Assembly: GCF_003334305.1 (NCBI RefSeq)
Contig: NZ_QOWS01000008.1
Origin: Escherichia coli
GTDB taxonomy: Bacteria > Pseudomonadota > Gammaproteobacteria > Enterobacterales > Enterobacteriaceae
Strand: one strand, 5' to 3'
Length of the DNA stretch: 64,000 bases
In this document: positions 1 through 64,000 of the stretch, in pieces
Position numbering within the stretch: position 1 is the stretch's first letter
Layout of the letters: each line of letters opens with the position of its first letter
The notes under the pieces: model-generated
Told to the model about the DNA's origin: nothing
What the model saw: the letters and a program-made list of their open reading frames with translations, nothing else
Databases searched by the model: none
Made by a program: the position numbers and the translations under genes

Positions 1-1581
<1,581 letters not shown>

Positions 1582-1808
1582 TGTTTGTACTCCCAAAGGT
1601 TCGCAACAATTTGTAAGCGTGTATTCTTAAAAAAGCTCACGTTCGTCACCAGCTAAATCTGGTATGAATTTCAGCCTAAATTGTTACAAAGCATATTAAA
1701 CAGCAGCTTAAGTATACAATTTATTCGGCGAAACATTATTGATTCTGTTGATATGATCACGTTATACCCAATGTGCGCATTATCAAACAGACAAAGGGAA
1801 TCAACGAG

Positions 1809-2285
1809 ATGAAAACGCCCCTGGTTACCCGGGAAGGGTATGAAAAACTCAAACAAGAGCTTAATTATCTCTGGCGTGAAGAACGCCCGGAGGTCACAAA
1901 AAAGGTGACCTGGGCCGCAAGTCTGGGCGACCGCAGCGAAAATGCTGACTATCAGTATAATAAAAAGCGTCTGCGTGAAATCGACCGTCGCGTGCGCTAT
2001 CTCACTAAATGCCTGGAAAATCTCAAAATCGTCGATTACTCCCCTCAGCAGGAAGGCAAAGTCTTTTTTGGCGCGTGGGTGGAGATTGAAAACGACGATG
2101 GCGTGACTCACCGTTTCCGTATTGTCGGCTACGATGAAATTTTTGGCCGTAAAGATTACATCTCTATCGATTCCCCGATGGCCCGCGCATTGCTGAAAAA
2201 AGAAGTCGGCGATCTGGCGGTGGTGAATACCCCTGCCGGGGAAGCGAGCTGGTATGTTAATGCTATCGAGTACGTGAAACCGTAA
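1809..2285 (+). CDS. greB: Transcript cleavage factor GreB (158 aa)
   Basis: Track ORF 1773..2285; the internal ATG at 1809 gives MKTPLVTREGYEKLKQELNYLW..., a Gre-factor coiled-coil N-terminus. Confidence 0.92.
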   Translation: MKTPLVTREGYEKLKQELNYLWREERPEVTKKVTWAASLGDRSENADYQYNKKRLREIDRRVRYLTKCLENLKIVDYSPQQEGKVFFGAWVEIENDDGVTHRFRIVGYDEIFGRKDYISIDSPMARALLKKEVGDLAVVNTPAGEASWYVNAIEYVKP

Positions 2286-2381
2286 GGAAGAGTCTTAACC
2301 TCCTGCCGATGGCTGGCATTTTTGCCAGCCAGTCCGTATAACTATCCCCTGATTTTTGATCCGAAAAGATGAACTCAAACC

Positions 2382-4703
2382 ATGATGAATGATTCGTTCT
2401 GCCGCATTATTGCGGGTGAAATTCAGGCGCGCCCGGAACAGGTTGACGCTGCCGTTCGCCTGCTTGACGAAGGGAATACCGTGCCGTTTATCGCACGTTA
2501 TCGTAAGGAAATCACCGGCGGTCTGGATGACACGCAGCTGCGTAATCTGGAAACGCGTCTGAGCTATCTGCGCGAGCTGGAAGAGAGACGTCAGGCGATC
2601 CTCAAATCCATTTCCGAGCAAGGCAAACTCACCGATGATCTGGCGAAGGCCATCAACGCCACCCTAAGCAAAACCGAACTCGAAGACCTCTACCTGCCCT
2701 ACAAACCTAAACGCCGCACCCGCGGGCAAATCGCCATTGAAGCAGGGCTTGAGCCGTTGGCTGACCTGCTGTGGAGCGATCCGTCACACACGCCAGAAGT
2801 CGCCGCTGCACAATATGTTGATGCCGATAAAGGCGTGGCAGATACCAAAGCCGCGCTGGATGGCGCGCGCTATATCCTGATGGAACGGTTTGCCGAAGAT
2901 GCCGCGCTGCTGGCGAAAGTGCGTGATTATCTGTGGAAGAACGCGCATCTGGTCTCAACCGTGGTGAGCGGTAAAGAAGAGGAAGGGGCGAAATTCCGCG
3001 ACTATTTCGATCATCACGAACCGTTGTCCACGGTGCCTTCTCACCGCGCGCTGGCGATGTTCCGTGGGCGTAACGAAGGCGTACTCCAGCTTTCGCTGAA
3101 TGCCGATCCGCAGTTCGATGAGCCGCCCAAAGAGAGCTATTGCGAGCAAATCATCATGGATCACCTTGGCCTGCGCCTGAACAATGCCCCGGCGGATAGC
3201 TGGCGCAAAGGCGTAGTGAGCTGGACCTGGCGCATCAAGGTGCTGATGCATCTGGAAACCGAACTGATGGGTACCGTGCGCGAACGCGCGGAAGATGAAG
3301 CAATCAACGTCTTTGCCCGTAACCTGCACGATCTGCTGATGGCGGCCCCTGCCGGACTGCGTGCAACGATGGGCCTCGATCCGGGTCTGCGTACCGGGGT
3401 AAAAGTGGCGGTGGTCGATGCCACTGGCAAACTGGTGGCGACCGATACCATTTACCCGCACACCGGACAAGCCGCAAAAGCAGCGATGACCGTTGCTGCC
3501 TTGTGTGAAAAACATAACGTTGAACTGGTGGCGATCGGCAACGGTACAGCTTCCCGCGAAACTGAACGTTTCTATCTCGACGTGCAGAAGCAGTTCCCGA
3601 AAGTGACCGCACAGAAAGTGATCGTCAGCGAAGCTGGCGCGTCGGTTTACTCAGCTTCCGAGCTGGCAGCGCAGGAGTTCCCGGATCTCGACGTTTCGCT
3701 GCGTGGTGCGGTATCTATCGCCCGCCGTTTGCAGGATCCGCTGGCGGAGCTGGTGAAAATCGATCCGAAATCTATCGGCGTAGGTCAGTATCAGCATGAC
3801 GTCAGCCAGACGCAACTGGCCCGCAAACTGGATGCAGTAGTAGAAGACTGCGTAAACGCCGTTGGCGTCGATCTCAACACCGCTTCTGTTCCGCTATTAA
3901 CCCGCGTGGCGGGCCTGACGCGCATGATGGCGCAAAACATCGTGGCCTGGCGCGATGAGAACGGCCAGTTCAAGAACCGTCAGCAACTGCTGAAAGTCAG
4001 CCGTCTGGGGCCGAAAGCCTTCGAGCAGTGCGCGGGCTTCCTGCGCATTAACCACGGTGATAACCCGCTGGACGCCTCTACCGTTCACCCGGAAGCCTAT
4101 CCGGTGGTGGAACGCATTCTGGCAGCAACACAGCAGGCACTGAAAGATCTGATGGGTAACAGCAGCGAACTGCGTAACCTGAAAGCGTCTGACTTTACTG
4201 ATGAAAAATTCGGTGTGCCGACAGTAACTGACATCATCAAAGAGCTGGAAAAACCGGGTCGCGATCCGCGTCCGGAATTTAAAACCGCTCAGTTTGCCGA
4301 TGGCGTCGAGACAATGAACGACCTGCAACCGGGTATGATCCTCGAAGGCGCTGTCACCAACGTCACCAACTTTGGCGCGTTTGTCGATATTGGCGTGCAT
4401 CAGGACGGCCTGGTTCACATCTCTTCATTGTCGAACAAGTTTGTGGAAGATCCGCATACCGTGGTGAAAGCGGGCGACATTGTGAAGGTGAAAGTGCTGG
4501 AAGTGGATCTTCAGCGTAAACGTATCGCCCTGACCATGCGTCTGGACGAGCAGCCTGGCGAAACCAACGCCCGTCGCGGCGGCGGTAATGAACGCCCGCA
4601 AAACAACCGCCCGGCAGCCAAACCACGCGGTCGTGAAGCGCAGCCTGCCGGTAATAGCGCGATGATGGATGCGCTGGCGGCGGCAATGGGCAAAAAACGT
4701 TAA
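2382..4703 (+). CDS. tex: Tex/YhgF transcription accessory protein with C-terminal S1 RNA-binding domain (773 aa)
   Basis: 773-aa [23 protein letters not shown]... with YqgF/RNase H-like and HhH regions and a C-terminal S1 domain ([32 protein letters not shown]). Confidence 0.93.
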
Positions 4704-4784
4704 ACGCCCTGATTGACCCCTAAACCTGCGCGATAAGGTGTCCACGCCGCATCTGGCAACGAACGCCTTGTCTGACATAAAAGT

Positions 4785-4812
4785 GCCGGAGAATATCTCC
4801 GGCCTTTTTATT
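4785..4812 (+). terminator. Intrinsic terminator downstream of tex
   Basis: GC hairpin GCCGGAGAATATCTCCGGC followed directly by CTTTTTATT. Confidence 0.6.
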
Positions 4813-5004
4813 CCACAACCAAACTCATAATATATTCCGGCAATATTTATCACTTCATTAACAACTGAAACCTTAATTAAACATTAGCCAGTCCGGGTAA
4901 TTCACTATTCGAATTATATTTTCGCTGCGATATAACCTTGAGCCACATCAACATTGAGTCAGATTATTATTCAAACCAACATTCGCACACATTTTAAGTA
5001 TTGC

Positions 5005-5031
5005 TGATAGAAACCATTCTCATTATCATTG
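5005..5031 (+). promoter_or_regulatory. Candidate Fur box in the feoABC promoter region
   Basis: TGATAGAAACCATTCTCATTATCATTG resembles the GATAATGATAATCATTATC Fur consensus, about 110 bp upstream of the feoA ATG. Confidence 0.5.
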
Positions 5032-5140
5032 TGTTGTTGATTATTTAATCTCTCCTTTGTTGGCAAATCATCTGGTCTCATGTCGCTGTCAAACGCCCCA
5101 TGAGGTAGTTATCCAGTTAATGAGAAACAAGTAGGCACCT

Positions 5141-5368
5141 ATGCAATACACTCCAGATACTGCGTGGAAAATCACTGGCTTTTCCCGTGAAATCAGCCCG
5201 GCATATCGCCAAAAACTGCTTTCTCTTGGCATGTTACCTGGCTCCTCTTTTAATGTGGTGCGCGTCGCTCCACTCGGCGACCCCATTCATATCGAAACCC
5301 GTCGTGTGAGCCTGGTATTACGCAAAAAAGATCTGGCCTTATTAGAAGTGGAAGCGGTTTCCTGTTAA
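5141..5368 (+). CDS. feoA: Ferrous iron transport protein FeoA (75 aa)
   Basis: 75-aa [40 protein letters not shown]..., SH3-like FeoA, directly upstream of feoB. Confidence 0.93.
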
Positions 5369-5384
5369 TACGGTGATAACAACA

Positions 5385-7706
5385 ATGAAAAAATTAACCA
5401 TAGGCTTAATTGGTAATCCAAATTCTGGCAAGACAACCTTATTTAACCAGCTCACTGGCGCACGTCAGCGTGTAGGTAACTGGGCTGGCGTTACCGTCGA
5501 ACGTAAAGAAGGGCAATTCTCCACCACCGATCATCAGGTCACGCTGGTGGACCTGCCCGGCACCTATTCTCTGACCACCATCTCATCGCAGACCTCGCTC
5601 GATGAGCAAATCGCCTGTCACTACATTTTGAGTGGCGACGCCGACCTGCTGATTAACGTGGTGGATGCGTCTAACCTTGAGCGTAACCTGTACCTGACGC
5701 TACAACTGCTGGAACTCGGCATTCCCTGCATCGTGGCACTGAACATGCTCGACATTGCCGAGAAGCAAAATATTCGTATTGAAATTGATACTCTGTCGGC
5801 GCGTCTTGGCTGCCCAGTGATCCCGCTGGTTTCAACCCGTGGTCGCGGTATTGAAGCGCTCAAGCTGGCGATTGATCGCTATAAAGCTAACGAGAATGTG
5901 GAACTGGTGCATTACGCACAGCCGCTACTCAACGAAGCAGATTCACTGGCAAAAGTGATGCCTTCCGACATCCCGCTGAAACAACGTCGCTGGCTGGGCC
6001 TGCAAATGCTGGAAGGCGATATCTACAGCCGCGCCTACGCCGGTGAAGCGTCGCAGCATCTGGATGCCGCCCTCGCCCGTCTGCGTAATGAGATGGACGA
6101 TCCGGCGCTGCACATTGCCGATGCGCGTTACCAGTGCATTGCTGCCATCTGTGATGTGGTAAGCAACACCCTGACGGCAGAACCCAGCCGTTTCACCACT
6201 GCGGTAGATAAAATCGTGCTCAACCGTTTCCTCGGTCTGCCGATTTTCCTCTTTGTGATGTACCTGATGTTCCTGCTGGCTATCAACATCGGCGGGGCGT
6301 TACAGCCGCTGTTTGACGTCGGCTCCGTGGCGCTATTTGTGCATGGTATTCAATGGATTGGCTACACGCTCCACTTCCCGGACTGGCTGACTATCTTCCT
6401 CGCCCAGGGCCTGGGTGGCGGCATTAACACCGTGCTGCCACTGGTGCCGCAGATTGGCATGATGTACCTGTTCCTCTCCTTCCTTGAGGACTCCGGGTAT
6501 ATGGCGCGTGCGGCGTTTGTGATGGACCGTCTGATGCAGGCGCTGGGCTTGCCGGGGAAATCCTTTGTGCCGCTGATCGTCGGTTTCGGTTGTAACGTAC
6601 CGTCGGTAATGGGTGCACGTACGCTTGATGCACCGCGTGAACGTCTGATGACCATCATGATGGCACCGTTTATGTCCTGCGGCGCGCGTCTGGCTATCTT
6701 CGCAGTATTCGCGGCTGCCTTCTTCGGGCAGAACGGTGCGCTGGCGGTCTTCTCGCTGTATATGCTGGGTATTGTGATGGCGGTGCTGACTGGCCTGATG
6801 CTCAAGTACACCATCATGCGCGGTGAAGCGACGCCGTTTGTCATGGAGTTGCCGGTCTATCATGTACCACACGTTAAAAGCCTGATTATCCAGACCTGGC
6901 AGCGTCTGAAAGGCTTCGTTCTGCGTGCTGGTAAAGTGATCATCATCGTCAGCATTTTCCTGAGCGCTTTCAACAGCTTCTCGCTGAGCGGGAAAATCGT
7001 CGATAACATCAACGACTCGGCGCTGGCGTCCGTCAGCCGGGTGATCACCCCGGTCTTCAAGCCAATTGGCGTGCATGAAGATAACTGGCAGGCAACGGTT
7101 GGCCTGTTTACAGGTGCCATGGCGAAAGAAGTGGTAGTGGGTACGCTCAACACCCTCTACACCGCAGAAAATATTCAGGACGAAGAGTTCAATCCGGCAG
7201 AATTTAACCTCGGTGAAGAGCTGTTCAGTGCGATAGATGAAACCTGGCAGAGCCTGAAAGACACCTTCAGCCTTAGCGTACTGATGAACCCCATTGAAGC
7301 CAGCAAAGGCGACGGCGAAATGGGTACCGGGGCGATGGGCGTGATGGATCAGAAATTCGGTAGCGCAGCAGCAGCTTACAGCTACCTGATTTTCGTCCTG
7401 CTGTATGTACCATGTATCTCGGTGATGGGAGCCATCGCCCGTGAATCAAGCCGTGGCTGGATGGGCTTCTCCATCCTGTGGGGGCTGAATATCGCTTACT
7501 CGCTGGCAACATTGTTCTATCAGGTCGCCAGCTACAGTCAGCACCCAACTTACAGCCTGGTGTGCATTCTGGCGGTTATCCTGTTTAACATCGTGGTTAT
7601 CGGTCTGCTGCGCCGCGCGCGTAGCCGGGTGGATATCGAACTGCTGGCAACCCGCAAGTCGGTAAGCAGTTGCTGCGCAGCCAGCACCACCGGTGATTGC
7701 CATTAA
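5385..7706 (+). CDS. feoB: Ferrous iron transporter FeoB, G-protein domain plus polytopic membrane domain (773 aa)
   Basis: Track ORF begins at an upstream GTG (5373); the ATG at 5385 gives [25 protein letters not shown] (P-loop GTPase) followed by a multi-TM permease domain. Confidence 0.95.
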
Positions 7707-7942
7707 TGGCTTCACTTATTCAGGTGCGCGATTTGCTGGCGTTACGGGGCCGTATGGAAGCGGCCCAGATAAGCCAGACATTGAACACTCCACAGCCAAT
7801 GATTAACGCCATGCTGCAACAACTGGAAAGTATGGGCAAAGCCGTGCGGATTCAGGAAGAACCTGACGGCTGCCTCTCTGGCAGTTGTAAAAGCTGCCCG
7901 GAAGGAAAAGCCTGTCTGCGCGAGTGGTGGGCGCTGCGTTAA
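7706..7942 (+). CDS. feoC: FeoC, small winged-helix protein of the feo operon (78 aa)
   Basis: The ATG at 7706 overlaps the feoB TAA by 1 nt (TAATG). Product [27 protein letters not shown]... carries the cysteine cluster [15 protein letters not shown]. Confidence 0.88.
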
Positions 7943-7968
7943 CCTTACTCCATCGCCTGTTTTGGAAA

Positions 7969-7999
7969 GCCCGGTATGCGTCTGCATCCGGGCTTTTTT
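7969..7999 (+). terminator. Intrinsic terminator of the feoABC operon
   Basis: Hairpin GCCCGGTATGCGTCTGCATCCGGGC followed by TTTTTTG. Confidence 0.65.
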
Positions 8000-8144
8000 G
8001 CGTGCGGCTTTCCATAAAAATGCAACTCTTGCAGCACGGCGTAAGTTCCTTTGAAAGCATCTCGCAGGGATGAAAACTCGCTAATGCACAGATGTGGAGT
8101 GGCGCGTAGAGTCGCGGCATTCAAACAACAGGTGAAGGAACGCC

Positions 8145-9023
8145 ATGAGTAAAAAGCAGAGTTCCACCCCACATGATGCGCTGTTCAAACTCTTTTTACG
8201 CCAACCGGACACGGCTCGCGATTTTCTTGCGTTCCATTTACCGGCCCCCATTCACGCGCTCTGTGATATGAAAACCCTCAAGCTGGAGTCGAGCAGCTTT
8301 ATTGATGACGATCTGCGTGAAAGCTATTCCGATGTGCTGTGGTCGGTGAAAACGGAACAAGGACCAGGATACATCTATTGTCTGATTGAACATCAAAGCA
8401 CCTCAAACAAACTGATCGCATTTCGCATGATGCGTTAAGCTATTGCCGCAATGCAAAATCACCTTGATGCTGGATACAAAACGTTGCCGATGGTGGTGCT
8501 ATTGTTGTTTTACCACGGTATTGAAAGCCCCTATCCCTATTCGCTGTGTTGGCTGGATTGTTTCGCCGATCCCAAACTGGCAAGGCAGCTTTATGCCTCC
8601 GCATTTCCGCTGATTGATGTCACCGTCATGCCTGATGATGAAATCATGCAGCACCGACGTATGGCGCTGCTGGAGTTAATTCAAAAACATATTCGTCAAC
8701 GCGACCTGATGGGGCTGGTAGAGCAAATGGCCTGCTTATTAAGTAGTGGATACGCTAATGACAGACAAATCAAAGGGCTGTTTAATTACATACTGCAAAC
8801 CGGCGACGCGGTACGTTTTAACGATTTTATCGACGGCGTTGCCGAACGTTCACCGAAACACAAGGAGAGTTTAATGACAATTGCGGAAAGATTGCGGCAG
8901 GAGGGGGAACAATCCAAAGCCCTGCATATAGCCAAAATAATGCTTGAATCCGGAGTCCCTCTTACAGACATCATGCGCTTTACCGGGGTGTCAGAAGAAG
9001 AGTTGGCTGCGGCGAGCCAGTAA
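8145..9023 (+). pseudogene. rpnA: rpnA/yhgA (recombination-promoting nuclease, PDDEXK/transposase_31 family) split by an in-frame TAA at 8436-8438
   Basis: Track ORFs 8145..8438 (97 aa, [17 protein letters not shown]...FRMMR*) and 8451..9023 (190 aa) are in the same frame, separated only by TAA and four sense codons (AIAA). Read through, they total 292 codons, which is the length I recall for intact YhgA. Confidence 0.75.
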
Positions 9024-9051
9024 ATTTCTGTCTCGCCATTTCAAAAGTTGC

Positions 9052-10543
<1,492 letters not shown>

Positions 10544-10601
10544 AGCCTCGATGATGGGCGTATTATAACCAACTAAAATAGTCAACTATTAGGCCATTAC
10601 T

Positions 10602-11177
10602 ATGATCCGTATTTCCGATGCTGCACAAGCGCACTTTGCCAAACTGCTGGCAAATCAGGAAGAAGGGACACAAATCCGCGTATTTGTGATTAACCCTGGC
10701 ACGCCTAACGCTGAATGTGGTGTTTCTTATTGTCCGCCGGATGCCGTGGAAGCCACCGACACTGCCCTGAAATTTGACCTGCTGACCGCGTATGTTGATG
10801 AGTTAAGCGCACCATACCTGGAAGATGCAGAGATCGACTTTGTTACCGACCAGTTGGGTTCTCAGTTAACGCTGAAAGCCCCGAACGCCAAAATGCGTAA
10901 AGTGGCAGACGATGCACCGCTGATGGAGCGCGTGGAGTATATGCTGCAGTCGCAGATCAACCCACAGCTTGCTGGTCACGGTGGTCGCGTTTCGCTGATG
11001 GAAATCACCGAAGACGGTTACGCCATTCTGCAATTTGGCGGCGGCTGTAACGGTTGTTCCATGGTCGATGTGACGCTGAAAGAAGGGATCGAGAAGCAGC
11101 TGCTGAACGAATTCCCGGAGCTGAAAGGTGTGCGCGATCTCACCGAACACCAGCGCGGCGAACACTCCTACTACTAA
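10602..11177 (+). CDS. nfuA: Fe-S cluster carrier NfuA (191 aa)
   Basis: 191-aa [32 protein letters not shown]... with the Nfu-type CxxC motif ([10 protein letters not shown]). Confidence 0.93.
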
Positions 11178-11236
<59 letters not shown>

Positions 11237-11361
11237 TTGAACATGTGCCAGACGTTGGCACAGCATTGCTTTGGCAAATCCCTCCCTTCGTTTCCCCGCG
11301 ATAATATGACCAACCTCTCATAATTTAAATTTACCCCGCTCTGGTGATTCTCAAACGCCAG

Positions 11362-11383
11362 ATGTTACCCGTATCATTCACAT
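11362..11383 (+). promoter_or_regulatory. Candidate GntR operator in the gntT promoter
   Basis: ATGTTACCCGTATCATTCACAT matches the ATGTTA-N4-TAACAT-type GntR operator. Confidence 0.5.
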
Positions 11384-11502
11384 GGGTACCAAACATACTC
11401 CTGACATCTGACTACAATAATTAGTTTTAGTGGGTATCAGTCGTGGTGCCGCAATATCTCTGTTCCCGATTGGGATAATTAGAGTTTGTCGTCAGAAAAC
11501 TG

Positions 11503-11520
11503 ACGTTACCCATAACAAAT
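11503..11520 (+). promoter_or_regulatory. Second candidate GntR operator upstream of gntT
   Basis: ACGTTACCCATAACAAAT, same half-site architecture, about 20 bp upstream of the gntT ATG. Confidence 0.4.
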
Positions 11521-11537
11521 GAAAGGCCAGGTAAATC

Positions 11538-12854
11538 ATGCCATTAGTCATTGTTGCTATCGGTGTAATCTTGTTGTTGCTCCTGATGATCCGCTTCAAA
11601 ATGAACGGCTTCATCGCTCTCGTCCTCGTGGCGCTTGCTGTTGGATTAATGCAAGGAATGCCGCTGGATAAAGTTATTGGCTCCATCAAAGCCGGTGTCG
11701 GCGGGACGCTCGGTAGCCTTGCCCTGATCATGGGTTTTGGCGCAATGCTGGGCAAAATGCTGGCAGACTGCGGTGGCGCACAACGTATCGCCACCACGCT
11801 GATTGCCAAATTTGGTAAAAAACACATCCAGTGGGCGGTGGTACTGACCGGTTTTACCGTTGGTTTTGCCCTGTTCTATGAAGTGGGCTTTGTGCTGATG
11901 CTGCCGCTGGTGTTTACCATCGCGGCTTCTGCGAATATTCCACTGTTGTATGTTGGTGTACCAATGGCAGCTGCACTGTCTGTGACCCACGGCTTCCTGC
12001 CACCGCATCCGGGTCCGACTGCGATTGCCACCATTTTCAATGCCGATATGGGTAAAACCCTGCTGTACGGTACTATTCTGGCAATCCCGACCGTGATTCT
12101 CGCCGGTCCGGTTTACGCTCGCGTGTTGAAAGGTATCGATAAGCCAATTCCGGAAGGTCTCTACAGCGCGAAAACCTTCAGCGAAGAAGAGATGCCGAGC
12201 TTTGGCGTCAGCGTCTGGACTTCTCTGGTGCCGGTTGTGCTGATGGCGATGCGTGCGATTGCCGAAATGATCCTGCCGAAAGGTCACGCTTTCCTGCCGG
12301 TAGCGGAGTTCCTCGGTGACCCGGTAATGGCAACGCTGATTGCCGTGCTGATTGCGATGTTCACCTTTGGTCTGAACCGTGGTCGTTCAATGGATCAGAT
12401 TAACGACACGCTGGTTTCTTCCATCAAAATCATTGCGATGATGCTGTTGATCATCGGTGGTGGCGGTGCGTTCAAGCAGGTGCTGGTAGACAGCGGCGTG
12501 GACAAATACATTGCTTCCATGATGCACGAAACCAACATTTCTCCGCTGCTGATGGCCTGGTCGATTGCTGCCGTACTGCGTATCGCGCTGGGTTCCGCAA
12601 CCGTTGCGGCAATCACTGCGGGTGGTATCGCGGCACCGCTGATTGCAACGACGGGTGTTAGCCCAGAGCTGATGGTTATTGCGGTGGGTTCCGGTAGTGT
12701 GATTTTCTCTCATGTGAACGATCCGGGCTTCTGGCTGTTCAAAGAGTACTTTAACCTGACTATCGGCGAGACCATCAAATCCTGGTCGATGCTGGAAACC
12801 ATTATCTCGGTGTGCGGTCTGGTAGGCTGTCTGCTGCTGAATATGGTGATTTGA
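11538..12854 (+). CDS. gntT: High-affinity gluconate:H+ symporter GntT (438 aa)
   Basis: 438-aa polytopic GntP-family permease MPLVIVAIGVILLLLLMIRFKMNGFIALVL... Confidence 0.93.
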   Translation: MPLVIVAIGVILLLLLMIRFKMNGFIALVLVALAVGLMQGMPLDKVIGSIKAGVGGTLGSLALIMGFGAMLGKMLADCGGAQRIATTLIAKFGKKHIQWAVVLTGFTVGFALFYEVGFVLMLPLVFTIAASANIPLLYVGVPMAAALSVTHGFLPPHPGPTAIATIFNADMGKTLLYGTILAIPTVILAGPVYARVLKGIDKPIPEGLYSAKTFSEEEMPSFGVSVWTSLVPVVLMAMRAIAEMILPKGHAFLPVAEFLGDPVMATLIAVLIAMFTFGLNRGRSMDQINDTLVSSIKIIAMMLLIIGGGGAFKQVLVDSGVDKYIASMMHETNISPLLMAWSIAAVLRIALGSATVAAITAGGIAAPLIATTGVSPELMVIAVGSGSVIFSHVNDPGFWLFKEYFNLTIGETIKSWSMLETIISVCGLVGCLLLNMVI

Positions 12855-12865
12855 TAACACTGACT

Positions 12866-12886
12866 GCCGGATGCATCGCATCCGGC
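12866..12886. terminator. Hairpin between convergent gntT and malQ (candidate bidirectional terminator)
   Basis: Perfect palindrome GCCGGATGCATCGCATCCGGC between the two convergent stops. No clear U-run. Confidence 0.4.
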
Positions 12887-12898
12887 ATCAACCGCACT

Positions 12899-14983
12899 CT
12901 ACTTCTTCTTCGCTGCAGCTCTGCGCCGTCTGTCCAAATCCTTCAGCAACTTGTTCACGCCATCATCGGCAAACATCGTCTCAAGCGTTGCGGAAAGCTT
13001 GCGTCGCCAGTTTTTATACTGGTAACTGGTGCCAGGAATATTCACCGGTTCGGCCATATCCAGCCAGTCTTCCGGCTGTAGTCCTAACAGAGCACTGTTA
13101 CTGTCGGCAATGTAGCGCTGCAAACCACGGTTCAGCGTCGGCGTCATCGACATCAACGATGCCTTATGCCCGGCACGTTTTGGCAGACAACCATATTTAT
13201 GCAGTGCATCCAGCAGCCCTTGCTTCGCCAGTTCGCGATCCTGATACAGACCGCGCAGTACCACTTCATCCGGATACAGCCCCAGGGTTTTGCCCAGCGT
13301 TAGATCCCCGCTCTCCCAGTAACCGCGTAGCGTAGGCAGGTCATGTGTCGCCGCAACCGCCATCGACTGCTCCGGATACGCTTTCGGTGCACGGAACGTC
13401 TTCTCGTGGTCGTTTTCGAAATAGAGCACTTTGTAGGAGTACACACCGCTGCTGCGCAGCTTACCGACAATCTCTACCGGTACGGTACCGAGATCTTCAC
13501 CAATCACCATACAGCGATGACGTTTACTTTCGAGTGCCAGAATCGAGAGCAGATCATCCACCGGATAGTGAACATACGCGCCCTGATCTGCCGTCTCGCC
13601 ATACGGTATCCACCACAAACGCAGCATCGACATCACATGGTCAATTCGTAATGCGCCGCAGTTTTGCATATTGGCACGCAACAGCTCGATAAACGGTTCA
13701 TAGGCACGCGCGGTGATGATATGCGGGTCCATTGGCGGTAATCCCCAGTTCTGCCCCAACGGGCCGAGGATATCCGGCGGCGCGCCAACCGACGCTTTCA
13801 GGCAATATAGTTCACGGTCACACCAGGTTTCCGCCCCACCTTCCGCTACGCCAACCGCCAGATCACGATACAAGCCAATCGGCATTTCATAGCCCTGGCT
13901 TATCTCCCAGCAGGCGGCAAACTGGCTGTAAGCCAGCCACTGCAACCAGAGATAAAAATCGACGTCATTACGATGTTCTTCGCAGAACTGACGCACTTCT
14001 GGTGAATCCACGTTCTGATACATCTCTGGCCATGCAGGCCAGCCCCAGCGCATTTCGTCCTCTTTCACTTGCTGGGCATGTAGCGCATCAAAGGCTGCCT
14101 GCCAGAACAGGCTGTCGCCCTGCTCTGCAACAAACTGGCGAAACGCGGTCATCTGCTCATCATCACGTTGCGCGAAACCTTTCCACGCCATTCGTAATGC
14201 TGTCATTTTTAGGGCGGTAACCGTGGAGTAATCGACCCAGTCGGCATCGCGCGCCTGTTGCAGCGTCTGTTGCGTGGTCGGCAACTGCCACCAGGCCTGA
14301 GCCTCTTCGCTAAGATGGAAATCTTCAACGGCGTTAACGTCGATATAAATCACATTCAGCCAACGGCGAGAAGACGGGCTGTATGGGCTGGCACTCTCCG
14401 GATTTGCCGGATAGAGCGCATGAATCGGGTTCAGGCCGATGAACGACCCGCCACGTTTTGCCACATCCACCAGCATCGCTTTGAGATCGCCAAAATCCCC
14501 AATACCCCAGTTTTTTTCCGATCGCAGCGTATAAAGCTGAACGCAGGCACCCCACAGCTTTTGTTTATTCAGCAACGCCTGCGGTTCGTAACAGCGTTTC
14601 GGGGCGACAATCACCCGGCAATGCGCGCGCTGGTCGTCCTGGGTGAGTGTCAGCGTGTGATAACCTTCCGGCAGCTTCGTCGGTAGATTGAACGCTTTGC
14701 CCCCCGTTACATGGCCTTTGTACTGTGTTCCTTCTTCGGTGGTCAGCAGCCAGCTATATTCGCCGCTGCCCTCCACCACCATCGGCATTTTTTTGCCGCT
14801 GGTATAAACCATGACATTCGGGACTGGCGTTACCGCCACTTTCGTGGCGGTACGTTGATGCATCGCGTCAAGCAAACGCCGTTTGGTTTCGGCGCTAATC
14901 GACTGCGGTTTACCGTGGGCATTGATGTAATTGGGGCTAATCCCCGCCGCCAGCGCGGCATTATCCAGACGTTTGCTTTCCAT
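12899..14983 (-). CDS. malQ: 4-alpha-glucanotransferase (amylomaltase) MalQ (694 aa)
   Basis: 694-aa ORF MESKRLDNAALAAGISPNYINAHGKPQSIS..., GH77 family. Confidence 0.95.
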   Translation of the reverse strand: MESKRLDNAALAAGISPNYINAHGKPQSISAETKRRLLDAMHQRTATKVAVTPVPNVMVYTSGKKMPMVVEGSGEYSWLLTTEEGTQYKGHVTGGKAFNLPTKLPEGYHTLTLTQDDQRAHCRVIVAPKRCYEPQALLNKQKLWGACVQLYTLRSEKNWGIGDFGDLKAMLVDVAKRGGSFIGLNPIHALYPANPESASPYSPSSRRWLNVIYIDVNAVEDFHLSEEAQAWWQLPTTQQTLQQARDADWVDYSTVTALKMTALRMAWKGFAQRDDEQMTAFRQFVAEQGDSLFWQAAFDALHAQQVKEDEMRWGWPAWPEMYQNVDSPEVRQFCEEHRNDVDFYLWLQWLAYSQFAACWEISQGYEMPIGLYRDLAVGVAEGGAETWCDRELYCLKASVGAPPDILGPLGQNWGLPPMDPHIITARAYEPFIELLRANMQNCGALRIDHVMSMLRLWWIPYGETADQGAYVHYPVDDLLSILALESKRHRCMVIGEDLGTVPVEIVGKLRSSGVYSYKVLYFENDHEKTFRAPKAYPEQSMAVAATHDLPTLRGYWESGDLTLGKTLGLYPDEVVLRGLYQDRELAKQGLLDALHKYGCLPKRAGHKASLMSMTPTLNRGLQRYIADSNSALLGLQPEDWLDMAEPVNIPGTSYQYKNWRRKLSATLETMFADDGVNKLLKDLDRRRRAAAKKK

Positions 14984-14992
14984 CGAGCTTCC

Positions 14993-17410
<2,418 letters not shown>

Positions 17411-17454
17411 TCAACACAACGTTATCGCTAGTTTGCCAGGCTCGATGTTGACCT

Positions 17455-17500
17455 TCCTCATCCTGCGGGGGATTAGGCAGGGAGGAGTTGCGGGGATGAG
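17455..17500 (-). promoter_or_regulatory. Candidate MalT boxes of the malPQ promoter
   Basis: Several GGATGA / GGAGGA hexamers (MalT-box consensus GGA[TG]GA) on both strands, 70-110 bp upstream of malP. Confidence 0.4.
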
Positions 17501-17991
17501 CAAGGAAATGTGATCTCAACCACTTAAAGCTAGTGCAAACCACAGGATTAGCAGCAAATCAATGCAATACAGCGCAGAAAATCTGTATCTAAGTGCAAAA
17601 AATGGCCGTTGCGTATTTTCAAAAAGCGGAAGGTAACTCTATAAATTAAGTAAAGGAGTGAAACAGTTTCATAAGTAAAATATCCAGTGTGCTCCATCTC
17701 ATTCTTAATAGATTTATTAAGATCATCTTTTTAGATGGCACTTTCATCAGGAATGAAGAAGAAACCCTTGCTTAAATGAATCTGATGAACATAAGGGAAA
17801 CCAGTATTCACGCTGGATCAGCGTCGTTTTAGGTGAGTTGTTAATAAAGATTTGGAATTGTGACACAGTGCAAATTCAGACACATAAAAAAACGTCATCG
17901 CTTGCATTAGAAAGGTTTCTGGCCGACCTTATAACCATTAATTACGAAGCGCAAAAAAAATAATATTTCCTCATTTTCCACAGTGAAGTGA

Positions 17992-20703
<2,712 letters not shown>

Positions 20704-20709
20704 GTTTAG

Positions 20710-20740
20710 CCGGATAATGCATTGGATCCGGTTTACATCT
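20710..20740. terminator. Hairpin between convergent malT and rtcA
   Basis: CCGGATAATGCATTGGATCCGG followed by TTTACATCTTT. Confidence 0.4.
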
Positions 20741-20745
20741 TTACA

Positions 20746-21765
<1,020 letters not shown>

Positions 21766-22992
21766 TTATCCTTTTACGCACACCACCTGACGCAGGGTAT
21801 AGATAACTTCCACCAGATCGCTTTGTGCCGCCATCACCGCATCAATATCTTTATACGCCATCGGGATTTCGTCGATCACTTCGGCATCTTTACGGCATTC
21901 CACATGCGCGGTGGCACGAATTTGATCTTCCACGCTGAACAGTTTTTTCGCTTTAGTACGGCTCATTACCCGCCCGGCACCGTGGCTGCACGAACAGAAC
22001 GACTCTTCATTTCCCAGCCCACGGACGATAAAGCTTTTCGCTCCCATCGAACCGGGAATAATTCCATATTGACCAGCACGCGCAGACACCGCGCCTTTAC
22101 GCGTCACGTAGATCTCTTCGCCAAAGTGCTGTTCTTTTTGCACATAGTTGTGGTGACAGTTGATCTCTTCCATCGCCAGCGTTTGCTGTTGTCTTACCGT
22201 TTTCTGCGTAACGCTCTGCAACGCTGTTACTACGTTTTCCATCATTGCATCGCGGTTAAGGCTGGCAAAAAGCTGCGCCCAGGCCACCGCTTTCAGGTAA
22301 TCATCAAAGTATTCCGTACCTTCCATAAAGTACGCCAGATCACGCGACGGCAACGTTTCAAGCTGGTCCTGCATCTCTTTTTGCGCCAGATCGATAAAGT
22401 AAGTCCCGATGGCGTTACCAATTCCGCGTGAACCGGAGTGCAGCATAATCCACACCTGATCCGACTCATCAAGACAGATTTCAATAAAATGGTTACCCGT
22501 TCCCAGCGTTCCCAGATGTTTATAGTTATTGGTATTCAGGAAACGCGGATATTTTTGCGTTAACCACTGATAACCGGCTTCCAGCTCAGCCCATTTAGCA
22601 TCGACGTTAACAGGTGGATTTTCCCAGGCACCTTTATCACGTTTACAACGGCCAGTGGTACGCCCGTGCGGCACGGCCGTTTCAATCGCCTGACGCAGCT
22701 CTGCCAGGTTTTCAGGCAGGTCTTCCGCCGTTAACGCGGTACGCAGCGCGTTCATTCCACAGCCAATATCCACGCCCACCGCCGCCGGAATAATCGCCCC
22801 TTTGGTCGGGATCACGCTACCAATGGTGGAACCTTTACCCAGGTGTACATCAGGCATTACCGCAATATGTTTGAAAATAAACGGCATCTTCGCCGTATTA
22901 ATAAGTTGCTGACGCGCATCGGCTTCTACCGGCACGCCTTTGGTCCACATTTTTACCGGGGCATTTTCAGTGGGCAGTAATTCGTAATTCAT
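21766..22992 (-). CDS. rtcB: RNA-splicing ligase RtcB (408 aa)
   Basis: 408-aa ORF MNYELLPTENAPVKMWTKGVPVEADARQQL... with conserved RtcB metal/GTP-binding histidine and cysteine residues. Confidence 0.95.
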   Translation of the reverse strand: MNYELLPTENAPVKMWTKGVPVEADARQQLINTAKMPFIFKHIAVMPDVHLGKGSTIGSVIPTKGAIIPAAVGVDIGCGMNALRTALTAEDLPENLAELRQAIETAVPHGRTTGRCKRDKGAWENPPVNVDAKWAELEAGYQWLTQKYPRFLNTNNYKHLGTLGTGNHFIEICLDESDQVWIMLHSGSRGIGNAIGTYFIDLAQKEMQDQLETLPSRDLAYFMEGTEYFDDYLKAVAWAQLFASLNRDAMMENVVTALQSVTQKTVRQQQTLAMEEINCHHNYVQKEQHFGEEIYVTRKGAVSARAGQYGIIPGSMGAKSFIVRGLGNEESFCSCSHGAGRVMSRTKAKKLFSVEDQIRATAHVECRKDAEVIDEIPMAYKDIDAVMAAQSDLVEVIYTLRQVVCVKG

Positions 22993-23030
22993 TTTGTTTT
23001 TCTCTTTTCGTTGTTTGCTGTCGTGATAAT

Positions 23031-23047
23031 TGCAACCGTCGTGCCAG
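23031..23047 (-). promoter_or_regulatory. sigma54 (-24/-12) promoter of rtcBA
   Basis: Minus-strand sequence CTGGCACGACGGTTGCAA is a perfect TGGCAC-N5-TTGCA element, about 40 bp upstream of the rtcB ATG. Confidence 0.8.
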
Positions 23048-23180
23048 AAAATTAAATAAGCAGATTAATTTTTTAATTCATTGTTTTTAAATAGGTTAAA
23101 TCTTTACGTCCGTAAACGGAGATTTTCCACAAAACCAATTCACCGATAATGAAATATCGTCTTTTATAAGGATATCTAAG

Positions 23181-24779
23181 ATGCGTAAAACAGTGGCTTT
23201 TGGCTTTGTCGGTACCGTGCTGGATTATGCCGGACGCGGCAGTCAGCGCTGGTCGAAATGGCGTCCGACGCTTTGTTTATGCCAGCAAGAATCGTTAGTC
23301 ATCGATCGGCTGGAATTGTTGCACGACACCCGCTCGCGCTCGCTATTCGAAACGCTTAAACGCGATATCGCCAGCGTTTCGCCAGAAACAGAAGTCGTGG
23401 GCGTTGAGATTGAACTGCATAACCCGTGGGATTTCGAAGAGGTTTACGCCTGCCTGCATGATTTCGCCCGTGGTTACGAGTTTCAGCCAGAAAAAGAAGA
23501 CTATTTAATTCACATCACCACCGGCACCCACGTCGCGCAGATTTGCTGGTTTCTGCTGGCGGAAGCGCGTTACCTGCCCGCCCGGCTGATACAATCTTCA
23601 CCTCCGCGCAAAAAAGAACAGCCGCGCGGCGCAGGTGAAGTGACGATTATCGATCTCGATTTAAGCCGTTATAACGCCATCGCCAGCCGCTTTGCCGAGG
23701 AACGCCAGCAAACGCTTGATTTTCTTAAGTCCGGCATTGCCACGCGTAACCCCCACTTCAACCGCATGATTGAGCAGATCGAAAAAGTGGCGATCAAATC
23801 CCGCGCGCCGATTCTGCTTAACGGTCCAACCGGCGCGGGCAAGTCATTTCTGGCGCGACGCATCTTCGAGTTAAAACAGGCGCGGCATCAGTTTAGCGGC
23901 GCGTTTGTGGAAGTGAACTGCGCCACCCTGCGCGGCGATACCGCCATGTCGACGCTGTTTGGTCATGTAAAAGGCGCGTTTACCGGGGCGCGGGAATCTC
24001 GTGAAGGTTTATTACGCAGCGCCAACGGCGGAATGTTGTTTCTTGATGAGATTGGCGAACTGGGCGCAGACGAACAAGCAATGCTGCTAAAAGCCATTGA
24101 AGAGAAAACCTTTTACCCGTTTGGCAGCGATCGCCAGGTGAGCAGTGATTTTCAGCTTATCGCCGGAACGGTGCGCGATTTGCGCCAGCTGGTTGCCGAA
24201 GGCAAATTTCGCGAAGATCTGTACGCGCGGATCAATCTCTGGACCTTCACCCTGCCGGGTCTACGCCAGCGCCAGGAAGATATTGAACCGAACCTTGATT
24301 ATGAAGTGGAGCGCCACGCCACACTCACTGGCGACAGCGTGCGTTTTAACACCGAAGCGCGGCGCGCCTGGTTGGCTTTTGCGACCTCTCCCCAGGCAAC
24401 ATGGCGCGGTAACTTTCGCGAACTTTCTGCCAGCGTCACGCGGATGGCCACCTTTGCCACTAGCGGACGCATCACTCTGGACGTGGTTGAAGATGAGATA
24501 AACCGTCTGCGCTATAACTGGCAGGAGAGCCGCCCCTCCGCGCTTACGGCGTTGCTGGGCACAGAGGCAGAAAACATCGACCTTTTTGACAGGCTGCAAC
24601 TGGAACACGTGATAGCTCTCTGTCGCCAGGCAAAGTCGCTTTCCGCTGCCGGACGCCTGCTTTTTGATGTTTCGCGCCAGGGCAAAGCCAGCGTCAATGA
24701 CGCGGATCGGCTACGCAAATACCTGGCGCGTTTTGGTCTGACGTGGGAAGCCGTGCAGGATCAGCACAGCTCCAGTTGA
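23181..24779 (+). CDS. rtcR: sigma54-dependent activator RtcR (532 aa), N-terminal CARF-like domain plus AAA+ domain
   Basis: 532-aa [23 protein letters not shown]... with an AAA+ sigma54-interaction domain ([24 protein letters not shown]). Divergent from rtcBA. Confidence 0.93.
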
Positions 24780-25519
24780 ATATGATGGTCCGTCAGCACC
24801 TGCATTACGCTTACTGGCGGCGGGGCGTCGGTGTAGACGGCATCTACCATGCTGATGCTGCCCATATTGACCATCGCGTTACGGCCAAATTTCGAGTGAT
24901 CGACAACCAGCATAACGTGGCGCGAGTTCTCAATAATGGCGCGCTTGGTGCGAACTTCGTGGTAATCGAACTCCAGCAACGAGCCGTCGCTATCGATGCC
25001 GCTTATCCCCAGAATGCCGAAATCAAGGCGGAACTGGGAGATAAAATCGAGCGTCGCTTCGCCAATGATCCCGCCATCGCGGCTGCGTAATTCGCCACCG
25101 GCGAGAATAATGCGGAAATCTTCTTTTACCATCAACGTGTTAGCAACATTGAGATTGTTGGTGACAATACGCAAATTGCTGTGATTAAGCAGCGCGTGCG
25201 CCACCGCTTCCGGCGTGGTGCCGATATCGATAAACAGTGTCGAGCCGTTGGGGATTTGCTCCGCCACTTTGCGGGCAATCCTCTCTTTTTCTTCGGTCTG
25301 GGTGGCTTTGCGATCGTGCCACGGCGTGTTAACCGAACTGGAAGGCAGCGCCGCACCGCCATGGTGACGCAGGATCAGGTTTTGCTCCGCCAGCTCATTG
25401 AGGTCGCGGCGAATAGTCTGCGGGCTGACGGAGAAATGCTCTACCAGCTCTTCAGTACTGACATAACCCTGCTGTTTAACCAGTTCGATAATACCGTTGT
25501 GACGTTGTGTTTGTTTCAT
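24761..25519 (-). CDS. glpR: DeoR-family glycerol-3-phosphate regulon repressor GlpR (252 aa)
   Basis: 252-aa ORF MKQTQRHNGIIELVKQQGYVSTEELVEHFSVSPQTIRRDL.... Its 3' end overlaps the rtcR 3' end by 19 nt (convergent). Confidence 0.93.
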   Translation of the reverse strand: MKQTQRHNGIIELVKQQGYVSTEELVEHFSVSPQTIRRDLNELAEQNLILRHHGGAALPSSSVNTPWHDRKATQTEEKERIARKVAEQIPNGSTLFIDIGTTPEAVAHALLNHSNLRIVTNNLNVANTLMVKEDFRIILAGGELRSRDGGIIGEATLDFISQFRLDFGILGISGIDSDGSLLEFDYHEVRTKRAIIENSRHVMLVVDHSKFGRNAMVNMGSISMVDAVYTDAPPPVSVMQVLTDHHIQLELC

Positions 25520-25535
25520 TTATAAATCCCTGGAA

Positions 25536-26378
<843 letters not shown>

Positions 26379-26410
26379 TTATTCCACACAAAAGGGGACA
26401 GTATAAAGCG

Positions 26411-26815
<405 letters not shown>

Positions 26816-26875
26816 TTATACATATCACTCTAAAATGTTTTTTCAATGTTACCTAAAGCGCGATTCTTTGCTAAT

Positions 26876-26893
26876 ATGTTCGATAACGAACAT
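26876..26893. promoter_or_regulatory. GlpR operator palindrome in the glpD / glpEGR divergent control region
   Basis: Perfect inverted repeat ATGTTCGATAACGAACAT about 35 bp upstream of the glpD ATG, with a related half-site just downstream (TTTAACGAAAGTGA). Confidence 0.6.
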
Positions 26894-26926
26894 TTATGAG
26901 CTTTAACGAAAGTGAATGAGGGCAGC

Positions 26927-28432
26927 ATGGAAACCAAAGATCTGATTGTGATAGGTGGCGGCATCAATGGTGCTGGTATCGCGGCAGACGCCGCTGGACG
27001 CGGTTTATCCGTGCTGATGCTGGAGGCGCAGGATCTCGCTTGCGCGACCTCTTCCGCCAGTTCAAAACTCATTCACGGTGGCCTGCGCTACCTTGAGCAC
27101 TATGAATTCCGCCTGGTCAGCGAGGCGCTGGCTGAACGTGAAGTGCTGCTGAAAATGGCTCCGCATATCGCCTTCCCGATGCGTTTTCGCCTGCCACATC
27201 GTCCGCATCTGCGCCCGGCGTGGATGATTCGGATTGGTCTGTTTATGTACGATCATCTGGGTAAACGCACCAGCCTGCCGGGATCAACCGGTTTGCGTTT
27301 TGGCGCAAACTCAGTGTTAAAACCGGAAATTAAGCGCGGATTCGAATATTCTGACTGTTGGGTAGACGACGCCCGTCTGGTACTCGCCAACGCCCAGATG
27401 GTGGTGCGTAAAGGCGGCGAAGTGCTTACTCGGACTCGCGCCACCTCTGCTCGCCGCGAAAACGGCCTGTGGATTGTGGAAGCGGAAGATATCGATACCG
27501 GCAAAAAATATAGCTGGCAAGCGCGCGGTCTGGTTAACGCCACCGGCCCGTGGGTGAAACAGTTCTTCGACGAGGGGATGCATCTGCCTTCGCCTTATGG
27601 CATTCGCCTGATCAAAGGCAGCCATATTGTGGTGCCGCGTGTGCATACCCAGAAGCAGGCCTACATTCTGCAAAACGAAGATAAACGTATTGTGTTCGTG
27701 ATCCCGTGGATGGACGAATTTTCCATCATCGGCACCACCGACGTAGAGTATAAAGGCGATCCGAAAGCGGTGAAGATTGAAGAGAGTGAAATCAACTACC
27801 TGCTGAAAGTGTATAACGCGCACTTTAAAAAGCAGCTAAGCCGTGACGATATCGTCTGGACCTACTCCGGTGTGCGTCCGCTGTGTGATGATGAGTCCGA
27901 CTCGCCGCAAGCCATTACCCGTGATTACACCCTTGATATCCATGATGAAAACGGCAAAGCACCGCTGCTGTCGGTATTCGGCGGTAAGCTGACCACCTAC
28001 CGCAAACTGGCGGAACATGCGCTGGAAAAACTGACGCCGTATTATCAGGGCATTGGCCCGGCGTGGACGAAAGAGAGCGTGCTGCCGGGTGGTGCCATTG
28101 AAGGCGACCGCGACGATTACGCCGCTCGCCTGCGCCGCCGTTACCCGTTCCTGACTGAATCGCTGGCGCGTCATTACGCACGCACTTACGGCAGCAACAG
28201 CGAGCTGCTGCTCGGCAATGCGGGGGCGATAAGCGACCTCGGGGAGGATTTCGGTCATGAGTTCTACGAAGCGGAACTGAAATACCTGGTGGATCACGAA
28301 TGGGTCCGCCGCACCGACGATGCCCTTTGGCGTCGCACAAAACAAGGCATGTGGCTGAATGCGGATCAACAATCTCGTGTGAGTCAGTGGCTGGTGGAAT
28401 ATACGCAGCAGAAGTTGTCGCTGGCGTCGTAA
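26927..28432 (+). CDS. glpD: Aerobic glycerol-3-phosphate dehydrogenase GlpD (501 aa)
   Basis: Track ORF 26912..28432; the internal ATG at 26927 gives METKDLIVIGGGINGAGIAADAAGRG... (FAD-binding GxGxxG). Confidence 0.95.
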   Translation: METKDLIVIGGGINGAGIAADAAGRGLSVLMLEAQDLACATSSASSKLIHGGLRYLEHYEFRLVSEALAEREVLLKMAPHIAFPMRFRLPHRPHLRPAWMIRIGLFMYDHLGKRTSLPGSTGLRFGANSVLKPEIKRGFEYSDCWVDDARLVLANAQMVVRKGGEVLTRTRATSARRENGLWIVEAEDIDTGKKYSWQARGLVNATGPWVKQFFDEGMHLPSPYGIRLIKGSHIVVPRVHTQKQAYILQNEDKRIVFVIPWMDEFSIIGTTDVEYKGDPKAVKIEESEINYLLKVYNAHFKKQLSRDDIVWTYSGVRPLCDDESDSPQAITRDYTLDIHDENGKAPLLSVFGGKLTTYRKLAEHALEKLTPYYQGIGPAWTKESVLPGGAIEGDRDDYAARLRRRYPFLTESLARHYARTYGSNSELLLGNAGAISDLGEDFGHEFYEAELKYLVDHEWVRRTDDALWRRTKQGMWLNADQQSRVSQWLVEYTQQKLSLAS

Positions 28433-28440
28433 GGATGATG

Positions 28441-28470
28441 CCCGGTTGAAGTGCAACCGGGCTATTTGGA
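28441..28470. terminator. Hairpin downstream of glpD, between glpD and the convergent unknown operon
   Basis: CCCGGTTGAAGTGCAACCGGG followed by CTATTTGG. Could serve both convergent units. Confidence 0.4.
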
Positions 28471-28483
28471 TTCCTTAGACTAT

Positions 28484-29089
28484 TCATTGTAAATAATTGA
28501 ATAACGGCCCCTGAGCTAAAATCGCCAAACTTAAGCACGTTACCCAATCGCCCCACTTCTTCCTCTGGTTTCTATTTTTTCTGCACCAATGGCAATAATA
28601 TCCCCATGCAAAACCAAGCTGTGCACTAATCGGGCCGACAAAATCAGTCCAAGGCTGCGGCCAAAAAGGGGAAAAATTCAGGGGAGGCCAGACAAACGTC
28701 AGAAAGAAATTTCGGATATTTTCCAGCAACGCTGATTTCTCTGGAGAAATATAAAGAATGAAATTCGAGAGAATTAACCAGAAATAGACCGGCGAAAAGA
28801 CCAGCCAGCAATGCAGTCTGTTTTTTAATTCAGGAGGCGTTCTGCGGGAGAATTGCCAACCGATGCCAGCCATTACACTGAAAAAAAGTGCATATTCAAC
28901 CATTAACTCAAGTTGTAATTCCTGAAGAGAAATACGCACAACCAGGAGCGGAAAGGAGAATATTATTTCTGCCAGAAAAGTTAACGTGAATATAAGTACG
29001 GCTAAGACAATAACCGTCGGCCATACCAATAATGGCACGATAACAAAACCGAGAATTACAGGGGGAATATAAAGCCGGAATTTAATCAT
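28484..29089 (-). CDS. Hypothetical small polytopic membrane protein (201 aa), last gene of the unknown four-gene operon
   Basis: ATG start; 201-aa ORF MIKFRLYIPPVILGFVIVPLLVWPTVIVLAVLIF... with about 4-5 hydrophobic spans and a basic C-terminal segment (WCRKNRNQRKKW). The start lies 2 nt after the stop of the upstream gene. I do not recognise a family. Confidence 0.55.
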   Translation of the reverse strand: MIKFRLYIPPVILGFVIVPLLVWPTVIVLAVLIFTLTFLAEIIFSFPLLVVRISLQELQLELMVEYALFFSVMAGIGWQFSRRTPPELKNRLHCWLVFSPVYFWLILSNFILYISPEKSALLENIRNFFLTFVWPPLNFSPFWPQPWTDFVGPISAQLGFAWGYYCHWCRKNRNQRKKWGDWVTCLSLAILAQGPLFNYLQ

Positions 29090-29091
29090 TT

Positions 29092-29859
29092 TTATTTTCC
29101 TGGTGATTCGGATGATGCGTCATACATCGCGCATAAACACTCATCAATTATCCAGTCATCTTCCCAGACCTGATATTCTGTCATTGGTTCGGGCTGTTTT
29201 AGCGGATTCTCAATCGCTTGCCGCGCTCTTTCTTTCAGTAAAGGATGATTATTTCTAGCCCAGGCATTGATTTGGGTGGTAATGACGTTATCGATATCGT
29301 CCTGGTTATCTCTGATATAATCCTCACAATATCTGTTCAATAAACAGGCAAGAGAAACGGTCGACCAAAAGCCGGGAACTGAATTAATGGCATCCAGCAA
29401 TGGCGCAAGAGCGATATCGGCACGGAAAAACATTTCCAGCATATACTGTAATTCGACAGCTTCATCGCCGGATACCCAATCAGTCATATACTGGCAGGCA
29501 AATCGCTGTAAAATTGCCCGTTCATCCGCACGCCAGTTTTCTTTACTGGCAAGGTTTATACGCCGTAGAGAAAAAACTACGTGAATATTGTCAAAATGCC
29601 CCTGTGCAACAAATTCCAGTAAACGCGGCAGAAAATAGCGGACCTCATCGCTATTTTGCGGATCAGGCCCTGGGCTACTATTCCAGGCATTGATTAAGGA
29701 ATACGGGATCGCTCGTAACGATGTACTCCGTAATGCCTTTTGTTCCTGCTGACTCAGGCAATATTCACAACAAACCACAAATTTCTGCGGCACCTGATAA
29801 CGACGAAAGGTGTGATAAATCTGCTCAATTAATGCCTGCATGGCGGGGCTGGGTTGCAT
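29092..29859 (-). CDS. Hypothetical soluble acidic protein (255 aa), third gene of the unknown operon
   Basis: ATG start; MQPSPAMQALIEQIYHTFRRYQVPQKFVVCCEYCLSQQEQ... with Cys motifs (CCEYC, DECLC). Its stop is 2 nt from the next start. No recognisable family. Confidence 0.55.
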   Translation of the reverse strand: MQPSPAMQALIEQIYHTFRRYQVPQKFVVCCEYCLSQQEQKALRSTSLRAIPYSLINAWNSSPGPDPQNSDEVRYFLPRLLEFVAQGHFDNIHVVFSLRRINLASKENWRADERAILQRFACQYMTDWVSGDEAVELQYMLEMFFRADIALAPLLDAINSVPGFWSTVSLACLLNRYCEDYIRDNQDDIDNVITTQINAWARNNHPLLKERARQAIENPLKQPEPMTEYQVWEDDWIIDECLCAMYDASSESPGK

Positions 29860-29861
29860 AG

Positions 29862-43807: not shown

Positions 43808-45148
43808 TTAACTCAACAGCTGGAACGCAATCATCCCAACGATGGCACCGACAGTGCCGAGGATGGTTTCCATCATGGTCCAGGTTTTCAGCGTTTCGGC
43901 TTCGGTCGCGCCGGTAAATTTACCGAACAACCAGAAACCGGCGTCGTTAACGTGGCTGACAACAATCGAACCACCAGCGATACAAATCGACAGCGCCGCC
44001 ATTTGCGCACCGGAGTAGTTCAGTTGTTCAATAACCGGCATCACCAGTCCTACCGCCGTTAAACAGGCTACGGTGGCAGAACCCTGAATGATGCGCACTG
44101 CAGCGGCCAGCACGAAGCAGGTGATGGCTATCGGCAGGCCCATGCCAGTTAACGCTTCGCCCAGTGCCGGACCTACGCCAGAGTCAACCAGCACCTGTTT
44201 GAACACGCCACCTGCACCAATCACCAGCAGAATGATCCCCGCCGGTTGCAGCGCGTGACCGCAAATCTCCATCACTTTGTCTTTTGGCATGCCCTGACGC
44301 ATTGCCAGGCCATAAATCGCTACCAGACAAGCAACCAGAATCGCGGTAAACGGATGACCAATAAACTCGAACCATTCGTAAGCGGTAGAGCCTTCTGGCA
44401 CAAAACGCGCGGCAATGGTTTTCAGCCCCACCAGCACCAGCGGCAACAGGATCAGCGACAGGCTGAATCCGAAAGATGGCATTTTGCCTTCGCCGAGATG
44501 CGGTTCGCTGATGTCGTCAGGAATATGCAACTCCACGTAGCGGCTGATGAAATTACCCCACAGCGGCCCGGCAATAATCATTCCCGGAATTGCCGCACAC
44601 AGGCCAATCAGGATCATCCAGCCAAAATCGGCGTTCATCTGCGATGCCAGCAGCATTGGCGCTGGCCCTGGCACCAGGAACGCCGCCGCTGCCGCCACGC
44701 CTGCGAATAATGGGATTACCAGCTTCACCAGGTTCGTACCGGTGTGGCGCGCCATTGAGAAAGCAACGCTAATCAGCAGAACAATCGCCACTTCAAAGAA
44801 CAGCGGTAGCGCACAGACCAGCCCCGCAAGGCCGATGGCATAATGCGCGCGGCTGTGACCGAAGGATTTAAGCATTTTGACGGCAATCTGATCGACTGCG
44901 CCGGTTTCATGTAAGATCTTGCCAAACATAGCTCCCAGGGCGACAACCACCGCCAGGAAGCCGAGGGTGCCTCCCATCCCTTTTTCCATCGTCGCTGCGA
45001 TTTTATCGAGCGGCATACCGGAAAAAAGGCCAGCCCCCATGGACACCACCATCAAAGCCAGGAAAGCGTGCATACGCGCCTTCATGACTAAAAACAGCAG
45101 CAGTAAAACAGACCCTACTGCTGTTAAAACAAGCGTTAATGTAGTCAC
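43808..45148 (-). CDS. gntU: Low-affinity gluconate transporter GntU (446 aa)
   Basis: 446-aa GntP-family permease MTTLTLVLTAVGSVLLLLFLVMKARMHAFL.... Starts 3 nt after the gntK stop. Confidence 0.93.
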   Translation of the reverse strand: MTTLTLVLTAVGSVLLLLFLVMKARMHAFLALMVVSMGAGLFSGMPLDKIAATMEKGMGGTLGFLAVVVALGAMFGKILHETGAVDQIAVKMLKSFGHSRAHYAIGLAGLVCALPLFFEVAIVLLISVAFSMARHTGTNLVKLVIPLFAGVAAAAAFLVPGPAPMLLASQMNADFGWMILIGLCAAIPGMIIAGPLWGNFISRYVELHIPDDISEPHLGEGKMPSFGFSLSLILLPLVLVGLKTIAARFVPEGSTAYEWFEFIGHPFTAILVACLVAIYGLAMRQGMPKDKVMEICGHALQPAGIILLVIGAGGVFKQVLVDSGVGPALGEALTGMGLPIAITCFVLAAAVRIIQGSATVACLTAVGLVMPVIEQLNYSGAQMAALSICIAGGSIVVSHVNDAGFWLFGKFTGATEAETLKTWTMMETILGTVGAIVGMIAFQLLS

Positions 45149-45151
45149 TAC

Positions 45152-45679
45152 TTATTTGCCTTTTTTAATAACCTCAATGGTGCTTGCCACAACACCTTCC
45201 AGCGGTTGATCGATATCCACCACCAGTACATCAGTTTCGTCCGCACCCGGCTCCTGCAGCGTTTCAAACTGCGTCACCAACATTTGGGTTTTAAAGAAAT
45301 GGCCTTTGCGCGCTTTCAGGCGGCTTTCAATCACGTCAAAATCGCCTTTCAGGTAGATGAAAGAGAGATTCGGATTACCTTCACGCAGCAAGTCGCGATA
45401 GTGTTTTTTCAATGCAGAACAGACGATCAGTGACACTTTATTAGTGCGCTGCATAGCAAACGCGGCGTCGTTCAGCGCCTGCAACCACGGTTTGCGATCG
45501 TCGTCATTCAGCGGTTCGCCAGACGCCATTTTTTCGATATTGCGCCGTGGATGGAGGAAATCGCCATCAAGAAACGCGGCATGAAGTTGATGCGCCACTT
45601 CACTGGCGACCGCAGATTTGCCGCTGCCCGATACGCCCATCAAGACGTAAATGTGGTGATCATGGTTAGTCGTGCTCAA
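45152..45679 (-). CDS. gntK: Gluconokinase GntK (175 aa) with apparent TTG start
   Basis: Product (M)STTNHDHHIYVLMGVSGSGKSAVASEVAH... (P-loop). There is no in-frame ATG upstream of the P-loop; candidate TTG starts are at 45679 and 45700. Confidence 0.85.
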   Translation of the reverse strand: MSTTNHDHHIYVLMGVSGSGKSAVASEVAHQLHAAFLDGDFLHPRRNIEKMASGEPLNDDDRKPWLQALNDAAFAMQRTNKVSLIVCSALKKHYRDLLREGNPNLSFIYLKGDFDVIESRLKARKGHFFKTQMLVTQFETLQEPGADETDVLVVDIDQPLEGVVASTIEVIKKGK

Positions 45680-45709
45680 AGTGGTGCCCCCACAATACAA
45701 GAATTAAAA

Positions 45710-45738
45710 ATGTTACGGGTAACTGTTATCGGTAACAT
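45710..45738 (-). promoter_or_regulatory. Candidate tandem GntR operators in the gntKU promoter
   Basis: ATGTTACGGGTAACTGTTATCGGTAACAT contains two overlapping ATGTTA-N4-TAACAT-like palindromes about 30-60 bp upstream of gntK. Confidence 0.5.
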
Positions 45739-45817
45739 TGTCCAGCCGGACAATATCAGAAGCAATATCCATCCGTGCCTTAAGTGTATAAGTGTGAGCT
45801 ACTTCAAATTTGTGGGC

Positions 45818-46813
45818 TTAAATAGATCCGCCCGGTGACAAGGTGAAACCTAAATCTAACATTTTCGGTGTCACAGATTCGCCACGAATACGCGCCAGCA
45901 GGCGTTCAGCGCCAATACTGCCCATCCGCTCACGCGGCGTCAGCACGCTCGCTAACCGCGGCTCCATCACCTGGCCAATGTCATGACCGTGGAAACCGGC
46001 AATCGCCATATCGTCAGGAACCTTCAATCCCAGACGCTGACATTCAAACGCCGCGCCGACCGCCAGGTCATCGTTGGTACAGAACACGCCATCCATCTGC
46101 GGATATTCCCGCCGCGCCTGGCGAATCAGTTCAATACCGGAAGAGTAAGAAGAAGATTGCTCAACCATCACGCTATACGGCACCAGACCTGCATCCAGCA
46201 TCGCCTGTTCGTATCCCTTCTGTTTGATGATAGTACGTTCGTCGAGACGCGCGCCGAGATAGGCAATGTGGCAATGCCCGCGAGCAATAATGGCGGTGGT
46301 CATCTGGCGTGCCGCTTCAAAGTTATCAAAACCGACGGCGATATCGAGGCACGGCGACTGGCTGTCCATGAGTTCCACCACCGGGATCCCCGCCACTTCA
46401 ATCATCTTTAAGGTGCGCGGCGTGTGGGTACGTTCGGTGAGGATCAGTCCGTCGATATTCCATGAGAGCATGGATTCGAGACGTTCTTGCTCCATTTCCG
46501 GTTTATAACCGTAGTGCGCCAGCATGGTCTGATAACCGTGCGCGTCGGTGACGCTTTCGATTCCGCGTAATACTTCCGCGAAAACCTGGTTGGTGAGAGA
46601 AGGTAACAGGACGCCAATCGCCCGGCTGGTAGCGTTAGAGAGGATATCGGGCGCACGATTGGGAATATAGCCCAGTTCATCAAGAGCGGCGGCAATCTTG
46701 CCGCGTAGAGCGACGGAAACCTGCTCCGGGTTGCGTAAAAAACGGCTGACCGTCATTTTGGTCACGCCTACACGGTCAGCCACATCCTGAAGTACGGGTC
46801 TTTTCTTTTTCAT
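45818..46813 (-). CDS. gntR: LacI-family gluconate repressor GntR (331 aa)
   Basis: 331-aa ORF MKKKRPVLQDVADRVGVTKMTVSRFLRNPEQVS... (HTH plus periplasmic-binding-fold core). Confidence 0.93.
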   Translation of the reverse strand: MKKKRPVLQDVADRVGVTKMTVSRFLRNPEQVSVALRGKIAAALDELGYIPNRAPDILSNATSRAIGVLLPSLTNQVFAEVLRGIESVTDAHGYQTMLAHYGYKPEMEQERLESMLSWNIDGLILTERTHTPRTLKMIEVAGIPVVELMDSQSPCLDIAVGFDNFEAARQMTTAIIARGHCHIAYLGARLDERTIIKQKGYEQAMLDAGLVPYSVMVEQSSSYSSGIELIRQARREYPQMDGVFCTNDDLAVGAAFECQRLGLKVPDDMAIAGFHGHDIGQVMEPRLASVLTPRERMGSIGAERLLARIRGESVTPKMLDLGFTLSPGGSI

Positions 46814-46995
46814 CGTCCTGAAGGTACAAAAGAGATAGATTCTCTTAGTTTAACACGGACGCATCAGAACCTTCCCGGGGAAAACAGTGCTTGTTTACAA
46901 TTATTAGATATACACTAAATCAATTGCATCGCATTGTGCTAACGACGCGGCAAAACCCCGGAAGCGTGCATCAGCACGCGACCGGAGCGAGCGAG

Positions 46996-47019
46996 GAAGC
47001 CTGCAAAAAGGCAGGCTTC
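46996..47019. terminator. Hairpin downstream of yhhW
   Basis: GAAGCCTGCAAAAAGGCAGGCTTC, 17 nt after the yhhW stop. No clean U-run. Confidence 0.3.
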
Positions 47020-47036
47020 AAAGATGCCGTTGAGTT

Positions 47037-47732
47037 TTAAACCGGCGGCAGATCGAACAGTAACACTTCGCTGTCGCTATCCGCATGGATGGAGATTGCC
47101 TGCTCATCCCAGATTGCCAGACCATCGCTGGTCGAGGCTTTCACGCCGTTAATGGTGACATTGCCTTTCACCACCTGGATCCAGACGCGGCGTTCAGCGG
47201 CAATCTGATGCACCGACTGCTCATCTTTCAGCAACGCCCAACGATACAGTTCCATATCCTGATGCACTTTCAGCGAACCATCTCGCGCATCCGGCGAGAG
47301 CACCAGCTGTTTGCCCTGCACGGCATCGAAGCGACGCTGTTCATAACGCGGCGTAATGCCATTTTCTTCAGGCATGATCCAGATCTGATACAGATGCAGA
47401 CGCTCGGTGCTGTTTGGGTTGTACTCTGAGTGACGAATACCCGTACCCGCACTCATAATCTGGAACTCACCCGCCGGAACCTGCTCTTTATTGCCCATGC
47501 TGTCCTGATGCTCAACAGTACCTTCCAGCACGTAGGTCAAAATTTCCATATCTTTATGCGGGTGAGTGCCGAAGCCCTGTCCTGCTTCAATCACGTCGTC
47601 GTTAATCACGCGCAGCGCGGAGAAGCCCATAAAGTTCGGATCGTAATAGTTGGCAAAAGAGAAAGTATGCCAGGAGTCCAGCCAGCCATGATTTGCATGA
47701 CCACGTTCATTTGCTTTGCGTAAGTAGATCAT
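47037..47732 (-). CDS. yhhW: Pirin-like bicupin, quercetin 2,3-dioxygenase YhhW (231 aa)
   Basis: 231-aa ORF MIYLRKANERGHANHGWLDSWHTFSFANYYDPNFMGF... with the cupin metal-binding histidines (GFGTHPHKDMEI). Confidence 0.92.
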   Translation of the reverse strand: MIYLRKANERGHANHGWLDSWHTFSFANYYDPNFMGFSALRVINDDVIEAGQGFGTHPHKDMEILTYVLEGTVEHQDSMGNKEQVPAGEFQIMSAGTGIRHSEYNPNSTERLHLYQIWIMPEENGITPRYEQRRFDAVQGKQLVLSPDARDGSLKVHQDMELYRWALLKDEQSVHQIAAERRVWIQVVKGNVTINGVKASTSDGLAIWDEQAISIHADSDSEVLLFDLPPV

Positions 47733-47794
47733 TTGTATTCGCCCCCTGAATGATTTCGATGGGCTTAGTGTGGACCCGATCTGCCTGGGATGAT

Positions 47795-47845
47795 AGAGGG
47801 TGAAAATTGACCCCTCTGTTCAAAAAAATTGAACTATTCGAGGGG
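47795..47845 (-). terminator. Nested hairpins between yhhX and yhhW
   Basis: AGAGGGTGAAAATTGACCCCTCT and CCCCTC...GAGGGG flank an A/T run; possible terminator or attenuator. Confidence 0.3.
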
Positions 47846-47854
47846 CCATCAAAC

Positions 47855-48892
47855 TTACTTAGCGAGAGTTACTGTGGAGGGAGAGGCTTGCTCAAATCCG
47901 CGTTCAAGGATTTCCAGATTGGTAAGAACTTCAGATTCCTTGACGTAATTTGGCGCACCGTGGGTGATGGTTTGATACAACGCATCATAAACGCGCCCGT
48001 AATCGCCCATCTCCGGCTTCATCTCTTCTCTGACCGTCACGCCCTCGTCATTGACATACTCCAGCACACCGACCGAATCATCCGCTGCGAATCCCGGTTC
48101 GCCCGGCATAATATTAGCCTTCAGGCTGGTTTCCTGCTGGTCGATACCGTATTTAATAAACGAACCTTTCTTACCGTGAACGATAAATTTCGGATAATCG
48201 ATTTTCACCAGATGGCTGGTTTTGACGATGGCTTTCAGGTCGCCATAAAACAGTTGCGCTTCAAAGGTGTCGTCAGGATTGGCTTTATTACGCAGGCTGC
48301 GGATGTCATAAGCGACGTGATCCGGGCGACCGAACAGAGAAATAATCTGGTCCATCGTATGCACACCAAGGCCATAAAACGCGCCATCCTGCGGCAGCCC
48401 AGGTTTGGTTTCTGCCACCGGGCGGTAATAGTCAAAATGGCTTTCCACTTCAACAATCTCTCCCAACTTGCCACTTTCAATCGCTTTTTTCGCTGTCAGG
48501 AAGCAGGAGTCAAAGCGACGATTCTGATACGGCGTGACGGTCAGCCCTTTGCTTTTCGCCAACGCAAACAGCTCCTTCGCCTGGGCAAGCGTCGGGGTGA
48601 ACGGTTTTTCGACCAGCACATTTTTCCCGGCTTCCAGCGCGCGTTTCGCGTACTCGAAATGGCTGTCCGCGTGGGTGCAGACAACAACCAGCTTAACATC
48701 GGGATCGTTTAGTACTTCGTCGAGATCGCTGGTGAAATGGATATGGGAATAAATGGGAGCCTGTTCTTCCGGCTTCGCATGGCGACGAAAAATATGCGCG
48801 ACATGCCAGCTATCCTTGCGGTTAAGTACATACGGCAGATGGTAACGGGTGGTGCTTTTGCCGAAGCCAATAAAGGCGCAGTTGATGACCAT
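47855..48892 (-). CDS. yhhX: Gfo/Idh/MocA-family NAD(P)-dependent oxidoreductase YhhX (345 aa)
   Basis: 345-aa ORF MVINCAFIGFGKSTTRYHLPYVLNRKD... (Rossmann N-terminus). Confidence 0.92.
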   Translation of the reverse strand: MVINCAFIGFGKSTTRYHLPYVLNRKDSWHVAHIFRRHAKPEEQAPIYSHIHFTSDLDEVLNDPDVKLVVVCTHADSHFEYAKRALEAGKNVLVEKPFTPTLAQAKELFALAKSKGLTVTPYQNRRFDSCFLTAKKAIESGKLGEIVEVESHFDYYRPVAETKPGLPQDGAFYGLGVHTMDQIISLFGRPDHVAYDIRSLRNKANPDDTFEAQLFYGDLKAIVKTSHLVKIDYPKFIVHGKKGSFIKYGIDQQETSLKANIMPGEPGFAADDSVGVLEYVNDEGVTVREEMKPEMGDYGRVYDALYQTITHGAPNYVKESEVLTNLEILERGFEQASPSTVTLAK

Positions 48893-49008
48893 GATTTCGT
48901 CCTTTTTAAGGTGGTTATTTACACCTTAGCGCAAAGCGGACGTGGTTCCTACTGGAGTGCGCATAACGAACACAAGCACTCCCGTGGATAAATTGAGAAC
49001 GAAAGATC

Positions 49009-49103
49009 AAAAAAAAAGCCAGCACCCGGCTGGCTAAGTAATACTGGAAGCAATGTGAGCAATGTCGTGCTTTCAGGTTCTCCGCGAGGGTCTTCCTGAT
49101 CGC
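49009..49103 (-). ncRNA. ryhB: Fur-repressed small RNA RyhB
   Basis: Minus-strand sequence GCGATCAGGAAGACCCTCGCGGAGAACCTGAAAGCACGACATTGCTCACATTGCTTCCAGTATTACTTAGCCAGCCGGGTGCTGGCTTTTTTTTT matches the RyhB sequence as I recall it, including the terminator hairpin and U9 tail. Confidence 0.92.
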
Positions 49104-49130
49104 GAGACAATAATAATCATTCTCATTCGC
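49104..49130 (-). promoter_or_regulatory. Fur box / promoter of ryhB
   Basis: Minus-strand GCGAATGAGAATGATTATTATTG immediately upstream of the RyhB 5' end, with GATAAT/ATCATT hexamers. Confidence 0.6.
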
Positions 49131-49224
49131 ACTTGTCCAACACTTTTTGCAAAAAAATGCATTTGACTCGCATTTGAAAGTCAATGATGTTGAAAGGGAC
49201 ATTTACCCCAAAGAGGACAAAGGA

Positions 49225-49713
49225 ATGAGTGAGATAGTAATACGCCACGCAGAAACACGGGATTACGAGGCCATCAGGCAGATTCACGCCCAGCCGGAGG
49301 TGTATTGCAACACACTACAGGTGCCTCATCCTTCCGATCATATGTGGCAGGAGCGACTCGCCGATCGTCCCGGCATCAAGCAACTCGTCGCCTGTATTGA
49401 TGGAGACGTCGTGGGCCATCTCACCATTGACGTGCAACAGCGCCCACGCCGCAGTCATGTTGCCGATTTTGGTATCTGTGTCGACTCTCGTTGGAAGAAC
49501 CGCGGCGTCGCCAGCGCCCTGATGCGAGAGATGATTGAAATGTGCGACAACTGGTTGCGGGTAGATCGCATTGAACTAACCGTGTTTGTCGATAACGCCC
49601 CGGCAATTAAGGTCTATAAAAAATACGGCTTTGAAATTGAAGGGACTGGTAAGAAGTACGCATTGCGTAATGGTGAATATGTCGATGCATATTATATGGC
49701 GCGGGTGAAGTAA
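49225..49713 (+). CDS. yhhY: GNAT-family N-acetyltransferase YhhY (162 aa)
   Basis: Track ORF 49147..49713; the internal ATG at 49225 (AGGA upstream) gives MSEIVIRHAETRDYEAIRQIHAQPEV... with the acetyl-CoA-binding motif (RWKNRGVASALM). Confidence 0.9.
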   Translation: MSEIVIRHAETRDYEAIRQIHAQPEVYCNTLQVPHPSDHMWQERLADRPGIKQLVACIDGDVVGHLTIDVQQRPRRSHVADFGICVDSRWKNRGVASALMREMIEMCDNWLRVDRIELTVFVDNAPAIKVYKKYGFEIEGTGKKYALRNGEYVDAYYMARVK

Positions 49714-49720
49714 GATAGTG

Positions 49721-49745
49721 CCCTTTTTCTGAGATGGAAAAAGGG
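49721..49745 (+). terminator. Hairpin downstream of yhhY
   Basis: CCCTTTTTCTGAGATGGAAAAAGGG, 8 nt after the yhhY stop. Confidence 0.3.
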
Positions 49746-49949
49746 TGTCATTCAAAATCGACATACCTTCCTTTAAGGTATTTATTTGCCCAATACATAT
49801 ATTGAGATTTAACTCATAATTACTTCCTAAAGTGTAATATTTTATTTTTTAATATATACGCCTACAATTTCCTGGAGTAAATAAATAACAATTAACAAGC
49901 ATAATATTGCCATTGATAAAATAGCATGCCATAAAAGGACTTTTCAGGG

Positions 49950-51128
49950 ATGAGTAATATTGTTTACCTGACAGTAACGGGAGAACAACAAGGAAGCATC
50001 TCCGCAGGTTGTGGGACTTCTGAGTCTACAGGTAATCGTTGGCAGAGCGGGCATGAGGATGAAATATTTACATTCTCACTCTTAAATAATATTAATAATA
50101 CGGGGCTTGGTTCACAGTTCCATGGTATAACATTTTGTAAATTAATTGATAAAAGCACTCCATTATTTATTAATTCCATTAACAATAATGAACAATTATT
50201 TATGGGATTTGACTTCTATCGAATAAATAGATTTGGTAGATGGGAAAAGTATTATTATATACAACTAAAAGGCGCTTTTTTATCGGCTATTCATCATCAG
50301 ATCATTCAAAATCAACTGGATACAGAAACAATAACTGTTAGTTATGAATTTATCCTCTGTCAACATCTTATCGCAAATACCGAGTTCAGCTATTTGGCAC
50401 TCCCTGAAAATTATAACCGTTTGTTTTTACCAAATTCAAAAAACCAAACAAATAATCGTTTCAAAACGTTAAACAGCAAAGCTATTGGCAGGCTACTTGC
50501 TGCTGGTGGCGTATACAATGGGAACATTGAAGGATTCAGAGATACTGCGGAAAAACTGGGTGGAGATGCAATAAAAGGCTATGATCAAATACTAAATGAA
50601 AAAACAGCGGGCATAGCGATAGCAACAGCATCTATTCTTTTAACAAAGCGTTCTAATGTTGATACATATACAGAAATAAATAGTTACTTAGGCAAACTTA
50701 GAGGTCAACAAAAACTTCTTGATGGTATAGACATAATAGAAATAATATACATTAAGAGACCTTCAAAAGACTTAGCTAACTTACGAAAGGAGTTTAATAA
50801 AACTGTAAGAAAAAATTTTCTTATCAAACTTGCAAAAACCTCCGAAGCATCTGGAAGATTCAACGCCGAAGACCTTTTAAGAATGAGAAAGGGCAATGTT
50901 CCTCTAAATTATAATGTTCACCATAAACTATCTCTAGATGATGGTGGTACTAATGATTTCGAAAATTTAGTATTAATCGAAAACGAACCATATCATAAAG
51001 TTTTTACTAACATGCAATCACGAATAGCTAAGGGAATATTAGTAGGTGAAAGCAAAATCACTCCCTGGGCCATTCCATCTGGCTCAATTTATCCTCCCAT
51101 GAAAAATATTATGGACCACACAAAATGA
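49950..51128 (+). CDS. yhhZ: YhhZ-like polymorphic toxin (392 aa): N-terminal Hcp-like domain fused to a C-terminal HNH (beta-beta-alpha-metal) nuclease domain
   Basis: The N-terminus (MSNIVYLTVTGEQQGSISAGCGTS...) resembles Hcp/TssD. The C-terminus carries NYNVHHKLSLDDGGTNDFENLVLIENEPYHKVF (HH...N...H). Local sequence is strongly AT-rich compared with the flanking genes. Confidence 0.8.
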   Translation: MSNIVYLTVTGEQQGSISAGCGTSESTGNRWQSGHEDEIFTFSLLNNINNTGLGSQFHGITFCKLIDKSTPLFINSINNNEQLFMGFDFYRINRFGRWEKYYYIQLKGAFLSAIHHQIIQNQLDTETITVSYEFILCQHLIANTEFSYLALPENYNRLFLPNSKNQTNNRFKTLNSKAIGRLLAAGGVYNGNIEGFRDTAEKLGGDAIKGYDQILNEKTAGIAIATASILLTKRSNVDTYTEINSYLGKLRGQQKLLDGIDIIEIIYIKRPSKDLANLRKEFNKTVRKNFLIKLAKTSEASGRFNAEDLLRMRKGNVPLNYNVHHKLSLDDGGTNDFENLVLIENEPYHKVFTNMQSRIAKGILVGESKITPWAIPSGSIYPPMKNIMDHTK

Positions 51129-51619
51129 TGACTAAAACCCAAATAAATAAATTAATAAAAATGATGAATGATTTAGACTATCCATTTGAAGCACCGCTCA
51201 AGGAATCATTTATTGAAAGTATAATCCAAATAGAATTTAATTCTAATTCAACTAATTGCCTGGAGAAGTTATGTAATGAAGTTAGTATTCTTTTTAAGAA
51301 TCAACCTGATTATCTTACTTTTTTAAGAGCAATGGATGGATTCGAAGTTAATGGATTACGATTATTTAGCCTCTCGATTCCAGAACCTTCAGTTAAAAAC
51401 CTTTTTGCCGTAAATGAATTTTATAGAAATAATGATGATTTCATAAACCCTGATCTACAAGAACGGTTAGTGATCGGGGATGATAGCATTTCAATATTTA
51501 CTTATGACATTAAAAGTAACTTTTTTGAAATTAGAGATAATATTGGCACAGAAAATATATTCAGTTCGTTTAGTGATTTCTCTTCATTCTTAAACGAAAT
51601 CATGGACAGTTGTTCATAA
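51125..51619 (+). CDS. yrhA: YrhA-like putative immunity protein (164 aa), translationally coupled to yhhZ
   Basis: The ATG overlaps the yhhZ TGA (ATGA). Acidic 164-aa product MMTKTQINKLIKMMNDLDYPFEAPLKESFIES..., AT-rich. No IS1 sequence interrupts it. Confidence 0.65.
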   Translation: MMTKTQINKLIKMMNDLDYPFEAPLKESFIESIIQIEFNSNSTNCLEKLCNEVSILFKNQPDYLTFLRAMDGFEVNGLRLFSLSIPEPSVKNLFAVNEFYRNNDDFINPDLQERLVIGDDSISIFTYDIKSNFFEIRDNIGTENIFSSFSDFSSFLNEIMDSCS

Positions 51620-51713
51620 TAATCAAAAGGAAACAAAAATCATTGTAAACCATGCCATCTTTTTAGAGATTACCAGCAGAAAATTCCTTGTTCGAAATTT
51701 AGCAGTGCAAGCT

Positions 51714-51869
51714 ATGGAAAAACTTACAACGGAACTACACTCCTTAAGTGAGATGGACCGAAGACATGTAGTCTCTATTTTAGCCGAAATAGCTAATGGC
51801 TATGATGATTTTAATGACATGTTGATTTATTTAGAATTTTACCCGAATCATAAGATTCTGATATCTTAA
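51714..51869 (+). CDS. Small ORF (51 aa) in the AT-rich spacer, possible orphan immunity-gene remnant
   Basis: ATG...TAA frame encoding MEKLTTELHSLSEMDRRHVVSILAEIANGYDDFNDMLIYLEFYPNHKILIS. Below the 60-aa track cutoff, no clear Shine-Dalgarno. Confidence 0.2.
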   Translation: MEKLTTELHSLSEMDRRHVVSILAEIANGYDDFNDMLIYLEFYPNHKILIS

Positions 51870-52068
51870 ATAAGAAAATCCCGTTCGACGTTCTGAAAAA
51901 GAAATCATAAAATATTAGCAGATACTTATTTCGTGACTATATCTTATCCGATGAACTTTTTTCAAAACCAGCATTTAATAATATCTTTGACGAAGATGAA
52001 CGCGTCTTTGCTCAATGTATCACACAGGAATAATAATATAACACTCAACAATAATATTTATTATAATT

Positions 52069-52353
52069 ATGATTACTTATCACGACGCATTCGCGAAAGC
52101 GAACCATTACCTTGATGATGCAGATCTCCCGGTCGTCATTACTCTACATGGACGCTTTAGCCAGGGCTGGTATTTCTGTTTCGAAGCACGAGAATTTCTC
52201 GAAACTGGAGATGAGGCCGCGCGCTTAGCTGGTAACGCACCTTTTATTATTGATAAAGACAGTGGTGAAATTCATTCTCTGGGAACGGCAAAGCCGCTGG
52301 AAGAATATCTACAGGATTACGAAATAAAAAAGGCTACCTTCGGCTTGCCCTGA
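52069..52353 (+). CDS. yrhB: YrhB-like small protein (94 aa), putative immunity-type protein
   Basis: 94-aa ORF MITYHDAFAKANHYLDDADLPVVITLHGRFSQGWYFCFEAREFLETGDEAARLAGNAPFIIDKDSGEIHSL.... Confidence 0.8.
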   Translation: MITYHDAFAKANHYLDDADLPVVITLHGRFSQGWYFCFEAREFLETGDEAARLAGNAPFIIDKDSGEIHSLGTAKPLEEYLQDYEIKKATFGLP

Positions 52354-52360
52354 CAAAATA

Positions 52361-52382
52361 GCCCTCTTCCCACGAAGAGGGC
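52361..52382. terminator. Hairpin between convergent yrhB and ggt
   Basis: GCCCTCTTCCCACGAAGAGGGC between the two stop codons. Confidence 0.45.
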
Positions 52383-52390
52383 CGCTAACC

Positions 52391-64000: not shown

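Follow-up and report, generated by a model that had tools for sequence, protein, structure and literature searches.

The intergenic region between tex and feoA of an Escherichia coli strain as the probable site of the tex 3' end and of the multi-input feoABC promoter region known from K-12

In the window, the 64,000-nucleotide stretch of E. coli DNA that was analyzed, the tex (yhgF) open reading frame ends at position 4703 and feoA starts at position 5141, leaving a non-coding gap of 437 bp (4704-5140). The GC content of 100-bp windows is 28-36% across positions 4800-5050, compared to 50-65% in tex and feoB and ~55% in the flanking genes. The open reading frame ends and the GC profile bear out a long, AT-rich non-coding stretch upstream of feoA, as an earlier note on this DNA had it; the label "leader region", which the same note gave to all 437 bp, is wrong for most of them, since the transcribed leader comprises only ~106 nt (5035-5140). 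The K-12 counterpart of the gap is 456 bp long. In a 50-kb sample of the K-12 genome only one of ~38 intergenic gaps is longer, and none of those between genes transcribed from the same strand. The gap is long, yet not extraordinary.

A 551-bp query around the gap had a match in each of the 5,426 complete E. coli genomes, and was 100% identical to the sequence of strain CFSAN061769. From position 4854 through feoA the window is identical to K-12 MG1655, and K-12 data can therefore be transferred to it base for base; window positions correspond to U00096.2 positions minus 3,533,044, a conversion checked on the FNR box (3537982 converts to 4938, an exact fit). The differences from K-12 are limited to a REP element after tex, a few single-nucleotide polymorphisms up to 4818-4820, and one base at 4853. 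Among nine diverse E. coli strains, variation is found mainly in the REP region and in two spacers, and the blocks containing binding sites are nearly invariant.

A degenerate, partly deleted REP element lies just past the tex stop codon, on the minus strand (4724-4764). Its core (4732-4753) matches the REP core consensus GATGCGGCGTGAACGCCTTATC at 20 of 22 positions, with 0 such matches expected by chance. The element folds as a hairpin in the predicted structure and gives a weak match, below threshold, to the REP-derived naRNA4 family of Rfam (4727-4764). It is followed on the plus strand by an intrinsic (Rho-independent) terminator (4777-4813) consisting of an A-tract, a stem of eight pairs, six of them G-C (4785-4803), and the run CTTTTTATT (T-run 4805-4809), 82 bp past the tex stop codon. 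The 4700-4815 region folds much better than shuffled sequences (z = -4.68). The terminator that had been proposed for tex is thus real. One other terminator-like site was found in the 4500-5400 interval, inside tex on the minus strand (4609-4623).

The segment that holds the REP element and the terminator varies between strains. The REP element is polymorphic within E. coli (window 4710-4745, ~3210-3265 of K-12 locus L001), with a full version, 19 bp longer, in K-12, AF16, and FDAARGOS_1289, and a truncated version in the window strain, O157, UPEC 536, JJ1887, and O91; most of the ~5% by which the segment after tex diverges from K-12 is due to this polymorphism. In addition, two independent IS1 events were observed in the gap. 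In strain E143 (L084), IS1 is inserted at the terminator, at the equivalent of window positions 4780-4789, and the blocks controlling feoA are intact. In strain EC488 (L083), IS1 at the equivalent of position 4826 continues directly into rtcB; a deletion has removed feoABC together with ~18 kb of DNA downstream, up to and including rtcA, which leaves this strain without Feo.

We gathered 80 Enterobacteriaceae loci using FeoA as a query, and calculated identities to the window from the 69 species outside Escherichia. Throughout the family tex is still followed by feoA, the gap measuring roughly 260-750 bp, and identity within it splits into sharp blocks. Mean identity is highest over the -35 element, a second cluster of Fur sites, and the -10 element (5001-5033, 0.87), followed by the FNR box (4938-4951, 0.81), ArcA box 1 (4847-4864, 0.78), and ArcA-like box 2 (4867-4884, 0.74). 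These values of 0.74-0.87 compare with 0.86 in the flanking coding DNA at the ends of tex and feoA. The first 17 nt around the transcription start (5034-5050) give 0.70, an RstA/OmpR-like box (4976-4991) 0.56, and Fur cluster I (4953-4971) 0.51. The spacers at 4811-4843 (0.27) and 4887-4934 (0.21) and the segment containing the REP element and the terminator (4704-4810, 0.18) are at the random level, and the REP element is not conserved outside Escherichia.

Distances between blocks are constrained as well. In 71 of 75 loci, 76-77 bp separate the FNR box from CATTCTCATTATCAT, the Fur/-10 core, which is almost invariant in the 75 loci. Distances from the core to the feoA ATG are of two kinds, either ~121-127 nt or 54-57 nt. 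Two loci have unusually long gaps: Enterobacter sp. RIT418 (L076), with 749 bp, and Klebsiella indica (L071), with 557 bp and 256 nt from the Fur core to the ATG. Both suggest lineage-specific insertions. The conservation analysis across enterobacteria that the earlier note had recommended thus yielded many conserved blocks, and they coincide with DNA-binding sites.

The core σ70 promoter of feoABC (5001-5029, plus strand) consists of a -35 element TTGCTG (5001-5006), a 17-bp spacer, and a -10 element TATCAT (5024-5029) that is nearly invariant across genera. Its hexamers match 8 of 12 consensus positions. A standard promoter scan of 4500-5400 returned nothing at 9/12, and a relaxed scan at 8/12 returned this promoter together with seven other equally weak sites in the AT-rich DNA; with eight such sites, consensus alone cannot pick out the promoter. 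From the published distance between the ArcA site and the mapped transcription start, the feoA start should be U00096.2 position 3538079, corresponding to window position 5035 (plus or minus 1), which falls 6-7 nt past the -10 TATCAT. The earlier note had held that a single start close to feoA, accompanied by no further transcripts or conserved blocks, would speak against additional regulatory elements. The K-12 studies consulted do use one mapped start close to feoA, but the region is rich in conserved blocks, which are binding sites on the DNA and not transcripts.

The Fur-box-like element mentioned in that note is real and degenerate. Three 19-mers overlapping in a 6-bp register cover the -35 element, the spacer, and the -10 element (Fur cluster II, 5003-5033), and each of them matches only 12-13 of the 19 positions of the consensus GATAATGATAATCATTATC. 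This is an array of Fur boxes laid over both promoter hexamers in which no member comes within three mismatches of the consensus; a scan of the window at up to three mismatches accordingly missed feoA, its sole match being at the ryhB promoter. The Fur site is alternatively described as a set of GATAAT hexamer repeats. Chen et al. 2007 predicted Fur sites of 10.9 and 13.4 bits at K-12 positions 3538059 and 3538065 (window 5015 and 5021), and one of 10.5 bits at 3538006 (window 4962). The last falls in Fur cluster I (4953-4971), which contains the conserved motif CAAATTAT and in which positions 4960-4967 are conserved in 60-90% of genera. The two Fur boxes of Kammler were thus re-predicted by Chen et al. 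as two clusters. A Fur ChIP-exo peak lies upstream of feoABC. Fur repression of feoA-lacZ was seen only anaerobically, which was attributed to activation by ArcA and FNR.

For the Fur scan, the ryhB match acted as a positive control. RyhB, a small RNA, is encoded at 49010-49074 on the minus strand (83.1 bits in Rfam), and the match, GACAATAATAATCATTCTC at 49106-49124, just upstream of it, is presumably the Fur box of the ryhB promoter.

The FNR box TTGAGCCACATCAA (4938-4951, plus strand) is an inverted repeat of the TTGAT-N4-ATCAA type matching 9 of 10 consensus positions. Seven FNR-like matches were found in the 64 kb compared to 2.6 expected, and a single match is not significant by itself; the support for this box comes from its conservation, its fixed spacing, and ChIP data, as the K-12 FNR ChIP-seq site at 3537982 coincides with it in both sequence and location. 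Relative to a start at 5035/5036, itself deduced from the published distance, the center of the box is at ~-90.5 to -91.5. Class I-type FNR sites are centered near -61.5, -71.5, -82.5, or -92.5, on one helical face. When iron is replete, Fur has been described as masking the activation of feoABC by FNR.

The FNR box and Fur cluster I also bear on a different reading of the region, in which feoA has a second, upstream promoter (P1) besides the Fur-covered one, as proposed for Yersinia pestis. The candidate consists of TTGAGC (4938-4943), an 18-bp spacer, and GATTAT (4962-4967), and would initiate at ~4974, giving a leader of ~165 nt; the FNR box would then sit on the -35 element and Fur cluster I on the -10 element. 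In its favor, feoABC of Y. pestis is reported to have an upstream P1 overlapping a putative FNR site 198-171 bp before feoA, in addition to a Fur-regulated P2 (PMC5519574); the corresponding distance for the E. coli candidate is 203-174 bp. Conservation of the AATTAT/GATTAT motif and the existence of two separate Fur clusters also favor this reading, as does genomic SELEX, in which RNA polymerase by itself selects a spacer in the gap. The same spacer carries a flag for H-NS in the SELEX data. The candidate, however, matches only 8 of 12 positions with an 18-bp spacer, which is no better than seven other chance-level matches, and the conserved motif is equally well explained by Fur cluster I and an FNR half-site. 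K-12 studies, moreover, position their sites relative to a single mapped start, and the E. coli feo promoter is repressed by iron aerobically, unlike the promoter of Y. pestis (PMC5519574). We consider a second feoA promoter improbable, and this particular candidate, with the FNR and Fur occupancy it entails, equally so. The promoter at 5001-5029 is preferred as the one from which feoABC is transcribed.

Further upstream, ArcA sites were sought using a weight matrix derived from 114 published boxes that did not include the one at feoA. ArcA box 1 (TTGTTAATGAAGTGATAA, 4847-4864, minus strand) consists of two direct repeats 11 bp apart. It scored 16.6 bits, the fourth-best site in the 64-kb window, and two of the top three sites are the known glpD and ugpB sites. 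Box 1 corresponds to the published K-12 ArcA box TTGTTAATGAAATGATAA, which is located under a ChIP peak (ChIP-chip and ChIP-seq) at -191 to -171 from the mapped start; expression of feoABC was 3.7-fold lower in a K-12 arcA mutant. The same matrix revealed a candidate second site, ArcA-like box 2 (ATGTTTAATTAAGGTTTC, 4867-4884, minus strand), 20 bp from box 1. At 12.1 bits it is the ninth-best site in the window and is inside the range of the training sites (10.3 bits and above). Only nine sites of at least 12 bits were found in the 128 kb scanned, and we estimate the probability of a chance second site within 20 bp to be low, roughly 1 in 1,000. Both boxes contain TGTTAA-like direct repeats with an 11-bp center-to-center distance. 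A regular array of 11-bp repeats would place them 22 bp apart; their actual offset is 20 bp, and exactly this value recurs in 26 of the 27 loci that have both boxes. Box 2 is absent from the Enterobacter, Lelliottia, and Leclercia clade. No published assignment was found for 4867-4884, and a second ArcA box beside the published one would be only a small addition to the known map. A bolder arrangement, in which the boxes form a four-repeat ArcA array (11-9-11 bp spacing) and the -35 and -10 elements of a P1-like second promoter are at the same time the FNR box and Fur cluster I, seems to us a long shot. If true, FNR and Fur would switch transcription between two starts, and not merely turn one promoter up or down.

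Two side observations concern the ArcA matches. At position 4853, inside box 1, the window and all seven other aligned E. coli strains have C and K-12 has T; C is also the commoner base in other genera, which makes the K-12 base the minority allele. The highest score of the ArcA matrix in the window (17.1 bits) belongs to TTGTAAATTAATTGATAA at 50135-50152 on the plus strand, which is not among the training boxes.

ArcA box 1 also contains TTATCAnnnnnTTAACA, a motif proposed as an OmpR/RstA site, and the conserved block at 4844-4886 might be mainly a site for OmpR/RstA rather than ArcA, bringing envelope-stress or acid input to feoABC. The second half, TGAAAC-N-TTAAAC, resembles OmpR half-sites such as those of ompC and ompF. 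Gerken et al. listed two OmpR candidates, TTATCAtttcaTTAACA (-294 to -278, window 4847-4863) and CCAACAttcgCACACA (-165 to -150, window 4976-4991). In their gel shift experiments, unphosphorylated OmpR shifted only the larger fragment containing TTATCAtttcaTTAACA, a result obtained at the level of the fragment, and did not shift the smaller fragment with the 4976-4991 box; OmpR overproduction doubled feo::lacZ expression. Against this, nowhere in 4704-5140 does the sequence agree at nine or more of the 12 specified positions with the OmpR consensus GTTACA-N4-GTTACA or with the RstA consensus TACATNTNGTTACA, the two boxes in the block score high with the ArcA matrix (16.6 and 12.1 bits), and the block lies under ArcA ChIP peaks upstream of an operon whose expression falls 3.7-fold in the arcA mutant. 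Given the fragment-level binding, the region may act as an OmpR site without fitting the consensus, and the two assignments are not mutually exclusive. On balance, we find it doubtful that OmpR/RstA is the main ligand of the block, and continue to regard it as an ArcA-binding element.

The 4976-4991 box, at ~-59 to -44 on the plus strand, is a separate RstA/OmpR-like candidate. It reads CCAACATTCGCACACA in E. coli and TACATTCCGTCACA in Salmonella and is conserved as ACATTCCGTCACATTT in many genera. Salmonella has a TACA-N6-CACA repeat of the RstA type here, and E. coli has AACA-N6-CACA. The Salmonella enterica feoA promoter has an RstA box according to Jeon 2008, as cited in Gerken 2020, and the RstA footprint reported there is probably this box. 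Consensus scans for CRP and NagC found nothing, and those for IHF and Fis gave weak, degenerate matches. The guess that the AT-rich tract holds further regulator sites, "FNR or others", has thus proved correct: an FNR box, ArcA sites, a second Fur cluster, and an RstA/OmpR-like box were found, and these sites coincide with phylogenetic footprints and with published ChIP or EMSA data for K-12.

The 5' untranslated leader of feoA (5035-5140, ~106 nt from the deduced start) has a conserved first 15 nt, a variable middle, and a conserved ribosome-binding site, AAGTAGG (5129-5135). The length of the gap and the presence of short ATG-initiated open reading frames in the leader left room for an independent small RNA, a leader peptide or attenuator, or a regulatory RNA with a defined structure, located in the AT-rich tract or in the leader; a small RNA and a leader peptide had been suggested in the earlier note. 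An Rfam search with permissive settings over 4300-5600 returned no family at threshold; the best match (23.8 bits compared to a cut-off of 50) was the tex terminator read on the other strand. A search of the whole window at gathering thresholds likewise gave no match in the gap, and the sub-threshold ones corresponded to the terminator or the REP element. No terminator was found in the promoter region or the leader when 4500-5400 was scanned, so that the tex terminator is the only one in the gap. The leader folds no better than shuffled sequences (z = +0.61), and z values for the 225-nt tract 4811-5035 are -0.94 and -0.71 on the two strands.

Comparison of leaders gave the same answer. RNAalifold revealed no consensus structure in 17 long leaders (-0.02 kcal/mol). 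Helices proposed by eye (a long-range GUUGGC/GUUAAU pairing, a CUGG/CCAG alternative, and a CUCAUG/CAUGAG hairpin, CTCATG/CATGAG in the DNA) can form, and pair in 80-86% of cells; they were rejected for showing no covariation above shuffles, of which 484/500 and 275/500 reached the observed covariation score. The upstream open reading frames at 5080-5103 (seven codons) and 5120-5134 (four codons) were rejected because their start codons are conserved in only 27 and 7 of 75 loci, respectively, and a 36-amino acid minus-strand open reading frame (4971-5081) because it is intact in only four of 60. In the group comprising Enterobacter, Lelliottia, Leclercia, Huaxiibacter, and Silvania, the central ~70 nt of the leader (window 5051-5125) are missing altogether (loci L040, L042, L048, L056, L060, L063, L069, L072, L073, L076-L079, and L081); this is the group with the short core-to-ATG distance of 54-57 nt, compared to 121-127 nt elsewhere. 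Neither a small RNA gene, with no Rfam match, no second terminator, and fold z values near zero, nor a leader peptide or attenuator, with no conserved upstream open reading frame and no terminator in 5035-5140, nor a riboswitch or structured regulatory leader, with no fold signal, no covariation above shuffles, and ~70 nt absent in one clade, is supported. The idea of a hidden RNA or peptide is already largely refuted, and we regard it as very improbable.

Taken together, the gap is very probably the 3' end of tex joined to the multi-input promoter region of feoABC already described for E. coli K-12. Transcription of tex would end at the REP element and the intrinsic terminator (4724-4810), and a single σ70 promoter (TTGCTG-17-TATCAT, 5001-5029) would drive feoABC from ~5035. 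When iron is plentiful, Fur-Fe2+ bound to the sites over the -35 and -10 elements (5003-5033) and to the cluster at ~4953-4971 would block RNA polymerase. When oxygen is absent, FNR at 4938-4951 (~-91, on a fixed helical face) and phosphorylated ArcA at the tandem boxes (4847-4884, ~-190 to -150) would both activate from upstream. OmpR, and RstA in Salmonella, may add envelope and pH input through the upstream block, the 4976-4991 box, or both. The resulting mRNA would carry a ~106-nt leader with no detectable regulatory structure that ends in the AAGTAGG ribosome-binding site.

The anatomy of this control region, its motif matches, and their conservation and spacing are seen directly in the window and in the related loci. 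The literature supplies the mapped start, the gel shift with OmpR, and the evidence that ArcA, FNR, and Fur bind in vivo. Activation by FNR in a class I-type manner, a role for the second ArcA box, and any co-operation among the factors have been inferred. Points against the model are promoter hexamers that match at 8/12, weak Fur boxes, OmpR evidence at the level of fragments, and a start position taken from a published distance.

Enteric bacteria living in the anaerobic gut take up ferrous iron mainly through Feo, which also has a part in virulence, and the feoABC control region shows how one promoter integrates signals from iron, oxygen, and the envelope. This regulatory logic is already established for E. 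coli K-12, and the window adds nothing new in kind. What is added here is a base-level map of published sites on this strain, a family-wide footprint of constrained blocks and spacings, a candidate second ArcA box, and evidence against a hidden RNA gene, a leader peptide, or a structured leader.

The closest known system is the K-12 feoABC promoter region itself (Kammler 1993; FNR, ArcA, and Fur ChIP studies; Gerken 2020). It is the same locus, with FNR, ArcA, Fur, and OmpR-candidate motifs at equal distances from the ATG; the window differs from it in a REP element after tex that is 19 bp shorter and diverged, and in the C at 4853 in place of T. The feoA promoter of Salmonella enterica has its ArcA, FNR, Fur, and -10 blocks in the same order as E. 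coli and at identical spacing. The feoABC operon of Y. pestis (O'Connor 2017, PMC5519574) also has a long upstream region, with a putative FNR site ~200 bp before feoA, and, as in E. coli, a Fur site at the proximal promoter; binding of an unidentified protein was observed far upstream. Unlike in E. coli, fnr, arcA, and rstAB mutations have no effect in Y. pestis and iron repression fails aerobically, whereas the E. coli feo promoter is repressed by iron even when placed in Y. pestis (PMC5519574).

Follow-up and report, generated by a model that had tools for sequence, protein, structure and literature searches.

The copy of rpnA (yhgA) in the 64,000 nt stretch of Escherichia coli DNA analysed here (the window) is interrupted by a genuine, inherited nonsense allele, Y98* (TAC to TAA), which is a common polymorphism; the full-length toxic nuclease, RpnA_L, is lost, most likely leaving behind an antitoxin-only remnant, and we hold this overall reading with high confidence. 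Rpn systems are toxin-antitoxin or antiphage modules built as genes within genes, and the features of the locus, numbered by position in the window, are as follows.

8145-9023, + strand: rpnA (yhgA) frame of 292 codons plus stop, broken at codon 98 (ORF reading, NF007361, PF04754)
8145-8435, + strand: N-terminal 97 codons, with all the predicted active-site residues (D11, D63, E82, Q84, R94; residue positions, PMC5350276, PMC1913061)
8436-8438, + strand: in-frame TAA at codon 98, base 8438 being a C to A transversion of TAC (Tyr98; comparison with LD26-1 and the K-12-type allele)
8451-9023, + strand: downstream ORF of 190 codons, from Met103 (ORF list); the upstream 20 nt are TGCGTTAAGCTATTGCCGCA
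8862-8867, + strand: AAGGAG ribosome binding site (RBS) of rpnA_S, over codons K240/E241 and 6 nt before ATG 8874 (sequence; mutagenesis in PMC10400941)
8874-9023, + strand: rpnA_S, the nested in-frame gene for an intragenic antitoxin, M244 to Q292, 49 aa plus stop (PDB 7TH0, residues 244-292; ORF comparison)
9002-9021, both strands: terminator-like hairpin at the rpnA 3' end, facing the convergent bioH, the stop codon of which is at 9052-9054 (consensus scan only)

The interrupted frame and the cause of the interruption

The frame starts at ATG 8145 and runs for 97 sense codons to the TAA at 8436-8438, after which it passes through four codons, encoding AIAA, to ATG 8451, from where 190 codons lead to the TAA at 9021-9023; all of these parts lie in one frame, which amounts to 293 codons when the final stop is counted. 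The same arrangement, of two same-frame ORFs of 97 aa and 190 aa split by this TAA and four sense codons, had been described in an earlier note on this DNA and can be seen directly in the sequence. That note had also given 292 codons as the length of the intact gene, in agreement with K-12-type rpnA, which is 879 bp long and encodes 292 aa; this reference is annotated as one gene, rather than as two genes separated by the same stop, which was the circumstance that the note had named as counting against its reading.

When the stop is read through, with codon 98 entered as X, the frame matches the RpnA equivalog NF007361 from end to end (1-292 of 292) with a score of 688.2 bits, the curated cut-off being 583 bits, and a Pfam search of the read-through frame places PF04754 (transposase_31, YhgA-like PD-(D/E)XK) on residues 8-209 with 298.6 bits. 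A chance pairing of two ORFs is ruled out by these matches. The signature residues D11, D63, E82-x-Q84 and R94 are all present in the read-through frame, as is the PDDEI motif containing D165, and the gene order, feoB-feoC-rpnA-bioH-gntX-nfuA with bioH convergent, equals that of the K-12-type strain ME8067. The identification as YhgA/RpnA, a nuclease of the PD-(D/E)XK type, which the earlier note had proposed, is thereby borne out by the full-length NF007361 match, the PF04754 domain and synteny. The RpnA of K-12 (YhgA; PMC5350276) shares with the window allele the feoC-rpnA-bioH locus, the 292 codons and residues D11, D63, E82, Q84, R94 and D165, but differs in having TAC at codon 98 and at three amino acids elsewhere (P119L, A274T and L282V). 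The uninterrupted frame of RpnA is nevertheless broken here by the TAA at codon 98 and, as judged from its sequence, what is found here is an rpnA pseudogene and not a functional member of the family.

The cause of the interruption was found by aligning the window frame with annotated intact rpnA genes of complete genomes. Within rpnA, the intact allele of strain LD26-1 departs from the window at a single base, having C at 8438 and hence TAC, encoding Tyr98; that of ME8067 differs at 15 of 879 bases, and its codon 98 is also TAC. The C to A change at 8438 is the sole disabling difference from the intact alleles, and the lesion is a transversion converting Tyr98 to an ochre codon. The single-base nonsense mutation postulated in the earlier note is thus confirmed by the comparison with LD26-1; its expectation of a sense codon in the K-12-type gene was also correct as far as tyrosine is concerned, although the codon is TAC rather than the TAT that had been guessed.

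Frequency and history of the Y98* allele

The entire window is identical, at 64000 of 64000 bases, to part of the chromosome of E. coli strain A7, isolated from orangutan faeces (NZ_CP028767.1, 4440634-4504633), and RefSeq labels the gene in this identical stretch 'rpnA, pseudogene, internal stop', in line with the pseudogene call made from the window. A 61-mer centred on the stop (8408-8468) has a 100% match in 290 of 5,426 complete E. coli genomes, all of which must carry the A because alignments covering at least 80% of the 61-mer include its central base; this number is a lower bound, since carriers with a second SNP nearby escape an exact 61-mer. Twelve carriers were fetched, including EC11, A7, O43 RM10042, a record labelled 'DH5alpha', O27:H7 B4103-1, O178:H19 2012C-4431, O91 RM7190, ST2350, the mouse strain M19, strain 165 and CRE1540, and the sampled carriers come from cow, pig, mouse, human and orangutan hosts. 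Every one of the twelve has TAA at codon 98 and bears the RefSeq 'internal stop' flag, which bears out the comparison with other isolates that had been proposed as a check. The Y98* allele therefore occurs in 5% or more of complete E. coli genomes; it is a pseudogene of an ordinary sort, and RefSeq already marks it as one.

The earlier note had also suggested a sequencing error, such that the true genome would have TAC and an intact rpnA. The one-base difference from the nearest intact allele is a change that an error could make; against this, the same base is found in those 290 independently assembled complete genomes and was verified in 12 of the 12 that were sampled, the exact 97 aa and 190 aa ORF products each occur on at least 1000 contigs in a collection of 15 billion proteins, and the change at 8438 is a substitution lying outside any homopolymer. 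An error of sequencing or assembly thus retains next to no probability, and the suggestion can be set aside in favour of a genuine allele.

Alignment of ten carriers over about 10 kb reveals an invariant core, 8262-8878, lying within flanks (yhgF, feoB, bioH, gntX and nfuA) that form a block-wise mosaic. The 5' part of the gene itself, 8150-8261, resembles that of K-12 in three carriers and has yet another form in CRE1540, and the Y98* allele is found on at least three flanking haplotypes around the invariant core. As mosaic flanks surround this core, a single origin combined with recombination is suggested; the most parsimonious history would be one mutation on the window-type haplotype, the intact form of which survives in LD26-1, followed by spread through homologous recombination, with recurrent C to A mutation in place of a single origin being less parsimonious. 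Polymorphisms inside the gene among the carriers total ten, nine of them synonymous and two of them downstream of the stop, which is too few for selection among the TAA carriers to be measurable.

The 4.83 Mb record NZ_CP026085.1, labelled 'DH5alpha', has the TAA allele and non-K-12 flanks, whereas ME8067 (4.61 Mb) has an intact rpnA; the strain label of the former is probably wrong. Positions 1-25000 of the window are essentially the same (displayed identity 100.0%) across isolates of widely differing origin (orangutan, echidna, humans, chicken and a sink countertop), and this haplotype is widely dispersed. In the O91 strain RM7190, an IS621 element (IS110-like; locus 8018-8998, at about 11232 of the window) lies between nfuA and gntT, and is absent from the window.

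The truncated nuclease and the nested antitoxin gene

RpnA is a Mg2+-dependent, Ca2+-stimulated PD-(D/E)XK endonuclease, all in vivo phenotypes of which are lost in the D11A, D63A, E82A and Q84K mutants; the hyperactivity of D165A indicates that the non-core part of the domain matters too (Kingston et al. 2017, PMC5350276). The core is predicted to end with an alpha-helix containing R94, the motif IV residue, then a last beta-strand, followed by a helical region of about 150 residues (Knizewski et al. 2007, PMC1913061). A ribosome setting out from the rpnA ATG would stop after 97 residues, four residues past R94 and midway through the PF04754 domain, giving a product that has neither the last core beta-strand nor what remains of the transposase_31 domain, nor the C-terminal tail. 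Because the stop lies within the PD-(D/E)XK core, in mid-domain, full-length toxic RpnA_L is not made; its loss follows from the sequence taken together with the published mutagenesis, and Mg2+-dependent endonuclease activity, toxicity and SOS induction are expected to be absent as a consequence of the truncation.

The 3' end of the frame has a function of its own in the family. Zhong et al. 2023 (PMC10400941) found rpn genes to be genes within genes: RpnS, a small C-terminal protein made from an internal start, blocks the toxic RpnL, and RpnA_L in the absence of RpnA_S inhibits growth. The same paper places the internal start of rpnA at M244 with an RBS over K240/E241, both established by mutagenesis, and reports an internal transcription start from dRNA-seq in K-12, a short internal transcript more abundant than the full-length mRNA and, in K-12 grown in LB, detection of RpnA_S but not of RpnA_L. 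RpnL is also reported to come free of RpnS at alkaline pH. The window shares the M244 start, the AAGGAG RBS and the 49 aa ORF of this system (PMC10400941; PDB 7TH0), with two of the 49 residues differing from the crystallised K-12 RpnA_S; 7TH0 is the only solved structure matching the frame, and the rpnA_S product matches it with an E value of 2e-22.

An in-frame internal start with its own RBS is therefore present (AAGGAG 8862-8867, ATG 8874), but the functional full-length toxin that should share the frame is not, as the stop at codon 98 truncates RpnA_L; with its toxin half truncated, the window system is antitoxin-only at most. The stop lies 436 nt upstream of rpnA_S, which it leaves unchanged, and the RBS and 49 aa ORF are intact in the window and in all 12 sampled TAA carriers. 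Hence the locus appears most likely to be reduced to an antitoxin-only remnant, in which the toxin would be dead and the rpnA_S ORF kept. A consensus scan of 7900-9100 found no sigma-70 promoter site, so that the internal rpnA_S promoter rests on the published dRNA-seq, and polarity resulting from the premature stop could lower transcription downstream.

Small RpnS-type proteins encoded outside a working rpnL are also known from the free-standing rpnS genes (rpnE_Ss/ypaA and rpnC_Ss; DUF4351/PF14261), which in the published account (PMC10400941) are duplicates that originated downstream of an intact rpnL, whereas the rpnA_S of the window is what is left after inactivation of its host gene. PF14261 was not reported on the window frame by the Pfam search. 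A natural toxin-less rpnA allele was not found in the main text of Zhong et al. 2023 (PMC10400941).

Two other readings would restore some function to the interrupted frame. The first, put forward in the earlier note as a functional C-terminal fragment from ATG 8451, could be extended to a split nuclease, in which termination at 8436-8438 and reinitiation at ATG 8451 would yield 97 aa and 190 aa products that come together again as an enzyme, active or regulated. In E. coli, ribosomes are known to terminate and then reinitiate at a start codon close by, the stop here is only 12 nt from the in-frame ATG, the loss would be limited to five residues (98-102) and the downstream frame is open, with neither a second stop nor a frameshift, in all 12 fetched carriers. 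This open frame fits a young pseudogene as well as a downstream ORF still in use, and the carriers are too alike for it to show constraint. There is no Shine-Dalgarno sequence in the 20 nt upstream of ATG 8451, so any product from it would need termination-reinitiation; past the stop, the sole in-frame start with a strong Shine-Dalgarno sequence is ATG 8874, and the documented internal product is the 49 aa RpnA_S made from it, which speaks against the fragment proposed earlier. Furthermore, the break, four residues beyond R94, lies within what is predicted to be the last core alpha-helix and precedes the last beta-strand, making it a poor site for fragment complementation, and even the intact K-12 RpnA_L is, in the published account, already below detection. 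We regard a split nuclease as very unlikely.

The other such reading is that readthrough or suppression of the stop gives some full-length RpnA. Basal readthrough happens at any stop codon, but this one is TAA, the most efficient stop codon in E. coli, and the next base is G. No recoding signal is evident around it in 8415-8470, and recoding is not known from any member of the family (PMC10400941, PMC5350276). Given the TAA-G context and the lack of a sequence signal, programmed readthrough or recoding was rejected on priors, and the production of some full-length RpnA by any such route is extremely improbable. Loss of RpnA_L with retention of the rpnA_S ORF remains the preferred reading.

Other toxin-less alleles of rpnA and neighbouring observations

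The point mutation in the window is not the only lesion of its kind at this locus. Of the 5,426 complete genomes, 762 (about 14%) lack the nuclease-core segment 8222-8425; the junction of a 429 bp deletion (approximately 8222-8650) is found in 639 of these, leaving about 120 others without the segment. An out-of-frame deletion of 245 bp, 8181-8425, between direct repeats of CATGATGCG was seen in one sampled genome. A count of 332 genomes for the 61-mer spanning the 245 bp junction is unusable, as the two halves of an intact gene were joined as one place (one match spans 315 bp). Both types of N-terminal deletion resemble the window allele in affecting the same locus, in having lost the nuclease core, in keeping the rpnA_S ORF and in being RefSeq pseudogenes, and differ from it in being deletions rather than a point mutation; in the 245 bp type, the RBS is weakened from AAGGAG to AAGGTG. 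Taking Y98* and the deletions together, RpnA_L is lost in at least 1,052 of the 5,426 genomes (19%).

By comparison, the 3' segment 8850-9023, containing rpnA_S, has a match in 5,425 of the 5,426 genomes, at a coverage of 80% or more in 5,042. Coverage is below 80% in about 380 genomes, and those sampled from this group have a divergent allele with a 54 aa RpnA_S. Strain ECOCN22 (locus 1646-2758, corresponding to 8145-9051 of the window), for instance, has a divergent but intact rpnA encoding 297 aa, with a different, 54 aa, RpnA_S and some 200 additional bases separating rpnA from bioH; this allele is in keeping with the C-terminal tail of Rpn proteins, which has been described as hypervariable.

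This pattern of toxin loss with the antitoxin segment kept is consistent with selection either to retain the antitoxin or to be rid of the toxin, and we treat it as a lead rather than a finding. One form of the idea is that losing the self-toxic RpnA_L whilst keeping RpnA_S was favoured, so that Y98* spread by selection instead of by drift or hitch-hiking. In its favour are the three different lesions that eliminate RpnA_L (Y98* in 290 genomes or more, the 429 bp deletion in 639 and the 245 bp deletion in one sampled genome), the near-universal match to the rpnA_S segment, the position of the TAA core within mosaic flanks and the growth inhibition published for RpnA_L without RpnA_S. However, about three ancestral events lie behind the comparison, not some 1,050 independent ones, and the abutting convergent bioH, together with the shared terminator-like hairpin, may restrict deletion at the rpnA 3' end. 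The substitutions in the deletion-allele remnants are uninformative as well: no signal of relaxed or purifying selection can be read in them, because their differences from the window are almost all at third positions and reflect divergence older than the deletions. Finally, RpnS is reported to act only on its cognate RpnL (PMC10400941), so that an orphan RpnA_S would have no obvious target. Adaptive spread is an unlikely account of the allele. We consider decidedly unlikely the proposal that toxin-less alleles are kept as a stand-alone rpnA_S that is still useful, through neutralising RpnA_L brought in by recombination or transfer or in a regulatory role, or that toxin shedding has been repeatedly selected; a variant invoking the 97 aa and 190 aa products as a split nuclease is less likely still.

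For annotation, the gene should stand as an rpnA pseudogene (internal stop, Y98*) with the nested rpnA_S ORF noted as intact. Knowledge of the Rpn family is unchanged by a nonsense pseudogene of a known accessory gene that is already marked in the public annotation of the same genome; what is added is the survival of the nested antitoxin gene and the fact that many E. coli genomes have lost the RpnA toxin. The toxin is removed by at least three kinds of lesion in around a fifth of complete E. coli genomes, essentially all of which have a match to the antitoxin 3' segment, and these natural alleles could be used to find out whether an intragenic antitoxin left without its toxin is expressed and active.

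Two other parts of the window may be mentioned. Between glpD and glgP, at 28484-32096 on the - strand (3484-7096 of the A7 locus), the A7 annotation has four genes, three hypothetical and one for a 'PstS family phosphate ABC transporter substrate-binding protein'; K-12 is not known to have this four-gene block. At 49950-52353 on the + strand (24950-27353 of the A7 locus), a tssD gene of the Hcp1 family (1,179 bp) is annotated ahead of yrhA, yrhD and yrhB, and on this annotation the four genes apparently make up an orphan cluster, type VI effector-like in character, that is not close to any T6SS genes in the window.

Follow-up and report, generated by a model that had tools for sequence, protein, structure and literature searches.

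The gluconate repressor GntR of Escherichia coli has been classed in a LacI/GalR subfamily that has gluconate as inducer (PMC3877293). With reference to Peekhaus & Conway 1998, the 16-bp sequence ATGTTACCCGTATCAT has been employed as an operator of E. coli GntR, and in a cell-free system it conferred GntR-dependent repression that was relieved by gluconate (bioRxiv 10.1101/2023.01.10.523462). The sequence ATGTTACCGATAACAG and the consensus ATGTTACCCGTAACAT also serve as GntR recognition sites, and deletion or splitting of the site abolished the GntR-dependent control (PMC10450161). In a comparative-genomics study of the LacI family, more than half of the gamma-proteobacterial GntR-regulated operons were seen to have conserved pairs of sites that overlap at a distance of about 13 bp (PMC4052901); citing Tsunedomi 2003a, the study describes the sites overlapping in this way at E. 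coli gntKU as experimentally functional. As per the available structures, dimers on 13-bp overlapping LacI-family sites 'cannot interact', and a special binding mode has been suggested (PMC4052901). The occupation of overlapping pairs such as that of gntK by LacI-family dimers is accordingly described as difficult to fit to the known structures.

Among the LacI/GalR-family systems in which DNA looping is described, lac and gal combine a primary operator at the promoter with an auxiliary one located about 100 bp from it. The gntT locus resembles them in having an operator over the core promoter and a second one about 140 bp away, but differs in that the auxiliary site is located downstream, in the leader adjoining the ribosome-binding site. 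Looping at gntT, and a tetrameric state of GntR (331 aa), would be further, putative likenesses.

The DNA analysed here, a 64-kb stretch referred to as the window, contains four 16-bp near-palindromes, which are read as GntR operators that put gntT and gntKU under one gluconate-responsive switch, with a probability of roughly 0.93. They are the already characterised E. coli GntR operators preceding gntT and gntKU, and are hence known and not new. When compared to the GntI operators of E. coli K-12, the positions, the overlap with the -10 hexamer, the 13-bp overlapping gntK pair and the cognate repressor all agree, and there is no substantive difference between the two operator sets.

Gluconate genes of the window and their repressor

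The window is a segment of the E. coli chromosome extending from envZ to livK, and both loci of the GntI gluconate system, gntT and gntR-gntK-gntU, fall inside it. A 1-kb query around gntT displayed 100% identity to strain A7 and was found in 5425 of 5426 complete E. coli genomes, and the gene map of A7 is collinear with the window across the whole envZ-livK span. In the annotation of the A7 record, rpnA (window 8145-9023) is a pseudogene with an internal stop.

The high-affinity gluconate transporter gene gntT (11538-12854, plus strand) was identified by the NF011560 equivalog model, with 931 bits against a cut-off of 744, and by RefSeq; it is located downstream of gntX and nfuA, and a spacer of 360 bp separates it from nfuA. 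The second locus is on the minus strand, with gntR immediately upstream of gntK and a spacer of 138 bp in between. Gluconokinase is encoded by gntK (45152-45679, TTG start at 45679; NF008583 equivalog, 374 bits against 265; RefSeq) and the low-affinity gluconate transporter by gntU (43808-45148; NF007781 equivalog, 916 bits against 625; RefSeq). The original prediction had located the repressor gene at 45818-46813, and a gntR of 331 aa was confirmed at this position on the minus strand; its product matches the NF011563 equivalog with 774 bits against a cut-off of 433 over the full length (1-331), showing that the genome encodes a GntR equivalog as cognate repressor, and the RefSeq annotation is in agreement.

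Weaker NCBIfam matches of the GntR protein were to IdnR, RbsR, CytR, MalI, CcpA, LacI and PurR. Every significant match is to a model of the LacI/GalR family, and none is to an N-terminal winged-helix DNA-binding domain of the GntR type. As judged from these profile matches, E. coli GntR is a LacI/GalR-family protein despite its name, and not a winged-helix regulator of the 'GntR family'. With the GntR/FadR winged-helix superfamily, whose namesake is Bacillus subtilis GntR, it has only the name and the gluconate effector in common; unlike that superfamily, it fits LacI-family models in full length and its operator is a LacI-type 16-bp palindrome. A weight matrix of the GntR family is therefore the wrong tool for a motif scan of these sites.

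The closest paralog is IdnR (GntH), to whose model the GntR protein scores 399 bits, and this raises the question whether the sites are mainly targets of IdnR, or of some other regulator, which would then account for the likeness between the two loci. Cross-binding of IdnR/GntH is documented in the literature and GntR recognises IdnR sites in turn, but this cross-talk adds to the control by GntR and does not replace it. The place of gntR directly before gntK also argues for GntR itself, as does the purified cell-free system, where repression from the O1 sequence needed no regulator but GntR and was relieved by gluconate (bioRxiv 10.1101/2023.01.10.523462). A principal role of IdnR or of another regulator is accordingly held to be very improbable, and GntR is retained as the regulator.

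Operator sites and their departure from chance

A scan of the 64-kb window with the pattern ATGTTA-N4-TAACAT, allowing two or fewer mismatches, gave six matches, four of which are the sites named by the original prediction. Two of these precede gntT on the plus strand, namely O1, ATGTTACCCGTATCAT (11362-11377, one mismatch), and O2, ACGTTACCCATAACAA (11503-11518, two mismatches). The other two are in the gntR-gntK spacer on the minus strand and, read on the gntK strand, are ATGTTACCGATAACAG (45723-45738, one mismatch), the upstream member of the pair, and CAGTTACCCGTAACAT (45710-45725, two mismatches), the downstream member. The claim that 45710-45738 is a tandem overlapping pair was borne out, as the two members are offset by 13 bp and have 3 bases in common. 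The downstream member ends 31 bp before the TTG start of gntK, so that the pair occupies 31-59 bp upstream of it.

All four sites are 16-bp near-palindromes of the GntI operator set (consensus ATGTTACCCGTAACAT) with one or two mismatches, and they are located in the promoter or leader of genes for gluconate uptake or catabolism, gntT and gntK. They also have in common a core, GTTACC(C/G)(G/A)TAAC, in one orientation relative to the regulated gene, which is missed by the N4 pattern. Two of the four are identical with operators used in experiments: O1 with the sequence of the cell-free study (bioRxiv 10.1101/2023.01.10.523462), and 45723-45738 as the reverse complement of a recognition site of PMC10450161. 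A literature search for the literal strings found O2 and 45710-45725 quoted verbatim in no accessible text.

A loose pattern of this kind could also be matched by chance in AT-rich promoter DNA, and about two matches per window are indeed due to chance, as seen in the two remaining ones at 26813-26828 (glpE-glpD intergenic) and 50998-51013 (inside tssD), a number equal to the expectation of 1.8-2.3. The four sites stand apart from this background, since a pair of matches within 150 bp was obtained in 0.6% of 4000 windows simulated with a first-order Markov model, and two such pairs in none of them. For the nfuA-gntT spacer (360 bp), 0.010 matches are expected, with a probability of 5e-5 for at least two; for the gntR-gntK spacer (138 bp), the corresponding values are 0.004 and 8e-6. 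Moreover, in DNA that has otherwise diverged between genera, O1 has stayed invariant and O2 almost so. Chance can be set aside altogether as the origin of the sites, and the near-palindromes of one form that had been claimed at the gntT and gntKU promoters are real, four in number and far beyond chance expectation.

The glpE-glpD spacer contains not only the chance-level match ATGTTATACATATCAC at 26813-26828 but also, at 26846-26853, the half-site ATGTTACC and, at 26876-26893, the perfect palindrome ATGTTCGATAACGAACAT. The latter is presumably a GlpR-type operator; half-sites of GlpR and GntR alike start with ATGTT.

Upstream of gntR (46814-47036), no operator-like site was found at three or fewer mismatches, which fits a gntR gene without autoregulation. 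Izu 1997 reportedly found gntR not to be autoregulated.

Promoter architecture

The promoter scan of gntT predicted a weak -35 hexamer, TTCTCA (11348-11353, plus strand), where GGTnATTyTC is conserved across genera, and a -10 hexamer, TATCAT (11372-11377, plus strand), at a spacing of 18 bp. The right half of O1 is this predicted -10 hexamer, and the bound repressor would therefore block RNA polymerase. From the -10 hexamer, the transcription start is placed at about 11384, and O2 consequently falls at about +127, within the leader predicted to be transcribed. It lies 141 bp downstream from O1, and 20 bp ahead of the ATG. With 10.5 bp to the helical turn, a distance of 141 bp does not comprise an integer number of turns, and it is neutral with respect to looping.

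A CRP-like site, TATGA-N6-TCTCA (11305-11320, plus strand), was read from the sequence with its centre at 11312.5, about -71.5 from the predicted start. Its TGA and TC.CA parts are conserved across genera, and the Buttiauxella version is TGTGA-N6-TCTCA. In their 1998 study, Peekhaus & Conway are said to have located the gntT CRP site at -71 and to have mutated both gntT operators, each of which reportedly contributed to repression. The CRP-like site at about -71.5 and the two operators agree with this layout. Upstream of the gntK operators, a putative CRP-like site, TTTGA-N6-TCACA (45793-45808, minus strand), was likewise picked out by eye, and a sigma-70 scan of the gntR-gntK spacer picked up no consensus promoter.

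Between nfuA and the gntT promoter there is a REP-like element (11192-11231), which gave a sub-threshold match to the Rfam family naRNA4, with 27.5 bits where the gathering score is 59.5. Next to it, at 11244-11262, comes a hairpin resembling a terminator, TGTGCCA-GACGT-TGGCACA, and its tail is rich in T.

Conservation of the operators

The window is from a non-K-12 strain, and its nfuA-gntT spacer is 98.3% identical to that of E. coli K-12, with all mismatches outside the operators; both gntT operators are identical in K-12 MG1655. About 920 of the 5426 complete E. coli genomes carry an allele of this spacer that is only about 85% identical to the window. In this allele, O1, O2, the CRP-like site and the -35 region are unaltered, and 5 of the 7 bases directly before O1 are changed. 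The spacer (11179-11537) is dimorphic in E. coli, with the same NfuA and GntT protein accessions in both types, and the divergent allele is E. albertii-like in places.

The comparison across genera was carried out with one genome per species, using as query the degenerate first 11 codons of gntT, so that the operators were not presupposed. It gave 29 loci, from Citrobacter, E. albertii, Salmonella, Phytobacter, Buttiauxella, Silvania, Enterobacter and Pseudocitrobacter. Of the 27 loci whose upstream DNA extends far enough, 26 have an identical O1 at about -176 relative to the ATG, O2 was found at about -35 in 25 loci, and the O1-O2 spacing is 140-143 bp in all 23 loci having both operators. 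A Pelosinus locus returned by the same scan is without operators and is probably an unrelated match.

In an enterobacterial alignment of 14 taxa, the invariant columns amount to 100% of O1 (11362-11377) and 88% of O2 (11503-11518), as compared to 0-6% in the flanking non-coding DNA, with 6% between the operators (11384-11502) and 0% upstream of the CRP-like site. The same alignment fixes the extent of the gntT sites. The first had been drawn at 11362-11383, of which 11362-11377 stands, whereas the extension 11378-11383 (TCACAT) has no invariant column (0%) across genera and is to be removed; of the second, drawn at 11503-11520, the part 11503-11518 is kept and 11519-11520 are outside the operator. 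The cross-genus footprint of the gntT operators independently supports these two sites as GntR operators.

For the gntK pair, the comparison was confined to E. coli, where the gntR-gntK spacer is near-invariant and has no power to distinguish operators from flanks. The most divergent E. coli strain found, 96% identical over a 301-bp query, has one substitution in this spacer and none in the operators.

Some genera show variations on the arrangement at gntT. Three Pseudocitrobacter loci have a deletion of 1 nt in the right half of O2, and Pseudocitrobacter also has ATGTTACCGCGCAACAT, which resembles an operator, has a spacing of 5 nt and is located about 119 bp upstream from O1; the two together may represent turnover of the auxiliary operator. 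Two loci of Phytobacter / UBA3516 have kept O2, and have in addition GTGTTACCCGTATC beside the nfuA terminator, about 120 bp upstream of O1.

Leader of gntT

Another explanation starts from the position of O2, which is in the leader predicted to be transcribed and 20 nt from the ATG: O2 would be conserved chiefly for a role in the leader RNA, for instance in translation control or in binding of an sRNA or protein near the Shine-Dalgarno sequence, and O1 would be the only true GntR site at gntT. The invariant block continues past O2 into the ribosome-binding region, the first 3 bases of O2 are also part of a hairpin, CGTCAG-AAAA-CTGACG (11490-11505), and the leader has further signs of conserved structure. 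However, O2 is mostly unpaired in the predicted fold, and it has the same 16-bp palindromic pattern and GTTACCC-TAAC core as the three other sites, two of which are experimental GntR sites; a DNA palindrome is not to be expected of an element that acts as RNA. In the work of Peekhaus & Conway, both operators were reportedly mutated and each contributed to repression, which also counts against a role in RNA only. Such a role is considered quite improbable, and O2 is taken as a probable operator on the strength of the conservation data and of the result reported for Peekhaus & Conway 1998. Part of the conservation of O2, which is transcribed and adjoins the ribosome-binding site, may still stem from constraint on the RNA.

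The leader itself has several features of possible secondary structure. A long-range helix may start from the predicted +1, where GGGUACC (11384-11390) can pair with GGUGCCG (11445-11451). Across 21 enterobacterial sequences, 83% of the cells pair in this helix, as compared to 32-53% when the partner strand is slid, and pair swaps of GC to AU or the reverse are seen in 4 sequences and of CG to UA or the reverse in 2. Of 500 shuffles, 12 attained the covariation score. By explicit pair counting, the covariation is only modest. RNAalifold on the gntT leader did not recover the long-range helix of the single-sequence fold, and Rfam has no family in the leader. Taken together, the alignment is suggestive only of a conserved long-range helix. 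In Pseudocitrobacter, the helix would be formed by different but complementary strands, GCGTCG/CGACGC. Two local hairpins are also seen, UCCC-GAUU-GGGA (11464-11475), with a stem that most genera retain, and CGUCAG-AAAA-CUGACG at 11490-11505.

Across genera, the two operators stay 140-143 bp apart although nearly all of the sequence between them has diverged, and there is the apparent leader helix with some compensatory changes. These observations raise the possibility that gntT control has a layer beyond the textbook operator model, either an obligatory geometry of the repression loop or a structure of the mRNA 5' end that serves stability or translation. We consider such a layer unlikely.

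Model of regulation and its significance

In the proposed model, GntR, as a LacI/GalR-family dimer, would sit on O1 of gntT when gluconate is lacking and, as O1 holds the -10 hexamer, would exclude RNA polymerase. GntR would also occupy O2, 141 bp downstream in the leader, which most likely strengthens the repression, whether in cooperation with O1, through a loop with O1 or as a roadblock. The target of GntR at gntK would be the pair offset by 13 bp, a short distance before the start codon. Binding of gluconate would free GntR from the operators, and transcription could then be activated by cAMP-CRP, bound at the CRP-like sites that precede the two promoters.

The sites, their non-randomness, the conservation of sequence and spacing at gntT, the overlap of O1 with the predicted promoter and the repressor gene are results of the present analysis, while binding and repression by GntR at O1 and at the gntK site are taken from the literature, and the role of O2 and looping are deduced. 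The proposal that both loci have GntR as common repressor is supported by the published model, the identity of operators with those already in use and the cross-genus footprint of the gntT sites. This outcome shows that a reader without tools can recover the regulon correctly from the sequence.

The gluconate operators described here belong to the established regulatory logic of the GntI system and their sequences are already in use as synthetic-biology parts; they carry little weight as a discovery. The cross-genus footprint, with its exact operator boundaries and conserved O1-O2 spacing, could aid the modelling of gntT repression.

Follow-up and report, generated by a model that had tools for sequence, protein, structure and literature searches.

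How does one short stretch of DNA between rtcB and rtcR of Escherichia coli serve an RNA repair operon on one side and the gene of its own activator on the other? We addressed this question in a stretch of 64,000 nucleotides, referred to here at its full length as the window, in which the rtcB start codon occupies positions 22992–22990 and that of rtcR begins at 23181; 22993–23180 is therefore exactly the 188-bp intergenic region. We consider it very probable that this region, taken as a whole, is the divergent control region of the rtcBA operon and of the activator gene rtcR, with rtcBA driven by σ54 and RtcR. The locus itself is a re-identified, characterised system whose value lies mainly in correct annotation, and the promoter and the RtcR/σ54 dependence of rtcBA are already known. 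The new element is confined to a predicted RtcR-binding dyad and the possible autoregulation of rtcR associated with it. The features discussed below are compiled in Table 1.

Table 1. Genes and known or predicted control elements at the rtcBA–rtcR locus (window coordinates; positions with a minus sign refer to the predicted rtcBA start).
Feature	Position	Strand	Basis
rtcA (second in the operon), RNA 3'-terminal phosphate cyclase, 338 aa	20746–21762	-	NCBIfam equivalog; RefSeq annotation of a 99%-identical strain
rtcB (first in the operon), RNA ligase, 408 aa	21766–22992	-	PF01139; RefSeq 'RNA-splicing ligase RtcB'
Predicted rtcBA 5' untranslated leader, 28 nt, +1 predicted at C23020	22993–23020	-	inferred from -12 GC
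σ54 promoter CTGGCACGACGGTTGCAA	23030–23047	-	consensus match; K-12 ChIP-seq site OS35; 24/24 RtcR loci
Very AT-rich spacer (~14% G+C in 23050–23100), presumed bending region	23048–23100	.	composition; contains IHF-like matches
Second IHF-like candidate, one mismatch	23066–23078		consensus match to WATCAANNNNTTR
IHF-like site AAACAATGAATTA, centre about -60	23074–23086	-	consensus match (12/13 specified positions of WATCAANNNNTTR)
Escherichia-only conserved block containing TCCGTAAACGGA	23107–23128	.	allele comparison
Only σ70-like rtcR promoter candidate (weak): -35 TTTTCC 23123–23128, 16-bp spacer, -10 GATAAT 23145–23150	23123–23150	+	relaxed scan, 8/12 matches
Dyad CGATA-N6-TATCG, predicted core of RtcR UAS, -124 to -139 (centre about -131)	23144–23159	.	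conservation
rtcR translation-initiation region with SD AAGGA 23169–23173 and GATATC 23171–23176	23163–23180	+	fully conserved in Escherichia
rtcR, σ54 enhancer-binding protein of 532 aa with CARF-like RtcR domain, AAA+ domain and putative C-terminal HTH	23181–24779	+	NCBIfam, Pfam, motifs

All three genes of the module are present at full length, and their products are 98–99% identical to the K-12 proteins. RtcA, which has 330 of its 338 residues in common with K-12, scores 779 bits against the NCBIfam equivalog NF003247 (cut-off 333) and contains His308, the histidine that becomes adenylated. RtcB (403 of 408 residues as in K-12) matches PF01139 with E = 6e-134 and possesses both the nucleophile His337 and the metal-binding Cys78; the NCBIfam models that it matched are intein- or subfamily-specific, with scores below their cut-offs. 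Cys78 and His337 of RtcB and His308 of RtcA are the residues that were mutated as catalytic by Engl 2016 (PMC5175333). The first-pass annotation had described a complete RNA repair module consisting of cyclase, ligase and dedicated activator, a view that is borne out by three intact genes with their family matches and catalytic residues.

It was also right in regarding RtcR as a σ54 enhancer-binding protein with an N-terminal CARF-like domain. The protein (523 of 532 residues as in K-12) scores 847.8 bits against the NCBIfam equivalog NF038308 (RNA_repair_RtcR; cut-off 650). PF06956 (RtcR/CARF-like) covers residues 2–185 with E = 2e-85 and PF00158 (Sigma54_activat) residues 187–354, the latter domain being accompanied by the Walker A motif GPTGAGKS at 215 and by GAFTGA at 265. 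For residues 445–532 Pfam gives no HTH family; the alignment of this part shows a highly conserved Fis-like segment, and the predicted recognition helix of 10 residues is invariant from E. coli to Desulfovibrio. The CARF domain of RtcR is repressive and has been reported to bind RtcA, RtcB and tRNA fragments that carry a terminal 2',3'-cyclic phosphate (PMC9650030, PMC7790460). The Rtc system has been linked to tolerance of ribosome-targeting antibiotics (PMC12606134). Against the assignments of genes and promoter we encountered no evidence.

The 801 bases around the promoter site have matches in 4858 of 5426 complete E. coli genomes; one strain is 100%, strain WAT 99.8% and K-12 derivatives are 96.9% identical. 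From ompR to livK the window is collinear with WAT, the exception being an IS621 that is present in WAT and absent from the window, and the gene order malT, rtcA, rtcB / rtcR, glpR, glpG, glpE, glpD is that of K-12. Although locus, synteny and the intergenic length of 188 bp are the same as in K-12, the window carries an allele of a non-K-12 lineage that differs by 11 substitutions within the 188 bp. They include G-to-C at -3 (23023), several changes in 23087–23100 and one in the TCCGTAAACGGA repeat, whereas the -24/-12 box, the dyad and 23066–23086 are free of differences; the 17-mer CTGGCACGACGGTTGCA and the IHF-like stretch are thus identical in the two alleles. Six more E. coli or Escherichia alleles were read for variation within the genus. 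Conserved among them are 22993–23062 (leader and promoter), 23066–23086, 23107–23128 and 23140–23180, and the promoter box is unchanged apart from a single base on its spacer side that differs in strain WAT. The segment 23087–23106 is variable and in strain E70 has lost 12 bp, which shortens the distance between dyad and promoter from 107 to 95 bp, or by about one helical turn. Strain EC8 has one substitution in a dyad half-site.

A perfect -24 GG/-12 GC motif on the minus strand, about 40 bp upstream of rtcB, had been noted before, and closer inspection agrees with this on every point. The GG doublet is located at 23045/23044 and the GC doublet at 23033/23032, exactly 10 bp apart, which is the canonical spacing; on the plus strand the same positions read ttgcaaccgtcgtgccag. 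The element points toward rtcB, its 3' end being 37 bp and its -12 GC 39–40 bp away from the ATG. TGGCACGACGGTTGCA (23046–23031, minus strand) has no mismatch to TGGCAC-N5-TTGCW, and the extended σ54 consensus YTGGCACGR-N3-TTGCW is also satisfied, with C before and A after TGGCACG and a further A following TTGCA. On both strands of the 64 kb this is the sole exact match, 0.13 being expected from shuffled sequences. With one mismatch tolerated the number of σ54-like matches in the window rises to five, which is the level of chance, and the others (at 2179, 5734, 50486 and 55828, one mismatch each) were set aside.

Because the -12 GC lies at 23033/23032, transcription of rtcBA is predicted to start at C23020, 28 nt before the ATG. 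This value agrees with the distance of 28 given for σ54 ChIP-seq site OS35 of K-12, a minus-strand site assigned to rtcB and flagged as previously confirmed (Bonocora 2015, PMC4591121). The OS35 17-mer CTGGCACGACGGTTGCA is identical to that of the window. An ApC dinucleotide at -1/+1 primed transcription from native PrtcBA (PMC9650030), and this fits A23021/C23020 on the minus strand. The epithet 'textbook' that the promoter had been given is justified by the extended consensus and by the identity with OS35 but needs a nuance in that the native rtcBA promoter is 'very weak in vitro'; for this reason its -24/-12 elements were swapped for those of nifH in transcription assays (PMC9650030).

For the DNA between promoter and rtcR the literature offered less guidance. 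Neither Kotta-Loizou 2022 (text and supplements) nor Hughes 2020, Kurasz 2023 or the modelling paper of 2025 contains a sequence-level definition of the upstream activating sequence (UAS) or of the IHF site, and rtc is not mentioned in the Desulfovibrio σ54 regulome paper. We therefore resorted to phylogenetic footprinting. One scan of species-representative genomes yielded 18 usable RtcR loci, and nine further look-ups covered Salmonella, Enterobacter, Phytobacter, another enteric bacterium, Caballeronia, Ralstonia, Chitinolyticbacter, Niveibacterium and one MAG. Promoters were counted over 24 loci whose upstream DNA was read, ranging from Escherichia to Desulfovibrio, dyads and IHF sites over 22 non-redundant ones. 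In 24/24 loci the divergent strand carries a -24/-12 box that deviates from the consensus at no more than two positions, 127–197 bp and mostly 130–160 bp from the rtcR ATG. It is kept whatever gene comes first downstream, be it rtcB, rsr/TROVE, a band-7 gene or a zinc-ribbon gene.

The segment beyond the promoter had been described as AT-rich, and indeed the G+C content is 25.6% in 23048–23180 and drops to 13.7% in 23050–23100, compared with 52% in the whole window; just 0.3% of the 133-bp segments are as AT-rich as 23048–23180. UAS and an IHF bend had been expected here, in 23050–23180, and this expectation agrees with the description by the Buck laboratory, whose papers refer to 'the rtcBA UAS' (PMC5175333, PMC9650030), and with the footprints that we predict from the comparison of loci. 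Matches to the IHF consensus WATCAANNNNTTR occur in the same orientation 25–38 bp upstream of the -24 GG across RtcR loci. An exact consensus is found there in 7 of the 22 non-redundant loci (0.03 expected) and a site with at most one mismatch in 14 of them (0.69 expected); neither count was reached in 1000 shuffles. The centres of these sites fall into two classes, 25.5–26.5 or 35.5–37.5 bp from the -24 GG, that are about one helical turn apart, and AAACAATGAATTA of Escherichia belongs to the 35.5 class.

Binding of IHF to the E. coli candidate site is thus plausible. An alternative that we rate as distinctly less probable, yet worth serious attention, is that Fis or intrinsic curvature bends the AT-rich spacer and that the IHF-like match in E. 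coli is incidental. Fis is a serious alternative to IHF, or its partner, because the orthologous promoter in Salmonella cannot be activated without fis (PMC9879122). Moreover, the single mismatch of the E. coli site affects a well-conserved position of the core (ATCAA to AACAA), the assignment is made ambiguous by the second candidate at a distance of 8 bp, and one-mismatch matches arise easily in DNA of 14% G+C. Incidental matches would, however, hardly account for exact sites at the same relative position and in the same orientation in 7 of the 22 loci or for position classes separated by a helical turn, and 'the rtc IHF binding site' was used by the Buck laboratory in a hybrid promoter (PMC9650030). 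IHF and Fis could also both act.

Further upstream, the comparison pointed to the dyad at 23144–23159 as the putative core of the RtcR enhancer, which we put forward as a modest new prediction. GATA-N6-TATC occurs as a single copy in the 64 kb. Among the Enterobacteriaceae the half-sites cGATA-N6-TATCg are invariant in nine of nine loci, which are, to be sure, related to each other; flanks differ, as do the spacers (atgaaa, atttac, attaaa, ttttaa, attatt, ataaat), and elsewhere the intergenic sequences are too divergent to be aligned. The position of the dyad is equally constant: from its centre it is 105–107 bp to the -24 GG downstream and, on the other side, 29.5 bp to the start codon of rtcR (30.5 bp in Superficieibacter). 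In Pseudomonas, Accumulibacter, Caballeronia and a MAG of an uncultured relative whose RtcR is 77% identical, the everted form TATC-N6-GATA directly precedes the rtcR ATG. Iodobacter and Ralstonia have versions with one mismatch, and one Pseudomonas has both forms. Outside the enteric bacteria the half-sites are everted and nearer to the start codon, an arrangement not easily reconciled with one dimer geometry for all loci. Altogether, a GATA/TATC dyad with a 6-bp spacer is present in 13 of 22 non-redundant loci compared with 0.17 expected, a number that none of 1000 shuffles reached, with the proviso that the motif was chosen after inspection of the sequences.

When all 4-mer dyads were counted in an unbiased census, GATA-N6-TATC came out on top with 5 of 13 loci. 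As AT-only dyads are common, this raw count does not reach significance when it is compared with the highest count of any dyad: some AT-only dyad equalled it in about 12% of the shuffles. The case for the dyad therefore relies on the number expected for this particular dyad and on the conservation of its position, and not on the census count. A generic repeat finder reported weak AT-rich inverted repeats only (pairs I1–I7); these do not include CGATA/TATCG, whose exact arms of 5 bp are shorter than the 6-base seed. A short inverted repeat, TCCGTAAACGGA at 23109–23120, was considered as a UAS candidate and rejected, as it is limited to Escherichia and broken in K-12.

What is known of RtcR is compatible with such a site. 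A reporter that contains no more than the 175 nt preceding the rtcB ATG still responds to RtcR (PMC5175333), and this fragment (22993–23167) includes the dyad. A half-site shared across taxa would also fit the invariant recognition helix. GATATC within the rtcR translation-initiation region possibly represents an extra RtcR half-site. On balance, we lean slightly toward the view that the dyad is the long-undefined enhancer of RtcR, with everted versions in Pseudomonas and Betaproteobacteria, that it links the activation of rtcBA with a negative feedback of RtcR on its own gene, and that it sets the fixed geometry observed across phyla, in which about 130–160 bp separate the rtcR ATG from the -24 box.

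It seems rather unlikely, but deserves consideration, that the dyad instead represents rtcR's own σ70 promoter, with GATAAT as -10 hexamer, plus leader, or the operator of another regulator, and that the RtcR sites are located elsewhere in 23100–23140. GATAAT is the only σ70-like -10 hexamer available for rtcR, the dyad lies 22–37 bp before the ATG, where promoter and leader are expected, and 23107–23128 constitutes a second block conserved in Escherichia. Also, we found no published RtcR footprint, and a review of 2016 states that the RtcR enhancer sequence is 'not known' (PMC4987338). A -10 hexamer, however, leaves the invariant TATCG unexplained that follows at a distance of exactly 6 bp across a variable spacer. 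The block at 23107–23128 is not conserved in other Enterobacteriaceae, whereas GATA/TATC dyads recur beside rtcR in Pseudomonas and Betaproteobacteria, which share only RtcR and the σ54 box; the invariance of the recognition helix likewise speaks for RtcR. Finally, the roles of promoter and enhancer are not mutually exclusive.

Under the enhancer reading this dual use has regulatory implications. The overlap of the dyad with the -10 hexamer suggests autoregulation of rtcR, and because of this overlap and of the location of the dyad 22–37 bp before the ATG RtcR probably limits its own synthesis. Such a dual-use arrangement would also impose the near-constant spacing of 130–160 bp between rtcR ATG and -24 box seen across phyla. 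We liken the proposed self-repression to the known autoregulation of pspF. In E. coli, pspF, which encodes an enhancer-binding protein, is divergent from its σ54 target operon pspABCDE. An IHF site is located between UAS and promoter, the UAS themselves being adjacent to the promoter of the activator gene or overlapping it, and pspF is negatively autoregulated. The likeness is limited by the fact that PspF lacks a sensory domain and is under the control of PspA, whereas RtcR possesses a CARF-like domain, and autoregulation of rtcR is deduced from the position of the dyad.

We propose the following course of events. σ54-RNA polymerase would bind to 23030–23047 as a closed complex, as is known from K-12 and Salmonella, and only remodelling by RtcR at the expense of ATP would open this complex for initiation at about C23020. 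The CARF-like N-terminal domain would hold the AAA+ domain inactive until a signal of RNA damage arrives, which according to the literature consists of tRNA fragments with 2',3'-cyclic phosphate ends and also requires RtcA and RtcB. These steps were established in K-12 and Salmonella and should apply to the present allele by near-identity. RtcR may then assemble on the dyad core, possibly along with GATATC at 23171–23176, and a bend near -60 within 23048–23100, introduced by IHF and/or Fis, would allow the enhancer-bound activator to reach the polymerase. By the same token, dyad-bound RtcR would probably repress rtcR.

The promoter part of this model has a long history. Genschik et al. 1998 are the source that later papers cite for the dependence of rtcBA on RtcR and σ54. 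Reportedly, an N-terminally truncated RtcR drove rtcBA in a σ54-dependent manner in that study, and -12 TTGCA and -24 TGGCA elements preceded the mapped rtcBA start. In Salmonella, the σ54 box TGGCACGCTGGTTGCAAT was bound by σ54 and its activity was rpoN-dependent (PMC3844500). Occupancy by σ54 and dependence on rpoN and the enhancer-binding protein may be carried over to the window by near-identity, based on these reports on the identical K-12 sequence and on Salmonella. The view that the -24/-12 sequence arose by chance or is transcriptionally inert, and that another promoter drives rtcBA, can be dismissed almost entirely, even though an exact match in 64 kb is in itself not very rare, many E. 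coli σ54 ChIP sites are intragenic and inactive (PMC4591121) and the native promoter is weak in vitro, since the match has the right position and strand beside the gene of a dedicated enhancer-binding protein, the box is kept in every locus compared, σ54 binds in vivo in K-12 and rpoN is needed in Salmonella, the promoter scan found nothing σ70-like on the rtcB strand, and for K-12 it was already reported that an rpoN mutant loses the induced rtcBA mRNA.

With regard to other signals, the σ70 promoter scan found no candidate with at least 9/12 matches on either strand. Rfam at gathering threshold detected RyhB alone in the whole window, far from the region, and no RNA family in 22850–23350 with E up to 1; we thus see no Y RNA, riboswitch or leader family in the region. 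The only small open reading frames that overlap the intergenic region, three with TTG starts and 21–22 aa long, were treated as noise.

The locations predicted for RtcR binding and for the bend are concrete, can be tested cheaply and are of specialist interest. They could aid the design of reporters, for which the weakness of the native promoter is a handicap, the search for further RtcR targets and the explanation of low RtcR levels. A related system is the rsr-yrlBA-rtcBA promoter (rsrp) of Salmonella Typhimurium, which is divergent from rtcR and activated by RtcR as in E. coli. There, genes for Ro60 (rsr) and Y RNAs precede rtcBA, whereas E. coli has neither rsr nor Y RNAs, and activation runs via RecA/LexA and Gifsy-1 genes and needs Fis (PMC9879122). 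The S. enterica locus included in our comparison is of the rtcBA type without rsr, and its GATA-N6-TATC dyad is the same as that of E. coli and lies at the same distance.

Allelic differences within the divergent rtcR/rtcBA intergenic region lie near the rtcBA promoter and in the spacer upstream of it. At position 23023, which corresponds to -3 on the transcribed strand, the window and the Escherichia coli strains WAT and ES7 carry C instead of G. The seventh base of the -24 box (position 23040) is likewise variable, this element reading TGGCACA in WAT as against TGGCACG. Strain E70 (locus L026 among the genome segments compared) harbors a natural deletion of 12 bp at window positions 23087-23098, in the variable spacer that connects the IHF-like site with the dyad predicted to form the RtcR enhancer core. 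This deletion brings the predicted enhancer closer to the promoter by approximately one helical turn.

A further element of this region is a conserved block that was found exclusively in Escherichia and is absent from the RtcR loci of the other Enterobacteriaceae compared. Allele comparison revealed a substitution in K-12 within the inverted repeat that it contains. The coordinates of this block and of additional features of the window are listed in the table.

Features of the window
Feature	Position	Strand	Remarks
Conserved block	23107-23128		Escherichia only; holds short inverted repeat TCCGTAAACGGA
Four genes, glpD-glgP interval	28484-32095	-	Annotation of near-identical WAT
RyhB small RNA	49010-49074	-	Rfam RF00057, 83 bits
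Hcp1-family type VI secretion effector gene (tssD/yhhZ), then yrhA	~49950-51620	+	WAT annotation; coordinates transferred approximately

In some strains, IS1 has inserted at the rtc locus. Strain ES7 matches the window at 100% identity from position 22700 to 23500 and has its rtcB gene disrupted by IS1 (L025, 1752-2449). In isolate NRZ100600, IS1 (L029, 3288-4001) adjoins a deletion through which malT, rtcA, rtcB and the promoter region have been lost together with the 5' end of rtcR. No match to window positions 22700-23500 was present in 568 of 5426 complete E. coli genomes.

The first gene located behind the RtcR-linked σ54 promoter differs between taxa, as seen in loci L031, L032 and L037 (upstream of rtcR) and in L035 and L038. 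In Enterobacter, Phytobacter and Ralstonia this position is taken by Ro60/TROVE (rsr); Chitinolyticbacter has a gene for a band-7 protein there, and Niveibacterium one for a zinc-ribbon (zf_Tbcl) protein. Caballeronia and one MAG possess rtcB followed by RlaP-family genes. In the window, rtcR (+) converges with a glpR-family gene (-), and the 3' ends of the two genes overlap by 19 bp (24761-24779).

Between nfuA and gntT, WAT contains a copy of the IS110-like element IS621, about 1.28 kb long, that is missing from the window (position ~11232); otherwise, both sequences are collinear with approximately 99% identity. According to the WAT annotation, the genes in the glpD-glgP interval code for three hypothetical proteins and one PstS-family phosphate-binding protein; the corresponding K-12 interval presumably contains a pseudogene remnant only. 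RyhB was the sole Rfam match at the gathering threshold when the whole window was scanned, and the tssD/yhhZ-yrhA pair annotated in WAT adjoins ryhB/yhhY.

Follow-up and report, generated by a model that had tools for sequence, protein, structure and literature searches.

Convergent 3'-end overlaps of rtcR/glpR and yhhA/ugpQ in Escherichia coli and the probable ends of their transcripts

Convergent gene overlaps and transcript ends in E. coli

Convergent overlapping gene pairs are a well-described class of gene arrangement in which two genes on opposite strands share a few to tens of nucleotides at their 3' ends, in which displacement of a stop codon creates the overlap and in which its length depends on the relative considered (PairWise Neighbours database, PMC2716372; Huvet and Stumpf, 2014, PMC4161906). 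For E. coli, 663 of 4131 adjacent gene pairs were reported to overlap, 75 of them convergently, and gene overlaps were described as volatile structures whose lengths differ among close relatives (Huvet and Stumpf, 2014, PMC4161906). The ends of convergent transcripts were addressed from several sides. Bidirectional terminators serve both members of a convergent pair (Ju et al., 2019, as presented in bioRxiv 10.1101/2022.10.23.513370). Rho-dependent termination of untranslated or antisense RNA past stop codons was mapped with the inhibitor bicyclomycin, and regions antisense to genes form the largest class there (51.5%) (Adams et al., 2021, PMC7815308, in whose text Peters et al., 2012 is cited). 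Moreover, 165 convergent pairs of strain MG1655 were found to have transcripts that overlap in at least 50% of 58 transcriptomes, and for 146 of these 165 E. coli excludon pairs overlapping terminators, located in the unit of the neighbor, were predicted (ExcludonFinder, PMC12288877).

Here, we analyze two convergent overlaps, rtcR/glpR and yhhA/ugpQ, in a stretch of 64,000 nucleotides of E. coli DNA, referred to as the window. Both pairs lie on opposite strands, share their coding 3' ends and encode real and conserved products; they would count among the 75 convergent overlaps of E. coli, from which they show no substantive difference. The overlaps themselves are already known, being present in the K-12 reference annotation, and the class to which they belong is well described. 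We consider it rather probable, at roughly 0.75, that both are commonplace tail-to-tail overlaps between closely spaced genes, which arose from drift of stop codons and not from selection for regulation, and that transcription from each side ends inside the partner gene.

Position, conservation and origin of the two overlaps

The six-frame list of open reading frames (ORFs) and the raw sequence place rtcR, encoding the sigma-54-dependent activator of rtcBA, at 23181..24779 on the plus strand with its TGA stop codon at 24777-24779. The convergent glpR gene, the last gene of glpEGR, encodes the DeoR-family glycerol-3-phosphate repressor and lies at 24761..25519 on the minus strand with a TGA stop codon read from 24763 to 24761; it is intact in the window and encodes 252 amino acids. 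Likewise, yhhA was located at 54253..54693 on the plus strand (TAA at 54691-54693) and ugpQ, the glycerophosphodiester phosphodiesterase gene that closes the ugpBAECQ operon, at 54680..55423 on the minus strand (TAG read from 54682 to 54680). YhhA is a low-complexity protein of unknown function with a signal peptide and Q-rich repeats, and its length varies between strains. The ORFs, the raw sequence and the RefSeq annotation agree that the 3' ends of rtcR and glpR have 19 nt in common (24761-24779) and those of yhhA and ugpQ 14 nt (54680-54693), just as the initial annotation had reported, and the four gene names given there are correct. The two overlaps differ in phase: the 19-nt overlap aligns the wobble positions, so that the third codon positions of both frames coincide, whereas in the 14-nt overlap a third codon position of either frame lies opposite a second position of the other.

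The same gene ends recur far beyond this strain. The window is identical to positions 4440634-4504633 of E. coli strain A7 (NZ_CP028767.1; 100% identity, 0 mismatches in 64000 nt), for which the RefSeq/PGAP annotation gives exactly the same four ends. The K-12 MG1655 reference carries the same 19-nt overlap (rtcR 3558268..3559866, glpR 3559848..3560605) and the same 14-nt overlap (yhhA 3586943..3587383, ugpQ 3587370..3588113). Searched with junction segments of 80 nt and 171 nt, each junction was recovered in at least 5423 of 5426 complete E. coli genomes. It could be argued that the overlaps are annotation artefacts produced by a wrong stop codon, a non-coding ORF or a sequencing error, since the YhhA product is of low complexity, Q-rich and of strain-variable length and since glpR is a pseudogene in MG1655. 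This explanation is effectively refuted: the stop codons were taken directly from the sequence, the same ends are found in nearly every genome searched, glpR is intact in the window, YhhA matches Pfam DUF2756 across hundreds of homologues, and YhhA and GlpR keep their C-terminal peptides from genus to genus, also in taxa in which the genes do not overlap. Because 3' overlaps are set by stop codons alone, miscalled start codons are irrelevant, and the conservation across genera of the C-termini that define both junctions implies that genes and stops are real; mis-called stops are thereby ruled out. In homologue scans, RtcR and UgpQ orthologues were also recovered at full length.

Comparison between genera suggests how the rtcR/glpR overlap came about. 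A scan for RtcR with one genome per species yielded 21 loci, and glpR was found convergent to and abutting rtcR in all Escherichia species, in Klebsiella oxytoca, in Intestinirhabdus and in Superficieibacter. The overlap measures 19 nt in the Escherichia species and in K. oxytoca, 35 nt in Intestinirhabdus and 4 nt in Superficieibacter, and all four genera have the same GlpR C-terminus, QLELC followed by the stop. The final six residues of RtcR, DQHSSS, fall together with the stop codon inside the 19-nt overlap. The RtcR proteins of Pseudomonas, Iodobacter, Accumulibacter and the Desulfo- lineages stop 2-9 residues past a conserved W-E-x-V motif; their tails are unrelated, and the neighboring genes differ. 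As the GlpR end is invariant and the RtcR tails are unrelated, the DQHSSS end of RtcR is therefore best read as a passenger tail that reads the complement of glpR. Across genera, only positions 24770 and 24776 vary within the 19-nt overlap; these are shared wobble positions, and the changes are synonymous in both the rtcR and the glpR frame. About 11% of the complete genomes of E. coli lack the 5' part of rtcR (about half of the gene) and still contain the rtcR/glpR junction.

A similar picture emerges for yhhA/ugpQ, for which YhhA homologues were placed on contigs of twelve other taxa and the gene order ggt-yhhA-ugpQ is kept. The distance between the two stops is -14 in E. coli, E. albertii, Dryocola and a JGI-metagenome contig (L041), -4 in Salmonella, Yokenella, Enterobacter sp. 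SA187, Phytobacter and Enterobacteriaceae bacterium 89, and -17 in Citrobacter tructae; it amounts to +7 in assembly GCA_023451865.1, +91 in Buttiauxella and +142 in a second JGI-metagenome contig (L037), and the latter two spacers contain hairpins of their own. The YhhA C-terminus, IPLKT-I/V-G/T/S-P followed by the stop, is conserved and its stop fixed, including in Buttiauxella, which has no overlap. The final 2-4 residues of UgpQ differ between genera (TAQ, QF, QP, NSAD, TG). Judging by these sequences, the drifting stop at this junction is that of UgpQ. Taken together, the most likely mechanism would be that one protein end is constrained in each pair (QLELC of GlpR and, in the window, IPLKTIGP of YhhA) and that the partner gene reads along the complementary strand up to the next stop codon, thereby probably acquiring a short non-conserved passenger tail, i.e., DQHSSS in RtcR and the last 2-4 residues in UgpQ.

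The number of overlaps in the window is unremarkable. Convergent junctions make up 8 of 55 adjacent gene pairs (14.5%). Scaling this share to the 4131 adjacent pairs of E. coli gives an estimated 600 or so convergent pairs genome-wide, of which about 1 in 8 would overlap, and by our own binomial estimate the probability of finding at least two overlapping pairs among eight convergent junctions is about 0.26. Two overlaps in the window are no more than expected by chance. The other six junctions are separated by spacers of +28 (rpnA/bioH), +44 (gntT/malQ), +42 (malT/rtcA), +51 (glpD/hypothetical gene), +56 (yhgN/gntU) and +37 nt (yrhB/ggt), compared with -19 for rtcR/glpR and -14 for yhhA/ugpQ.

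Probable transcript ends inside the partner genes

At each of the six non-overlapping junctions, a GC-rich hairpin that is usable in both directions lies in the 28-56 nt spacer, and these junctions fit the bidirectional terminators of Ju et al. (2019), as presented in the preprint named above. The two overlapping junctions would have to accomplish the same task differently, namely with two separate candidate hairpins in the partner coding sequences at yhhA/ugpQ and without any U-tract hairpin at rtcR/glpR. A shared bidirectional hairpin was found at neither of them in our scans, and no intergenic DNA is present. Without a spacer, transcription should therefore end inside the partner gene and not at an intergenic terminator. 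The initial annotation had concluded from the missing spacer that the overlaps leave no room for terminators. This does not hold, as terminators need not be intergenic: the candidates at yhhA/ugpQ and a Rho region past glpR all lie inside the partner gene.

For the glpR side, published data are available. In MG1655, a Rho termination region was mapped at position 3559514 on the minus strand, antisense to rtcR, where the ratio of downstream to upstream reads rose from 29/154 in untreated cells to 256/153 with bicyclomycin (Rho score 8.9, p 2.7e-27) (Adams et al., 2021, PMC7815308, supplementary file 2). Converted to the window, this region lies at 24427, i.e., 334 nt past the glpR stop, and transcription past glpR thus covers the stretch 24427..24760 on the minus strand, antisense to rtcR, as far as the mapped Rho region. 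It belongs to the antisense class, the largest in that study, but the strain used there has a frameshift in glpR. In this glpR pseudogene of MG1655, one nucleotide is deleted at gene position 151 and the frame ends prematurely near codon 105; the roughly 450 nt between this stop and the normal one are therefore untranslated and visible to Rho. In the window strain with its intact glpR, the site and the strength of Rho action may differ. The preferred reading would thus have the glpEGR transcript halted by Rho a few hundred nucleotides into rtcR antisense, as shown in MG1655, and the rtcR transcript probably ended by Rho within glpR antisense. Within the published MG1655 data, increased read-through with bicyclomycin is seen on the glpR side only, and the tables list no Rho region for the other three ends. 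Past none of the four stops did composition scans with a sliding window of 78 nt reveal a clear rut signature rich in C and poor in G; bubbles of C over G were not clear after the glpR or rtcR stops and modest after the yhhA stop.

No hairpin followed by a U-tract was found when the rtcR/glpR junction was scanned on both strands. A stable hairpin, CGCGCCAGG...CCUGGCGCG, is located at 24673..24730 on the minus strand, 31-88 nt past the glpR stop (-39.7 kcal/mol, z -3.9). It was considered as a conserved terminator of glpR and rejected, as it comes without a U-tract, is absent in Klebsiella and Intestinirhabdus and is present in Pseudomonas, where rtcR has no adjoining glpR. We judge it to be incidental to the rtcR codons for SRQ/YLAR; at most it could serve as a stop for 3' exonucleases.

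At yhhA/ugpQ, a GC-rich hairpin with a U-rich tail follows soon after each stop. The candidate intrinsic terminator of yhhA lies at 54741..54779 on the plus strand, inside the ugpQ coding sequence and 48-86 nt past the yhhA stop, and has the form CCCCAGCGC-loop-GCGCUGGGG, then UUUAUUGA (-24 kcal/mol, z -3.0). The candidate for the ugp operon lies at 54620..54658 on the minus strand, inside the yhhA coding sequence and 22-60 nt past the ugpQ stop; it consists of a hairpin of 12-13 bp, GCGGCGUGCUGG-loop-CAGCAUGUCGC, then CGUUUCUCCU (-22.1 kcal/mol, z -2.8). A strict scan (8 or more consecutive pairs, 5 or more G-C pairs, loop length 3-16 nt, and 5 or more T in 8) returned just 12 matches on the two strands of the window, which together make up 128 kb (0.094 per kb per strand). 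Most of these sites are located at known gene ends and two are the yhhA and ugp candidates; the probability that both would fall within 100 nt of the relevant stops by chance is about 1e-4. The yhhA and ugp transcripts would thus probably end at these hairpins with U-tracts in the coding sequence of the partner.

Whether the candidates were selected as RNA elements is a separate matter. The stem arms of the yhhA candidate correspond to the UgpQ codons for PQR and RWG, which are conserved in 13 of 13 taxa including those with a spacer, and its U-tract (codons for VNK) is missing in 3 of the 10 overlapping taxa. The stem is kept even where a spacer is present and hence results mostly from the coding of UgpQ. 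Covariation was considered as support for this candidate and set aside, since all 13 taxa have unchanged protein codons in the stem arms and RNA conservation independent of the protein is not claimable. The hairpin of the ugp candidate derives from the near-palindromic coding of the repeated MLNQ motif of YhhA. Both are plausible terminators made from coding sequence and not demonstrably selected RNA elements. The Term-seq tables of Adams et al. for LB and M63, conditions under which ugp is repressed, contain no 3' end at MG1655 positions 35870xx-35875xx, and a coordinate search of these tables at the ends of rtcR, yhhA and ugpQ returned neither a Rho region nor a 3' end. The SMRT-Cappable-seq supplements hold no entry for rtcR, glpR, yhhA or ugpQ.

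Termination could alternatively be brought about by the polymerases themselves. In a model from the Liu laboratory, put forward for hundreds of convergent pairs in E. coli, head-on collisions of converging polymerases, positioned by a nascent stem-loop, end transcription instead of an intrinsic terminator or Rho. The stem-loop that this model requires is at hand at yhhA/ugpQ, where both strands can fold into stable hairpins no more than 80 nt from the stops. Against it stands the fact that both units must be active simultaneously, and rtcR is weakly expressed, as is ugp in phosphate-replete media. Moreover, the end on the glpR side responds to bicyclomycin and is hence Rho-dependent. We regard collision as a very improbable account of these two junctions and prefer termination by Rho or by embedded hairpins inside the partner gene. 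Bacteria routinely terminate transcription in a neighboring gene, either by Rho acting on untranslated antisense RNA or by hairpins in the codons of the partner, and the lesson for the scanning of genomes is that absent intergenic space must not be equated with absent termination.

Overlapping transcripts and antisense interference

When both genes of an overlapping pair are transcribed up to their stops, the 3' ends of the mRNAs are necessarily complementary. Complementarity of about 160 nt is predicted for yhhA/ugpQ if the candidate terminators are used, and at least 330 nt would be expected from the glpR side. The initial annotation had derived transcriptional read-through and antisense interference from the overlaps. 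Read-through is borne out on the glpR side by the Rho region 334 nt past the stop and for yhhA-ugpQ by its presence among the 165 convergent pairs of the ExcludonFinder list (PMC12288877). As a property specific to overlaps it is not sustained: in the same bicyclomycin data set a Rho region is found antisense to gntT (PMC7815308), and rpnA-bioH, which lies in the window with a 28-nt spacer, is also on the excludon list (PMC12288877), so that read-through is not specific to overlapping genes. The gntT/malQ spacer contains a strong hairpin despite the Rho region antisense to gntT. By these published data, transcription runs into the partner at yhhA-ugpQ and on the glpR side, and antisense interference at both pairs is hypothetical.

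A stronger version of the interference claim would be that the pairs are functional convergent excludons, in which read-through represses the partner by polymerase collision or by cleavage of the RNA duplex by RNase III, such that yhhA and ugpBAECQ, and likewise rtcR and glpEGR, are expressed exclusively of each other. The listing of yhhA-ugpQ and the lower single-cell co-expression and higher synteny reported for excludon pairs as a class (PMC12288877) point in this direction, and the candidate terminators of yhhA and ugp in the unit of the neighbor correspond to the overlapping terminators of those authors. Furthermore, transcription of glpEGR runs at least 334 nt antisense into rtcR, and the ggt-yhhA-ugpQ and rtcR-glpR arrangements are retained in several enterobacterial genera. 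However, rtcR-glpR is absent from the list of convergent pairs (PMC12288877), and yhhA and ugpQ/C/E were induced together at entry into stationary phase in bulk microarray data of E. coli O157 Sakai (PMC2241611), a joint induction that speaks against strong mutual exclusion. The variable length of the overlaps, with the two taxa that have 91- and 142-nt spacers and hairpins of their own, argues against this explanation as well, as do the roughly 11% of E. coli genomes that keep the junction without a working rtcR. In addition, capture of double-stranded RNA with p19 could not validate convergent excludons in published work. In view of this, functional excludons are an unlikely explanation.

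The presence of the junctions in nearly all E. coli genomes, together with the higher synteny of excludons, is also compatible with some selected function. This could be a conditional switch that acts via read-through of glpEGR into rtcR or via the predicted complementarity of about 160 nt between yhhA and ugp, with the hairpins maintained for this purpose, for which we see little prospect. If it existed, transcription of the glycerol regulon could, e.g., damp RtcR, the activator of RNA repair; alternatively, sigma-S-driven transcription of yhhA could adjust how stable the Pho-regulated ugp mRNA is at its 3' end. A dedicated role of the excludon type is possible, unsupported and, in our assessment, improbable for these two pairs. 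If either pair did act as a regulatory excludon, a known mechanism would gain a further example, and in the case of yhhA-ugpQ there would be a first functional hint for yhhA. Under the preferred reading of ordinary overlaps, complementary 3' ends would represent the common situation of convergent E. coli genes, and interference would be a weak side effect for which no dedicated mechanism need be assumed.

Two further observations concern the window as a whole. At the Rfam gathering threshold, only RyhB (49010-49074) was detected, with no known RNA element at the overlap junctions. A block of four genes at 28484-32096 has no NCBIfam match at the curated cut-off and no PADLOC match; its best NCBIfam match is a sub-threshold similarity of a 502-amino-acid protein to the PstS family (122.7 bits at a cut-off of 206.6).

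Hairpins, an internal RNA 3' end and sigma factor sites around yhhA

The Q-rich, repeat-containing protein YhhA (DUF2756) varies in length from 96 to 167 aa across Escherichia coli entries. The near-palindrome TGCTGAATCAGCA encodes the MLNQ motif that recurs in it, and because of this the gene contains hairpins on both strands, such as those at window 54410-54422 and 54629-54658. Published Term-seq data place an RNA 3' end inside yhhA at MG1655 position 3586994, which corresponds to window 54304 (+) and lies 51 nt downstream of the start codon. Directly upstream of this 3' end, the signal-peptide codons form the hairpin ACGGCA-CUCC-UGCCGU followed by UUGU. The same data class the 3' end as not Rho-dependent (Rho score 0.65) and assign it an intrinsic terminator score of 2.5; premature termination or a short RNA may account for it. 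Genomic SELEX has mapped an RpoS holoenzyme site to the divergent spacer of ggt and yhhA (window 54160-54253), as well as an RpoF (sigma-28) peak within ugpQ (PMC5493296). This RpoF peak is a possible sign of an internal or antisense promoter close to the yhhA/ugpQ overlap.

rtcR and glpR at the convergent junction

Of 5426 complete E. coli genomes, only 4798 have the 5' half of rtcR (window 23181-24779), whereas 5423 contain the rtcR/glpR junction. ST131 is among the lineages carrying a deletion that joins fragments of rtcA and rtcR, leaving an rtcR 3' stub which still overlaps glpR. In the window strain glpR (window 24761-25519) is full-length and encodes 252 aa; in the K-12 reference MG1655 it is a pseudogene because a single nucleotide is deleted at position 151 of the gene, and this frameshift background underlies the published MG1655 transcript data at the glpR locus.

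Further convergent pairs and accessory genes of the window

The convergent genes rpnA and bioH (window 8145-9822), which are separated by a 28-nt spacer, are also on the published MG1655 excludon list (ExcludonFinder, PMC12288877); rpnA is a pseudogene with an internal stop in the window strain. According to published bicyclomycin data, gntT has a Rho termination region on its antisense strand, at MG1655 3547196 and with a Rho score of 3.4 (Adams et al., 2021; PMC7815308), which suggests that malPQ transcription passes through the strong hairpin of the gntT/malQ spacer. This region maps approximately to window 12100 (-), within gntT.

While the interval between glpD and glgP contains only a small yzgL remnant in MG1655, it holds a four-gene block on the minus strand in the window (28484-32096), encoding hypothetical proteins of 201, 255 and 236 aa and a 502-aa PstS-family protein. 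The block gave no match at the curated cut-offs of NCBIfam, the PstS-family match of the 502-aa protein being sub-threshold (122.7 bits against a cut-off of 206.6), and zero hits in PADLOC. The sRNA RyhB (Rfam, 83 bits) is located between yhhX and yhhY at window 49010-49074 (-); it is annotated in MG1655 and missing from the feature table of the strain A7 record. The genes tssD/yhhZ, yrhA, yrhD and yrhB occupy window 49950-52353. Here, yrhA is intact, whereas it is split by IS1E in MG1655, and the annotation of the upstream gene, named yhhZ in K-12, is that of a type VI effector of the Hcp1 family.

Follow-up and report, generated by a model that had tools for sequence, protein, structure and literature searches.

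The closest described system is gntK of Escherichia coli K-12 (b3437, NP_417894.2; PDB 1KNQ), which matches the locus studied here in its TTG start, its 175-aa product and the gene order gntR-gntK-gntU. In 1996 Izu and colleagues reportedly obtained an N-terminal sequence from purified GntK that matched the gene, and in 1997 they are said to have described control of the gntKU promoter by GntR and cAMP-CRP as well as attenuation between the two genes. The thermosensitive K-12 paralogue idnK (gntV, b4268) belongs to the same GntK/IdnK family and shares the xILMGVSGSGK entry into the P-loop. It differs from gntK in having an ATG start behind a canonical CAGGAGA Shine-Dalgarno (SD) sequence, and its product has a shorter N-terminal tail: 9 residues precede the P-loop glycine in IdnK, 14 in GntK. 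A more distant parallel is infC, which encodes IF3 and whose autoregulation shows how a sub-optimal start codon can have a regulatory role: IF3 discriminates against non-AUG starts, so infC output depends on the IF3 level. The infC start, however, is an AUU, which is truly non-canonical, and the gene encodes the very factor that discriminates; the start of gntK is the canonical UUG, there is no sign of a connection between GntK and the initiation machinery, and no feedback loop is indicated. UUG starts occur in about 3% of E. coli genes, and reporter output of the canonical starts AUG, GUG and UUG spans 10–100% of that of AUG (bioRxiv 10.1101/063800). These genes are like gntK in that a near-cognate start is read by the initiator tRNA in an SD-dependent manner. 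Across the genome, UUG triplets are replaced by AUG or GUG more rapidly when they serve as starts than when they lie in non-coding DNA, and stronger SDs tend to compensate for sub-optimal starts (PMC5622118).

The stretch of DNA analysed here (the window) is 64,000 nt long, and by its open reading frames (ORFs) and annotation its minus strand carries the E. coli gntR-gntK-gntU locus; all features below are on that strand. The repressor gene gntR (45818–46813), with an ATG start, is the upstream neighbour. It is followed by gntK, encoding thermoresistant gluconokinase (45152–45679; 528 nt, 175 codons plus a TAA stop). A first-pass annotation, made from the sequence alone, had placed gntU 3 nt past gntK, and this is what is found: the gntK stop TAA (45154–45152) is separated by 3 nt (gta) from the gntU GTG (45148–45146). 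The gntU gene (43808–45148), for the low-affinity gluconate transporter, has the same length as K-12 b4476. This is the context of the GntI operon, with gntR upstream and gntU directly downstream, and gntU was the next gene in all 81 sequences of the comparative set described below.

An 801-nt query around the gntK start matched 5,425 of 5,426 complete E. coli genomes, at loci annotated gntR, gntK and gntU. The gntK CDS is 528 nt both in strain H15, where it is 100% identical and called by PGAP, and in K-12 MG1655. The start region in the window equals that of MG1655, with a single intergenic difference in the 211 nt compared. That difference lies between gntR and gntK at window position 45775 (C on the minus strand, T in K-12 MG1655), so the window is not MG1655 itself; over the 801 nt it is 100% identical to H15, A7 and NCTC9088, among other strains.

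The maximal gntK ORF (45152–45700) encodes 182 aa. From its residue 8, its translation matches at 100% the 175-residue chain of PDB 1KNQ, which reads M-STTNHDHH, and five related entries likewise. The NCBIfam equivalog model for gluconokinase, NF008583, scored 373.6 bits (cut-off 265), its profile positions 1–174 aligning to residues 1–174 of the protein. The broader GntK/IdnK model TIGR01313 scored 241.7 against a cut-off of 113.75, its position 1 falling at residue 11. A P-loop of the form GxxxxGK[ST] follows a hydrophobic strand (HHIYVLM-GVSGSGKS, codons 8–22) and aligns with 1KNQ, 3T61 and 4EUN; the Walker A motif GVSGSGKS itself occupies codons 15–22 (45614–45637). From the 100% identity to the crystallised enzyme, we infer that the product is an ATP-dependent D-gluconate kinase.

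Upstream of gntK, two adjacent inverted repeats, ATGTTACCGATAACA / GTTACCCGTAACAT, span 45710–45738. We presume these to be the GntR operators of the gntKU promoter, from what is published on the gnt regulon. In most species the repeats are conserved, at a distance of 18–40 nt from gntK on its upstream side, and most of the 80 species compared also keep the block AATGTTACCGATAACAGTTACCCGTAACA ahead of the gene. The Klebsiella/Raoultella group (L025, L026, L029, L030, L033, L034, L040, L046, L047, L056 and L064) is an exception: the operator repeats are absent from the 60 nt upstream of gntK, where the sequence is unrelated. The same group has the strongest gntK SDs, UGGGAGGA, at -10.2 kcal/mol. 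A second oddity is a locus labelled Chryseobacterium sp. 18061 (L041), which has an enterobacterial gntK with 92% protein identity and a typical GntR operator block; that assembly is probably mislabelled or contaminated. A consensus promoter scan of the gntK strand gave no sigma-70 match.

The first-pass annotation proposed that gntK initiates not at an ATG but at a TTG at 45679–45677 preceding STTNHDHH, noted a second TTG at 45700, and suggested comparison with the curated K-12 annotation. Direct reading of the minus strand and the ORF list locate both TTGs, and every coordinate given in that annotation is correct. The first is followed by AGC ACG ACT AAC CAT GAT CAC CAC, encoding STTNHDHH; the second (45700–45698) is in frame, and no other start codon stands between it and the in-frame TAA (45706–45704) that closes the frame nine codons upstream of the 45679 TTG. 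The K-12 b3437 / NP_417894.2 CDS aligns so that it opens at the TTG equivalent to 45679, as the suggested comparison was to establish. The annotation, the orthologues and the SD all strongly support initiation there.

A scan of one genome per species yielded 80 Enterobacteriaceae loci with 90–99% protein identity, giving 81 sequences with the window included. In the alignment, the codon at the position of 45679 was TTG in 78 and ATG in 3; CTN and TTA, the other leucine codons, never occurred. The three ATG cases were Yokenella, Trabulsiella and Buttiauxella (L035, L051 and L073; start region near 1180–1203). Conserved leucine columns inside gntK served as an internal control: all 16 mix synonymous codons, usually with CTG dominant and TTG at 0–26%. 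Codons 2–13 keep their amino acids across the 81 sequences while third positions vary, and are therefore translated. Upstream of the TTG, both sequence and length diverge by indels, and the nearest in-frame stop lies anywhere from 7 to 40 codons away. No in-frame ATG, GTG or TTG is present between that stop and the gntK TTG in 36 of the 81.

Within E. coli, the exact 61-mer around the gntK start, with the first base of that codon at its centre, was present in 4,941 of 5,425 genomes. By exact match, the same 61-mer with A or G as that first base, representing an ATG or GTG variant, was found in none of the 5,425. In the other 484 genomes the 61-mer differs in some other way.

The TTG at 45679–45677 has an SD-like sequence, GGGGGC (45691–45686), 6 nt upstream, with an anti-SD pairing energy of -8.4 kcal/mol. 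This energy falls in the top 1.2% among the 2,030 TTG triplets of the window. With the codon being only TTG or ATG in all 81 sequences, this makes the TTG more than a chance triplet. A purine-rich G block at -12 to -8 is kept in 81 of 81, and every orthologue shows anti-SD pairing, at -5.6 to -11.7 kcal/mol and 4–7 nt spacing. The three ATG-start species have SDs of -5.8 to -6.5 kcal/mol, among the weaker ones, compared with -8.4 in the window and its closest relatives, TTG species ranging from -5.6 to -11.7. A weaker SD accompanying an ATG is the direction of start-codon/SD compensation, though three cases are too few for statistics.

The initiation region is also unusually open. Its 86 nt (45640–45725) fold at -8.1 kcal/mol, compared with -14.0 ± 2.7 for dinucleotide shuffles (z = +2.19), and it is less structured than 199 of 200 of these; such openness fits compensation for a weak start codon. 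The possibility of a conserved regulatory RNA structure at the gntK start was rejected, because the region folds worse than its shuffles. A small GUGG/CCAC hairpin near the start was likewise dropped as a conserved element, not being kept in other species. An Rfam search of 44900–46000, with E values up to 1, gave no match and thus no Rfam leader.

Taking annotation, comparative and SD evidence together, we put at roughly 95% the probability that gntK translation begins at UUG 45679–45677 and gives a 175-residue protein. The codon behaves as a genuine UUG start would: across orthologues it stays within the start codons and never drifts to a synonymous Leu codon, its SD is conserved, and the sequences offer no better in-frame alternative. 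The 30S subunit would be positioned by the G-rich GGGGGC (45691–45686) 6 nt upstream, in a poorly structured region. The initiator tRNA would then take UUG as a near-cognate start, so that the first residue would be Met rather than Leu, giving fMet-STTNHDHH. Relative to AUG, the UUG would be expected to lower GntK output.

Some other sources bear less directly on the N-terminus. The 1KNQ chain is recombinant and follows the annotation, and hence is not independent evidence. We found no gntK entry in the INRI-seq or TRAINSPOTTER supplements, nor in the text of the Ribo-RET preprint; its absence from these initiation-site and N-terminome resources may come from repression of the operon without gluconate. 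Full-text searches on the gntK TTG, its N-terminus and 'thermoresistant gluconokinase', in literature other than the primary reports (Tong 1996, Izu 1996/1997), yielded no statement about the start codon. A tblastn search of plasmids for distant homologues gave alignments that did not include the gntK N-terminus and so are silent on start codons. The TTG start is correct, ordinary and already known, as K-12 RefSeq, PGAP, the NCBIfam model and the crystal structure all use it.

The second cistron also lacks an ATG. The gntU start codon, GTG in the window, where it opens a 446-codon ORF, was GTG in 62 of the 81 sequences, TTG in 19 and ATG in none, and its SD is weak (-3.2 kcal/mol). Across the set, the gntKU operon is without any ATG start in 78 of 81. 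The stop of gntK overlaps the start of gntU by 4 nt in 22 sequences and by 1 nt in 27, and the two lie 3 nt apart in 26. As we read these junction sequences, a silent change would suffice to give gntU an ATG whatever the type of junction (GTGA to ATGA, TAGTG to TAATG, or within the free 3-nt gap). With its own GTG 3 nt past gntK and a weak SD, gntU is probably translated by coupling to gntK.

The 76-nt gntK-gntU junction (45085–45160) is significantly structured, with a predicted fold of -22.2 kcal/mol (z = -2.46), a stability reached by 4 of 200 shuffles, and the gntU GTG sits in one stem of it. After that stem, within the first 20 codons of gntU, comes an 11-bp terminator-like hairpin (45123–45098) with a U-run. 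We take this hairpin to be, probably, the published gntK/gntU attenuator. The gntU frame stops early, after 80 or 109 codons, in three loci (L008, L011 and L032, downstream of about 1720), from Citrobacter amalonaticus AUH_CA_2023_1, Salmonella enterica subsp. arizonae CCUG 6322T and Enterobacter sp. EA-1. They reflect either sequencing errors that shift the frame or gntU pseudogenes.

Granted initiation at 45679, the TTG could owe its persistence to more than history. It has been kept in 78 of 81 gntK sequences, whereas UUG-start genes at large tend to become AUG or GUG (PMC5622118). One explanation is that a weak start is actively maintained by selection, through a low set level of GntK and, via coupling, of GntU, or through sensitivity to IF3. 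We regard this as possible, if on balance unlikely. Counting changes by Fitch parsimony on a neighbour-joining tree, we found that the first base of the start codon had gone from T to A only twice independently, compared with a mean of 6.4 transversions at the 4-fold sites of gntK, or 6.9 at those of gntK and gntU together. Of the 18 majority-T 4-fold sites, a single one had two or fewer transversions. However, 18–21% of all 4-fold sites are also that low, so this test of selection is not decisive. In its favour too, retention of the TTG runs against the genome-wide trend of UUG loss (PMC5622118); gntU never has ATG despite about seven G/T switches at its first base; and the paralogue idnK does use ATG, with AGGAG. 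Against it, a good SD and an open structure look like compensation towards higher rather than lower output.

A further difficulty is that the neighbours of the TTG are equally frozen, so that constraint may act on the context and not on the weakness of the start. C at -2 (window 45680–45681) and G at -10 are invariant in 81 of 81. In codon 2, AGC (45674–45676), the third base is C in 80 of 81, even though AGT is synonymous. The flanking bases thus appear to be under a nucleotide-level constraint that the protein sequence does not explain. These sequence comparisons no more than hint at selection for the TTG itself. The first-pass annotation had suggested low translational efficiency and a possible regulatory role; specific regulation of gntK through its start codon is unsupported, and no sequence feature at the start points to a feedback loop.

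A wider form of the selection argument takes in both cistrons. Here the whole gntKU operon would be kept ATG-free by selection, and its weak starts, stop/start coupling and intragenic terminator-like hairpin would together cap or fix the kinase-to-transporter ratio, or else tie gluconate catabolism to initiation-factor status. We hold this to be more doubtful still than selection on the gntK start.

Much less probable than either is initiation at the upstream TTG (45700–45698), which would give a 182-residue protein beginning MYCGGTTLSTTNHDHH. In its favour, no start codon of the maximal ORF precedes it, the A/T-rich sequence around it could serve as a binding site for ribosomal protein S1, and Escherichia species and some Citrobacter keep a TTG at this offset. 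Yet it has no SD pairing at all, and a start codon seven codons upstream of the gntK TTG is present in only 15 of 81 sequences; other species have theirs at an offset of 5, 6 or 9, if they have one. The indels in this region are not multiples of three, and the seven extra residues show no conservation at the protein level. The curated annotations and the NF008583 profile begin at the downstream TTG (45679), not at 45700.

The first-pass annotation erred in stating that no in-frame ATG precedes the P-loop: one is present at 45640–45638 (Met14), adjoining the first glycine of GVSGSGKS. Initiation there, which would give a 162-residue protein (MGVSGSGKS...) without the peptide STTNHDHHIYVL, is the least credible reading of all: although its codon is an ATG, invariant in 81 of 81 sequences, and would be the choice of an ATG-restricted gene finder, it has no SD, residues 2–13 upstream of it are conserved as protein with synonymous changes and hence are translated, and starting at it would delete the conserved strand HH(I/V)YVL that leads into the P-loop, a loss expected from P-loop kinase architecture to destroy the fold. 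Both the TIGR01313 profile, which starts at residue 11, and the solved homologues 3T61 and 4EUN, which have 20–28 residues before the equivalent Met and align from upstream of it, place Met14 inside the protein. The idnK comparison adds to this case, since in the K-12 IdnK product MAGESFILMGVSGSGK the equivalent methionine is internal (MAGESFILMG). Anti-SD pairing was found upstream of neither the 45700 TTG nor the 45640 ATG. On sequence alone, initiation at either may still occur as a minor event beside that at the UUG 45679–45677.

For annotation, the impact of the UUG start at 45679 is small, as curated records already use it, although a gene finder that accepts only ATG would wrongly start gntK at Met14. 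Those who re-engineer the gluconate operon would be dealing with two cistrons that both have non-ATG starts and are probably coupled. The question that weak starts raise for gntKU is one of degree, not of a new mechanism. For the family, retention of the gntK TTG together with avoidance of ATG at gntU offers a small, clean test case for weak starts as selected setters of expression.

Follow-up and report, generated by a model that had tools for sequence, protein, structure and literature searches.

The ryhB locus of an Escherichia coli chromosome: sequence elements, conservation and genomic setting

The yhhX–yhhY spacer and the gene it carries

The window analysed here is a 64,000-nt stretch of E. 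coli DNA. The features recognised in and around its spacer between yhhX and yhhY are as follows.

47855–48892, minus strand: yhhX (oxidoreductase), downstream of ryhB and on the same strand; annotation and NCBIfam equivalog NF007574 (779.8 bits, cut-off 352)
49009–49103, minus strand: ryhB transcript, 95 nt in the K-12 annotation, 5' end at G49103
49009–49017, minus strand: run of nine T (U9 tail, part of the Hfq-binding module), from the sequence
49017–49035, minus strand: Rho-independent terminator stem-loop, stem AGCCAGC/GCTGGCT with 7 pairs (5 G-C) and a 5-nt loop
49010–49074, minus strand: segment covered by the Rfam RyhB covariance model (RF00057), comprising the conserved core, a spacer and the terminator
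49044–49070, minus strand: conserved 27-nt core GCACGACAUUGCUCACAUUGCUUCCAG, RyhB nt 34–60, with exact copies in at least 120 stretches
49058–49066, minus strand: seed GACAUUGCU, RyhB nt 38–46, complementary to the sodB start-codon region
49106–49124, no strand assigned: main Fur box GACAATAATAATCATTCTC, 16/19 to the consensus GATAATGATAATCATTATC and 15/19 when read on the minus strand
49112–49130, no strand assigned: second Fur-box match, 14/19, shifted by 6 nt from the main box
49110–49115, minus strand: -10 hexamer TATTAT from the promoter scan, with 6 nt between it and the start at 49103
49134–49139, minus strand: -35 hexamer TGGACA from the promoter scan
49225–49713, plus strand: yhhY (GNAT N-acetyltransferase), divergent; annotation and NCBIfam equivalog NF007527 (373.2 bits, cut-off 236)

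RyhB serves the Fur regulon as its post-transcriptional arm and is biologically important. The original prediction had placed a RyhB unit of about 90–95 nt on the minus strand of this spacer and had proposed a covariance-model search as a check. Run with cmscan over 4227 Rfam families, this search returned RF00057 (RyhB) as the sole match at or above the gathering score in the 64-kb window, at 49010–49074 on the minus strand, with 83.1 bits where the gathering score is 55, an E-value of 3.6e-14 and the full model aligned (positions 1–67 of 67). With one Rfam match, the window holds a single syntenic ryhB copy. The K-12 ncRNA ryhB (b4451, annotated as 95 nt) maps exactly to 49009–49103 on the minus strand of the window. 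The Rfam match and the identity to the annotated K-12 gene together substantiate the predicted unit, and the lower coordinate proposed for it, 49009, coincides exactly with the 3' end in the annotation. Mature RyhB is usually given as about 90 nt, with its 3' end inside the U run.

The spacer itself spans 48893–49224 (332 nt), and a 333-nt stretch across it is 100% identical to both K-12 MG1655 and strain E2865. When a 361-nt spacer query was used, it was found at 95% identity or more in 5425 of 5426 complete E. coli genomes, on the chromosome every time. RyhB (b4451) of K-12 MG1655 has the same transcript, promoter, Fur boxes, terminator, orientation and neighbours (yhhX and yhhY); the ryhB locus shows no difference between the two, whereas the surrounding DNA differs. 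On these comparisons, the gene is, base for base, the RyhB type member, beyond mere membership of the family.

The annotation and the NCBIfam equivalogs place the gene between yhhX and yhhY, where it had been predicted and where ryhB has been described (PMC2189734, PMC3415461). The same yhhX/ryhB/yhhY arrangement recurs in other genera, as seen in the flanks of the fetched core copies. The prediction had also held that ryhB is easily overlooked by ORF-based annotation, and this is borne out by the PGAP annotation of E2865, which has no feature between yhhX and yhhY despite the 100% identical spacer, as well as by the ten best-matching RefSeq records, in which yhhX and yhhY alone are annotated under the match.

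Promoter, Fur boxes and terminator

A sigma-70-like site with an 18-nt spacing, TGGACA-18 nt-TATTAT, lies at 49139–49110 on the minus strand and agrees with the consensus at 10 of 12 positions, 0.5 such sites being expected in the region. Six nucleotides separate its -10 hexamer from G49103, at which the start was placed. The whole window was scanned on both strands with the 19-nt Fur-box consensus. The box at 49106–49124 is the best match in the window and the only one with three mismatches or fewer in 64 kb (0.01 expected from shuffles); in a first-order Markov simulation, 0.03 matches of at least 15/19 are expected per window. This main box overlaps the -10 hexamer, with its edge 3 nt upstream of the start, which is the geometry required by repression via promoter occlusion. 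A Fur box over the promoter had been predicted, and the match on the -10 hexamer upholds this. The range proposed for the whole locus, 49009–49130, takes in the 3' end of the transcript and the Fur boxes, but leaves the -35 hexamer outside.

In K-12, a Fur site of 25.2 bits, which overlaps two weaker ones directly before ryhB, was confirmed by gel shift (PMC2189734). The second match at 49112–49130 is consistent with this overlapping cluster. RyhB is raised in strains lacking Fur and mediates iron sparing, and the iron-sparing regulon has been described (PMC4676285).

At the other end of the transcript, the predicted hairpin with a U9 terminator is present as a 7-bp stem followed by nine T from 49017 to 49009. 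The polyU length of 9 is that published for RyhB; readthrough at the ryhB terminator, measured on a plasmid, was about 20%, and Hfq binding needs the U tail at the 3' terminus (PMC4509938). The hairpin alone is robust, appearing in both the MFE and the centroid structures. The whole transcript does not fold more stably than its shuffles (z = -0.67), as expected because the seed of an sRNA must remain unpaired. Between the ryhB terminator and yhhX, a weak terminator-like hairpin was also noted on the minus strand (48971–48986; 6 pairs, 3 of them G-C, with a poor T tail). It may have arisen by chance, the number expected for the region being 0.6.

Complementarity of the core to sodB

The seed is perfectly complementary to K-12 sodB at positions -4 to +5, across the start codon, with nine Watson–Crick pairs out of nine. 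The longest perfect complement was used as the test statistic in place of an unrestricted RNAduplex prediction; a 9-nt perfect complement anywhere in the 90-nt sodB target was reached by 46 of 2000 RyhB shuffles. Unrestricted RNAduplex, applied to full RyhB and sodB from -60 to +30, gave a long, meaningless duplex that was not clearly above shuffles (30/500). G44 and C45 belong to the seed that is used on sodB, sdhCDAB and uof-fur, and Hfq stabilises RyhB and promotes its pairing, while RNase E degrades RyhB along with its targets (PMC6191717). Target repression that depends on Hfq and RNase E is a subject of the published literature (PMC6191717, PMC8544716).

Conservation in other genomes

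Searched for as an exact match in one genome per species, the 27-nt core was retrieved in at least 120 stretches. Among the matches listed, the core is carried by Citrobacter, Enterobacter, Klebsiella, Yersinia, Serratia, Pantoea, Erwinia, Photorhabdus, Xenorhabdus, Hafnia, Dickeya, Pectobacterium, Aeromonas, Photobacterium, Aliivibrio, Salinivibrio and Zobellella. Since the copies were retrieved by an exact core match, the core is invariant by construction and the set is uninformative on covariation in the internal core hairpin. The flanks of the core were compared among the matches listed, with the proviso that all counts given here are of phylogenetically related sequences that share descent. 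A Fur box of at least 14/19 lies within 110 nt upstream of the core in 112 of 115 copies, a set that has enough flank and is drawn from other genomes only (mostly other genera); the chance expectation, scaled from the window simulation, is about 0.002 per 110-nt segment.

The hairpin and T run are kept in 108 of 120 copies among the matches listed, counting perfectly paired stems of 6 bp or more with five or more T behind them. The stems vary in a compensatory manner in this set: GCCAGC/GCTGGC occurs in 74 copies and GCCCGC/GCGGGC in 7, and GCCGGC/GCCGGC and GGCCAG/CTGGCC are further types. The 12 copies that fall short comprise 11 from Vibrionaceae and one from Erwinia (L026), whose 5-bp stem is below the 6-bp threshold.

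Two groups of relatives differ from the gene in the window. Paralogues in Enterobacterales, such as ryhB-2 of Klebsiella pneumoniae (PMC3415461), share the 27-nt core, the upstream Fur box and a hairpin with a U-run terminator; however, they occupy other loci, do not lie beside yhhY and have different 5' parts. Vibrionaceae RyhB, for instance that of Vibrio vulnificus (PMC8764119) and the copies in Photobacterium, Aliivibrio and Salinivibrio, has the core and the upstream Fur box as in the window, but lacks a terminator immediately behind the core, so that its transcripts should be longer.

A second, unlinked core copy was seen in Yersinia, Serratia, Photorhabdus, Pantoea, Pectobacterium, Hafnia, Mixta and Acerihabitans. 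Salinivibrio has two tandem core copies about 300 nt apart (L082, 10920–11253; also L086), both preceded by a Fur-like box of their own. PrrF1 and PrrF2 of Pseudomonas aeruginosa are Fur-repressed sRNAs that follow the same iron-sparing logic and are functional analogues of RyhB only; they are not known to have sequence homology to it.

Alternative readings of the locus

Given that yhhX follows ryhB on the same strand at a distance of 116 nt, the Fur-regulated promoter might serve yhhX, the RyhB-like segment being a mere 5' leader or attenuator of its mRNA. The in vivo selection of Fur sites originally assigned the site to yhhX, as recounted in PMC2189734, and the roughly one in five polymerases that pass the ryhB terminator on a plasmid (PMC4509938) point the same way. 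Yet PMC2189734 itself moves the Fur site to ryhB, and a strong intrinsic terminator with U9 stands between the two genes. Moreover, the sRNA, its Fur box and its terminator are kept where yhhX does not adjoin them: yhhX is next to ryhB in only 23 loci among the matches listed, against at least 120 core copies. We therefore regard a leader of yhhX as highly improbable, and some readthrough from ryhB into yhhX may occur as a side effect.

The gap had been described as free of ORFs, which is not strictly so: three mechanical ORFs, 95, 53 and 54 aa long, overlap the locus. The longest of them runs through ryhB on its strand (48915–49202, minus) and begins with ATG, so that the locus could in principle be read as protein-coding, through this ORF or through a small peptide within the transcript. 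No AUG occurs anywhere in the ryhB transcript, however, and the ATG at 49202 lies upstream of both the promoter and the start site. The 95-aa ORF is annotated neither in K-12 nor in the PGAP record of E2865. Among the matches listed, the frame is open for 14–288 codons from stop to stop (median 56) in 115 copies, and an ATG-started ORF of at least 80 aa passes through the core in only 8 of these 115; this set comprises copies whose frame lies wholly within the fetched DNA and, unlike the 115 copies used for the Fur box, includes that of the window. Being unannotated and not conserved, the 95-aa ORF was rejected as a gene, and the chance that the locus encodes a protein is negligible. Equally hard to credit is a silent or decayed ryhB copy, functionless in the source strain: nothing in its favour was found, the entire spacer, with promoter, Fur boxes, seed and terminator, is free of substitutions when compared with K-12, and the ryhB spacer is conserved in all but one of the complete E. 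coli genomes searched.

The locus is thus almost certainly the chromosomal ryhB of E. coli, a Fur-repressed, iron-sparing sRNA acting on mRNAs of the sodB/sdhCDAB type, and the source strain would presumably act as K-12 does.

Proposed mechanism

The following model joins the gene identity, sequence elements, conservation and sodB complementarity observed here with Fur binding, iron regulation and the dependence on Hfq and RNase E, which are taken from publications on the K-12 gene of identical sequence. Under iron-replete conditions, Fe2+-Fur would sit on the overlapping boxes at 49106–49130, covering the -10 hexamer and the start and blocking transcription. When iron is scarce, Fur would depart and RNA polymerase would initiate at G49103, with termination at the hairpin and U9 expected to yield an RNA of 90–95 nt. 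Hfq would then bind the terminator hairpin, the U tail and an upstream U-rich stretch, presenting the core (nt 34–60) in single-stranded form. The core is predicted to pair with mRNAs of non-essential iron proteins (sodB, sdhCDAB) in their translation-initiation regions, and this pairing would block ribosomes and trigger RNase E-coupled decay, so that iron is spared.

As a finding, the ryhB locus is correct but ordinary and already known, and it adds nothing to the knowledge on E. coli K-12 ryhB that has been in place since 2002. Its value is that of a quality check, in which a textbook regulatory RNA was recognised correctly from raw sequence, with accurate coordinates.

Divergent linkage of ryhB and yhhY

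Among the matches listed, 49 loci have ryhB and yhhY side by side in divergent orientation; they extend across Enterobacterales, with Yersinia, Serratia, Pantoea and Hafnia included. In these 49 loci, the RyhB core starts about 150–215 nt from the yhhY start codon (for example in L007, L018, L054 and L074), and distant Enterobacterales retain the linkage with YhhY identities down to 46–57%. In the window, the Fur boxes lie about 95–120 nt upstream of the yhhY ATG. This conserved divergence over a shared control region suggests that yhhY might be under iron/Fur control.

A scan of the region with the consensus promoter gave no match for a yhhY promoter, and yhhY is not named in the main text of the Fur-regulon paper (PMC4676285). 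Among the titles and abstracts of the literature that mentions YhhY, none bore on ryhB, and we found no published explanation of the linkage. That the divergent pairing is functional, with yhhY under iron/Fur control or its activity tied to RyhB, is an idea to which we give a low probability; synteny was the one line of evidence found. As a separate point, a possible identity of YhhY with the Hfq-binding acetyltransferase HqbA was rejected, since HqbA is YhbS (PMC10710024).

The feoABC locus and other features of the window

A Fur box had also been predicted upstream of feoABC, giving two Fur-regulated loci in the window. The genes concerned are as follows.

5141–5368: feoA, feoABC locus
5385–7706: feoB, feoABC locus
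7706–7942: feoC, feoABC locus

Three Fur-like matches in 6-nt phase lie about 110–140 nt upstream of feoA, at 5003–5021 (12/19), 5009–5027 (13/19) and 5015–5033 (13/19). As matches at the level of 13/19 occur 33 times in the window, a Fur site upstream of feoA is not established from the sequence alone. Two Fur clusters at feoA have been published (PMC2189734), with which the phased matches at 5003–5033 fit, and feoABC is repressed by Fur under anaerobiosis (PMC4676285). The prediction of two Fur-regulated loci is therefore right in substance, because the literature supports the feoABC site (PMC2189734, PMC4676285), while the sequence statistics behind it, at 13/19, are weak.

Another cluster of phased Fur-consensus matches (13–14/19) lies at 52047–52077, where the DNA ahead of the ggt region is very rich in AT. 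Base composition, and not a Fur site, is the probable explanation.

Between glpD and glgP, four genes are found on the minus strand (28484–32105), at a position where K-12 has only the remnant yzgL. One encodes a 505-aa protein with a C-terminal part resembling PstS phosphate-binding proteins (TIGR02136, 122.7 bits, below the cut-off of 206.6), and the other three encode proteins of 236, 255 and 201 aa annotated as hypothetical. None of the four genes matched the PADLOC defence models. The insert is annotated in the bovine strain E2865 too, and its presence means that the window is not from K-12.

On the plus strand, 49950–51619 holds yhhZ (392 aa, with an N-terminal Hcp1/TssD domain; a putative endonuclease in the K-12 annotation) followed by an intact yrhA (164 aa, YrhA family). 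The window has yrhA without IS1, whereas the K-12 gene is split by IS1E. Together, yhhZ and yrhA look like an orphan pair of the Hcp-effector/immunity type.

Follow-up and report, generated by a model that had tools for sequence, protein, structure and literature searches.

Probable debris of a toxin/immunity module replacement in the yrhA-yrhB spacer of Escherichia coli

The spacer between yrhA and yrhB of Escherichia coli is probably the debris of a toxin/immunity module replacement at the Hcp-ET locus lying between yhhY and ggt. Its 3′ part holds an unannotated fragment of an immunity-type gene (here psi-imm85) whose intact relatives occur in Citrobacter and Budvicia. Its 5′ part holds the yrhD segment, an 82-codon open frame with an internal ATG that is annotated as a gene, changes at the neutral rate and has been broken independently in several lineages. 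Judged from sequence comparison, yrhD is most likely not a functional gene. We base this reading on the observed homology and truncation of the fragment, on the neutral substitution pattern and on the gene orders of related loci.

The E. coli locus, in the order yhhY, yhhZ, yrhA, yrhB and ggt, corresponds to positions 49950-54160 of the window, that is, of the whole 64-kb stretch of DNA that was analysed (Table 1). An earlier note, made from the letters of this DNA, had described about 450 bp of AT-rich spacer between two immunity-like genes, with a 51-codon ATG-initiated ORF inside it, and this description was borne out. With the last base of yrhA at 51619 and the first of yrhB at 52069, the spacer covers 449 bp (51620-52068); its GC content is 30.7%, versus 52% for the window. 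It is not AT-richer than its own cassette: yrhA (28.7% GC) and yhhZ (33.9%) are equally AT-rich, so that the region from about 49714 to 52055 forms a single low-GC cassette. YrhB matches Pfam Imm35 (PF15567, E 4.6e-23), and YrhA, encoded downstream of a toxin domain, matches the YrhA family (NCBIfam NF038335, E 1.5e-36). YhhZ itself matches TIGR03344 (Hcp1, E 6e-34) as well as Pfam T6SS_HCP, Col-Pyo_DNase and, weakly, HNH (E 0.013). In 20 out of 20 non-E. coli loci examined, 10 of which are distinct loci from a genome scan, yrhA lies directly 3′ of a YhhZ-type toxin C-terminal domain. Separately, we observed that the Hcp-toxin gene and yrhB are both frameshifted in the E. coli O145 strain RM9154-C1, with yrhA and yrhD intact, and that yhhY carries an internal stop in Nissle 1917 and other B2 strains; the whole yhhY-ggt neighbourhood appears to be eroding in several lineages.

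Table 1. Features of the yhhZ-yrhB region, in window coordinates.
Feature	Position	Strand	Description
yhhZ	49950-51128	+	Hcp with C-terminal HNH-type DNase toxin (Hcp-ET class), called toxin A
yrhA	51125-51619	+	Presumed cognate immunity gene for the YhhZ toxin domain
K-12 IS1 (IS1E) target duplication, 9 bp	51506-51514		Inside yrhA
Sigma-70 promoter-like site, TAGAGA-18-TATATT	51532-51561	+	3′ end of yrhA; consensus scan
5′ spacer segment	51620-51868		Escherichia-only sequence, contains yrhD
Independent IS1 target, 9 bp, strain LR-71-1	51627-51635		5′ end of spacer
yrhD	51714-51869	+	Annotated 51-codon ORF, apparently unconstrained
psi-imm85	51869-52030	+	Remnant, codons 1-54 of an ~85-aa immunity-type gene
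Deletion junction and yrhB upstream region	52031-52068	+	TAA TAA, then 32 bp AT-rich, promoter-like hexamers
yrhB	52069-52353	+	Imm35-family immunity-like gene; no cognate toxin at locus

Frame 2 of the 3′ part of the spacer reads NKKIPFDVLKKKS, a stop codon, NISRYLFRDYILSDELFSKPAFNNIFDEDERVFAQCITQE and two further stop codons. A tBLASTn comparison of the spacer with related loci gave matches in this frame to a family of 85-88 aa hypothetical proteins from Citrobacter spp. and Budvicia aquatica (P0148-P0180), here called imm85, whose codons 1-54 align with the E. coli stretch at both the protein and the DNA level. Identity reached 51% for C. freundii (E 2e-15), 42% for C. rodentium (E 4e-13) and 33% for Budvicia aquatica (E 2e-7), and residues 2-54 of the 85-aa protein of C. 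youngae matched the stretch with 47% identity. Of 1,859 fragments obtained by six-frame translation of the window, an HMM built from 30 members of the family matched psi-imm85 alone (E 6.5e-7 for the window allele and 6.6e-11 for an allele without the internal TAA), the rest having E above 2. The DNA is colinear with the imm85-Imm35 region of C. freundii, and the remnant occupies the same position relative to the Imm35 gene. Homology ends at 52030, after codon 54, where TAA TAA follows; relative to C. freundii, about 31 imm85 codons and the intergenic region are missing before yrhB. The missing part is the most conserved block of imm85 (D58, R64, R66-M-N68 and E77-Y..G-L-E-R83).

The 5′ end of the remnant is also altered. 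Where the ATG would stand (51869-51871), each of the 13 aligned alleles has AAT. An in-frame TAA at 51908-51910 interrupts the window allele and is replaced by CAA in every non-identical allele. With no ATG and no codons beyond 54, the stretch is a pseudogene fragment and not a functional member of the imm85 family. Its changes among alleles, 5 synonymous and 19 non-synonymous, fit the neutral expectation, and it is unannotated in all RefSeq records inspected. The suggestion in the earlier note that the spacer might hold a decayed or orphan immunity gene thus stands for the remnant at 51869-52030 and fails for the ORF that had been flagged (51714-51869, which is yrhD); the two lie in different frames. 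As a further observation, an imperfect 21-nt tandem duplication (AATGTATCACACAGGAATAAT / AATATAACACTCAACAATAAT, 76% identity) at 52014-52055 spans the end of the imm85 homology and could be the scar of a deletion event.

We examined the surroundings of the intact imm85 genes. In C. freundii and C. rodentium, imm85 starts 1 nt after the stop codon of an Hcp-toxin gene at the same yhhY-ggt locus (proteins of 417 or 402 aa), the toxin of which we call toxin B, and in C. freundii a yrhB homologue follows imm85 directly. The Budvicia homologue likewise starts 1 nt after the stop of an Rhs C-terminal fragment, and this Rhs tip is 65% identical to the last ~150 residues of the Hcp protein from C. freundii. 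The same toxin domain on two delivery platforms, together with the same adjoining small gene, is the signature of a toxin and its cognate immunity gene in polymorphic toxin systems. From its gene position, imm85 would be the immunity gene against toxin B. Neither the toxin B domain nor imm85 has a Pfam family; for imm85, a PDB profile search gave nothing below E 0.3, PADLOC gave nothing and the AlphaFold model was poor (mean pLDDT 60.7). Toxin B-like DNA was absent from 5,426 E. coli genomes: upstream of psi-imm85, E. coli has toxin A (HNH) and yrhA, not toxin B.

Two further genes were seen in the Citrobacter loci. A second conserved small gene next to ggt (L041 4600-4836, L021 4807-5070 and L024 2581-2826), encoding 78-87 aa and beginning MITETELNVLKVMAEKD, sits at the yrhB position or after it and has no Pfam family; it may be a further orphan immunity gene or a winged-helix-like gene. 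C. youngae and C. freundii, unlike E. coli, have an additional gene of 294 aa upstream of the Hcp-toxin gene and downstream of yhhY (L021 1671-2555 and L041 1590-2474); the N-terminus of its product is signal-peptide-like.

Comparison of the toxin genes points to an exchange. Over residues 1-229, YhhZ shares 74% identity with Hcp-toxin B of C. freundii, whereas the two show no similarity beyond, from which we infer that they are probably alleles with exchanged C-terminal toxin tips. The YhhZ-type tip and yrhA also occur together on other N-termini, in Leclercia, Dryocola, Kluyvera, Enterobacter, Atlantibacter and Lelliottia; since they travel together, they form a mobile toxin/immunity module. 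In C. youngae, the order is yhhY, the 294-aa gene, Hcp-toxin, yrhA, an 85-aa gene, an 87-aa gene and ggt: toxin A and yrhA are followed, after a gap of 20 bp, by an intact imm85. The order of psi-imm85 and yrhB in E. coli is that of imm85 and Imm35 in C. freundii.

A simple scheme would account for these arrangements. An ancestor would have carried Hcp-toxin B, imm85, yrhB (Imm35) and ggt, the state kept in C. freundii. The module of HNH toxin A and yrhA would then have replaced the toxin B tip and left imm85 intact, a state represented by C. youngae. The last step, in the E. coli lineage, would have been the loss of the start codon and of the conserved C-terminal third of imm85, the remainder drifting neutrally; we propose that imm85 decayed because no toxin B was left to guard against. 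We derive this order of events by parsimony, from three or four gene orders.

The cassette as a whole is variable in E. coli, where at least three states of the yhhY-ggt interval exist: it holds the full cassette in about 70% of complete genomes, and in others either yrhB alone or nothing. In 233 E. coli genomes yhhY is directly followed by yrhB, with no cassette, and in others ggt comes directly after yhhY. Homology to the cassette-less, yrhB-only strain VE-V10-F resumes at position 52053, hence the spacer in its entirety goes with the cassette rather than with yrhB. The alignment showed no direct repeats at either end of the cassette (L006 and L049; window 49714-52055). Insertion sequences have also reached the locus. 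The IS1 target site of K-12, which the earlier note had proposed to locate by alignment, lies inside yrhA and not in the spacer: the BW25113 locus matches the window to 51514 and resumes from 51506. An independent insertion was found in strain LR-71-1, whose locus matches to 51635 and resumes from 51627, and strain ET745 carries an IS1-flanked deletion of 49640-52146.

We then considered variation among alleles. The spacer is present as a single chromosomal copy in 3,783 of 5,426 complete E. coli genomes; the commonest allele, at least 99% identical to the window and with yrhD intact, accounts for 2,786 of the 3,809 matching genomes. Conserved noncoding sequence in all strains, which the earlier note had named as the counter-case to its reading, was not seen: the spacer turned out to be the fastest-diverging part of the cassette. 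Between the window and B2-type alleles (e.g. Nissle 1917) it differs by 6-11% (10.6% in the 5′ spacer, 6.4% in yrhD and 6.5% in the 3′ spacer), versus 2.0% for yrhA and 2.1% for yrhB. Next to the cassette, yhhY (49225-49713) showed a pS of 0.23 among the sampled alleles and, in strain K_EC180, a DNA divergence of 16.6%, far above that of the adjacent cassette; this high synonymous diversity suggests recombination or allelic exchange at the left border of the cassette.

The substitution pattern separates yrhD from its neighbours. Nei-Gojobori pN/pS was 0.03 for ggt, 0.14 for yhhY, 0.20 for yrhA, 0.22 for yrhB and 0.37 for yhhZ, against 1.7 for yrhD. All four of yrhA, yrhB, yhhZ and ggt had a significant excess of synonymous changes. 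The 18 changes at yrhD among 7 distinct alleles comprised 2 synonymous, 14 non-synonymous and 2 nonsense, in agreement with the neutral expectation (p=0.55), and its pN of 0.049 equalled the synonymous divergence of the cassette (0.043-0.047). In B2-type alleles the ATG is changed to ATA and a stop is present at codon 23; another allele group carries a stop at codon 39, one member having in addition a 9-bp duplication. From these 7 distinct alleles we conclude that yrhD is apparently without detectable purifying selection.

The annotation of yrhD is nevertheless widespread, and a genuine gene has to be weighed. The ORF is identical (100%) to the RefSeq 'protein YrhD' WP_001307436.1 and at the same position between yrhA and yrhB; 'yrhD: protein YrhD' is annotated at the match in K-12 derivatives and in thousands of other genomes. 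It is the same gene as yrhD of E. coli K-12 (b4612), the product of which the records call only hypothetical protein or protein YrhD, and it is listed as Swiss-Prot P58037, with no assigned function (PMC3575317). In the literature, the main texts mention yrhD only as annotation, in SELEX or in primer names. From an upstream GTG at 51705 the same frame extends as 54 aa, and further upstream it stays open, over ~93 codons, as far as the 3′ end of yrhA; a single-nucleotide change at the yrhA stop fuses both; some assemblies do encode a YrhA-YrhD fusion of 246-247 aa (P0025 and P0029).

On the one hand, a lineage-restricted small protein gene, either born young de novo or an accessory factor of the cassette, driven by a promoter of its own in the A/B1-type allele and lost in other lineages, would agree with the RefSeq and Swiss-Prot annotations, with the intact frame in the majority allele and with the constitutive sigma-70 promoter assigned to yrhD by SELEX; the stop-free run of 82 codons within the spacer is also borderline long (P=0.05 in dinucleotide-preserving shuffles). 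On the other hand, an ATG ORF of at least 51 codons arises by chance in 17% of such shuffles, and no Shine-Dalgarno-like sequence was seen by eye upstream of the ATG. Only 2 changes in yrhD are synonymous versus 16 non-synonymous or nonsense, while 57% of the changes in neighbouring yrhA are synonymous, and the nonsense mutations and the start loss arose independently in several lineages. YrhD has no Pfam or NCBIfam family match. A word-indexed search of 5.8 billion proteins returned Escherichia alleles and fragments only, and exhaustive HMMER searching of 1.84 billion representative proteins found no credible homologue outside Escherichia. Taken together, we hold a genuine small protein gene to be quite unlikely. 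Very unlikely is the joint reading by which yrhD would be a young Escherichia-restricted de novo gene in the debris of the swap, transcribed from the SELEX sigma-70 promoter and retained only in the A/B1-type allele, and by which, separately, toxin B and imm85 would form an undescribed Hcp/Rhs-borne family.

The HMMER query was a reconstruct of ~106 codons that joined yrhD (YrhD residues 1-47 included) to the frame-2 stretch, and neither half had relatives beyond Escherichia above the threshold. The underlying idea of one frameshifted gene was later rejected: the 85-aa Citrobacter protein aligns separately, its residue 2 falling where the frame-2 stretch starts, thus yrhD is not its N-terminus. 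The two non-Escherichia matches of this search were discarded as tandem-repeat proteins, scoring by the sum of weak stretches. Also discarded was an apparent YrhD variant with 76% identity (P0013): its reads had been bisulfite-converted, as seen from a C content of 0% and over 1,100 C-to-T differences from the window; we noted that the Logan contigs L009-L012 (SRR27475765 etc.) are assemblies of bisulfite reads whose proteins pose as divergent homologues in the protein collection. A 3,996-bp contig of a metagenome-assembled genome named 'Flavihumibacter sp.' (CABHOW010000200.1) encodes YhhY and YrhD at 100% and YrhA and YhhZ at 99% identity to the window; it is almost certainly E. coli contamination. 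A decayed duplicate of yrhB (Imm35) was also considered for yrhD: the BLAST hint (E 0.06) was unconfirmed by Pfam, with no match at E up to 10, and a local Imm35 HMM matched yrhB only, not YrhD.

The origin of the 5′ segment is less clear than that of the 3′ remnant. In tblastx and blastn comparisons, the 249 bp at positions 51620-51868 resembled neither any of 26 related loci nor any other part of the window, and they had no phage or plasmid match except to three E. coli chromosomes filed as plasmids; these three PLSDB 'plasmid' records (H91-H93) of 4.8-4.9 Mb are E. coli chromosomes. Several candidates were rejected. The 3′ end of a displaced toxin B gave no match in any frame to the toxin B C-termini of three species. 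An IS or MITE remnant was dismissed, given a median of one copy per genome, chromosomal only, and no terminal repeats; the repeats in the spacer are short, AT-rich chance repeats only. As for a small RNA, the best Rfam matches were eukaryotic snoRNAs far below the gathering score, and the fold was unremarkable (z -0.32 versus shuffles). The segment may be donor DNA that arrived with toxin A and yrhA, or a relic of something unsampled.

A more specific form of the latter is that a second gene was displaced and left the segment behind, for example as what remains of a former toxin gene's 3′ end or of a further immunity gene, now decayed or unsampled. The yrhD stop (51867-51869) overlaps the start position of imm85 (51869-51871), resembling the toxin-stop/immunity-start junction of C. 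freundii, and a relic would explain the long open frame, both its 82 codons in the spacer (P=0.05) and its ~93 codons into yrhA. Against this, no frame matches toxin B, though the adjoining imm85 remnant keeps 51% identity, and nothing was matched among the 26 related loci, the 1.84 billion representative proteins, Imm35, phages or plasmids. We regard such a second relic as unlikely.

The spacer also carries regulatory marks. The promoter-like site at the end of yrhA corresponds to a motif that genomic SELEX lists for yrhD as a constitutive RpoD promoter marked by H-NS (PMC3946193). A SELEX peak of the sigma-S holoenzyme lies between yrhD and yrhB (PMC5493296), and yhhZ and yrhA are among the H-NS-bound promoter islands (PMC3661553). 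Our consensus scan gave promoter-like hexamers at 51885-51913, 52038-52067 and 52045-52073, and no terminator-like site was found in the spacer. Considering the SELEX peaks and the missing terminator, the spacer is likely transcribed.

These marks could mean that the spacer is mainly regulatory, through a promoter or H-NS silencing for yrhB, or through a small RNA, its ORFs being irrelevant. The sigma-70 and sigma-S holoenzyme binding in or beside the spacer, the H-NS marks and the three hexamer sites speak for it. However, promoter-like matches were no commoner than in shuffles (12 found versus 12.2 expected), there was no Rfam family and the RNA fold was no better than that of shuffles. The spacer is, moreover, the least conserved part of the cassette, and the sequence upstream of yrhB differs in strains lacking the cassette. 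A mainly regulatory spacer therefore seems unlikely to us. Regulatory marks are compatible with debris of a module replacement, as a passive by-product: the current role of the spacer would be that of H-NS-bound, AT-rich DNA through or from which yrhB is transcribed.

For a heavily used genome, this means two corrections of annotation: yrhD (b4612) is probably non-functional, and a pseudogene fragment lies unannotated between yrhD and yrhB. The annotation of yrhD was already known; the decayed immunity gene fragment in the spacer was seen annotated in none of the records inspected. More generally, the locus gives a snapshot of Hcp-ET evolution, in which a toxin tip is swapped together with its immunity gene and the former immunity gene decays, and toxin B with imm85 of Citrobacter and Budvicia provide an uncharacterised candidate toxin/immunity pair. 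To polymorphic-toxin specialists, the content of the spacer is unsurprising: it is the ordinary debris that the exchange of toxin modules leaves at a type VI secretion toxin locus.

At polymorphic toxin loci (Rhs, CdiA and Hcp-ET), the toxin genes may be followed by remnants of toxin tips and by immunity genes that are orphaned or displaced. The E. coli locus resembles them in that a C-terminal toxin and its immunity gene would have been exchanged at a fixed locus with the N-terminal delivery part kept, and in that a former immunity gene lies downstream, followed by yrhB/Imm35 without a toxin of its own. Unlike intact orphan immunity genes, the E. coli copy is start-less, 3′-truncated and neutral, and no displaced toxin-tip fragment is recognisable. 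It differs from intact imm85 by its lack of an ATG, of residues ~55-85 and of a cognate toxin, and, in this allele, by a nonsense codon. Neither the spacer nor yrhD nor the remnant of imm85 comes up in the Hcp-ET literature consulted. The likeness to Hcp-ET itself lies in yhhZ, an orphan Hcp gene with an HNH/colicin-DNase-like C-terminus, followed by the small immunity gene yrhA; from this architecture, YhhZ and YrhA are presumed to be the published Hcp-ET1 and ETI1.
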